From contig JBILEG010000001.1 in assembly GCA_044352225.1 (NCBI GenBank), positions 1 through 35,609 on the forward strand: 35,609 nt of DNA. Direction: 5' to 3'. The notes under the pieces were generated by a model. The model worked only from the letters and a program-made list of their open reading frames with translations. It was not told the origin of the DNA and did not search any database. Below are positions 1-35,609 of the stretch, one piece after another (position 1 is the first letter of the stretch; each line of letters starts with the position of its first letter). The stretch comes from Pseudomonadales bacterium (GTDB taxonomy: Bacteria; Pseudomonadota; Gammaproteobacteria; Pseudomonadales; UBA5518). Position numbers and translations under genes: made by a program.

Positions 1-2
1 GG

Positions 3-158
3 TGGGTGCCTGCCACCGCGATGATGGCCGGCGCGATCATCGGCGGCTACGGCATGGCACAGGTGGCCCGGCGCGTGCCACAGGACCTGGTGCGCAACGC
101 GATCCTCTGCTGGTCGGTGGTGCTCACGGGATATTCATTCTGGCGTTACGGCGGATGA
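3..158 (+). CDS. TauE/SafE (TSUP) family membrane transporter, C-terminal fragment; gene begins upstream of the window
   Basis: Frame 3 is open from the window edge: WVPATAMMAGAIIGGYGMAQVARRVPQDLVRNAILCWSVVLTGYSFWRYGG*. This is a hydrophobic last helix plus the GxxxG..A/L-RR-hP pattern typical of TSUP C-termini. The TGA at 156-158 overlaps the next gene's ATG (ATGA). It is absent from the ORF track because it has no start codon in the window. Confidence 0.5.
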   Translation, partial: WVPATAMMAGAIIGGYGMAQVARRVPQDLVRNAILCWSVVLTGYSFWRYGG

Positions 159-1534
159 CGGCGATGCGAAAGGGCGAGGTCTCGTTCTGGTACGCGGATA
201 TCGGGATGCCGGCGCGGCGCGCGCCGCTCGCGGGCGACACGCGCGCGGATGTCTGCATCGTGGGCGCGGGTTACACGGGGCTGTGGACGGCGTACTACCT
301 GAAGAAAGCCGACCCCTCACTGGACGTGCTGGTGGTCGAGAAAGACTTCGCGGGCTTCGGTGCCTCGGGCCGCAACGGCGGCTGGCTCACCGGCGGCTTC
401 GCGTGGAGTCACGCGCGCTACGGCGAGCGCAGTTCCGAGGCCTCGGTGCGCGCCATGGTTCACGCGATGAACGGCACCGTGGACGAGGTGATCCGCGTGG
501 CCGAGGCCGAGGGCATCGAGGCCGACATCCTGCGCACCGACGAACTCATGGTCGCCACCAACCCTGCGCAGTTCGCGCGCATGCAGGCCGAGGTGGCGCA
601 CCGCCGGCACTGGGGCGAGGACGAGCGCGTGTGGGAGATCGGCGCAGAGGAGGCCCGCGCTCGCGTGGCCATCCCCGGTGTGCTGGGCGCGATGATCGTG
701 ACGCGAGTGGCGCGGGTGCAGCCCGCCAAACTGGTGCGCGGCCTCGCCGCGGTGGTGGAACGTATGGGCGTGCGACTGGTCGAGGGCACTACCGTCACCG
801 CGATCCGCCAAGGCGGTGTGAGCACCGATCACGGTAGCGTGACGGCCCCCGTGGTGCTGCGCTGCACCGAGGGCTTCACCGCGACATTGCCTGGCCAGAA
901 GCGCGAGTGGCTCCCGCTCAATTCCGCACAGATCGCCACGCCGCCGCTGCCGCCGGAGGCGTGGCGCGAGATCGGCTGGAACGGCCACGAGATCCTCGGT
1001 GATTTCGACAACGCCTACTGCTACTGCCAGCGCACCCGCGAGGGGAGAATCACGGTGGGCGCGCGGGGTGTGCCCTACCGCTTCGGTTCCGCCATCGACA
1101 GCAACGGCGAACCCGACGCCGAGACCATCCGCCGCCTCACGGCGATACTCCATCGCCATTTTCCGGCCGCGAAGTCTTTCGGCGTGGATCACGCCTGGTG
1201 CGGCGTGCTCGGCGTGCCGCGGGACTGGTGCGCCACGGTGGGGCTCGATCGCAACACCGGCATCGGCTGGGCCGGTGGCTACGTGGGCGTGGGCGTGTCC
1301 ACGTCCAATCTGGCCGGCCGCACGCTTGCGGATCTCTCGCTCGGTCGCAGCACGACACTCACCGAACTGCCTTGGGTGAACCGCCGCGTGCGCAAGTGGG
1401 AGCCCGAACCTCTGCGCTGGCTGGGCGTACACGGCATGTATGCGCTGCTGCGCGCGGCAGACCGCCGTGAGGCGGCGAGCGGCGGGCCGCCCTCCCGGCT
1501 CGCAGCGCTGGGTAACTGGCTGACGGGGAGGTGA
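155..1534 (+). CDS. FAD-dependent oxidoreductase, DAO family (PuuB/OrdL-like)
   Basis: Track ORF 2..1534. I chose the ATG at 155 because bases 3-158 encode another protein's C-terminus in a different frame. Dinucleotide-binding fold DVCIVGAGYTGLWTAYYL...VVEK...GASGRNGG. At about 460 aa the length fits the family. Confidence 0.8.
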   Translation: MTAMRKGEVSFWYADIGMPARRAPLAGDTRADVCIVGAGYTGLWTAYYLKKADPSLDVLVVEKDFAGFGASGRNGGWLTGGFAWSHARYGERSSEASVRAMVHAMNGTVDEVIRVAEAEGIEADILRTDELMVATNPAQFARMQAEVAHRRHWGEDERVWEIGAEEARARVAIPGVLGAMIVTRVARVQPAKLVRGLAAVVERMGVRLVEGTTVTAIRQGGVSTDHGSVTAPVVLRCTEGFTATLPGQKREWLPLNSAQIATPPLPPEAWREIGWNGHEILGDFDNAYCYCQRTREGRITVGARGVPYRFGSAIDSNGEPDAETIRRLTAILHRHFPAAKSFGVDHAWCGVLGVPRDWCATVGLDRNTGIGWAGGYVGVGVSTSNLAGRTLADLSLGRSTTLTELPWVNRRVRKWEPEPLRWLGVHGMYALLRAADRREAASGGPPSRLAALGNWLTGR

Positions 1535-1558
1535 GGCTGCAGCGCGGCTGATCGCCGA

Positions 1559-2041
1559 TCAGGCGCCCGCGCCCACTATGCGTACCGGTTCCGCAGCCAT
1601 GGTTTGCGGCACCCGGACCGCGACATAACTCGGACAGGCATAACGCTCGATGTCTCGAGCGTCCACGGGAAACGCACCGCAGTTCGAGAAGCGCCGCAGC
1701 GGCGAGGTGTAGATGCCGCACTGGAAAATCCCCTCGCCGCGGGGCTCCAGAAACATGCAGCGGTGGTTCAGGCAGCAATTTCCGCATTGCACGCAATGTC
1801 CGCTGATCTGCAGGTCCGGATCGGGCTGGCGAGTGCCGAGTGTGGTGCCGAAAAACCGTTCCGCGGGGCCTTCTCCCACCGCCTGCAAATGCACCCGCAG
1901 CTTGCGCAGGGTGAGGCGGTACTCGCGGATGTATTTACCATTCAGGAAGGCAAGCGCGGCAAGGGCTGGCAGCACGGGGAGCAAGAGGCGAAAGCATCCC
2001 AGAACCACGAAAGCAACCGAGCGGGCAAGGTGTTCTCTCAA
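1559..2041 (-). CDS. YkgJ/UPF0153-type cysteine-cluster protein with an N-terminal TM helix
   Basis: CVQCGNCC...C...C...C cysteine pattern characteristic of the YkgJ zinc/iron-chelating family. Hydrophobic N-terminus SVAFVVLGCFRLLLPVLPALAALAFL. The start is a TTG at 2041 with no clear SD, so the 5' end is uncertain. Confidence 0.5.
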   Translation of the reverse strand: MREHLARSVAFVVLGCFRLLLPVLPALAALAFLNGKYIREYRLTLRKLRVHLQAVGEGPAERFFGTTLGTRQPDPDLQISGHCVQCGNCCLNHRCMFLEPRGEGIFQCGIYTSPLRRFSNCGAFPVDARDIERYACPSYVAVRVPQTMAAEPVRIVGAGA

Positions 2042-2176
2042 GGGTTGTTCATCCGGGGGAGACAGGTGCTGGAGAACCGCACTCCGAGGTGTGATGGGCC
2101 CGCGATCAACCCTCGCGCCCGTCTTCGGCCACTTCGGTGCGTTGCCGCACTCTCGCCGCTGCAGATGACCGCTGCG

Positions 2177-3367
2177 TTACAGTGAGGCTTTCGCCTCTAC
2201 CTGCTCCATCACGCGCAGTACGTTGCCGCCCATGATCTTCGCGATATCTGCCTCGCGCATGCCGCGGCGAAGCAGCTCCGCGATCAGTACCGGGTAGGTC
2301 GAGACGTCTTTCATCCCTTCCGGGAGCGAATCCCCCACGCCGTCGTAATCCGAGCCGAGGCCCACATGGTCGATGCCGCCGATCTTCACGGCGCGCTCGA
2401 TGTGGTTCGCCACGTCCTGCACGGTGGCGTAGGGATAGGGGAAGCGTTCGCGGTAACGCGCTTCGAAGTCCTTGCCTTTCTCTTTGGTGAAGTTCGGGCC
2501 TTGCAGTGCGGTGAAGGCAGTGAGTGCCGCTCTCTGTTTCTTGCTCCACTCGCCGGCAGCTTCGGTGAGGAAGAAGCTCCCGAAGTTGATCATCAGCACG
2601 CCGCCGTTCTTCGCCAGCGCCCGCATCATGTCGTCGTCGACGTTGCGTTCCAGTCCGGGCGTGAAATGGCGCATCGAGGAATGCGTGGCTACCACGGGTG
2701 CGCTCGAGATCTGCAGCACCCGGTAGAAGGCGGTGTCAGATACGTGCGAGATGTCGACCATGATCCCGAGGCGGTTCATCTCCTGCACCACTTTCTCGCC
2801 GAAGGGGCTCAAGCCATCCCAGGTCTTCACCTCGTCGTAGGAGGAGTCGGCGATGTGATTCGATTTGGCGTGGGTGAGCGTGATGTAGCGGATGCCGCGA
2901 TCCCGGAAGTGCCGGAGGTTGTCGAGGCTTCCTTCGATGGGCGCGCCGTTTTCCATGCCGAGCGGCAGCGAGATCAGGCCCGCGGCGTGGTTGGCGCGGA
3001 TCTCGGCTGCGGTGCGTGCCAGCGCGAATTTCTCCGGTGCCCGCTGCACCATTGCTTCTACCTGGTCGATCAGGATATCGGCCCTGGCGCGGGCGCCTGC
3101 ACCTTCCAGATCCGAGGGCACGTAGATCGACATGAACGGCGCCGATAGCCCGCCTGCCACCGCACGTGGGTAGTCGAATTCTCCGCCCGGTGCCGGGCCG
3201 GCGACGTTCTCCCACGTCTCGAAGAGCCGCATGGGCAGGTCGACGTGGCCATCGACCAGCGGGTAGCGTTTGGCGATGACGGTGGCCTGTTCCAGGGAGG
3301 TTGCCCAGACCGGCGCGGACAGCAGCACCGCGCTCATCAGTGCCGCGGCGGCGATCAGGTGTCTCAT
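2177..3367 (-). CDS. exported membrane dipeptidase, peptidase family M19
   Basis: The ATG at 3367 is preceded by GGAGAG. Signal peptide MRHLIAAAALMSAVLLSAPVWA. Family motifs DGHVDLP, YITLTH, DISHVSD, ATHSS and GSDYDG are present. The track ORF 2177..3529 is over-extended at its 5' end. Confidence 0.85.
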   Translation of the reverse strand: MRHLIAAAALMSAVLLSAPVWATSLEQATVIAKRYPLVDGHVDLPMRLFETWENVAGPAPGGEFDYPRAVAGGLSAPFMSIYVPSDLEGAGARARADILIDQVEAMVQRAPEKFALARTAAEIRANHAAGLISLPLGMENGAPIEGSLDNLRHFRDRGIRYITLTHAKSNHIADSSYDEVKTWDGLSPFGEKVVQEMNRLGIMVDISHVSDTAFYRVLQISSAPVVATHSSMRHFTPGLERNVDDDMMRALAKNGGVLMINFGSFFLTEAAGEWSKKQRAALTAFTALQGPNFTKEKGKDFEARYRERFPYPYATVQDVANHIERAVKIGGIDHVGLGSDYDGVGDSLPEGMKDVSTYPVLIAELLRRGMREADIAKIMGGNVLRVMEQVEAKASL

Positions 3368-3383
3368 CGGGTTCTCTCCGTTC

Positions 3384-4073
3384 TCAGGTGTGGTGTGCGG
3401 CGGCGCCGTGTTCCGTGTGTGGCAGGGCCCTGTGTTCGCGTGCCTGTCTGCGCATCCATGCCGCAATCCGCAGCAGGCAGGCGAGCAAGCCAAGCCAGTA
3501 ATACAGCGTGTCCGTCCACTGCACATCATGCAGGTCGTAGATCTCGAACCAGTACGTGCTCCAGGTCTCGCCCCAGAGAAACCAGATGCCGACGCCGTGC
3601 AGCAGTCGCCATCGGGCCGGGCGCAGCCAGCGCCGTGGGCCGTCGAAAGACGTGAGCGTCATGGCGCCGAGCAGCAGGTAGCCCGGTATCTCCTCGACGA
3701 GGGCGTAGGGGCTGTACTGGTGCTCGACGTACCACTCGCGGTGCAGCATCACCAGCCAGAGGATGAACAGCAGTTGCCAGGCCATCCCCGCCGCGTAGCA
3801 GAGCCCGAGCAGCCGTCGGTGCCGCAGCAGCCATCGGCTCGCGCGCCCTGGCCACAGCACGGCGATGGCGGAGGCAGCAAACGCGAGATAGAGCCAAGGC
3901 ACGGAGAAGCGAACCGACACGGCAATGAGGTGGGAAATGTCGGGTGCCGAGGACAGGTCGGAAGCCGCCATGGACCCGCCCATGGCCACAGCGGTGAGAG
4001 CCATCACGCAGGCAAGGATACGGTACTCGCCCCAGGTATCGCGACCGGGGGATGACGGGGCCTCGGGTTTCAT
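3384..4073 (-). CDS. ferric-reductase-like (YedZ/MsrQ-type) transmembrane domain protein
   Basis: About 6 TM segments. RRLLGLCYAAGMAWQLLF...H and LLLGAMTLTSFDGPRRWLRPARWRLLHGVGIWF resemble the PF01794 pattern (TS...R.lg.r.W..lH). ATG at 4073 (MKPEAP...). It ends 17 bp before the dipeptidase start, so the two are likely co-transcribed. Confidence 0.5.
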   Translation of the reverse strand: MKPEAPSSPGRDTWGEYRILACVMALTAVAMGGSMAASDLSSAPDISHLIAVSVRFSVPWLYLAFAASAIAVLWPGRASRWLLRHRRLLGLCYAAGMAWQLLFILWLVMLHREWYVEHQYSPYALVEEIPGYLLLGAMTLTSFDGPRRWLRPARWRLLHGVGIWFLWGETWSTYWFEIYDLHDVQWTDTLYYWLGLLACLLRIAAWMRRQAREHRALPHTEHGAAAHHT

Positions 4074-4079
4074 TGCAAC

Positions 4080-4373
4080 ATGCCCCCCTCGGCAGCGGGC
4101 GCTGCCGCCACGCACTTCATCCGGGGGGAATGCATGGACGTCGGGGGCAGAGATCCCGGACCGCCGCTGTCGCGTGTGCTGCGTCGCCTGCTTGCCGGAT
4201 CCCTCGCCGCTGCGGGCGTGTGGATGATCGCCACCGCCTCGCACTGGGGGCCTTCCGCCGTCGCCCTTTTCGGGGACGAGGGCATCCTGCCCCAGTTCTC
4301 CACCAGCGTGCCCTTCTGGCCCCTCATACCGATTGCGCTGGCTGCGTGGCTATGGACGAAGGGCGGCGGCTGA
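4080..4373 (+). CDS. small hypothetical membrane protein (about 80-97 aa)
   Basis: Third codon positions are strongly G/C-biased along the whole ORF. Two hydrophobic segments are present (LLAGSLAAAGVWMIATA and VPFWPLIPIALAAWLW). An alternative start is the ATG at 4134. I recognise no family. Confidence 0.35.
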   Translation: MPPSAAGAAATHFIRGECMDVGGRDPGPPLSRVLRRLLAGSLAAAGVWMIATASHWGPSAVALFGDEGILPQFSTSVPFWPLIPIALAAWLWTKGGG

Positions 4374-5399
4374 TCACCACTCGTAACCCACGCTCATGAT
4401 GTAGGCGCTGTCGGTCTTCTTGGCATCGCCCGTAGGCTGGTTGTCGTAGTCGATGTTGTACTGGACGGTGGCGTTCAGGTCCTTGATCAGCGGGAAGCGA
4501 AGCCCCGTCTGCGACTGCCAGAGGAAGTCCTTGGCGTCCTCCACGCTCAGCAGCCCCTCGTGCGTGTGGAAGAACTGCGTGGTGGTGCCGAACAGGAAGC
4601 GGTCGTAGCGCAGCGCCCAGCGGCCGGCGGCGAAGCTCTCGTCCTCGCCGGTATCGAAGTCCTCGTTCACATAGGTGAGACCGCCTTCGAGCGAGAGGTT
4701 CTGCAGTTCCGATTCGAAGAACTGGTAACCCGTCCCCACGCCGATCGTGGCGCGCAGGTTGAGATCCTTGAAACGGTCTTCCTCGAAGCCGGTGTTGGCG
4801 TAGCCGTACCAGCGCTTGGCGTAGAAGTGGTCGTACTTCAGGTAGGCGTGGTTGTTGCGCGCGGTTTCCTCGCCGTCCTCGTTCTTCTGCACGCCCATGG
4901 CGCCGATCGTGACCCGGTTGTCGACGCCGCGCGCCACGGCTTCCACGTCGTACATCAGCTGGCTGTTGTCGGTGTTGCCCCGGCTGGCCGAGAAACCCAG
5001 GTTCGCGCGGCCGCTCATGCTGAGCCCCTCGCCCGTTACCTCGGGTGGCGGGTTGATATAGGCGACATCGGTGAGTGCGATGGGCGCGGTGGTGATGATC
5101 TCGCCCGAGCTCAGGACCACGGTGGAGTCGGCAGCCGCCTTGGCCTGTGCCTGCATGACGGTGCCGTCACGCAGCTTGAATCTGGCCGTGCCCGTGGTTT
5201 CGAGCGAGGCGACCTCGGACCATTTGACCGGGATCTTGCCCGAGTAACTGGTCTTGAAGGTGAGCACATCTCCTTGCAGATCGACCACGGAGCCGCTCAG
5301 CCGGTCGCCGCCTTTCATGATGAGCGTGTCGGCATGGCTTGCAGTGGCGAGAGCAAACGGCAGGGTGACTGAGGCGATGAGAGCGTGTAGCGCGCGCAT
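4374..5399 (-). CDS. DUF481 (YdiY-like) outer-membrane beta-barrel protein
   Basis: ATG at 5399. Signal peptide MRALHALIASVTLPFALATASHA. Alternating beta-strand pattern with NTD..Q, YDHFY.KRWYGYANTGFEEDRFKDL and a C-terminal aromatic residue (...SVGYEW). The remainder of track ORF 4374..6623 is antisense to the OpgC-like gene. Confidence 0.8.
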   Translation of the reverse strand: MRALHALIASVTLPFALATASHADTLIMKGGDRLSGSVVDLQGDVLTFKTSYSGKIPVKWSEVASLETTGTARFKLRDGTVMQAQAKAAADSTVVLSSGEIITTAPIALTDVAYINPPPEVTGEGLSMSGRANLGFSASRGNTDNSQLMYDVEAVARGVDNRVTIGAMGVQKNEDGEETARNNHAYLKYDHFYAKRWYGYANTGFEEDRFKDLNLRATIGVGTGYQFFESELQNLSLEGGLTYVNEDFDTGEDESFAAGRWALRYDRFLFGTTTQFFHTHEGLLSVEDAKDFLWQSQTGLRFPLIKDLNATVQYNIDYDNQPTGDAKKTDSAYIMSVGYEW

Positions 5400-5564
5400 G
5401 TCGAGTTCCCGGGTGTGGATGGCCGACAGTGTAAACAGCGCCTGCAGACGGTTTCCACCCCGGATCGGCGCTATGCCTCCCCCCACGTTGCATCCCCTCG
5501 TTGCCCGCGGGTATCGTCGGCGCACCAGAACGTCCCGGGGCGCCGGGGGTCGAGGCACCGCACC

Positions 5565-6614
5565 ATGCAGCGCATCACCGCACTCGACTCCATCCGGGGG
5601 CTGCTCCTTGCGTGGATGGCGATCGACCACTGGGGCGGGCCGGTCTCCGCGCAGCTCTACCAGCGGCTCGGATTCTGGACGGCAGCCGAGGGGTTTTTCT
5701 TCATTTCCGGCTACGTCGCCACGCAGGTTGCGCTGGGCAAGCCGGACCCGCAGCGCTGGTTCCTGCAGCGCAGCCGCCTCGTCTGGAAGTGGCATCTGGT
5801 TGCCCTGTTGCTGATGGCCCTGCTCGCGCTCGCCTTGCCCGCGCTTGGCTGGCGACCCCTGCAGGGGCTGGACGGGGGCGGTGCTCTGCGTGATGTGCTG
5901 GGTGCTGCAGTCCTGCTGCACCAGCCCGATTACCTGGATGTTCTGCCGCTTTACGTGGTCTTGCTCCTTGCCGCCGGAGCAGCCGTTCCCGAACTCGCAC
6001 GGCGCTGGCCGGCACGCGCGGGTTACTGGGTGCTCTCGGCGTCCCTGCTGCTTTGGCTCGCGGCCCAATGCGGCGCGCTCGGTGTGGTGCGCGCGCCTTT
6101 GCCGGCGTGGATGCGCATGGGGCTCTTCGATCCGCTCGGCTGGCAATTGCTGTTCTTTGCAGGCGTGAGCCTTGCCCTGCTGCGGCGCGATGGCCGGGTG
6201 CTGCAGCCACTCCTGCGGCGCCGTCTGGTGGTGGGTGCAACCGCGCTGGCACTGCTGTTCTTCGGCTGGCGCAACGGTCTTGCCGGTATGCAGCCACTGC
6301 CCGATGAATCCGTCTGGACCTCCAGGGCGCATCTCGGGCCCTTGCGCGTGCTGTCGTTTCTGGCGGTCGCAGTGCTGGTGGCCGAGGTGTTGCGACGCTG
6401 GCCGCGCGCGCTCGACTGGTCGCCCACCCGATTCCTCGGGCAGCACTCGCTTGCCGTGTTCAGCCTGCATTTGCCCCTTGTATATCTCTGGCACTTCAGG
6501 CCGGCGCCGGGCCCGTGGATCGCACAGGTCGTGGTGCCCTTGCTGATGCTCGGTGGCCTGTTCCTGATTGCCCGTGCCCATCAGCGCTGGACGCCCGTGT
6601 CCGCGAGCGCCTGA
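5565..6614 (+). CDS. OpgC-domain / acyltransferase-3-like integral membrane protein
   Basis: The start MQRITALDSIRGLLLAWMAIDHW matches the OpgC/acyltransferase-3 N-terminal signature (R...LD..RG......H). About 10 hydrophobic segments. Confidence 0.7.
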   Translation: MQRITALDSIRGLLLAWMAIDHWGGPVSAQLYQRLGFWTAAEGFFFISGYVATQVALGKPDPQRWFLQRSRLVWKWHLVALLLMALLALALPALGWRPLQGLDGGGALRDVLGAAVLLHQPDYLDVLPLYVVLLLAAGAAVPELARRWPARAGYWVLSASLLLWLAAQCGALGVVRAPLPAWMRMGLFDPLGWQLLFFAGVSLALLRRDGRVLQPLLRRRLVVGATALALLFFGWRNGLAGMQPLPDESVWTSRAHLGPLRVLSFLAVAVLVAEVLRRWPRALDWSPTRFLGQHSLAVFSLHLPLVYLWHFRPAPGPWIAQVVVPLLMLGGLFLIARAHQRWTPVSASA

Positions 6615-7225
6615 TGGATACACGCGGCTTCGTGCACAGGGGCAAGACCACCCGGTTCCGCGATCTGGGCGCGGTGGATGTCGGCGCCCTGGTGGCGAAG
6701 CTGCACACGCTGGCCGAGGACGACTGGCGCCGCCACGACGCCGCCAAACCCAACCGCTTCGATACCCTGGGCGGTACCCAGCATCTGGTGATGAAGTTCG
6801 TCCACCAGGTGGCCGTTCCCACCTCCTGGTACGCGCTGCCCGTTTGGGACGAGTGGGCGCCGCTGGTGCAGCCGCTGCTGGATGAGGCCGTGCGACGCCT
6901 GGGCTATGCGAGTGCGGAGTTTCCCCGCGTGATGCTTGCGCGCCTGCCTGCGGGCGCCGAGATCACGGCGCACCGTGATGGCGGCAAATTCCCCGCGTTT
7001 CCCCACAAGCTGCATATCGCGCTGGACACCAACCCCCACGTCGAGTTCTACGTCGATCCGGAGTGGCGCCACCTCGCCCGCGGCCAGTTGGTCGAGGTGA
7101 ACAACAACCTCACGCACGCGGTGCGTAACGATGGCGAGACCCCGAGGGTGCATCTGATCTTCGAGTGCATCGAGAGCCCGGTGGACCTGCAACGCCACGA
7201 CCGGGTGGGTGCGCGCTCGGCCTAG
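6614..7225 (+). CDS. aspartyl/asparaginyl beta-hydroxylase-family cupin protein (LpxO-like catalytic domain only)
   Basis: HRDGG...HKLHIALDTN...W..G...EVNN...HAVRN.G...RVHL fits the PF05118 2-His-1-carboxylate cupin pattern. The ATG at 6614 overlaps the upstream TGA (TGATG). Confidence 0.7.
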   Translation: MDTRGFVHRGKTTRFRDLGAVDVGALVAKLHTLAEDDWRRHDAAKPNRFDTLGGTQHLVMKFVHQVAVPTSWYALPVWDEWAPLVQPLLDEAVRRLGYASAEFPRVMLARLPAGAEITAHRDGGKFPAFPHKLHIALDTNPHVEFYVDPEWRHLARGQLVEVNNNLTHAVRNDGETPRVHLIFECIESPVDLQRHDRVGARSA

Positions 7226-8499
7226 CGTCCGGCGCTCTCTGTCGCGCGCTGCAGCACGCGCGCCACGCCAGCTGCCACGGCTGCGTCGTCGTGCCCGTCC
7301 CAGAGTTCTGCGGCCCAGTCACCCACGAAGATCGCCGTGATCGCGGGCAGGCCAAGCGTATCGCTCAGGTCCAGCCACTCGGATATCCGGCCTGCTCCGT
7401 CGGCGATGCGGATGTAGCCGTCGGCCGAGCGCGCCCACCAGCGCTCGCCGAACACCAGTGCCGCCTTTTCCACACGTCCTGCCGTGAGCAGCGAGAGCGC
7501 TGCCTGTTGCTCCTCAGGCAGGGGCGGATCGAAGCGCGGTTTACCCTCCTGCAGCACGGCGGCGGGCGCCGTTACGATCACCGCATCGGCGCGCGACTCG
7601 CCCTGCGCGTGGCGCAGTTCCACGCCCGATGCGTTCCAGCGGATGCGGGTGACGGGTGTGCCGAGGCGCAGGTCCAGGCCTTCTGCGAGCGCGGCGAGCA
7701 CGCTGCGGTAGCCGCCCACGATCCAGCGATCACCCGCGCCAACGCCGGCCTCGAAGCCGAGCCGCGCCGAGAGTTCGCCGAGCGGCGCGCCGGTGTCGAG
7801 GAATACCTCGGAGTCCACCACGCGCTGCACCGTGGCGCGGTCGAAGGGTGCCGGGTCGGCGAGGAAAGCATCCACCACCTGGGCAAGCCCGAGGTCGCGC
7901 TGCACGGTCGCGCGCTCCACACGCGCGTGCAGTTCTGCCATCACGGCCCCGCTGGTCCGAGGCCCCTTGGCCGGGGGGTGCCCGAGTTCCAGCGGGCGGT
8001 GGAAGTCGGTGGGCACCAGCGTGCAGCCCATCGCCTGCGCCACGGGCGCAAGCGTGTTCCTCTCGCCCTGTTGCAGCCAGTTCGCGCCCAGTTCCATCAC
8101 GACGGTGGATGCGGTTGCAGTTGGCAACTCCACGGACCAGGCGCGCCCGCCGATACGCTCGCGCGCCTCGAACACGACGCTGCGAATGCCCGCCTGCTGC
8201 AGGCTGCGCGCGGCACCGATGCCCGCGGCACCCGCGCCCACCACGGCCACGCTGCCGAAGCCTTGCGAGAGGCACCATTGCGCCGCGCGGCGGCCCTCGT
8301 CGAAGGCCCCGTGCACCATGCCCGATTGCTCCGGGTGCGTGGCCTCGCCGGCGATGATCACTCGGCCGAAGGGACGGCCAAGCATTGAGCGTGTCGCGGG
8401 AGTGCCGCCCACGCGGAGCAGGCTCCAGGCCCCGCGTGAGAACGGGTCCTCACGCCAGCGCGAGACGGCATGCGCCAGCGGCGTGCGTGCCTGGCTCAC
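7222..8499 (-). CDS. flavin-containing amine oxidase family protein with apparently circularly permuted domain order
   Basis: The GTG start at 8499 overlaps the upstream stop (GTGA). Residues 1-80 carry the canonical C-terminal motifs (SRWREDPFSRGAWS, IIAGEAT, MVHGAFDEGRRAA). Residues 84-120 carry the canonical N-terminal GxGxxG...E...GGR fold (VAVVGAGAAGIGAARSLQQAGIRSVVFEARERIGGR). Confidence 0.75.
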   Translation of the reverse strand: MSQARTPLAHAVSRWREDPFSRGAWSLLRVGGTPATRSMLGRPFGRVIIAGEATHPEQSGMVHGAFDEGRRAAQWCLSQGFGSVAVVGAGAAGIGAARSLQQAGIRSVVFEARERIGGRAWSVELPTATASTVVMELGANWLQQGERNTLAPVAQAMGCTLVPTDFHRPLELGHPPAKGPRTSGAVMAELHARVERATVQRDLGLAQVVDAFLADPAPFDRATVQRVVDSEVFLDTGAPLGELSARLGFEAGVGAGDRWIVGGYRSVLAALAEGLDLRLGTPVTRIRWNASGVELRHAQGESRADAVIVTAPAAVLQEGKPRFDPPLPEEQQAALSLLTAGRVEKAALVFGERWWARSADGYIRIADGAGRISEWLDLSDTLGLPAITAIFVGDWAAELWDGHDDAAVAAGVARVLQRATESAGR

Positions 8500-10685
8500 G
8501 ACGTGGCGTTTGCGCTGCTGCGCAGGTTCTCGGCCATGCGTCCCAGTGTGCGCTCCACCAGCGAGGTGTCCTCGATCTGCTGCAGGAAGCCGATCTGCAG
8601 TTCATAGGCGAAGAGCTTGCGCGACTTCTCCCAGATGGTGGCGCCGCTGCGGTCCGAGAAGATGAGCGTGCGTGATTCCTCGATGCGCGCCGAGAGCTTG
8701 CAGCGCCGGGTGACGCCGCTGCGCGGATCCTTGTATTCGAGCCAACTGCCCACCGGTACGGCATCGGCTTTCTGCAGCGATTCGAACATCAGCACCTCGC
8801 CGATCGGCCGCCCGCCCGCGAGCGGGTCGGGGCGGGGCGCGCCGCGCGGCGGGATGGGGGCGGGCAGTGTGACCTGTGCCGGCACCATCGGTGCGGGCGG
8901 TGCCGGGCTTTCGGTATCGGAGAGGGTGTCGCGATGGAGGTTACGGATCACATCGACACGCGCTTCAGCATCGGCGGTGTGGCTCTGGGTCTGGCCGAGT
9001 GCATTCTCGAGGCGGGCATGGAGTTGCTCCATGCGTGCTTCGAAGTCGGCGCGTTCGCTGCGGTGAGGGCGGTTGCGCACCGAGGCGACCAGATCGTCGA
9101 TCACCTGCACGGCGTCCTGCCATTCCGCGCTGGCGATACCCCGGCGCAGGTGGAAGAGCTGCATCACGCGCTGCCAGTCGCTGTTCAGGAAATCGAGCAC
9201 CGGGGCGGGGAGCGAGATGCCGTCGATGCGCTCGCGAAGTGCCTGGTAGACCGCGTCGCGGGCCGCGTTGGTGCGCGCGTCGGCCTCGGCCCTTTCGGCG
9301 GTGCGGCGCTCCATCTTGAGCGCACGCTGCTCCGTGCGCGTGGCGTGTTCCTGCAGGCGGCTTGCCGCCGCCCGGTAGCAGGCCTGATCGTTCTCCCCGG
9401 TCAGCACCTCGTCCACGACGCCGCGCAACTGCGCGAGCAGCACGGTCTGTACCTCTGCGTTTTCCGGGTCCCAGCCGAGGCCTGCACGGGCCATGAGATC
9501 GATCAGTTGCCGCGCCGGGTGCGCGGCATCGGCGAAGAAACTGCGATCCTGCAGCGCGAGGCGCAGCACGGGCAGTTGCAGGCGCGCGATCATCGCCTGT
9601 ATTTCCAGTGGCAGGTTGCGGTCGGCATTCACCGTGTCGAAGAACAGTGTCACCAGTCCGATGGTGTCGTGGTCGGTGGCAGCAAGTGAGAGTCGGCCCG
9701 TCTGGCGTGCGATGGCGGCAAGGGCTTCACGGATGTCCGGCAACGGGGCGTTGCCGGCATCGAGCCAGGTTGCGCTCCCTTGCAACTCCGCCACAAGGTT
9801 TGCGAGCCCCGCCGTGCTGACGCTGGCGGGCACGGCAGCGGTGGCCGTGCTGACCACGCTCGCGGGCAGTGCGGGCGCGACGGTACGCAGACGCGCCAGC
9901 AACTCGCTGATGTCGCGCAGGTCGGATGCGGCACGGCTGCTCTCTGCGGCTGCGGGGGCTGCAGCCTCCGGGCCCTGATCAGCCGGACGTGAGCGGGCGT
10001 CGGGTTTGCGCGAGCCCCGCGTGAGGGGGGAGAGTTCGGGCAGCACACCCGCCTCGCGCAGCAGGTCGTTCGCGGCGCTGTAAAGCTCTCCCAGGCAGGA
10101 GAGCACGCAACTGTCGAACTGGCTGCAGAGCGGACGCAGGATCCTCGGGTCCGGGCCGAGCATCGACGAGGCCTCCAGGAAGGCCCGGGTGATGTTCGCG
10201 GGGTCCAGGGGGTTGTCCGCTTCCTCGAAGGGCACAGCTGCGATGCGCAGCATCCGCTCGTGCAACTGGAAAAGCGCTTTCTGCGCCCGGTCGCGGGCGC
10301 GGTTGGCCATGCCGGCGGACAGCACATGGCGTTCGATCTGCTCCTGCGACACGAGTTCCAGCGAGTCTGCGCTGAAGCCGGGAGCCGTGGCTGCGGTCTC
10401 CGGGGGCGTGATGATGCGCTCGAAACCGGCGCCCAGGCGGGCGAGGAAGTCACTCCTGATCGTCTCCTGGCTACGCGCCATTTCGCGCAAAGCGTCGAGG
10501 AAGCGTTGCTGCTCGCTCACCACGGGCGTGGAGCCCGCGAGTTCGACCATCACCCTCTGCAGCGAGACGAAAAGCTCCGCCATCCCACGGGTGAGCGCCT
10601 CCGCGGCAAGCCCGCCCAGCGAGTTCAGCAGGGCCGCCTGGTCCGCGACGTCGTTCGGCGTGGGTGTGGGTGTGGAGGAAGGCAT
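8496..10685 (-). CDS. DUF1631 family protein (about 729 aa)
   Basis: ATG at 10685 (MPSSTPTP...). The central block NLPLEIQAMIARLQLPVLRLALQDRSFFADAAHPARQLIDLM and the C-terminal block GSWLEY....R.KLSARIEES..LIFSDRSG match my memory of DUF1631. The N-terminal 330 aa of track ORF 8496..11675 are antisense to the acyl-CoA dehydrogenase gene. Confidence 0.75.
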   Translation of the reverse strand: MPSSTPTPTPNDVADQAALLNSLGGLAAEALTRGMAELFVSLQRVMVELAGSTPVVSEQQRFLDALREMARSQETIRSDFLARLGAGFERIITPPETAATAPGFSADSLELVSQEQIERHVLSAGMANRARDRAQKALFQLHERMLRIAAVPFEEADNPLDPANITRAFLEASSMLGPDPRILRPLCSQFDSCVLSCLGELYSAANDLLREAGVLPELSPLTRGSRKPDARSRPADQGPEAAAPAAAESSRAASDLRDISELLARLRTVAPALPASVVSTATAAVPASVSTAGLANLVAELQGSATWLDAGNAPLPDIREALAAIARQTGRLSLAATDHDTIGLVTLFFDTVNADRNLPLEIQAMIARLQLPVLRLALQDRSFFADAAHPARQLIDLMARAGLGWDPENAEVQTVLLAQLRGVVDEVLTGENDQACYRAAASRLQEHATRTEQRALKMERRTAERAEADARTNAARDAVYQALRERIDGISLPAPVLDFLNSDWQRVMQLFHLRRGIASAEWQDAVQVIDDLVASVRNRPHRSERADFEARMEQLHARLENALGQTQSHTADAEARVDVIRNLHRDTLSDTESPAPPAPMVPAQVTLPAPIPPRGAPRPDPLAGGRPIGEVLMFESLQKADAVPVGSWLEYKDPRSGVTRRCKLSARIEESRTLIFSDRSGATIWEKSRKLFAYELQIGFLQQIEDTSLVERTLGRMAENLRSSANATS

Positions 10686-10814
10686 GTTCGTGTCACGTTC
10701 AGGAAGCCGCAAGGGTAGACCAAAGAACTGCCCGCTGTCGTGGCAGAGGGCGTGACGGGGGCTTCGGTGGTGCCCGATACTGGGTCGCGTTTGCCGACAC
10801 GCGGAGCCCCCCGG

Positions 10815-11978
10815 ATGTTGCAGTTCCTGACCGAAGAAGATCTCGCGTTCCGCGATACCGTGCGCCGCTGGGTGGATGCCGAGGTGCCCAAAGACTGGTG
10901 CCGCGCGCTGGAGCGGCGCGAGCACGAATTCCCCGAGATGCTCTGGGAGCGGCTGACCGCCTTCGGGGCACACGGCATCGGTATCCCCGAGGAACTGGGC
11001 GGGCAGGGCGGCAGTATCCTCACGCAGGCGCTCTTCGCCCGTGAACTCGCGCGCACTGCGGCCGGGTTGAGCTGGGTCTGGGGCGTCACCTCTTTCAGTG
11101 GCAGCAAGGCCATCGGCTATTGCGGCTCCGAGGAACAGCGCCGCGAATTCCTGCCACAGATCGCGGCGGGCAAGCTGCGCACTGCGATGGCCTTCACCGA
11201 GCCGGGCGGCGGAACGGATCTCCTCGGCGGCATGCGCACCCGTGCGCGGAAGGTCGATGGCGGTTGGGTGATCGACGGCGAGAAGATCTGGAGCACCTGC
11301 GCCCACGTTGCCGATTACCTCTTCCTGATGGCGCGCACCCGCACCGAGGTGGACAAGCGCTCCGACGGCATCTCGATCTTCTTCGTGCCCCGCCGCAGCT
11401 CCGGCATCACGATCACGGAACTCCCCAAACTCGGCATGCGTTGCGTTGCCTCCTGCGCGGTGCGGCTGGAGGAGGTCTTCGTGCCCGACGAGTTGCTGCT
11501 TGGCGAGGAGGGAAGGGGCTGGCGCCCGTCCACACGCCCGCTGAACAACGAGCGACTGGTGAATGCCGCCACGTGTCTGGGCATGCTCGACGGCGTGCTG
11601 GAAGACGCGCTCGCCCACATGCGCACGCGGCAGGCCTTCGGCCGGCTGATCGGGGAGTTCCAGGCGTTGCAGCACTACGTGGCCGACATGGCGATGTGGC
11701 AGGCGCAGGGCGAGTTGCTGGTGCTGAACACCGCGGCGCTGCAGGCAGCCGGCAAGCCGAGCGCCATGGAGTCGAACATGGCGAAGGTGCTGTGCTCGGA
11801 GTACGTGAGCAAGGCTGCGGACCTGGGTATACAGATCCTGGGCGGCATGGGTTACTCGGCCGAGACCGATATGCAGCGTTACTGGCGCGATTCGCGGCTG
11901 TTGCGCATCGGACCGATCAGCAACGAGATGGCGCGCAACCAGATCGCCGAAGGGCTCGGCTTGCCACGTTCGTTCTGA
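10815..11978 (+). CDS. acyl-CoA dehydrogenase family protein
   Basis: The ATG at 10815 follows a GGAG at 10803-10806. Typical ACAD layout, with AMAFTEPGGGTDL, GEKIWST, QAFGR.IGEFQALQH and GGMGYS blocks. Confidence 0.85.
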   Translation: MLQFLTEEDLAFRDTVRRWVDAEVPKDWCRALERREHEFPEMLWERLTAFGAHGIGIPEELGGQGGSILTQALFARELARTAAGLSWVWGVTSFSGSKAIGYCGSEEQRREFLPQIAAGKLRTAMAFTEPGGGTDLLGGMRTRARKVDGGWVIDGEKIWSTCAHVADYLFLMARTRTEVDKRSDGISIFFVPRRSSGITITELPKLGMRCVASCAVRLEEVFVPDELLLGEEGRGWRPSTRPLNNERLVNAATCLGMLDGVLEDALAHMRTRQAFGRLIGEFQALQHYVADMAMWQAQGELLVLNTAALQAAGKPSAMESNMAKVLCSEYVSKAADLGIQILGGMGYSAETDMQRYWRDSRLLRIGPISNEMARNQIAEGLGLPRSF

Positions 11979-11995
11979 ACGGTGTGCAGGAAGCA

Positions 11996-12018
11996 GGTCG
12001 CGGGCAGGGCCCGCGACC
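11996..12018. terminator. perfect 10-bp-stem palindrome between convergent genes (possible bidirectional terminator; REP-core-like)
   Basis: GGTCGCGGGC-agg-GCCCGCGACC lies between the ACAD stop (11978) and the ADC-family stop (12028). There is no flanking T/A run, so terminator function is only inferred. Confidence 0.4.
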
Positions 12019-12027
12019 GTGCGGGGA

Positions 12028-12798
12028 TCAGCCCTGCTTGGGGCCGCCCGAGGTGCCGGGCCAGCGGGTGCCGCTGATAGTGTCGACGAAGGGCCAGAAG
12101 CCCACAGGATCCAGCGCGCCTGCCAGCGTGATGCGGCGGTCGCGGAAAATCGGCGTCCACAGCCTTGCGCTCAGTTGCTCGCGCATCGGCAGCAGGGTGG
12201 CGATCGGATCCCAGACGCTCTCGCGCAGTGTGAGCGTGCCCTTGAGTTCCTGCAGGAACGCCGTGCCGTACTTGCTGTAGACGCGCACCACGTGCGGCGG
12301 GAAGTCGTAGGCGCAAGCGCTCGGGTCAACGGTGCGCAGTGACTTTATCCACCACTCGTTGGTCTCGTGATCGGCGGGGATAGGGAGCGTCTCGCTCACC
12401 TCGCCGCGGAACTCGATGAAGGTCACGCCCTGATGCACGCATTTCGCTTCGACGTGGTTGCCGAGGCGGAAGTAGGTGGTGTCGCAGGGGAATTTGGGCT
12501 GGCCCCACAGGTCGTGGCAGATGAAGAGCGGCGCTTCCTGGTCGATGCCGATCGCCAGCGTGTACTCGCCGGCCGTGCCGTTGTAGTCGGCGTCGACGTT
12601 CACCACCAGCCCGAGTTCGGGTTCGTTCTGCACGGGGAAGTTGTAGATCGTGACGGTCACGTTGGGCTCGGCGCCCGGCGTGATGCCCGGTGGCAGGAGC
12701 GCCGCGATCGCCGCCGCATCGCTGCGGTAGCGGATCTTCAGCATCGGCCAGTTGAGGATGTCGCCGGGATTGCCTTGCGGGCCTTGGGGGGTGCTCAT
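12028..12798 (-). CDS. acetoacetate decarboxylase (ADC) family protein
   Basis: At 256 aa, the overall pattern (NWPMLKIRYRSD...LLPPGI..., beta-rich, about 250 aa) resembles ADC-family proteins as I recall them. I verified no catalytic motif. Confidence 0.55.
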   Translation of the reverse strand: MSTPQGPQGNPGDILNWPMLKIRYRSDAAAIAALLPPGITPGAEPNVTVTIYNFPVQNEPELGLVVNVDADYNGTAGEYTLAIGIDQEAPLFICHDLWGQPKFPCDTTYFRLGNHVEAKCVHQGVTFIEFRGEVSETLPIPADHETNEWWIKSLRTVDPSACAYDFPPHVVRVYSKYGTAFLQELKGTLTLRESVWDPIATLLPMREQLSARLWTPIFRDRRITLAGALDPVGFWPFVDTISGTRWPGTSGGPKQG

Positions 12799-12880
12799 GA
12801 TGCCTCCGGGGAGCGGTGCAGCGGGTGATGCCGCATGGTAGCCCGCGCCGGAGGCAGCACGGGCGATCCTGACAAGAGTG

Positions 12881-13516
12881 TCATCCGCGACGGGTGGAGG
12901 CGTCCTCGGCGGCGTCTGCCACGATGCGGGCGAGTTCCACCACGCTCCGGATGCCGGTCTTGCGCAGGATGCGGGCCTTGTGGATCTCGACGGTGCGGTG
13001 GCTGATGTTCAGGCGACGTGCGATCTCCTTGTTGGCAAGACCACCGATGGCAAGGTCCATCACGTCACGTTCGCGCGGCGTCAGGGCGGCCACGCGCTCC
13101 TGTGCGGTATGGCTGCGCCGCACGTGTTCGCGCATGCGCTCGCCTTCCTGACGGGCGAGTTCGATGGCCTCGAGCAGCTCCGCGCGTTTCACCGGCTTGG
13201 TGAGGAAGTCGACGGCGCCGGCCTTGATGGCCTTGACGCTGGTGGGAATGTCGCCGTGCCCCGTGAGGAAGATCACGGGCATCGCAACACCGCGGCGCTC
13301 CATCTCTTCTTGCAGGTCGAGCCCGCTCATGCCCGGCATCATCAGGTCGACCACCGCGCAGGTTGCGCGTTCGTCAGTTTCCTCGGCGAGGAATTCTTCG
13401 GCGCTGGCGAAGCTCTGAACCTCGAACTTCGCCTGTTCCAGCAGCAAGCCGAGGGAATCCCTTACGGCGGCGTCGTCGTCGATCAGGTAGACCAATTCCG
13501 TGTCTTCAGAGCTCAT
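12881..13516 (-). CDS. two-component response regulator, FixJ/LuxR (NarL) family
   Basis: Receiver domain (LIDDD...D...MPGMSG...TGHGD...KAGA.DFL.KP) plus a LuxR-type HTH (LTPRERDVMDL...GLANKEIARRLNISHRTVEIHKARILRK). It overlaps the kinase gene by 11 bp. Confidence 0.9.
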   Translation of the reverse strand: MSSEDTELVYLIDDDAAVRDSLGLLLEQAKFEVQSFASAEEFLAEETDERATCAVVDLMMPGMSGLDLQEEMERRGVAMPVIFLTGHGDIPTSVKAIKAGAVDFLTKPVKRAELLEAIELARQEGERMREHVRRSHTAQERVAALTPRERDVMDLAIGGLANKEIARRLNISHRTVEIHKARILRKTGIRSVVELARIVADAAEDASTRRG

Positions 13517-14993
13517 CTGCTATGGGTACCGTAAAGCGGAAGGTGGCGCCGGGCGAAGCATCGCGCTCCAGCCAGAGCTGACCGCCCTGAGCATGGATCA
13601 GTGAGCGGCTGATAGAAAGCCCCAGACCCAGACCGCCGCGTTTGGCGCTCCGGAAGGGCCTGAACAGCACCTGCGCGAGTTCGGGTGGAATGCCCGGGCC
13701 CATGTCCTGCACCGAGACCTCTGCCATCAGGGGGTCTGCGCCCCGGTGCGAGGCGATCGTGAAGGAGGGGTCCGTGATACCCGCGCCCAGCATGGCGTCG
13801 AGCCCGTTGCGCAGCAGGTTGTGCAGTACTTTCTCGATCTGCAATGGGTTGCCCACGACCTGCGGCAGGGCAGGGTCGAGCATGAGGCTCACCTGGAAAT
13901 TGAGCGATTCGCGCGTGCGCACGCGCTCGATCACATCGCGCACCAGGGTGTTCAGGTCGAAGATCTTCTTGTCATCACCCTCGGTGCGCAGTTGCCCGAT
14001 GAGATCGTGCAACACCTGCCCGGCACGCTGTGCCTGCAGGTTGCAGCCGAGCACGGCGCGCTGCATCTGTTCGGACCAGCCGGATTCCGCTTGCATGGCC
14101 CGCAGCGCCACCTCGCTGTAGGCGGCGATGGCCTCGAGGGGCTGGTTCAGCTCGTGCGCGAGCGCAGCGGCTGTCTGGGCGATCAGCTGTTCTTTCATCA
14201 GGGCGTCCATCTGGCGCCCGTGTTCCTCGGATTTCTCTTCAAGCGTCTTGCGCTGCGTGATGTCTTCCATCACCACGATGAAGTAGTCGGGGCTTCCCCT
14301 TTCGTTGCGCGCCACCGACACCGTCACGTTGACCCAGCTGAGGCGACCGTCCGGCGTGCGGTGCTGGCGCTCGGTGGCCGCGGAGGCGCGTGTGCCCGAA
14401 AGCAGGGCCTCCTCGATCTCCGGCTCGCGCCAATTCGTGTCGGCGACTGCCTCGTCACCGCCACCCGAGAGCAGGCTGCGCAGGTTCTCGCGGCTCATGC
14501 CAAGGATCTCGCAGAACTTGTCGTTGGCGCGTAGCAGGCGCCTGTCGAGCCCCACGTGCGCGAGGCCTACGGCTGCCTGCTCGAAGGTGGCGCGGAAGCG
14601 TGCCTCGGATTCGCGCAGCGCCTCGGTGGCGTCGCGGAACACGGACACGTAGAGGCGCTGTTCGGCGCGATCGAGCAGCCCGAGGTGCACATCGACAGGG
14701 AAAAAGGAGCCGTCTTTGCGGCGGTGATGCCCCTGCAGCACGATGCGGGAGCCTGGCTCCACGCCCAGCCAGAGAGATTGCGCGGCAGCGATGTCCAGAT
14801 CGCGACTGATGTCCGCGATGCTGAGCTGGCTGATCTCGCCCGGCTGGTACCCGAGACAGCGGCACGCTTCCTGATTAGCGGCCAGAAGGCGGCCTGCATG
14901 GTCGTGCACGAGGAGGGCGTCCGGCATCGCGGCGTCGAGCAGCGAGCGCAGTTCCTCCTTGTCGAGCGCGTCGACCAAACCCGCCAGAGGCAT
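13506..14993 (-). CDS. PAS-domain sensor histidine kinase (cytoplasmic, FixL-like architecture)
   Basis: Two PAS-like segments are followed by the H-box AALAHELNQPLEAIAAY, the N-box HNLLRNGLDAM and the G-box GLGLGLSISRSL. I prefer the ATG at 14993 over the TTG at 14999. I see no TM segments. Confidence 0.85.
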   Translation of the reverse strand: MPLAGLVDALDKEELRSLLDAAMPDALLVHDHAGRLLAANQEACRCLGYQPGEISQLSIADISRDLDIAAAQSLWLGVEPGSRIVLQGHHRRKDGSFFPVDVHLGLLDRAEQRLYVSVFRDATEALRESEARFRATFEQAAVGLAHVGLDRRLLRANDKFCEILGMSRENLRSLLSGGGDEAVADTNWREPEIEEALLSGTRASAATERQHRTPDGRLSWVNVTVSVARNERGSPDYFIVVMEDITQRKTLEEKSEEHGRQMDALMKEQLIAQTAAALAHELNQPLEAIAAYSEVALRAMQAESGWSEQMQRAVLGCNLQAQRAGQVLHDLIGQLRTEGDDKKIFDLNTLVRDVIERVRTRESLNFQVSLMLDPALPQVVGNPLQIEKVLHNLLRNGLDAMLGAGITDPSFTIASHRGADPLMAEVSVQDMGPGIPPELAQVLFRPFRSAKRGGLGLGLSISRSLIHAQGGQLWLERDASPGATFRFTVPIADEL

Positions 14994-15221
14994 GCGCAAA
15001 AGCCCTTATCCCGTAGTGGTCTCGCACGCTAGGTGCTGGAGCATGTGGCGTCAACGACACCGGCTACATATGTGGGTAAGGGTGAACACGTATAGGGGTT
15101 GGCGCGGACAGCGCTCGCCTGCGGCTTCGGGGAACATGACCTCCTCTGAAGGTCTTCCCGGTACGACCTGCGTGTGGCGAACGAAGCCGCCGCACGGTCA
15201 AAGGCCTGCAGCTTGCGTGCA

Positions 15222-15370
15222 CGGTGGATCCGCCATGGACGGTGGGATCTCTCGGGGTGAGTCGGAGGATCCGGCTCAGGGCGCTGTCTGGTGGTTTCCG
15301 TCGGTCCCGGGAATGGGCCGCGTAGTACGGAACCACCGCACGCCTTCCCCCGTCTGTCCAGGATCCACCG
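15222..15370. other. nested inverted repeats compatible with a multi-helix RNA of about 150 nt in a non-coding gap
   Basis: H1: 15222-15231 pairs with 15361-15370 (CGGTGGATCC/GGATCCACCG, 10 bp perfect). H2: 15238-15247 with 15346-15354 (9 bp, 1 bulge). H3: hairpin 15258-15265 with 15271-15278. H4: 15290-15301 with 15327-15337 (11 bp, 1 bulge). No convincing ORF covers the region. Confidence 0.4.
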
Positions 15371-15571
15371 GGCATGCTTCTTTTTCTTTCTGTTTCTTCT
15401 GTCCCGTACTCGGACCGCCTCTTTTAAGGGCTGCCGCGTATAGGTGCCTGCTCTGATGGTGCCCTCCTGTGTGATCGCTAGAGTGAAGCCTCCGGTGAGG
15501 ATGCGCAGCAGCGTTGCGATCGAATCCCCTCACCGGCTGAGCAGTCTGGACGAGAAGGGGGATCAACGGTC

Positions 15572-16138
15572 ATGGGACGCGACGAGCGCATGGAGAACAT
15601 TGCAGGCTTCACGCGGACGCCCTCTTCTTTGGGTGCCGTGGCTGCCACCGGTGTGGGGCCGTCCATGAGAGCCGCGTGGGATATGGACGCGGAATACGCG
15701 CGCCTCGAGGCGTGGCTGGGCGTGTTGCGCCTGATGCCTGAATGCCCTGGTCTTCGTGCTGTCCATCCCGGCGCGCCCGTGGCTGCATGTTGCGACGAGG
15801 GTACCCGTGGCATCTGTTCCGAAGGCATCAGGGCGCTCGGCACAGATATGCTCGACTTCATGAGCGACCATTTCGCGCGGGAGAACACCCTGATGCGTCG
15901 CGGCAACGGCATCCGGGGCCTGCGGGAGCTGTTCGAGCTTCACACAGAGGATCACGGCACCATCATGAGTGCAGTGGTGAAAGCCCTCGAAATGCCCACT
16001 CCTTGCGCGCAGAAACGCGCGATGGGTTCGCTGCTCGACAGCCATGTGCGCCGCCATCTGCTCACGCATGATGCCTCGCTGCGCGAGCAATTGCCCCGGC
16101 TATGCCACGAGCCGGCTGTGGCGGGCCATAAACGCTAG
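15572..16138 (+). CDS. hemerythrin-like metal-binding domain protein with a Cys-rich insert
   Basis: The ATG at 15572 lies 9 nt after AAGGGGGA. DHFARENTLM (H..E), LHTEDH (H...H) and RRHLLTHD (H....HD) match the spacing of hemerythrin iron ligands. The insert is PECPG...ACCDEGTRGICSEG. Third codon positions look less GC-biased than in neighbouring genes. Confidence 0.45.
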   Translation: MGRDERMENIAGFTRTPSSLGAVAATGVGPSMRAAWDMDAEYARLEAWLGVLRLMPECPGLRAVHPGAPVAACCDEGTRGICSEGIRALGTDMLDFMSDHFARENTLMRRGNGIRGLRELFELHTEDHGTIMSAVVKALEMPTPCAQKRAMGSLLDSHVRRHLLTHDASLREQLPRLCHEPAVAGHKR

Positions 16139-17277
16139 GTTGCCGGGCGCAGTTCCTGCGCCCGCAGCGTATGCCTGATGCGCGGTGTGCCGTTCACATC
16201 ACGCACCTCCATGTGCACCTCGGGGCCTGACTCCCAGTCGATCTCGATCAGCCCGAAATTCTGCTCGCGCAGGACCTCGCTCACGCGGTTGGCGTTGGGT
16301 GGCGTGACGGGCCAGACCTCCGTCAGACCGCTGGAGGTGAGGTCCCACAGCGGGTAGGGCACGTTCATGTCGAGGCAGGAGAGCTCGGCGTAGTGGGTGT
16401 CGCCGCTGATGCAGAAGAAACCCTCCGCGCGCGTGCGGCGCAGCACATCGATCAGCCGCTGGTGGTCGTGACCGAAATTGCGCCACGCCTCCCAGCCCGA
16501 GAAATCCGCCAGCACTTGCAGGCTGGAGGCAAAAAGCCGCAATTCCGCCGGCTCGTGCAGCGTTTTCTCCAGCCACTGCCACTGCCGTTCGCCCAGCATC
16601 GTGGCCTCATGCGCGGGGTTCGGCAGGTAGTAGCCCGGCACCTCCTGGCCCGCATCCGCAAAGCTCTGTGCCCAGGCCTTGTAGTCCTTGCCGCCCATGT
16701 CGGTCTTGACGGTGCCGGTGCGGTTGAAGCGCAGGTCGGGCAACAGGATCTGCAGGCGTTTTCCCGGTGGGCCCAGCGTGACGGCGGTGTAGATGCCATC
16801 ACGGCTGCGACGCGGCGAGTCTGCGGGCTCGCCCCAGAAATCACAGAAGATCCGCCGCGATTCCTCCTTCATGGGGTAGTCACCGCCGGCATCGTTCTCG
16901 CCGAAGTCGTGGTCATCCCAGGTGGCCAGCACGGCCGTGCGCTCGCGCAGGCGCCGGAAGCCCGGGCTGGCGGCGAGTTGCGCGTACTTGGCGGTCAGCA
17001 CCGACATGTCGCGCGTGTCGCCGTAGATGTTGTCGCCCAGGAAGACGAAGAGTTCGGGTTCGGCCGCGATGATCGCCTCCCAGATCGGCTGGGGTTGATC
17101 CTGATCGCAGCAGGAACCGAAGGCGATGCGGCGCGGGGCCTGCTTCGGGCTCGGGCGCATGAGCGGTTCCAGCCGTATCGCGCCCGCCTGTGCAGTGTGG
17201 CCCACGGCTGCCGCCAGCCCGAGCGCGCCGGCTTGCAGAACGCGACGGCGGCGCGGATCGGTAGGTATCCCGTCCAT
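16135..17277 (-). CDS. phoD: PhoD-family alkaline phosphatase/phosphodiesterase, Tat-exported
   Basis: ATG at 17277 after AGGAG. Twin-arginine signal DPRRRRVLQAGALGLAAAV. Metallophosphatase blocks GSCC, FLGDNIY, WDDHDFGEND and ISGDTHY. Confidence 0.8.
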   Translation of the reverse strand: MDGIPTDPRRRRVLQAGALGLAAAVGHTAQAGAIRLEPLMRPSPKQAPRRIAFGSCCDQDQPQPIWEAIIAAEPELFVFLGDNIYGDTRDMSVLTAKYAQLAASPGFRRLRERTAVLATWDDHDFGENDAGGDYPMKEESRRIFCDFWGEPADSPRRSRDGIYTAVTLGPPGKRLQILLPDLRFNRTGTVKTDMGGKDYKAWAQSFADAGQEVPGYYLPNPAHEATMLGERQWQWLEKTLHEPAELRLFASSLQVLADFSGWEAWRNFGHDHQRLIDVLRRTRAEGFFCISGDTHYAELSCLDMNVPYPLWDLTSSGLTEVWPVTPPNANRVSEVLREQNFGLIEIDWESGPEVHMEVRDVNGTPRIRHTLRAQELRPAT

Positions 17278-17303
17278 TCAGTACTCCTGCCTGCGCCTCG
17301 GGT

Positions 17304-18848
17304 TCAGAGTCCCAGCGCAGAGCGCATCACGTAGAAGAGATAGCTCTGCTCCTGCACGCCGTACACCAGTTGTGAGCCCGGGCCCACCGCGAACACGGGT
17401 ACGTCCTCGCCACCGTGGGTCTCGGCATCCAGAGGGATCAGCGCTTCCTGGTGGTAGTTCGGATGCGTGGTGTCAGTGGTGGCGATCTCCGGCACGCGGC
17501 CCGTGCGTGCCGGTAGCTCGTAAACGCCCTCGCCGGGAACATCCGCGTGGAAACCACGCCCGTTCGCGTAGCCCGCAGTGGTGTAGGGAAGGCCGTCCTC
17601 GGCCTTCGCGGGGGCGGTCTCGCCCACTTCCACCACCTTGCCCAGGATCGGATTGCCCCGCTTCGCGTAACCCGCGATCGTGAAACCGTGGCTGTGGTCT
17701 GCGGTTACCACCACCAGTGTCTCGCCGGGGGTGATCTCCTGCAGCGCCGCACGCACGGCGTCTGAAAGCGCGATGGCGTCGGTGAGTGCGCGGTAGGCAT
17801 TGCCTGCGTGGTGCCCGTGGTCGATGCGGCCCGCTTCCACCATCAGGAAAAAACCCTTCGGATTGCGGGAGAGGATACTGATCGCCTTGGTGGTCATCTG
17901 GGCGAGCGAGGGTTCGCCCGCGGTGTCCTGCTTGCGGTCAGCCTCGAACTCCATGTGCGAGCGCTCGAAGAGGCCGAGCAGATGCGTGGTGCGATCCGGG
18001 TCGATCGCGTCGAAGCCTTTCTGGTCGAAAACGAACTGGCCGCCGAACTTGCGCTGCCATTCCTTCACCAGATTGCGGCCGTCACCACGCGCTCCCTTTG
18101 CACCGTTGTCTTCAGGGTCTTTGGCCGAGCGCGGAAGGAAGTTCGCGCGGCCACCGCCCAATACCACCTCGATCCCGTCACCGATGCCGCCCTTGCCGAA
18201 GCGGTCGACCAATTGCGAGGCGATGTCCGGTACCGTGGCACCGGCGGGGCGGTCCGTGTCGGCCTCCCAATCGCGTGCGGCGGTGTGCGAGTAGGTGGCG
18301 CCCGGCGTGGCGTGGGTGATGCGGGCGGTGCTCACGATGCCAGTGGCGAGCCCGGCTTTCTCGGCGAGTTCCAGCAAGGTCTCCTGCGCGGCCGCTGCCA
18401 CTTTCTGTGCGGATGGCTCCTGTGCGGTGATGTTGCCGGCCACGCTCAGCACGCCGTCCAGTGTTTTCACGCCCGTCATCATGGCGCTCATGGTGGGTGC
18501 CGAGTCCGATACCTGCTGGTTTACCGTATAGGTCTTCGCCAGCGCGAGGTGCGGGAACTGCTCGAAAGACAGAGAATTCTCCTCGCCGCGCTCCCCGCGC
18601 AGCTGGCCCTCGAGTATCCGCGCTGCAGTGACCGTGGAGACGCCCATTCCATCGCCCACGAAGAGGATCACGTTCCGCGCGCGCTCGGGCCCCCCGGGGG
18701 ACCAGCTGCGCGCCTTGCGCAGTGCGATCTCGCCTTGCTGCTTCCACCAGGCCGGATCGGCATCGCTGCTCGGTGGCGGAAGGGGCGATTCGGCAATGGC
18801 CGAGGCGGCGAGAAGGAGTGCCGCGGCACAGGAGAGAGCGGTTTTCAC
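17304..18848 (-). CDS. PhoA-family alkaline phosphatase, exported
   Basis: Blocks VILFVGDGMG, active-site DSAPTMSAMMTG, HATPG, VEAGRIDHGHH and TADHSH. I prefer the GTG at 18848 (VKTALSCAAALLLAASAIA signal peptide) to the track's ATG at 18899, which lies inside the Pho-box-like site. Confidence 0.85.
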   Translation of the reverse strand: MKTALSCAAALLLAASAIAESPLPPPSSDADPAWWKQQGEIALRKARSWSPGGPERARNVILFVGDGMGVSTVTAARILEGQLRGERGEENSLSFEQFPHLALAKTYTVNQQVSDSAPTMSAMMTGVKTLDGVLSVAGNITAQEPSAQKVAAAAQETLLELAEKAGLATGIVSTARITHATPGATYSHTAARDWEADTDRPAGATVPDIASQLVDRFGKGGIGDGIEVVLGGGRANFLPRSAKDPEDNGAKGARGDGRNLVKEWQRKFGGQFVFDQKGFDAIDPDRTTHLLGLFERSHMEFEADRKQDTAGEPSLAQMTTKAISILSRNPKGFFLMVEAGRIDHGHHAGNAYRALTDAIALSDAVRAALQEITPGETLVVVTADHSHGFTIAGYAKRGNPILGKVVEVGETAPAKAEDGLPYTTAGYANGRGFHADVPGEGVYELPARTGRVPEIATTDTTHPNYHQEALIPLDAETHGGEDVPVFAVGPGSQLVYGVQEQSYLFYVMRSALGL

Positions 18849-18897
18849 AGTGTTTACCCCGGTTGCAGGACGGTTGAGCACATCCAACCGCCACTCC

Positions 18898-18915
18898 ATG
18901 ACACATCTACGACAG
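18898..18915 (-). promoter_or_regulatory. Pho-box-like PhoB binding site upstream of the phoA-family gene
   Basis: The minus strand reads CTGTCGT-AGAT-GTGTCAT: two 7-mers, each 6/7 to the CTGTCAT consensus, with the canonical 4-nt spacer. It sits about 50 nt upstream of the GTG at 18848. Confidence 0.45.
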
Positions 18916-19033
18916 CCACCTGCCGCGCAACGTGTGAAAGGCTCGCCACGCGCGGCGCTTTTGTGGAGTATCGCGCCTCAGGAGGATGCCTGTCATGCGC
19001 CCCGAGCCTGATGAACCCGGCCGAGCATCGCGA

Positions 19034-19918
19034 ATGAGTCTGCCCTCGCGCGGTGTACGTGCCCTGCGCCTGTGTGCGGCGGTGACGCTGCTGCTGCTCT
19101 CGGTCGCCTGCTCGGTGGTGGGGGTGCTCTACGAGCGCCTTGATCTGCTGCTCGGGCTGGAAGCAGAGAGCTGGCTCGACCTCGATGGCGGGCAACTGCA
19201 CACGTTCCGCCACGCGGTACGCCAGCGCGTCGAAGAGAACCGCCGCGAGGAATTGCCGCACTACATCGCCTTTCTAGAACTCGCCGCCACCCGCGTGGCC
19301 TCGCCGCCGGATGCCGCGACACTGCAGGCCGATGCAGAGGGTTTGCGCCTCATGTTGCGTGACACCATCCGCCGCAGCCTTCCTTTGGTGGCCGACACGC
19401 TCGTTTCGCTGCGGCCCGGACAGATCCGGCACCTCGAGGAGCAATTCGCGCAAAACAATGCCGAGTACGCCGAGGAGTACATGGAGCTTTCGCCCGAGCG
19501 TTTCCGCAAGAACAGGCTGCGGCGCTCGCGCGAGGCCGTCGAGCGCTGGACGGGGCGGCTGGACGCCTCACAGCGTGAGCGAGTGGCGTCTCTCGTGGAT
19601 ACTGTGCCGGACGGCTCGGCCGCCTGGAGTGCCTATTCAACCGGGTGGCAGCAATCGCTGCTGACGGAGTTGCGCGCGGGCGTCGGGCGCGATCGCCTGC
19701 TCGGGCTGCTGGAGACCTGGTGGACGACGGATGCGGCGATGGATCCTGCCTATGTCGCGCAACTCGAGGACAACCGGCGCCTGATCGCCGACTCGCTTGC
19801 GAGCCTCCTGCCCACCCTGAGCGATCGGCAGCGCGCCCGGGCCGCGCGGGAATTCCGCGAGCTGGCCGCAGACCTGCGCGAACTGCAGCACCCACAGCAG
19901 GGCGGGGAAGGGCAGTGA
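19034..19918 (+). CDS. DUF6279-like putative lipoprotein
   Basis: MSLPSRGVRALRLCAAVTLLLLSVAC has signal-peptide character with a Cys (imperfect lipobox). The helical body (YERLDLLLGLEAESWLDLDGGQ...ELPHYIAFL) resembles DUF6279 lipoproteins as I recall them. The start could also be 18986 or 18995. Confidence 0.55.
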   Translation: MSLPSRGVRALRLCAAVTLLLLSVACSVVGVLYERLDLLLGLEAESWLDLDGGQLHTFRHAVRQRVEENRREELPHYIAFLELAATRVASPPDAATLQADAEGLRLMLRDTIRRSLPLVADTLVSLRPGQIRHLEEQFAQNNAEYAEEYMELSPERFRKNRLRRSREAVERWTGRLDASQRERVASLVDTVPDGSAAWSAYSTGWQQSLLTELRAGVGRDRLLGLLETWWTTDAAMDPAYVAQLEDNRRLIADSLASLLPTLSDRQRARAAREFRELAADLRELQHPQQGGEGQ

Positions 19919-19957
19919 TCTGCCCGTCGTATCAATTGCCAATACGGAGTGCACACT

Positions 19958-20434
19958 ATGAAACGCCGGAGCCTCTTCACCCTGCTTGCCGCCGCCGGAC
20001 TCGTTTCGCGCGCACACGCTGCGCCCGAGGCCGGGCCGCGCGCTGACCGCATCGAACTCGACGACGCCGAGTGGCAGAAGCGCCTCACGCCGGAGCAGTA
20101 CCGCGTGCTGCGCGAGGAGGCCACCGAAGCCCCGGGCAGCAGCCCTCTCAACCATGAGAAACGCCGTGGCACCTTTGTATGTGCGGGCTGCGATCTGCCG
20201 ATCTTCGATTCGCGGACGAAATACGAAAGCGGCACGGGATGGCCCAGTTTCTTCGATGTGTTGCCGGGTGCGGTGGGCACCAAGCGCGACTGGAGCCTGG
20301 TGATTCCGCGCACGGAATATCACTGCGCCCGTTGCGGCGGTCATCAGGGGCATGTCTTCGACGATGGCCCGGCACCGACGGGGTTGCGTTACTGCAACAA
20401 CGGTGTGGCATTGCGCTTCGAGGTGGCGGCATGA
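19958..20434 (+). CDS. msrB: peptide-methionine (R)-S-oxide reductase MsrB with an N-terminal Tat-like signal
   Basis: The ATG at 19958 lies 8 nt after a GGAG. N-terminus MKRRSLFTLLAAAGLVSRAHAA. Zn-binding CxxC pairs (CAGCDLP, CARCGGHQGHVF), GTGWPSF and the catalytic RYCNNG are present. Confidence 0.9.
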   Translation: MKRRSLFTLLAAAGLVSRAHAAPEAGPRADRIELDDAEWQKRLTPEQYRVLREEATEAPGSSPLNHEKRRGTFVCAGCDLPIFDSRTKYESGTGWPSFFDVLPGAVGTKRDWSLVIPRTEYHCARCGGHQGHVFDDGPAPTGLRYCNNGVALRFEVAA

Positions 20435-21030
20435 AGACGGCGGTGCTTCGATTCGTTTTCGCGATACTCGTTTTCAGTGCCGCAGGCGCGCGTGCGGCGA
20501 CCGATACGGCCGTCTTCGCGGGTGGCTGCTTCTGGTGCGTGGAGTCGGATTTCGACACCCTGCCCGGCGTGATCTCCACTACCTCGGGTTATACCGGCGG
20601 GCATGTTGCCAATCCGAGTTACGAGCAGGTCTCGGCCAATCACACCGGTCATGCCGAGGCCGTGGCAGTTGTTTTTGATCCGCAGAAAGTCAGCTATGCG
20701 CAGCTGGTGGAGTTCTTCTGGCGCAGCATCGACCCGACCACCAAAGACCGGCAATTCTGTGATGCGGGGAGCCCCTACCGTTCGGAGATCTTCGTGCGTG
20801 GGCCGGAGCAGCGTGCCGTGGCCGAGGCATCACTTGCCGCGCTCGAGAAGAGCAAGCCCTTCGAGGCGCCGATCGTCACGGAAATCACCGACGCCGGCGA
20901 GTTCTATGCTGCCGAGGACTACCATCAGGACTACTACCGCAAGAACCCGCTGCGGTACAGCTACTACCGCTACGGCTGCGGGCGTGATGCGCGGGTGAAG
21001 GAGCTCTGGGGCAAGAGTGTGGCGCACTGA
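20431..21030 (+). CDS. msrA: peptide-methionine (S)-S-oxide reductase MsrA with an N-terminal Sec-type signal
   Basis: The ATG at 20431 overlaps the msrB stop (ATGA). Signal MKTAVLRFVFAILVFSAAGARA is followed by the active site GGCFWC, then GYTGG, HAEAV and DYHQDYY. Confidence 0.9.
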   Translation: MKTAVLRFVFAILVFSAAGARAATDTAVFAGGCFWCVESDFDTLPGVISTTSGYTGGHVANPSYEQVSANHTGHAEAVAVVFDPQKVSYAQLVEFFWRSIDPTTKDRQFCDAGSPYRSEIFVRGPEQRAVAEASLAALEKSKPFEAPIVTEITDAGEFYAAEDYHQDYYRKNPLRYSYYRYGCGRDARVKELWGKSVAH

Positions 21031-21037
21031 GCGCCGA

Positions 21038-21805
21038 TCAGCCCTCTCCCTCTCCCTCTCCGGCCGCGGCGCGCTCACGGCGCCGCTCCTCCTCTCGCCG
21101 CACGTCCTCGATGTTCTGCAGCACGGCGTCCAGATCGACCGGCGTGCTGATTTCCTCCACGCGGCCGGTGAGCGCCACGCCGGGTTTCAGTTTGCCTGCC
21201 TCGTAGAGCTCCCAGATCTCCCGGCCGTAGGCGCTGCCGCGCAGGGCCGGCGCGAACTGGCCCAGATACAGCGCAAGATTCTCCGTGTCGCGTTCGAGCA
21301 TGCGCGCCGCGTGGTTGTTGCCGGCAGCGTCCACCGCTTGCGGCAGGTCGATGATCACGGGGCCGTCGGCACTCACCAGGATGTTGAATTCCGAGAGATC
21401 GCCGTGGACAAGGCCCGCGCACAGCATGCGCACCACCTGGTCGATCAGGAGGTCGTGCCAGGCAAGCGCGAGTTCTTCCGAGAGCTCGAGTTCCGAGAGG
21501 CGTGGTGCCGCGTTGCCGTGTTCGTCGGCGACCATGTCCATCAGCAGCACGCCTTCGAAGAAGCCATGCGCCCTGGGCACCCGCACGCCCGCGGCGGCGA
21601 GGCGGTAGAGCGCCTGCACTTCGGCTGTTTGCCAGGCGGATTCGACTTCCTTGCGGCCGAAGCGCGAGCCTTTTTCCATGGCGCGGGCGCGGCGGCTGCC
21701 TTTCACCCCACGGCCCTCGCGGTACTCCACGGCTTGCCGGAAACTGCGTTGCTCGGCTTCCTTGTAGACCTTGGCGCAGCGGATGTGCTCACCGCAGCGC
21801 ACCAC
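21038..21805 (-). CDS. RIO1-like (PA4780-type) serine protein kinase; the true 5' end lies upstream and is unresolved
   Basis: VYKEAEQRSF, LVHGDLSEFNILV and IIDLPQAVD are RIO kinase blocks. 21805 is only the first canonical (GTG) start. The frame stays open to 21952 and encodes the conserved N-terminus IPPRLEPLLEDGIVDEVIRQLKSGKEAAVYVV. Confidence 0.75.
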   Translation of the reverse strand: MVRCGEHIRCAKVYKEAEQRSFRQAVEYREGRGVKGSRRARAMEKGSRFGRKEVESAWQTAEVQALYRLAAAGVRVPRAHGFFEGVLLMDMVADEHGNAAPRLSELELSEELALAWHDLLIDQVVRMLCAGLVHGDLSEFNILVSADGPVIIDLPQAVDAAGNNHAARMLERDTENLALYLGQFAPALRGSAYGREIWELYEAGKLKPGVALTGRVEEISTPVDLDAVLQNIEDVRREEERRRERAAAGEGEGEG

Positions 21806-22014
21806 GTAGACGGCCGCTTCCTTGCCGCTTTTGAGTTGCCGGATGACCTCGTCGACGATGCCGTCCTCGAGCAGGGGTTCGAGGCGCGGCGGTATGCGTT
21901 GGCGTGCTATGGGAGGGATCTCTATCGGGGCGGGGATGGGCGCGAGTATAGTTCAGCGATCCTGCTGGGCAGGGGCTGTTCCCGTGTGAATCGGTCAGGC
22001 CTGGTGCGGTGAGG

Positions 22015-22266
22015 GTCGCGGGCGTGGGCCGTTCCTACGGGATGGGTCGCGGGCGTGGGTCGCTCCTGCGGGGGTGGGTCGCGGGCATGGCCCGCTCCTA
22101 CGGGATGGGTCGCGGGCGTGGGCCGTTCCTGCGGGGGATAGGTCGCGGGCATGGCCCGCTCCTACGGGATGGGTCGCGGGCATGGCCCGCTCCTACGGGG
22201 AATGGGTGCGGGCATGGCCCGCTCCTACGGGATGGCCTGTTGTAGGAGCGGGCCATGCCCGCGACA
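22015..22266. repeat. tandem REP array: 7 head-to-tail units (period 31-33 bp) plus 1 inverted terminal unit
   Basis: GGTCGCGGGC(A/G)TGG(C/G)CCG(C/T)TCCT(A/G)CGGG units start at 22015, 22046, 22078, 22109, 22142, 22173 and 22205. The inverted copy GTAGGAGCGGGCCATGCCCGCGAC lies at 22243-22266. Each unit contains a GCGGGC-nnn-GCCCGC hairpin. Confidence 0.85.
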
Positions 22267-22325
22267 CAAAGCCGGACATACACTGCGACATCCCGACCAG
22301 GGATTCACAAGGGGAGACAACGCAC

Positions 22326-23045
22326 ATGCCATCCGAGCCCATCCGCTCCCCCCTGATCCTCGGCGCCAGCCTCGTGATCGGCCTCGCTCTGCTGGGATTG
22401 CTGCTCGGCAACTCCGCCATCCGCGTGAAGGAATACGAGCGCACGGTCGCCGTGAAGGGGCTCTCGGAGCGCGACTACCCCGCCGACACCGTGATCTGGC
22501 CGATCCAGTTCTCGGCCGCCAGCAACGAACTCCCCGATCTCTACGCCACCATCGAGCGCAACACCGGCGCCATCCGCGAATACCTGCTGCAGCAGGGCGT
22601 GCAGCAGAGCGAGATCACACTCACACCCCCCGTAATCGTCGACAAGGCCGCCCAGCGCTACGGCGAGAGCCCCCGCGCCGAGTTCCGCTACACCGCGCTG
22701 CAAACCGTGACCGTGTACTCGGGTGCCGTCGAGAAGGTGCGCGGCATGATGACCGGCCTCGCCTCGCTCGGCCGCCAGGGCATCGCCATCACTGGCGGCG
22801 AGTACGACAACGCGCCGGAGTATCTCTTCACGCGGCTGAACGACGTCAAACCCGAGATGATCCAGGAAGCCACCACCAAGGCCCGCGAGGTGGCGCAGAA
22901 GTTCGCGTCGGATTCCGCGAGCTCGCTCGGCAAGATCCGCTCCGCCTCGCAAGGCCAGTTCACCATCGAGCCACGCGACAAGAACAATCCCCACATCAAG
23001 AAAGTGCGCGTGGTCTCCACCGTTGAGTACTACCTCTCGGACTGA
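22326..23045 (+). CDS. SIMPL (DUF541) domain protein with an N-terminal membrane anchor
   Basis: The ATG at 22326 follows GGGGAG. TM helix PLILGASLVIGLALLGLLLG. The C-terminal GQFTIEPRD....KVRVVSTVEYYL is typical of SIMPL. The N-terminal 84 aa of track ORF 22074..23045 are translated REP repeats. Confidence 0.8.
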   Translation: MPSEPIRSPLILGASLVIGLALLGLLLGNSAIRVKEYERTVAVKGLSERDYPADTVIWPIQFSAASNELPDLYATIERNTGAIREYLLQQGVQQSEITLTPPVIVDKAAQRYGESPRAEFRYTALQTVTVYSGAVEKVRGMMTGLASLGRQGIAITGGEYDNAPEYLFTRLNDVKPEMIQEATTKAREVAQKFASDSASSLGKIRSASQGQFTIEPRDKNNPHIKKVRVVSTVEYYLSD

Positions 23046-24288
23046 GCCGCCACGGCGCGGCCTCTTCGCGCTGATCGGGCCGGGGCTGCTGATCGCCGCC
23101 ACCGGTGTCGGTGCGGGTGATCTTGCTACCGCGGCGTTTGCCGGCAGTCAGCTCGGCACCGCGATCCTCTGGGCTGCGGCTCTTGGTGCCTTCCTCAAGT
23201 TCGTGATCAACGAGGGTCTCGCACGCTGGCAACTCGCCACCGGCGAGACGCTGATCGAAGGCGCAGTGCGCCACGGCGGGCGCTGGCTCGCGTGGGTTTT
23301 CCTGCCCTATCTGTGGCTGTGGTCCTTTTTCGTGGGCTCTGCGCTCATGGCCGGTTGCGGTGTGGCGCTGCATGCGTTGCTGCCGTTGGTGGCGGATCCG
23401 GAGCGGGGCAAGATTCTCTGGGGTGTGATCAGCAGCCTGCTCGGGCTCGCGCTCGTGTGGGGCGGCGGTTTTCGCAGTTTCGAGAAAGCCATGAGCGCCT
23501 GCGTGGTGCTGATGGTGGCCAGCATCCTGGTGATGGCCGTGGTGCTGTGGCCCGGTTGGGGCCCGGTGCTGGGCGGCTTGCTGTTGCCGGTGATTCCCTC
23601 AGCCGAGGGCGGCGGGCTGCGCTGGACGGTGGCGATGATGGGCGGCGTGGGCGGCACGCTCACCATGCTCTGCTACGGCTACTGGATCCGCGAGGAAGGC
23701 CGCCGCTCACTCGCGGATCTGAAGACCTGCCGTATCGATCTCGCCTTTGCCTATGGCATGACGGCGTTGTTCGCGATGGCGATGGTGGTCGTGGGCAGCG
23801 CCACACCGCTCGAAGGCAGCGGTGCGCGCTTGCTGCTGCAACTGGCCGAGCAACTCGGTGCTGCGCTGGGGCCGGCGGGGCGCGTGCTGTTCCTGCTCGG
23901 TGTGCTGGGCGCGGTAGTGAGCAGCCTGCTGGGTGTGTGGCAGTCGGTACCGTATCTCTTCGCGGATCTGTGGTCGCTCGCGCGCCACGGCGTGGGTGAG
24001 CAGGGCGCGCGTGATCCCGTGGACACCCGCGCCGCGCCCTATCGCATTTACCTGCTGCTGCTCGCCACGGTGCCCATGATCGGCTTGCTGGTCAGTTTCA
24101 AGGAGATGCAGCGCCTCTATGCCACGGTGGGCTCCACCATCGTGCCGCTGCTGGCCCTCGCGCTTTTGCTCCTGAACGGACGCAGGGCGTGGGTGGGCGC
24201 ATCGGCAAACCGTCCGCTCACGGTATTGGTTCTGCTGGGTGCGCTGGGCTTTTTTGCTGCGTTGGGCTGGTCCGGCCTCGCTGACTGA
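23023..24288 (+). CDS. Nramp-family divalent metal cation transporter
   Basis: LIGPGLLIAATGVGAGDLATAAFAGSQLG and about 11 TM segments fit the Nramp/MntH-like fold. The only in-frame start before the conserved block is the TTG at 23023, which overlaps the SIMPL gene by 23 bp. Confidence 0.75.
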   Translation: MSTTSRTEPPRRGLFALIGPGLLIAATGVGAGDLATAAFAGSQLGTAILWAAALGAFLKFVINEGLARWQLATGETLIEGAVRHGGRWLAWVFLPYLWLWSFFVGSALMAGCGVALHALLPLVADPERGKILWGVISSLLGLALVWGGGFRSFEKAMSACVVLMVASILVMAVVLWPGWGPVLGGLLLPVIPSAEGGGLRWTVAMMGGVGGTLTMLCYGYWIREEGRRSLADLKTCRIDLAFAYGMTALFAMAMVVVGSATPLEGSGARLLLQLAEQLGAALGPAGRVLFLLGVLGAVVSSLLGVWQSVPYLFADLWSLARHGVGEQGARDPVDTRAAPYRIYLLLLATVPMIGLLVSFKEMQRLYATVGSTIVPLLALALLLLNGRRAWVGASANRPLTVLVLLGALGFFAALGWSGLAD

Positions 24289-24368
24289 GGCGTAACGCCT
24301 TACCGATGATTCACTTGCCCCCACCATCCGCGCACCAATAATGGCGCGAAGTGCAGGAGTTCTGGCTC

Positions 24369-25583
24369 ATGGACCGCTACATCGTCATCTCCTCCGACTG
24401 CCACGCCGGCCTGCCGGGCCACATGTACCGCGATTACGTCGATCCGTCGCTGCGCGAGATCTTCGATGTTGCCTATCCGCTGCAGGCCCAGCGCATCAAG
24501 GCCGCTGAAAAAGCCTTCCTGATCCAGGAAATCAACGACCAGTGGCGCTCGGGAATCGAGCAGCAGCTCACCGGCGCGTGGGATCACAGCGAGCGCATCC
24601 GCATGCTCGATGCCGACGGCATCGCGGGCGAGGTGATCTTCGTCGACGGCGTCACCGAGATGAACACGCCGCCCTTCGGCGCCGGCTTGAGCCTGCCCAC
24701 CAAGGACATCGTGCCGGACTTGCAGTGGGCCGGTGCGCGCGCCCACAACCGCTGGCTCGCGGAGCTCTGCTCGCAGGCACCGGCGCGGCATTTCGGCGTG
24801 GCGGTCATGCCGCTGCTGTGGGACGTCGAGCTCGCCGTGAAGGAGTTGCGCATCGCGCACGCAGCCGGCCTGCGCGGCGCCATGATCCCCAACCTCACCG
24901 CGCCCTTCCCGCTCTATCACCACCGTCGCTACGACCCGTTCTGGGAGGCTTGCGAGCAACTCGGCGTTGTCGTGTGCTTCCACTCGGGTGCGGCGCCCAA
25001 TGAGGAATTCTTCGGCCCCGGCTGGCCCGAAAAGGCCGACGCCGATTACCCCGGCGCGATGGGTATCTATGTCTCCGAGATCCTCTGGTGGACCTACCGT
25101 CCGCTCACCTTCCTGATCTGGGGCGGTGTGTTCGAGCGCTTCCCGCGGCTCAAGGTGAGTTTCACCGAGACCGGCTGCGGCTGGATGCTGCCGCCGTACC
25201 TGCGCCTGCTGGACCACAACTACCACGACGTGCAGTTCTCCGCGAAGCTCGGTGATTTCCGCTCGCATCTCTCGATGTCGCCGAGCGATTACTTCCGGCG
25301 CAACGTGGCGATAGGGCAGTCGTGCATGCCGCGCTCGGACGCCGAGATGCGCCACGAGATCGGCCTGGGGCAGCTCATGTGGGGCAGCGACTACCCGCAC
25401 CCCGAGGGCTCGTGGCCGCACACGGCACCGCATCTGCAGAAGACTTTCTCCGGCCTGCCGGATGCGGACATCGCCGCGATCCTCGGCGAGAACGCGATCC
25501 GTTTCTACGGCTTCGACCGCGACGCACTCGCGGGCGTGGCTTCCCGTATCGGTCCGCGCCGCGCGGACTTCACCCCCACCTGA
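24369..25583 (+). CDS. amidohydrolase-2 (ACMSD-like) family metal-dependent hydrolase
   Basis: The ATG at 24369 lies 9 nt after AGGAG. SSDCHAG at the N-terminus, an FHSG block and WGSDYPHPEG near the C-terminus fit the amidohydrolase_2 family. Confidence 0.75.
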   Translation: MDRYIVISSDCHAGLPGHMYRDYVDPSLREIFDVAYPLQAQRIKAAEKAFLIQEINDQWRSGIEQQLTGAWDHSERIRMLDADGIAGEVIFVDGVTEMNTPPFGAGLSLPTKDIVPDLQWAGARAHNRWLAELCSQAPARHFGVAVMPLLWDVELAVKELRIAHAAGLRGAMIPNLTAPFPLYHHRRYDPFWEACEQLGVVVCFHSGAAPNEEFFGPGWPEKADADYPGAMGIYVSEILWWTYRPLTFLIWGGVFERFPRLKVSFTETGCGWMLPPYLRLLDHNYHDVQFSAKLGDFRSHLSMSPSDYFRRNVAIGQSCMPRSDAEMRHEIGLGQLMWGSDYPHPEGSWPHTAPHLQKTFSGLPDADIAAILGENAIRFYGFDRDALAGVASRIGPRRADFTPT

Positions 25584-25597
25584 CAGAGGTATTCCCC

Positions 25598-26611
25598 ATG
25601 GGCAAGCGTTACGACTTCCCGATTCCCTTCGGCTGGTATGCCGTCAGCCTTTCGCGCGATCTGGCGGTGGGCGAGGTCAAACCCCTGCACTACTTCGGCA
25701 AGGAACTCGTGCTGTTCCGCACCGAGAGCGGCGAAGCCAAGCTCCTCGACGCCTACTGCCCGCACCTGGGTGCGCACATCGGGCATGGCGGCAAGGTGAA
25801 GGGCGAGCACGTGGCCTGCCCGTTCCACGGCTGGGAGTTCAACGGCGAGGGCGTGTGCAAGCACATCCCTTACGCCAAGAACATGCCCCCGCGTGCCGAC
25901 GGCAAGCAGACGCTGCACGCCTATCCCGTGCAGGAGCAGAACAGCGTGGTGTGGGCCTGGTACCACCCCGATTGCGTGGCTCCGCTATTCGAGCTGGATG
26001 TCGTGCCTGAAGTGGGCGATCCGGGCTGGACGGATTTCCGCGTCTACGAGTGGACCATCAACACCGTGATCCAGGAGGCGGCCGAGAACGCTGCCGATGC
26101 CGCGCACTTCGTCTACGTGCACACCGCCAAAGACATTCCCCGTGGCGAGATCACGCACGAGGGGCACCGGCGCTTCGCCCGCTACGTGGGCAAGACGGCC
26201 GACATGGATGAGAACGGCCAGATCGACACCACCGGCACCCGCTGGCGCGAGACCGTCCTCGAGACCGCGAACTGCGGCCCGGGCATGACGCGCCAGCGTT
26301 TCATGGGGCTCTGCGACACCATCCAGATGGGGCTGGTGACACCCATCGACGACCAGAGCATGCATCTGCGTTTCTGCTTCATCCAGCCGCAGGGCCTGAA
26401 CCCGCTGCAGCAGTTCATCGCACAGGCACTGACTGACGAGATCTCGCGGCAGGTGGAGCAGGACATCCCGATCTGGAACAACAAGATCTTCCAGCCCAAC
26501 CCCATCCTCTGCGACGGTGACGGCCCGATTGCGCAGTTCCGGCGCTGGTTCTCCCAGTTCTATGCCAAGCCCTCGGGCGAGGATGCGCTGAAGCTCCGCG
26601 CTGTGTCCTGA
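25598..26611 (+). CDS. Rieske [2Fe-2S] non-heme-iron oxygenase, KshA-like alpha subunit
   Basis: ATG at 25598. Rieske motif CPHLGAHIGHGG...CPFHGWEF. Mononuclear iron motif ENAADAAHFVYVH. The length (337 aa) and C-terminal helices resemble KshA-type oxygenases. Confidence 0.85.
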   Translation: MGKRYDFPIPFGWYAVSLSRDLAVGEVKPLHYFGKELVLFRTESGEAKLLDAYCPHLGAHIGHGGKVKGEHVACPFHGWEFNGEGVCKHIPYAKNMPPRADGKQTLHAYPVQEQNSVVWAWYHPDCVAPLFELDVVPEVGDPGWTDFRVYEWTINTVIQEAAENAADAAHFVYVHTAKDIPRGEITHEGHRRFARYVGKTADMDENGQIDTTGTRWRETVLETANCGPGMTRQRFMGLCDTIQMGLVTPIDDQSMHLRFCFIQPQGLNPLQQFIAQALTDEISRQVEQDIPIWNNKIFQPNPILCDGDGPIAQFRRWFSQFYAKPSGEDALKLRAVS

Positions 26612-26635
26612 GTGCGAGCCCTGCCGCTCCGGCGC

Positions 26636-27940
26636 TCAGCCGGGGCGGCTTTTCTGTCTTGAGCGCCTGCCTGCTGCAGGCGCTGCAGGCTTAGCTCCAG
26701 TCTTCTTTTTCTTCTTTTTCTTTTCGGGCTGCGCCTTGCCGCTGGGTGCGTCCTTTCTCTCAGGCCGCGCCGGCGGAGGCTTGTTGGGGCCGGTCGCGGG
26801 TACGCGGTGCTTCGGCTCGAAGCCTTCCACCTCGCGCCGTGGCAGTTGCTTGCCGATCAGCGTCTCGATGGCGGTGAGTTGCACGGCTTCATCGGCGCAG
26901 ACCAGCGTGATCGCCTCGCCCACTTCGCCCGCGCGGGCCGTGCGCCCGATGCGGTGCACGTAGCCTTCCGCACTCACGGGCAGGTCGAGGTTCACCACCA
27001 GCGGGAGGGACGTGATGTCGAGCCCGCGCGCTGCCACGTCGGTGGCCACCAGCACCCGCGTCTCTCCTGCATTGAAGCGCTTCAGCGCCGCAAGGCGGGC
27101 GTGTTGGGGGATCTCTCCGTGGATCGCCTCGCTGGAGACGCCCGAATAACGCAGGCTGACGAGCACTTCGTCCACGCGCTTGCGCGTCTTGGCGAAGACC
27201 AGAAGCCGCTGCCAGCGCCGCGTGCGCAGCAGGTGGCAGAAGAGTTCGAGCTTGCGCTGCTTGTCGCAGGGGATCAGTGACTGCCGGATCGCGCTCACCG
27301 TGGTGTTGCGCGGCGTGGCGTCGATCTCCAGCGGGTAGTGCAGCATCGTCGCGGCCAGCGCGCGGATTTCGTCGGGGAAGGTCGCGGAGAAGAGCATGGT
27401 CTGCCGGCGCTTGGGCAAGAGCGCCAGGATCTCGCCGATGTCGCGGCTGAAACCCATGTCGAGCATGCGGTCCGCCTCGTCCAGCACGAGCAGCCGTACG
27501 CCGCCCAGACGAAGCGCGTTCTTTGCCTGCAGGTCGAGCAGTCGCCCGGGCGTTGCCACCAGGATGTCGGCGCCGCGGCGCAGCGCCATCATCTGCGGGT
27601 TGATGCTCACACCGCCGTAGGCCGCGAAGACACGCATGCGGATACTGGTGGTGTAGCTCCGGAGCGTGTCGGATACCTGCTGCGCCAGTTCGCGCGTGGG
27701 CACCAGCACCAGCGCGTGGATGCTGTTCGGAGGTGCCTCCGGCGATTCGGAGAGCAGCTGGATCAGTGGCAGCGCGAAGCCTGCGGTCTTGCCGGTGCCG
27801 GTCTGCGCCGCGGCGATGATGTCGCGGCCGCGCAGCGCAGCGGGTATGGCCTGCTTCTGGATCGGCGTCGGGGTGTGCTGGCCCAGGTCGGCGAGGGCCT
27901 TCAGCAGGGGTTCGATCAGGCCGAGGTCCTTGAAACTCAT
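26636..27940 (-). CDS. rhlE: DEAD-box ATP-dependent RNA helicase (RhlE-like) with a Lys/Arg-rich C-terminal tail
   Basis: Q-motif TPTPIQKQAIP, motif I AQTGTGKT, DEAD (VLDEADRMLDMGF), SAT and HRIGRTARAG. The tail is ...EKKKKKKKTGAKPAAPAAGRRSRQKSRPG. Confidence 0.9.
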   Translation of the reverse strand: MSFKDLGLIEPLLKALADLGQHTPTPIQKQAIPAALRGRDIIAAAQTGTGKTAGFALPLIQLLSESPEAPPNSIHALVLVPTRELAQQVSDTLRSYTTSIRMRVFAAYGGVSINPQMMALRRGADILVATPGRLLDLQAKNALRLGGVRLLVLDEADRMLDMGFSRDIGEILALLPKRRQTMLFSATFPDEIRALAATMLHYPLEIDATPRNTTVSAIRQSLIPCDKQRKLELFCHLLRTRRWQRLLVFAKTRKRVDEVLVSLRYSGVSSEAIHGEIPQHARLAALKRFNAGETRVLVATDVAARGLDITSLPLVVNLDLPVSAEGYVHRIGRTARAGEVGEAITLVCADEAVQLTAIETLIGKQLPRREVEGFEPKHRVPATGPNKPPPARPERKDAPSGKAQPEKKKKKKKTGAKPAAPAAGRRSRQKSRPG

Positions 27941-27963
27941 CTCTCTGCCACCGTTCGCGTCTC

Positions 27964-27990
27964 AAAAAAAAGCCCGGACGGATCCGGGCT
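27964..27990 (-). terminator. rho-independent terminator after the RRM gene, 23 nt upstream of the helicase ATG
   Basis: On the minus strand, AGCCCGGA-tccg-TCCGGGCT (8-bp GC-rich stem, 27971-27990) is followed by a run of 8 T (27964-27971). A second 7-bp hairpin (27997-28016) lies just upstream. Confidence 0.7.
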
Positions 27991-28032
27991 CTCTGTGCGC
28001 CCCGGTGAGGGGGCGCCTGCGGGGGCGCTCGC

Positions 28033-28416
28033 TTACCAGCGGCCGCCACCGCCGCCGTAGCCACCGCCGCCGCCGGAGCGGCCACCGCCGCCACCGCCGC
28101 CACCGCCGTAGCCACCGCGGCCACCGCCGCCGCCGCCGCCGGGACGGCCACCGCCGCCACCCGTGCGCTCGCGCTCCATGGCCACGTTCACCTTGAGGGC
28201 GCGGCCCCCGAGGTCACGGCCGTTCAGTTCCAGCGCCTTTTCGGCCGCGGCCTGAGTGGCGAAGGTGACGAAGGCAAATCCCTTCGGGCGACCGGTCTCG
28301 CGATCCATGATCAGGGCGAGGTCCGTGATGTCGCCGTATTGCGAGAACAGGTCGCGCAGTTGCGACTCGTCCACGGAATACGGGAAGTTGCCGACGTAAA
28401 GTTTGTTCTGCTGCAT
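28033..28416 (-). CDS. RRM-type RNA-binding protein with a glycine-rich RGG/YGG C-terminal tail
   Basis: RNP-2 LYVGNF and RNP-1 KGFAFVTF define an RRM of about 80 aa. The tail is TGGGGGRPGGGGGGGRGGYGGGGGGGGGRSGGGGGYGGGGGRW. ATG at 28416 preceded by GGAG. Confidence 0.85.
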   Translation of the reverse strand: MQQNKLYVGNFPYSVDESQLRDLFSQYGDITDLALIMDRETGRPKGFAFVTFATQAAAEKALELNGRDLGGRALKVNVAMERERTGGGGGRPGGGGGGGRGGYGGGGGGGGGRSGGGGGYGGGGGRW

Positions 28417-28433
28417 GAGAGGTGGCTCCGGTT

Positions 28434-28625
28434 TCAGGTTTCACCGGCTTTTTCGTCGGTACCGGCAGATGCCGGTACTGGGGACAACGAATCGGCCGTC
28501 GCATCATCCGACGCAAAGGCGGGTTGAGCCTTGCGCTGGTTCTTCTCCTGCTGCTTTTCTTCTTTTTTCTGCTTCTTGGCGAGTTCGCGCTGCCGCTTCT
28601 GGAACGAGTAGTTGGGCTTTGCCAC
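28434..28625 (-). CDS. small basic hypothetical protein (63 aa)
   Basis: The GTG at 28625 lies 5 nt after AGGTGA. The N-terminal half is highly basic (AKPNYSFQKRQRELAKKQKKEEKQQEKNQRK) and the C-terminal half acidic and disordered. It ends 17 bp before the RRM gene on the same strand. I recognise no family with confidence. Confidence 0.5.
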   Translation of the reverse strand: MAKPNYSFQKRQRELAKKQKKEEKQQEKNQRKAQPAFASDDATADSLSPVPASAGTDEKAGET

Positions 28626-28856
28626 GAGTCACCTGCGAGGGGAACAAAGAATCCTGCGACGGGAGTACCGGAATCGGGGGCTGGGGCCTGTTCGGACAGC
28701 CCGGGCGATACCCGGTTGCACGGATGGTAACCCGTCTGGCGCCGGATAGCTTGCATCTTGTTCCGGAACCTTTACAGACGCGCGCGGCCGCCAAACGATC
28801 CGGTAGACTCCCCGGCCCGTAGTGCCTCCTCATCCGAATCCTCAGGAAACGCCCCC

Positions 28857-29975
28857 ATGCCCGGCCTGCTGCCCGACATCGACCCCGAAGGTTTGCTCGA
28901 ATTCTCGGTGGTCTTCACCGACCGCTCGCTGAACCACATGTCGGGCCGCTTCCAGGGCGCCATGCGCGATATCTCCGCGCTGCTGAAGCAGGTCTACCAC
29001 GCCGAGGCCGTGGCCGTGGTGCCGGGTGGCGGCACCTACGCCATGGAAGCGGTGGCCCGGCAGTTCGGCACCGGCAAGAAGTGCCTGATCGTGCGCAACG
29101 GCTGGTTCAGCTTCCGCTGGACCCAGATCCTGGATGCCGGCGGCATCGCCTCTTCCTCCGTGGTGCTGAAGGCCCGCCCCATGGAAGCCGGCGCGCAGCC
29201 CGGCTGGGCGCCCGCGCCCATCGAAGAGATCGAGGCCGCTATTGCCGCCGAACGCCCGGATATGGTCTTCGCCCCGCACGTCGAGACCTCTGCGGGCATG
29301 CTGTTGCCGGATGAATACCTGCGCCGCATTTCGGCTGCCGCGCACGCGGTGGGTGCGCTCTTTGTGCTCGACTGCATCGCCTCGGGCACGCTGTGGGTGG
29401 ACATGCAGGCAACCGGCGTGGATCTCCTGATCAGCGCGCCGCAGAAGGGCTGGAGCGCCTCGCCTTGCAGCGGGCTGGTGATGTTCAGCGCCGCTGCGCG
29501 TGAGCGCATCGAATCCACCACGAGTTCGAGCTTTGCCGTGGACCTGAAGAAATGGCTGCAGATCATGGCGACCTACGAGAACGGCGGTCACGCCTACCAC
29601 GCCACCATGCCCACCGATGCGCTGCTGCATTTTCGCGACACCATGCTCGAAACCGCGGAGTACGGCTTCGACAAGGTCAAGGAGGAGCAGCTGGAGTTGG
29701 GTCGGCAGGTGCGGGACTTGCTGAAGGCCAAAGGCTTCCGCAGCGTGGCTGCGCCGGGCTTCGAGGCGCCGGGCGTGGTCGTCTGCCACACCGAGGACCC
29801 AGAGATGCAGAACGGCAAGAAGATGCGTGAGAAGGGCCTGCAGATTGCCGCAGGAGTGCCGCTGCAGTGCGACGAGGGCCCGGAGTTCCGGACGTTCCGT
29901 ATCGGACTGTTCGGCCTGGACAAGCTCCACAACCCGGCGCGCTGCGTGGCGCAGCTTGAGGCTGCGCTGGGCTGA
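28857..29975 (+). CDS. class V aminotransferase (alanine-glyoxylate / serine-pyruvate type, PLP-dependent)
   Basis: ATG at 28857. FTDRSLNHMS, GGGTYAMEA, APHVETSAG, VLDCIASG and the PLP-lysine block ISAPQKGW fit the class V fold-type I family. Confidence 0.85.
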   Translation: MPGLLPDIDPEGLLEFSVVFTDRSLNHMSGRFQGAMRDISALLKQVYHAEAVAVVPGGGTYAMEAVARQFGTGKKCLIVRNGWFSFRWTQILDAGGIASSSVVLKARPMEAGAQPGWAPAPIEEIEAAIAAERPDMVFAPHVETSAGMLLPDEYLRRISAAAHAVGALFVLDCIASGTLWVDMQATGVDLLISAPQKGWSASPCSGLVMFSAAARERIESTTSSSFAVDLKKWLQIMATYENGGHAYHATMPTDALLHFRDTMLETAEYGFDKVKEEQLELGRQVRDLLKAKGFRSVAAPGFEAPGVVVCHTEDPEMQNGKKMREKGLQIAAGVPLQCDEGPEFRTFRIGLFGLDKLHNPARCVAQLEAALG

Positions 29976-29992
29976 TTGCCTCGGGTCTTGTT

Positions 29993-30093
29993 GTTGGAGC
30001 GGGCCATTCCCCGCTAGCGGAGTCTGGACAGGTTGCTGTCGCGGGCATGGCCCGGTCCTACGGGGATTGGTCGCGGGCATGGCCCGCTCCTGC
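29993..30093. repeat. REP cluster: 1 degenerate inverted copy plus 2 direct copies, between convergent genes
   Basis: GTTGGAGCGGGCCATTCCCCGC (29993-30014, inverted), GTCGCGGGCATGGCCCGGTCCTAC (30038-30061) and GGTCGCGGGCATGGCCCGCTCCTGC (30069-30093). Same family as at 22015-22266. Confidence 0.75.
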
Positions 30094-30113
30094 GGGAGGG
30101 TGGGCAGGGCTGC

Positions 30114-30809
30114 TTACAGCAGCACGGTAGGCCTGCCCGAGAGCACATAAGAGATGCTCGTGGGCTCCAGGAAAAAGGCTACATCCGGCTCCACCATGCC
30201 AGCCTGCTCGGGCACGCATATCGAGTCGATCCAGGCCTCCAGCGAATCGAACCACTGTTCCGTCACGCCGTCGTAGTCCGCGTCCGGAAGGTCGAGGCCG
30301 TGGTTCTGGTCGTAATGGCGCACGGGTTCGCTGAGCGCGGGCACATTGCGGTAGAGACTGCCGTGGTGCTCGCGCCAGTGCGCGTGGAAGGCTGGCAGAT
30401 CCAGTGCGGCGTTGTGGCGCACGATGGCCGAGAGCCGAAGCCCAGCCTCCTTGCCGCCCGTGCGCTCCACGATCACCGTGGGCGCCGCCGTGACCACGCT
30501 CGCGCTGCTCTGCGCCAACAGTCCTTCGCTCCACTCCGCCGGCAACGCCGCATCGAAGGCCGCCAGTGCCGCCTCGTCTGCGAAGGACTGCACCGAGACG
30601 CCGTCCCACTGCAGGTTTTCCAGTTCGGTCGCCTCGCGGCTGCGGGCGTAATCCTCGTCGAGCCGATGCAGCAATTCCCAGTGGAGCAGATGCCTGCGCA
30701 GCGCGGGATCCGCGGCCAGCACCTGCGTGTGACGCGCGATCCACGCCGGATGGAAGGCCTCGGGCGAGAGGCCCGCGGCGCGTCTCACGAAGCTGAAACG
30801 TTTGATCAT
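30114..30809 (-). CDS. tandem EthD-domain protein
   Basis: The ATG at 30809 follows AGGAGG. Two EthD-like halves begin MIKRFSFVRRAAGLSPEAFHPAWIARH and LRLSAIVRHNAALDLPAFHAHWREHH. The rest of track ORF 30114..32339 is antisense to the next gene. Confidence 0.7.
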   Translation of the reverse strand: MIKRFSFVRRAAGLSPEAFHPAWIARHTQVLAADPALRRHLLHWELLHRLDEDYARSREATELENLQWDGVSVQSFADEAALAAFDAALPAEWSEGLLAQSSASVVTAAPTVIVERTGGKEAGLRLSAIVRHNAALDLPAFHAHWREHHGSLYRNVPALSEPVRHYDQNHGLDLPDADYDGVTEQWFDSLEAWIDSICVPEQAGMVEPDVAFFLEPTSISYVLSGRPTVLL

Positions 30810-30835
30810 CGGGCTGCCTCCTGTGCGGTTGTGGA

Positions 30836-32563
30836 TCAATAGCGCCAGCTGCGCACATCGGCACCTTTGGGCGCTGTCATCATCATCCGCTCCACCGCCC
30901 ATGGCAGCACCATCAGCGGGTAACGCAAACGGGAGTAGGCGTTGCTGCGCGTCTGGTCGCCGTTCCAGCAGTGCTCGTCGCGGTCGCCGTAATCCACCAC
31001 CGCGTCTGCGGGCGGCTCGGCGCTGCGCAGGAAATCCTCCACCGCGTAGACCGCGTTGTTCAGGTAGTAGTTGTCCATGTCGCCCACGTAGAGGCGGAGC
31101 TTGCCGCGGAGCTTCGGGCCGAGCGTCTTCCAGTCGCGGCGCAAGATGTAGGAGAGATCGTAGTTCTCCTTCCAGTAAGCCACCGTGACCGGGTCGATCT
31201 CGCCGGTCTGCTTGTCCCAGACACGCCGCGGATAACCGTCTTCGCCCACGGGGGAGTACACGGCCTCCCAGATGTCGAACTGGTCCCCCGAGCGCCCACG
31301 CGTGCCGAGCGCGAGTTCCCAGTGGTTGTTCTCCTCGACCGTGGTGTCGATGTGGCCCAGCCAGTTGCGGTGCGCCGGGCGTGGCGTTCGCTTGAAGCGG
31401 TTGGGCATGAAGTAGGCGTTCTTGTCCTCGTAGAGGTTCACCGTCATGTAGTGCCGGAAATCGATGGGATCCGGGCAGGCGATCCAGGCGCCGTTGTAGT
31501 CGTCGGGGTAGAACATCTGCACCGCCATCGCTTCCCAGCCGCCGGTGCTGCCGCCGTAGACGAAGCGCGCCCAGCCTTCGCCAATGCCGCGGAAACGGCG
31601 CTCGATTTCGGGGATCAGTTCGTAGCGTATGGCATCGCCGTAGGGGCCGTTGTTGGCGGAATTCACCGCGTAGGAGTCGTCGTAGAAAGGCGTGGGATGC
31701 TGGATCTCGACCAGCAGCACGCGCGGAAAACCCTTGCCCTGCCACTGCTGGAAGAAATCCCAGGCCATCTGCTGTTCGATGCGGTTGTAGCCCTCGAGCT
31801 GGAAGCGCTCGCTGTACTCGGGTTTCAGATCCGGGTCGGGCGGGGTCTCGCGCCAGTCGGCCGGTGCCGACGGGAAATGCCCGTGGTTGATCACCAGCGG
31901 ATAGCGCGCGTCCGGGTGTTCCCGGAAGCCCATCGGCAGCGTGACGAAGGCGGCGAGATACATGTCCCGTCCCCAGAATTTCGAGAGTCGTTCGCTGCGG
32001 ATGCGGACATGCTTCACCCACGGTGTTTCGGTGAAGGCGGGAATCGGCGGGATTTCCTGGTCGAGCACCAGGTTGAAGACCTTGCTGCCCTCGATGGATG
32101 TGCCATTCCAGCGCACCGTCACAGGTTTGGAGTAGAGGTTGCCGGGCTTGGCACGCCACTGCTGGCCCTCGCCCTTGTCGGGCGCAAGTTTCAGCACGCG
32201 GCCGTCGCCCATGCGGAAGGTCTCGTAGCGGTTCAGGAAGGCCTGCACGCGGTACTCGCCTGCGGGTAGCGCGCTCAGCGTGCGCACCGGAAAGCCGAAG
32301 GCGCTGTCGTCCACGGGGCGGCGCGTGCCCGGCTTCCAACCCTCCACGTCCTGCCCGAAGAACGGAATGGCCGTGCCGCCCCAGCTCACGAGGTCGCGGG
32401 GCTCTTTTTCGGGGGATTGCTCGGCGGGTGCAGCGATGAACAGCAGACGGCCGTCCTGCGCGCCGTCTTTGAAAGCGGCGGGAAGTTCGATCTCGATGGG
32501 CGGCGCCGCGGCGAGCACGGGCGTGCAGGCGAGCAACAGGACGGCAAGCAGGCGGCAGCGCAT
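30836..32563 (-). CDS. secreted alpha/beta-hydrolase, putative-esterase (esterase D / enterochelin-esterase-like) family
   Basis: The ATG at 32563 follows GGAGAA. Signal peptide MRCRLLAVLLLACTPVLAAA. Nucleophile-elbow-like FVYGGSTGGWEA. N-terminal beta-rich domain. It lies 26 bp upstream of the EthD gene on the same strand. Confidence 0.65.
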   Translation of the reverse strand: MRCRLLAVLLLACTPVLAAAPPIEIELPAAFKDGAQDGRLLFIAAPAEQSPEKEPRDLVSWGGTAIPFFGQDVEGWKPGTRRPVDDSAFGFPVRTLSALPAGEYRVQAFLNRYETFRMGDGRVLKLAPDKGEGQQWRAKPGNLYSKPVTVRWNGTSIEGSKVFNLVLDQEIPPIPAFTETPWVKHVRIRSERLSKFWGRDMYLAAFVTLPMGFREHPDARYPLVINHGHFPSAPADWRETPPDPDLKPEYSERFQLEGYNRIEQQMAWDFFQQWQGKGFPRVLLVEIQHPTPFYDDSYAVNSANNGPYGDAIRYELIPEIERRFRGIGEGWARFVYGGSTGGWEAMAVQMFYPDDYNGAWIACPDPIDFRHYMTVNLYEDKNAYFMPNRFKRTPRPAHRNWLGHIDTTVEENNHWELALGTRGRSGDQFDIWEAVYSPVGEDGYPRRVWDKQTGEIDPVTVAYWKENYDLSYILRRDWKTLGPKLRGKLRLYVGDMDNYYLNNAVYAVEDFLRSAEPPADAVVDYGDRDEHCWNGDQTRSNAYSRLRYPLMVLPWAVERMMMTAPKGADVRSWRY

Positions 32564-32667
32564 GTGTTCTTCTCCGTTTGGTGCCGGCGCGATCTTAGCC
32601 CCGCCTGCGTGCCGCGGGTATAGTGCGAAGGCTGTCACTGAGGCCTCGTCGGGCGCGCGCACACCAC

Positions 32668-33561
32668 ATGAACAGGCTCTCGGTCGTTCCCTTCCTCGTT
32701 GCCTGTCTGGGTGTGGCCTTGCTCACGCTGATGGACGCGGTAATGAAGGATCTCTCCCTCGCCATCGGCGTGTACAACGCCATGCTCTGGCGCATGCCGG
32801 CCGGGATCCTGATGGGCGGCACCATCTTCCTCGGCCTGCGCTCGCGCTGGCCATCGGCCGCAGTACTCCGGCTGCACATGCTGCGCAGCGCCGTGGCCAC
32901 GTGCGTGGCGCTGGCGTTTTTCTGGGGCATCGTGCGCGTGCCGCTTGCCGAAGGCATCGCCATTACCTTCGTGGCGCCGCTGATTGCGCTCTATCTCGCG
33001 GCGATCTGGCTCGGGGAGGAGGTGGGAAGTTCTGCCGTGCTGGCCTCTGTGTTAGGCATCGCTGGCGTGGTCGTGATTGTCGCGGGCAAGTTCCAGCTGG
33101 GTTACAGCCGCGAGGCCGTGCTCGGGCTCTCCGCGCTCCTCGGCTCCGCCGTGCTGTACGCATTGAACCTGGTGTTGCAGCGCAAACTCGCGCAGGTGGC
33201 GGCGCCTATCGAGGTGGGCTTCTTCCAGAGCGTGTTCTCGCTTCCCTTGCTGGCGCTGGCGGCGCCTTGGTTCGCCGTGTTCCCGCCCATGGCGGAGGTG
33301 CCCAATGTGTTCGCGGCGGCGGGGTTGGCGCTGCTTTCGGTTGTGCTGTTGTCCTGGGCCTATGCGCGCGCGGAGGCGCAGGTGCTGCTGCCGGTGGAGT
33401 ACACCGCCTTCATATGGGCCGCGCTGCTTGGCTGGATCTGGTGGGGCGAGTCCATCACCGCGTGGACCCTCGCCGGAACGGCGCTGATCGTGGCGGGCTG
33501 TGTGATTGCGAATTACAGGCGCAGACCGCGCGAGGGACACGTGGAGGCGTCGAGCGTTTAG
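32668..33561 (+). CDS. DMT superfamily (EamA-like) transporter
   Basis: ATG at 32668. About 10 TM segments in two EamA-like halves. The typical end is LGWIWWGESITAWTLAGTALIVAGCVI. Confidence 0.85.
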   Translation: MNRLSVVPFLVACLGVALLTLMDAVMKDLSLAIGVYNAMLWRMPAGILMGGTIFLGLRSRWPSAAVLRLHMLRSAVATCVALAFFWGIVRVPLAEGIAITFVAPLIALYLAAIWLGEEVGSSAVLASVLGIAGVVVIVAGKFQLGYSREAVLGLSALLGSAVLYALNLVLQRKLAQVAAPIEVGFFQSVFSLPLLALAAPWFAVFPPMAEVPNVFAAAGLALLSVVLLSWAYARAEAQVLLPVEYTAFIWAALLGWIWWGESITAWTLAGTALIVAGCVIANYRRRPREGHVEASSV

Positions 33562-33571
33562 CAAGGCCGAC

Positions 33572-33672
33572 GTCGGGGGCATGGCCCCCTCCTACAGTTG
33601 CCCGGGGTTTACACGGGGCGTCGGTGATACCAGCCACGCGGTTTTCCTGCAGGAGCGCGACATGCGCGCGAC
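33572..33672. repeat. REP doublet in inverted orientation (REPIN-like)
   Basis: GTCGGGGGCATGGCCCCCTCCTAC (33572-33595) and the inverted GCAGGAGCGCGACATGCGCGCGAC (33649-33672) are separated by 53 bp. These are diverged members of the same REP family. Confidence 0.6.
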
Positions 33673-33737
33673 TCTGCGTTGACCCATCCCTCAAGCATCG
33701 TTCGAGCGCTTCGGGGCGGGGGCCCTCCCGGTGAGCG

Positions 33738-33782
33738 GCCTTCAGCCGCGAGATCGTCTGGAACGATCTCGCGGCTGAAGGC
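33738..33782. repeat. perfect 20-bp-stem inverted repeat with a 5-nt loop
   Basis: GCCTTCAGCCGCGAGATCGT-ctgga-ACGATCTCGCGGCTGAAGGC. It is intergenic, about 180 bp upstream of the FadB-like start, with no adjacent T-run. Confidence 0.8.
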
Positions 33783-33963
33783 AGCCGACGCACAGGGATG
33801 TGCGGCGGCGTGAGCGAACAGGGAGAGCCCCCGGCCCGAAGCGCGGGCGCTGCCATCCCGAGCACGGACCCGAAACGCGAACGTTGCTCCATCCGGATGA
33901 TGCCTCGAACACGACGCCGCGTTTATGCTTCGGCCCCGCACAGCCCCCAGCCCGGAGAACAGC

Positions 33964-35609
33964 ATGCAAGGCCCCGTCAGCGTACGCATCCACGGCCGGA
34001 TCGCGATTGCCGAAGTCGACCACCCGCCAGTGAACGCGCTCTCGCACGGCGTACGTGCAGGCCTGTGGGAGGCGGTTGAACGGGTGGATGCCAGCGCTGA
34101 CCTGGACGCGCTGGTGATCATCTGCGCCGGCCGTACGTTCTTCTCGGGCGCGGACATCAAGGAATTCGGCAAGCCCGCGCAGGATCCGCAACTCCCGCAA
34201 CTGATCGACCGCATCGAGCAGGCGGCGAAACCCGTGATCGCCGCGATCCACGGCAAGGCGCTCGGTGGCGGGCTCGAGCTCGCGCTCGGTTGCCATGCGA
34301 GGGTGGCGCTGTCCTCTGCGCGCATCGGCTTGCCCGAGGTGAAGTTGGGCCTGGTGCCCGGCGCGGGCGGCACGCAGCGCCTGCCGCGGCTGATCGGCTT
34401 TGCGGCAGCAGTGCCCATCGTGGCCGAAGGCGGCGAGGTGCCCGCGCCCAAGGCGCTCGAACTCGGTGCGCTCGATGTGGTGGTTGCAGACCAACTCGAA
34501 GCCGCCGCCGTCGCACACGCCGAAGCGCTTGTCGCAAGCGGTGCGCCGCTGCGCCGTACGCGCGATCTTCCTGCACCCGAAGCGGATGCCGCGTTGGTCG
34601 ACGAAACCCGCAAGGCGCTCGCCAAAAAGAAACGCGGCCACACCGCGCCGCAGGCCGCCATCGACGCCATCCTGCTCGCGCAGTCCTACCCCTTCGACGA
34701 GGCGCTTCACCGCGAGAACGCGCTTTGCCGCGAGCTGATGCAGGGTGCGCAGTCGAAGGCACTGCGTCACCTCTTTGCGGCCGAGCGTGAAGTGGCTCGC
34801 GTGCCGGGCCTGGAGGGTGTCGCGCCGCGCAGCGTGAGCACGGTGGGCGTGGTGGGCACCGGTACGATGGGCGCAGGCATCGTGCAGGCCTTCGCGAATG
34901 CAGGCTTCACCGTGACCGCGGTGGCCTCCAGCGCAGAGAAGGCGAGCGCTGCCACGGGGCGCATCGCCAAGGCCTATGCGGCACTCGTGTCGCGCGGGAG
35001 CCTTGCGCAGGACGAGGCCGATCGCCGCATGGCGCGCATCAGCGTGACGGCAGAGTTGGCGTCATTGGCCAACGCGGATCTTGTCGTCGAGACCGTCACC
35101 GAGGACCTCGCGCGCAAGCAGGCCGTGTTCGCCGCACTCGGCAGCCTGACGCGCCCCGGCACCGTGCTCGCGAGCAACACCTCCTACCTCGACATTGACA
35201 CCCTTGCCGCGGCAAGCGGCCGCCCGGCAGACGTCTGCGGCATGCACTTCTTCAACCCCGCGAACGTGATGCGCCTGCTCGAGAACGTGCGCGGCAAGCA
35301 CACCGCGCCCGAGGTGCTGGCCACCGTGATGGACGTGGGCAAGCGCATCGGCAAGCTGCCGATCATGAGCGGTGTGTGCGAGGGTTTTGTGGTGAACCGC
35401 CTGCTCGGCAAGCGCTCCCGCGAAGGGTTTTTCATGCTGGAGGAGGGCGCCACGCCGGCGCAGATCGACAAGGTGCTCACCGGCTTCGGTTTTCCGATGG
35501 GGCCTTATGCGCTCTCGGATCTCGCCGGTATCGATCTGCAGTACGCCGCGCGGCAGGTGCGCATGGCAGGCCTCACGGAGCGCGAGAAGCGCGCGGATTT
35601 CGTCGACCA
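33964..35609 (+). CDS. bifunctional enoyl-CoA hydratase / 3-hydroxyacyl-CoA dehydrogenase (FadB/FadJ-like), 3'-truncated by the window end
   Basis: Absent from the ORF track because it has no stop in the window. The ATG at 33964 follows GGAGAA. My manual translation is open to the window end. Crotonase block AAIHGKALGGGLELALGCH, NAD fold VGVVGTGTMGAGI, and HFFNPANVMRLLE. Confidence 0.9.
   Translation, partial: MQGPVSVRIHGRIAIAEVDHPPVNALSHGVRAGLWEAVERVDASADLDALVIICAGRTFFSGADIKEFGKPAQDPQLPQLIDRIEQAAKPVIAAIHGKALGGGLELALGCHARVALSSARIGLPEVKLGLVPGAGGTQRLPRLIGFAAAVPIVAEGGEVPAPKALELGALDVVVADQLEAAAVAHAEALVASGAPLRRTRDLPAPEADAALVDETRKALAKKKRGHTAPQAAIDAILLAQSYPFDEALHRENALCRELMQGAQSKALRHLFAAEREVARVPGLEGVAPRSVSTVGVVGTGTMGAGIVQAFANAGFTVTAVASSAEKASAATGRIAKAYAALVSRGSLAQDEADRRMARISVTAELASLANADLVVETVTEDLARKQAVFAALGSLTRPGTVLASNTSYLDIDTLAAASGRPADVCGMHFFNPANVMRLLENVRGKHTAPEVLATVMDVGKRIGKLPIMSGVCEGFVVNRLLGKRSREGFFMLEEGATPAQIDKVLTGFGFPMGPYALSDLAGIDLQYAARQVRMAGLTEREKRADFVD

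What the first reader, a model, noticed from the sequence alone, without database searches (positions are those of the whole stretch)
7222..8499. Apparent circular permutation of a flavin amine oxidase: the canonical C-terminal FAD segment is encoded at the N-terminus
In canonical PF01593 amine oxidases (maize PAO, MAO, putrescine oxidase, LSD1) the chain starts with the GxGxxG...E...GGR fold. It ends with TRW..DP..RG.YS...FAGEAT.....G.V.GA..SG..AA. In this ORF, residues 1-80 are that C-terminal segment (AVSRWREDPFSRGAWSLLRVGG...RVIIAGEATHPEQSGMVHGAFDEGRRAAQWCL). They are followed in frame by the canonical N-terminus (VAVVGAGAAGIGAARSLQQAGIRSVVFEARERIGGR). The ORF then stops (...DGHDDAAVAAGVARVLQRATESAGR*) exactly where a normal enzyme would continue into the TRW motif. 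Total length (425 aa) equals one normal enzyme, so this looks like a clean permutation, as from tandem duplication with both ends trimmed, rather than a fusion or truncation. In known structures both termini contribute to the FAD domain, so a permuted fold is structurally plausible. The GTG start overlaps the upstream stop (GTGA), which supports translation from the permuted N-terminus.
Basis: partly seen in the sequence, partly recalled or inferred. Interest (0 to 1): 0.72.

Follow-up and report, generated by a model that had tools for sequence, protein, structure and literature searches.

The report
Naturally circularly permuted flavin amine oxidase
This gene encodes a flavin amine oxidase whose last ~75 residues have moved to the front of the chain; the rearrangement is real, conserved in hundreds of bacterial relatives, and apparently undescribed, but it is a topological variant of a well-known enzyme fold.

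Summary
ORF 7222-8499 (minus strand, 425 aa) matches Pfam PF01593 in swapped order. Residues 5-74 match profile positions 370-440 of 443, and residues 91-419 match positions 2-364. The cut is clean, with nothing lost or duplicated.

It is not an assembly artefact. The same order occurs in about 290 distinct relatives and 59 genomic loci, including finished chromosomes of Kineococcus radiotolerans and Actinoplanes. The N-terminal segment is among the most conserved regions and is under purifying selection.

AlphaFold2 gives a compact, confident model (pLDDT 93, pTM 0.92). Its closest solved folds are LSD2, maize polyamine oxidase and Fms1, all in canonical order. No PDB chain spans the permuted junction, and I found no paper describing it.

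There are two permuted groups:
- **Clade A:** the query's cytoplasmic clade, with 100% bootstrap support and altered active-site residues.
- **Group B:** a large set of Tat-lipoprotein forms from uncultured Acidimicrobiia, which keep the canonical polyamine-oxidase motifs.

Both groups share the same cut site and junction length. Whether the permutation arose once or twice, the tandem-duplication route and the substrate all remain unresolved. Verdict: a real, new topological variant of a known family, of moderate interest.

The parts
7222..8499 (-). Complete ORF (425 aa) of the circularly permuted flavin amine oxidase-family protein
   Evidence: Full-length homologues of 410-440 aa. AF2 model with pLDDT 93.2 and pTM 0.92.
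8278..8487 (-). Residues 5-74: the segment that is C-terminal in canonical enzymes (W..DP..RG.WS ... AGEATHP ... HGA helix). It carries the second FAD-binding motif (G51-E52) and the aromatic residue W25.
   Evidence: Matches Pfam PF01593 positions 370-440/443 at E 4.8e-14. Aligns to the C-termini of LSD2, Fms1 and mPAO. Invariant W15, G23, W25, S26, G51, E52, T54, M61 and H63 in 40 homologues. Predicted elements are E9-12, E26-29, H34-40, E47-49 and H62-78.
8251..8277 (-). Residues 75-83: the new junction (W-CLSQGFGS), joining the former C-terminal helix to Rossmann strand beta-1
   Evidence: The spacing from GE to GxGxxG is 37 residues in nearly all clade A members and 37-40 in group B. pLDDT is 98 across residues 71-90.
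8143..8253 (-). Residues 83-119: Rossmann beta-alpha-beta with GAGAAG, the acidic residue ending beta-2 (E111), and the R-IGGR motif. This is the N-terminus in canonical enzymes.
   Evidence: PF13450 and PF01593 hits. Invariant G88, G90, A92, G93, R113, R115, G117, G118 and R119.
7243..8229 (-). Residues 91-419: FAD-binding and substrate-binding core, in canonical internal order
   Evidence: Matches Pfam PF01593 positions 2-364/443. Foldseek top hits are LSD2, mPAO and Fms1 with 372-385 aligned columns.
7465..7467 (-). Codon for Lys345 in the GRVEK motif, the candidate conserved active-site lysine
   Evidence: Invariant in 40 homologues. Aligns to the EK of LSD2 'agiiEKial'. Equating it with mPAO Lys300, LSD1 Lys661 and MAO-B Lys296 rests on my knowledge of those structures.
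8496..8499 (-). GTGA: the start codon of the oxidase overlaps the TGA stop of the upstream co-directional DUF1631 gene
   Evidence: Read directly from the sequence. DUF1631 assignment. The close relative L003 has an ATG at the equivalent position.
7222..7225 (.). CTAG: the stop codon of the oxidase (TAG, minus strand) overlaps the TAG stop of the convergent Asp/Asn beta-hydroxylase-like gene. No relic of a duplicated amine-oxidase segment lies downstream.

Best explanation
The ORF encodes a genuine, functional-looking member of the flavin amine oxidase (PF01593, MAO/PAO/LSD) fold whose polypeptide is circularly permuted. The chain begins at the loop just before the 'W..DP..G.[YW]S ... AGE' segment, which normally forms the last ~75 residues and completes the FAD-binding domain. 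It runs through the former C-terminal helix and crosses an ~8-residue linker into Rossmann strand beta-1 (GxGxxG). It ends after the helix that normally precedes that loop. All FAD-binding motifs and the conserved active-site lysine are present, so it most likely binds FAD and oxidises an amine, with the same three-dimensional arrangement as canonical enzymes. That activity is inferred, not shown. The permuted order is an inherited family trait. It is found in the query's cytoplasmic clade A (Actinoplanes, Kineosporia, Kineococcus, Acidimicrobiia, Anderseniella and freshwater Gammaproteobacteria MAGs). It is also found in a large group B of Tat-lipoprotein enzymes from uncultured Acidimicrobiia. 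The gene probably reached the window's proteobacterial lineage by horizontal transfer from Actinomycetota (inferred). The permutation plausibly arose by in-frame head-to-tail fusion of two copies followed by loss of both outer ends (inferred). Clade A has replaced several substrate-pocket residues, so its substrate probably differs from that of classical polyamine oxidases (inferred).
For: Swapped-order homology: (Pfam positions 370-440 followed by 2-364; PDB C-termini align to residues 6-73).

Conservation of the order: all full-length proteins among the top 120 homologues have W..DP at ~15, AGE at ~50 and GxGxxG at ~88. HMM classification of 264 proteins gave 187 permuted, 69 canonical and 0 with the segment at both ends. 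A further 106 of 110 proteins were permuted in the group B search.

Independent genomes: 59 loci, including complete chromosomes of Actinoplanes (L016, L028, L029, L050) and K. radiotolerans CP000750.2.

Selection: the N-segment holds many invariant residues. Synonymous-difference codons outnumber non-synonymous ones, e.g. 25 vs 17 in 80 codons against L002, as in the core.

Fold: AF2 gives pLDDT 93.2, pTM 0.92, N-segment pLDDT 83-98, and a secondary-structure order identical to a canonical C-terminal segment followed by the Rossmann fold. Foldseek gives LSD2 at E 8e-24 and TMq 0.67, then mPAO, Fms1 and MAO.

Clade structure: clade A has 100% bootstrap support. Cut site and junction length are the same in A and B.

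Active-site changes in A relative to B and canonical forms: H to Q in GANWLQQ, Y to W in G.WS, T to M in GM.HGA.
Against: There are no experimental data on FAD binding, activity or the true N-terminus. I could not export model coordinates, so no permutation-aware superposition (TM-align -cp or CE-CP) was done. Docking of the N-segment into the FAD domain therefore rests on AF2 confidence, secondary-structure order and motif conservation. AF2 may also be biased towards the canonical fold it learned. No duplication intermediate was found in bacteria. Once the segment order is normalised, clade A is equidistant from group B and from canonical relatives, so one origin versus two is unresolved. Gene neighbourhood is not conserved beyond close relatives, so there is no pathway clue to function.
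Confidence: 0.9

Rival explanations
1. Assembly artefact: a collapsed or mis-joined tandem duplication of a canonical amine oxidase gene gives an apparent C-end-then-N-end ORF.
For: A priori this is the commonest cause of apparent permutations in draft or metagenomic sequence. The window's provenance is unknown.
Against: The same architecture and length are seen in 59 independently assembled genomic loci, including finished chromosomes, and in about 290 distinct proteins. The flanks are unrelated genes (DUF1631 and an Asp/Asn hydroxylase-like gene) with no partial oxidase copies. Synteny is kept in L001-L004.
Confidence: 0.01
2. Decaying or truncated gene: translation starts at an internal Met (Met39 or Met61), giving a C-terminally truncated pseudo-enzyme. 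The upstream in-frame 'C-terminal-like' stretch is then an untranslated relic.
For: There is no obvious Shine-Dalgarno sequence before the GTG. GTG starts are less common than ATG.
Against: Residues 11-60 include invariant V12, S13, W15, G23, W25, S26, R37, P43, G51, E52 and T54 across sequences only ~48% identical overall. Synonymous differences exceed non-synonymous ones in codons 1-80. Homologues start 7-12 residues before the W motif, and L003 has an ATG there. The 4-nt GTGA overlap is typical of translational coupling.
Confidence: 0.02
3. The permuted protein is real, but clade A no longer acts as an amine or polyamine oxidase. Its remodelled pocket could serve a different substrate class or electron acceptor (a dehydrogenase rather than an oxidase), or a non-catalytic role.
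For: Clade A differs from both group B and canonical relatives at ten otherwise conserved positions. These include the His of GASWIHG (now Q), the Tyr of G.YS (now W) and the Thr of TVHGA (now M). No NCBIfam equivalog matches beyond the Rossmann region. There is no conserved operon.
Against: The FAD motifs and Lys345 are invariant. The replacements are conservative for an aromatic or hydrophobic cage (W for Y). The overall fold and tunnel-forming core are retained.
Confidence: 0.2
4. The permutation arose more than once (clade A and group B independently), or by gene fission and re-fusion, rather than by a single tandem duplication with end-trimming.
For: After normalising segment order, clade A scores equally against group B and canonical profiles (Mann-Whitney p = 0.66). 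The NJ tree does not unite A with B, and B is interleaved with canonical clades at ~0% bootstrap. There are no A+B-specific residues and no duplication intermediates.
Against: A and B share the same cut site (just before the VP[DE]P loop) and near-identical junction length. Both groups occur in Acidimicrobiia. The unresolved tree reflects weak signal, not support for polyphyly.
Confidence: 0.25

Closest known systems
Canonical flavin polyamine/amine oxidases of Pfam PF01593: maize PAO (1B37), yeast Fms1 (1RSG), the amine-oxidase domains of human LSD2/KDM1B (4FWE, 4HSU) and LSD1, SMOX/PAOX, and MAO-A/B
   Same: The two-domain FAD/substrate fold is the same (Foldseek E 8e-24 to 1e-17). The GxGxxG...E...GGR and GE FAD motifs are shared, as is the conserved lysine. 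All Pfam profile segments are present exactly once.
   Different: The order of segments along the chain is rotated: the last ~75 residues come first. No PDB chain has this order. Clade A also differs at pocket residues (Q for H, W for Y, M for T).
Canonical-order bacterial PAO-like oxidases, many with Tat signals (e.g. P0141, P0163, P0205)
   Same: They are 30-38% identical to the query over core plus C-segment and have the same motif set.
   Different: They run core then C-segment. Their short N-terminal leader and short C-terminal tail together correspond to the linker in the permuted forms.
Group B permuted oxidases of uncultured Acidimicrobiia (e.g. P0166, P0149)
   Same: They have the same permuted order, the same cut site and a junction of 37-40 residues from GE to GxGxxG.
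   Different: They carry an N-terminal twin-arginine signal plus lipobox (88 and 67 of 106 respectively) and keep the canonical PAO-type pocket motifs. They are only ~34% identical to clade A.
Natural circular permutants in other families, as reviewed in 'Circular Permutation in Proteins' (PMC3320104), CPDB (PMC2686539) and CIRPIN-DB (PMC13552848)
   Same: This meets the definition: the N-part of one protein is homologous to the C-part of the other and vice versa, with the same fold. The usual proposed origin is duplication and fusion followed by truncation.
   Different: I found no mention of flavin amine oxidases in those papers' main texts or in full-text searches. The 18-million-pair CIRPIN-DB itself could not be queried.

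Membership tests
Flavin-containing amine oxidoreductase family (Pfam PF01593; MAO/PAO/LSD fold) | Significant match to the family profile above the curated threshold | tested here: met
   184.5 bits against a cut-off of 19.8. Both pieces are significant on their own, at 52.9 and 142.1 bits.
Flavin-containing amine oxidoreductase family (Pfam PF01593; MAO/PAO/LSD fold) | Dinucleotide-binding beta-alpha-beta with GxGxxG, an acidic residue at the end of beta-2, and an R.GGR motif | tested here: met
   G88-A-G90-A-A-G93, E111 and R115-I-G-G-R119 are invariant or nearly so in 40 homologues. PF13450 hit.
Flavin-containing amine oxidoreductase family (Pfam PF01593; MAO/PAO/LSD fold) | Second FAD-binding segment (W..DP..G.YS ... 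[FA]AGE.T ... HGA helix) | tested here: met
   It is present at residues 12-73 and aligned to the C-termini of LSD2, Fms1 and mPAO. G51 and E52 are invariant. Y is replaced by W25.
Flavin-containing amine oxidoreductase family (Pfam PF01593; MAO/PAO/LSD fold) | Conserved active-site lysine (bridged by water to flavin N5) | tested here: met
   K345 is invariant and aligned to the EK of LSD2. Its structural role is inferred from knowledge of mPAO K300 and LSD1 K661.
Flavin-containing amine oxidoreductase family (Pfam PF01593; MAO/PAO/LSD fold) | Two-domain three-dimensional fold | tested here: met
   The AF2 model has pLDDT 93 and pTM 0.92. Foldseek against PDB gives LSD2, mPAO, Fms1 and MAO at probability 1.00. 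This is a predicted structure, not an experimental one.
Flavin-containing amine oxidoreductase family (Pfam PF01593; MAO/PAO/LSD fold) | Canonical sequential order (Rossmann at the N-terminus, second FAD segment at the C-terminus) | tested here: not met
   The order is rotated. This is the feature that makes it a variant. Homology and fold membership are unaffected.
Flavin-containing amine oxidoreductase family (Pfam PF01593; MAO/PAO/LSD fold) | Binds FAD and oxidises an amine with O2 to give H2O2 | not testable with these tools
   Requires expression, a flavin spectrum and activity assays.
Circular permutation (as defined in PMC3320104) | The N-terminal part is homologous to the C-terminal part of relatives and vice versa, with each segment present once | tested here: met
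   Pfam positions 370-440 followed by 2-364, with no duplicated segment. Canonical relatives show core then Cseg, with a ~10-residue loop at the site of the new termini.
Circular permutation (as defined in PMC3320104) | Same three-dimensional structure when superposed without regard to chain order | tested here: inconclusive
   The model is compact and confident, and its secondary-structure order matches. Sequential Foldseek covers the core only, with TMq 0.64-0.68. A permutation-aware superposition could not be run.
Circular permutation (as defined in PMC3320104) | An evolutionary trait, not an artefact: conserved in a clade | tested here: met
   About 290 permuted proteins and 59 genomic loci. 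Clade A has 100% bootstrap support.

The most novel reading that the evidence does not exclude
The permuted topology defines a large, previously unrecognised branch of flavin amine oxidases with new biology. Clade A would be a cytoplasmic enzyme with a remodelled pocket and a new substrate or chemistry. Group B would be an abundant cell-surface (Tat-lipoprotein) amine oxidase of uncultured marine and freshwater Acidimicrobiia, used to scavenge nitrogen from polyamines or other amines. The permutation may have arisen independently in the two groups at the same loop, which would mark that loop as a privileged breakpoint of the fold.
Probability: 0.25. Interest if true: 0.65.

Novelty: new variant of a known kind. 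Interest (0 to 1): 0.5.

Why it matters
The MAO/PAO/LSD fold is one of the most studied flavoenzyme scaffolds, as a drug target, an epigenetic eraser and a biocatalyst. A natural, widespread circular permutant has three consequences.

- It shows that the chain can be opened at the loop before the W..DP strand and closed between the C-terminal helix and Rossmann strand beta-1 without losing the conserved motifs. That gives an evolution-validated site for engineering, such as permutants, split enzymes, insertions and biosensors.
- Family-level annotation and sequential structure search treat these proteins as ordinary or partial hits. Domain-order-aware analysis is needed to see the difference.
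- It exposes two uncharacterised enzyme groups. One is abundant in environmental Acidimicrobiia and appears to be exported.

It does not overturn any principle. Circular permutation is well documented in other families, and the canonical termini of this fold evidently lie close together.

Tried and rejected
- **Misassembly or collapsed duplication:** rejected.
- **Internal start or pseudogene:** rejected.
- **Duplication intermediates (Cseg-core-Cseg):** none among 374 classified proteins. The only tandem fusion found, P0212 (1449 aa, three units, inter-unit spacing GE to GxG of 38), is a wasp 'LOW QUALITY PROTEIN' gene model. It serves only as a weak analogy that head-to-tail units can be joined by ~8 residues.
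- **Conserved operon as a clue to function:** none. DUF1631, the Asp/Asn-hydroxylase-like gene and OpgC are syntenic only in the closest four loci. Actinoplanes, Kineococcus and Acidimicrobiales contexts are unrelated.
- **Phylogeny for one versus two origins:** NJ with bootstrap, and profile scoring after re-ordering, were uninformative outside clade A. No maximum-likelihood software was available.
- **NCBIfam:** only Rossmann-region hits, far below cut-offs.
- **Literature:** five full-text searches and two targeted papers gave nothing on permuted flavin amine oxidases.
- **Permutation-aware structural superposition:** not possible, because model coordinates are not exposed to the scripting tool.
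- **tRNA scan of the window:** no tRNA genes.
Full report
**1. Observation**

The window carries a 425-codon ORF on the minus strand, 7222..8499, with a GTG start and TAG stop. The whole protein matches Pfam PF01593 (flavin-containing amine oxidoreductase) at 184.5 bits. Splitting the protein shows the order of the match:
- Residues 5-74 match profile positions 370-440 of 443 (E 4.8e-14).
- Residues 91-419 match positions 2-364 (E 4.2e-41).

Every part of the profile is therefore present once, and the break falls at about profile positions 365-369. Against PDB sequences, residues 6-73 align with the extreme C-termini of LSD2 (702-770/776), Fms1 (436-500/516), maize PAO (390-452/472) and PAOX (409-483/497). 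Residues 74-123 align with their N-terminal GxGxxG...GGR regions. The GTG start overlaps the TGA of the upstream DUF1631 gene (GTGA). The TAG stop overlaps the stop of a convergent Asp/Asn beta-hydroxylase-like gene (CTAG). The flanks hold no partial oxidase copies.

**2. Real or artefact?**

A search of 5.8 billion proteins returned hundreds of full-length relatives of 410-440 aa. All full-length members of the top 120 have the W..DP motif near residue 15, AGE near 50 and GxGxxG near 88. In a 40-sequence alignment (mean identity 48%), the N-terminal segment is among the best conserved regions: V12, S13, W15, G23, W25, S26, R37, P43, G51, E52, T54, M61 and H63 are all invariant.

A scan of one genome per species found 59 loci encoding the permuted protein. 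These include complete chromosomes of four Actinoplanes strains, plus Kineosporia, Winogradskya, Acidimicrobiia, Anderseniella (Alphaproteobacteria) and freshwater Gammaproteobacteria MAGs. The closest, at 94% identity, comes from Lake Erken. The finished Kineococcus radiotolerans chromosome CP000750.2 also carries it.

Against the four closest loci, codons 1-80 show more synonymous than non-synonymous differences (e.g. 25 vs 17, 30 vs 22), as the core does. One of these relatives has an ATG at the equivalent start. Misassembly, and an internal start at Met61, are therefore excluded.

**3. Structure**

AlphaFold2 with the 40-sequence alignment gives mean pLDDT 93.2 and pTM 0.92. No segment falls below 50, and residues 1-90 score 83-98. 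The predicted elements of residues 1-80 (strand 9-12, strand 26-29, helix 34-40, strand 47-49, long helix 62-78) match the order expected for the canonical C-terminal segment. They run straight into Rossmann beta-1 (83-87), alpha-A (91-102) and beta-2 (106-111).

Foldseek against the PDB ranks LSD2 first (E 8e-24, TMq 0.67), then maize PAO, Fms1 and MAO. Because Foldseek aligns sequentially, it covers only the ~345-residue core. No PDB chain matches across the permuted junction: every hit to residues 1-130 splits into a C-terminal piece and an N-terminal piece. I could not run a permutation-aware superposition. Docking of the N-segment in the canonical position is thus inferred from the high global confidence, the secondary-structure order, and the invariance of the FAD-contacting G51-E52 motif.

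**4. Extent and anatomy of the permuted family**

An exhaustive HMMER search of 1.84 billion cluster representatives found 15,923 relatives (E ≤ 1e-3), of which 851 had E ≤ 1e-30. I built separate HMMs for the 'C-segment' and the 'core' and used them to classify 264 collected proteins:
- 187 were permuted.
- 69 were canonical.
- 8 were fragments, or the wasp fusion P0212.
- None had the C-segment at both ends.

In an NJ tree of re-ordered sequences, the query's clade (clade A) has 100% bootstrap support. Clade A proteins have only 4-12 residues before the W motif and no signal peptide.

A second set, group B, has 30-75-residue leaders with twin-arginine motifs and lipoboxes, e.g. MITRRRFLVLGGSLLVTAC. 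A profile search with group B returned 4,692 hits at E ≤ 1e-20. Of the 110 best new hits, 106 are permuted, 88 have an RR motif and 67 have a lipobox-like motif. All come from uncultured Acidimicrobiia or Actinomycetota, some in clusters of hundreds of members including Tara Oceans data. All carry only generic names.

A and B share the same cut site. The mature chain starts at the VP[DE]P loop that in canonical enzymes follows the last core helix. The spacing from GE to GxGxxG is 37 in A and 37-40 in B. The junction length equals a canonical short C-terminal tail plus a short cytoplasmic N-terminal leader.

**5. Origin**

The data fit the classical model of duplication, fusion and truncation, but they do not demonstrate it. 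No bacterial intermediate was found. The only tandem fusion is a triple-unit wasp gene model flagged 'LOW QUALITY PROTEIN'. It shows an inter-unit spacing of 38 residues and is no more than an analogy.

One event versus two cannot be decided. Outside clade A the tree is unresolved, with bootstraps near 0. There are no A+B-specific residues. Clade A scores equally against group B and canonical profiles once the order is normalised (p = 0.66). The shared breakpoint, the shared junction length and the co-occurrence of both groups in Acidimicrobiia favour a single event.

The window's lineage is proteobacterial, while most of clade A is actinobacterial. Horizontal acquisition is therefore likely, but this is inferred.

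**6. Function**

All FAD motifs are intact, and the conserved lysine (K345, in GRVEK) aligns to the EK of LSD2. Group B keeps the PAO/SMOX-type signature (GASWIHG..GNP, G.L[ND]K, G.YS, TVHGA). Clade A has GANWLQQ, GRVEK, G.WS and GM.HGA. I therefore expect an FAD-dependent amine oxidation, with a substrate that differs from classical polyamine oxidases.

No pathway context helps. DUF1631, the hydroxylase-like gene and OpgC are syntenic only in the four closest loci. Other genomes show unrelated neighbours. NCBIfam has no specific model for this protein.

**7. Comparison with what is known, and novelty**

The protein is a homologue and fold member of PF01593, but it fails the family's canonical segment order. 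It meets the definition of a natural circular permutant (PMC3320104).

Full-text searches for circular permutation together with amine oxidase, flavin, FAD-binding or polyamine oxidase found nothing relevant. The recent systematic survey CIRPIN (PMC13552848) and a protein-language-model study (PMC11757225) do not mention flavin oxidases in their texts. The CIRPIN database itself could not be queried. Subscription-only literature is not covered by these searches.

I rate this a new variant of a known kind.

**8. Verdict**

The finding is real and correctly interpreted. It is a neat case of protein-topology evolution in a heavily studied enzyme fold. It comes with a sizeable uncharacterised family and a ready engineering lesson. 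It does not change any principle, and the substrate is unknown. Interest 0.5.

Noticed in passing
Proteins P0144-P0262 and P0288-P0397 (not in the window); e.g. P0166 and P0149 from Acidimicrobiales MAGs: There is a second, large group of permuted amine oxidases with N-terminal twin-arginine signals plus lipoboxes (probable exported lipoproteins). They are abundant in uncultured marine and freshwater Acidimicrobiia, keep canonical polyamine-oxidase pocket motifs, and carry only generic annotation.
   Followed up: partly
window 7222-7225: The oxidase and the convergent Asp/Asn beta-hydroxylase-like gene (6515-7225, +) end on the same palindromic CTAG, so their TAG stop codons overlap on opposite strands.
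   Followed up: no
window 8496-11675 (-) and 10740-11978 (+): The 1059-aa ORF listed upstream is over-extended. Only its last ~734 aa (8496-10700) match DUF1631 (PF07793, E 2e-140). The 5' part overlaps a divergent acyl-CoA dehydrogenase gene on the other strand.
   Followed up: partly
L004 3354-4625 (a MAG labelled Klebsiella pneumoniae, contig CAMAXE010000022.1): In this close relative, the DUF1631 gene upstream of the oxidase appears largely missing: only a 59-aa match remains. The acyl-CoA dehydrogenase lies almost next to the oxidase. The 'Klebsiella' label of this MAG looks doubtful, because its neighbours match the freshwater Gammaproteobacteria loci.
   Followed up: no
P0212 (XP_034936671.1, Chelonus insularis, 1449 aa): This is a triple head-to-tail amine-oxidase gene model in a parasitoid wasp. 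The units are joined by ~8 residues (...READRLINLYKPSPKIVIIGAGPAG...). It is flagged LOW QUALITY, so it may be merged tandem genes rather than a true fusion.
   Followed up: partly
P0041, P0062, P0063, P0073, P0090, P0097, P0120 (clade A relatives); P0119: Several clade A members carry 40-100-residue insertions in the substrate domain, after about core position 45-95. P0119 has an internal tandem repeat around the 'DPPLP' motif. P0135 (600 aa) and P0140 (527 aa) have C-terminal extensions of 144 and 77 residues.
   Followed up: no
L011, L017, L018, L026, L027 (Anderseniella / Alphaproteobacteria loci), 9-12 nt upstream of the oxidase: In the alphaproteobacterial members, a ~490-aa gene (motif ...NNEVHARPPEAL..., which resembles DUF3422 from memory) sits immediately upstream on the same strand, and a GMC-type oxidoreductase-like gene lies ~2.4-3 kb upstream. 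This may be a lineage-specific operon.
   Followed up: no
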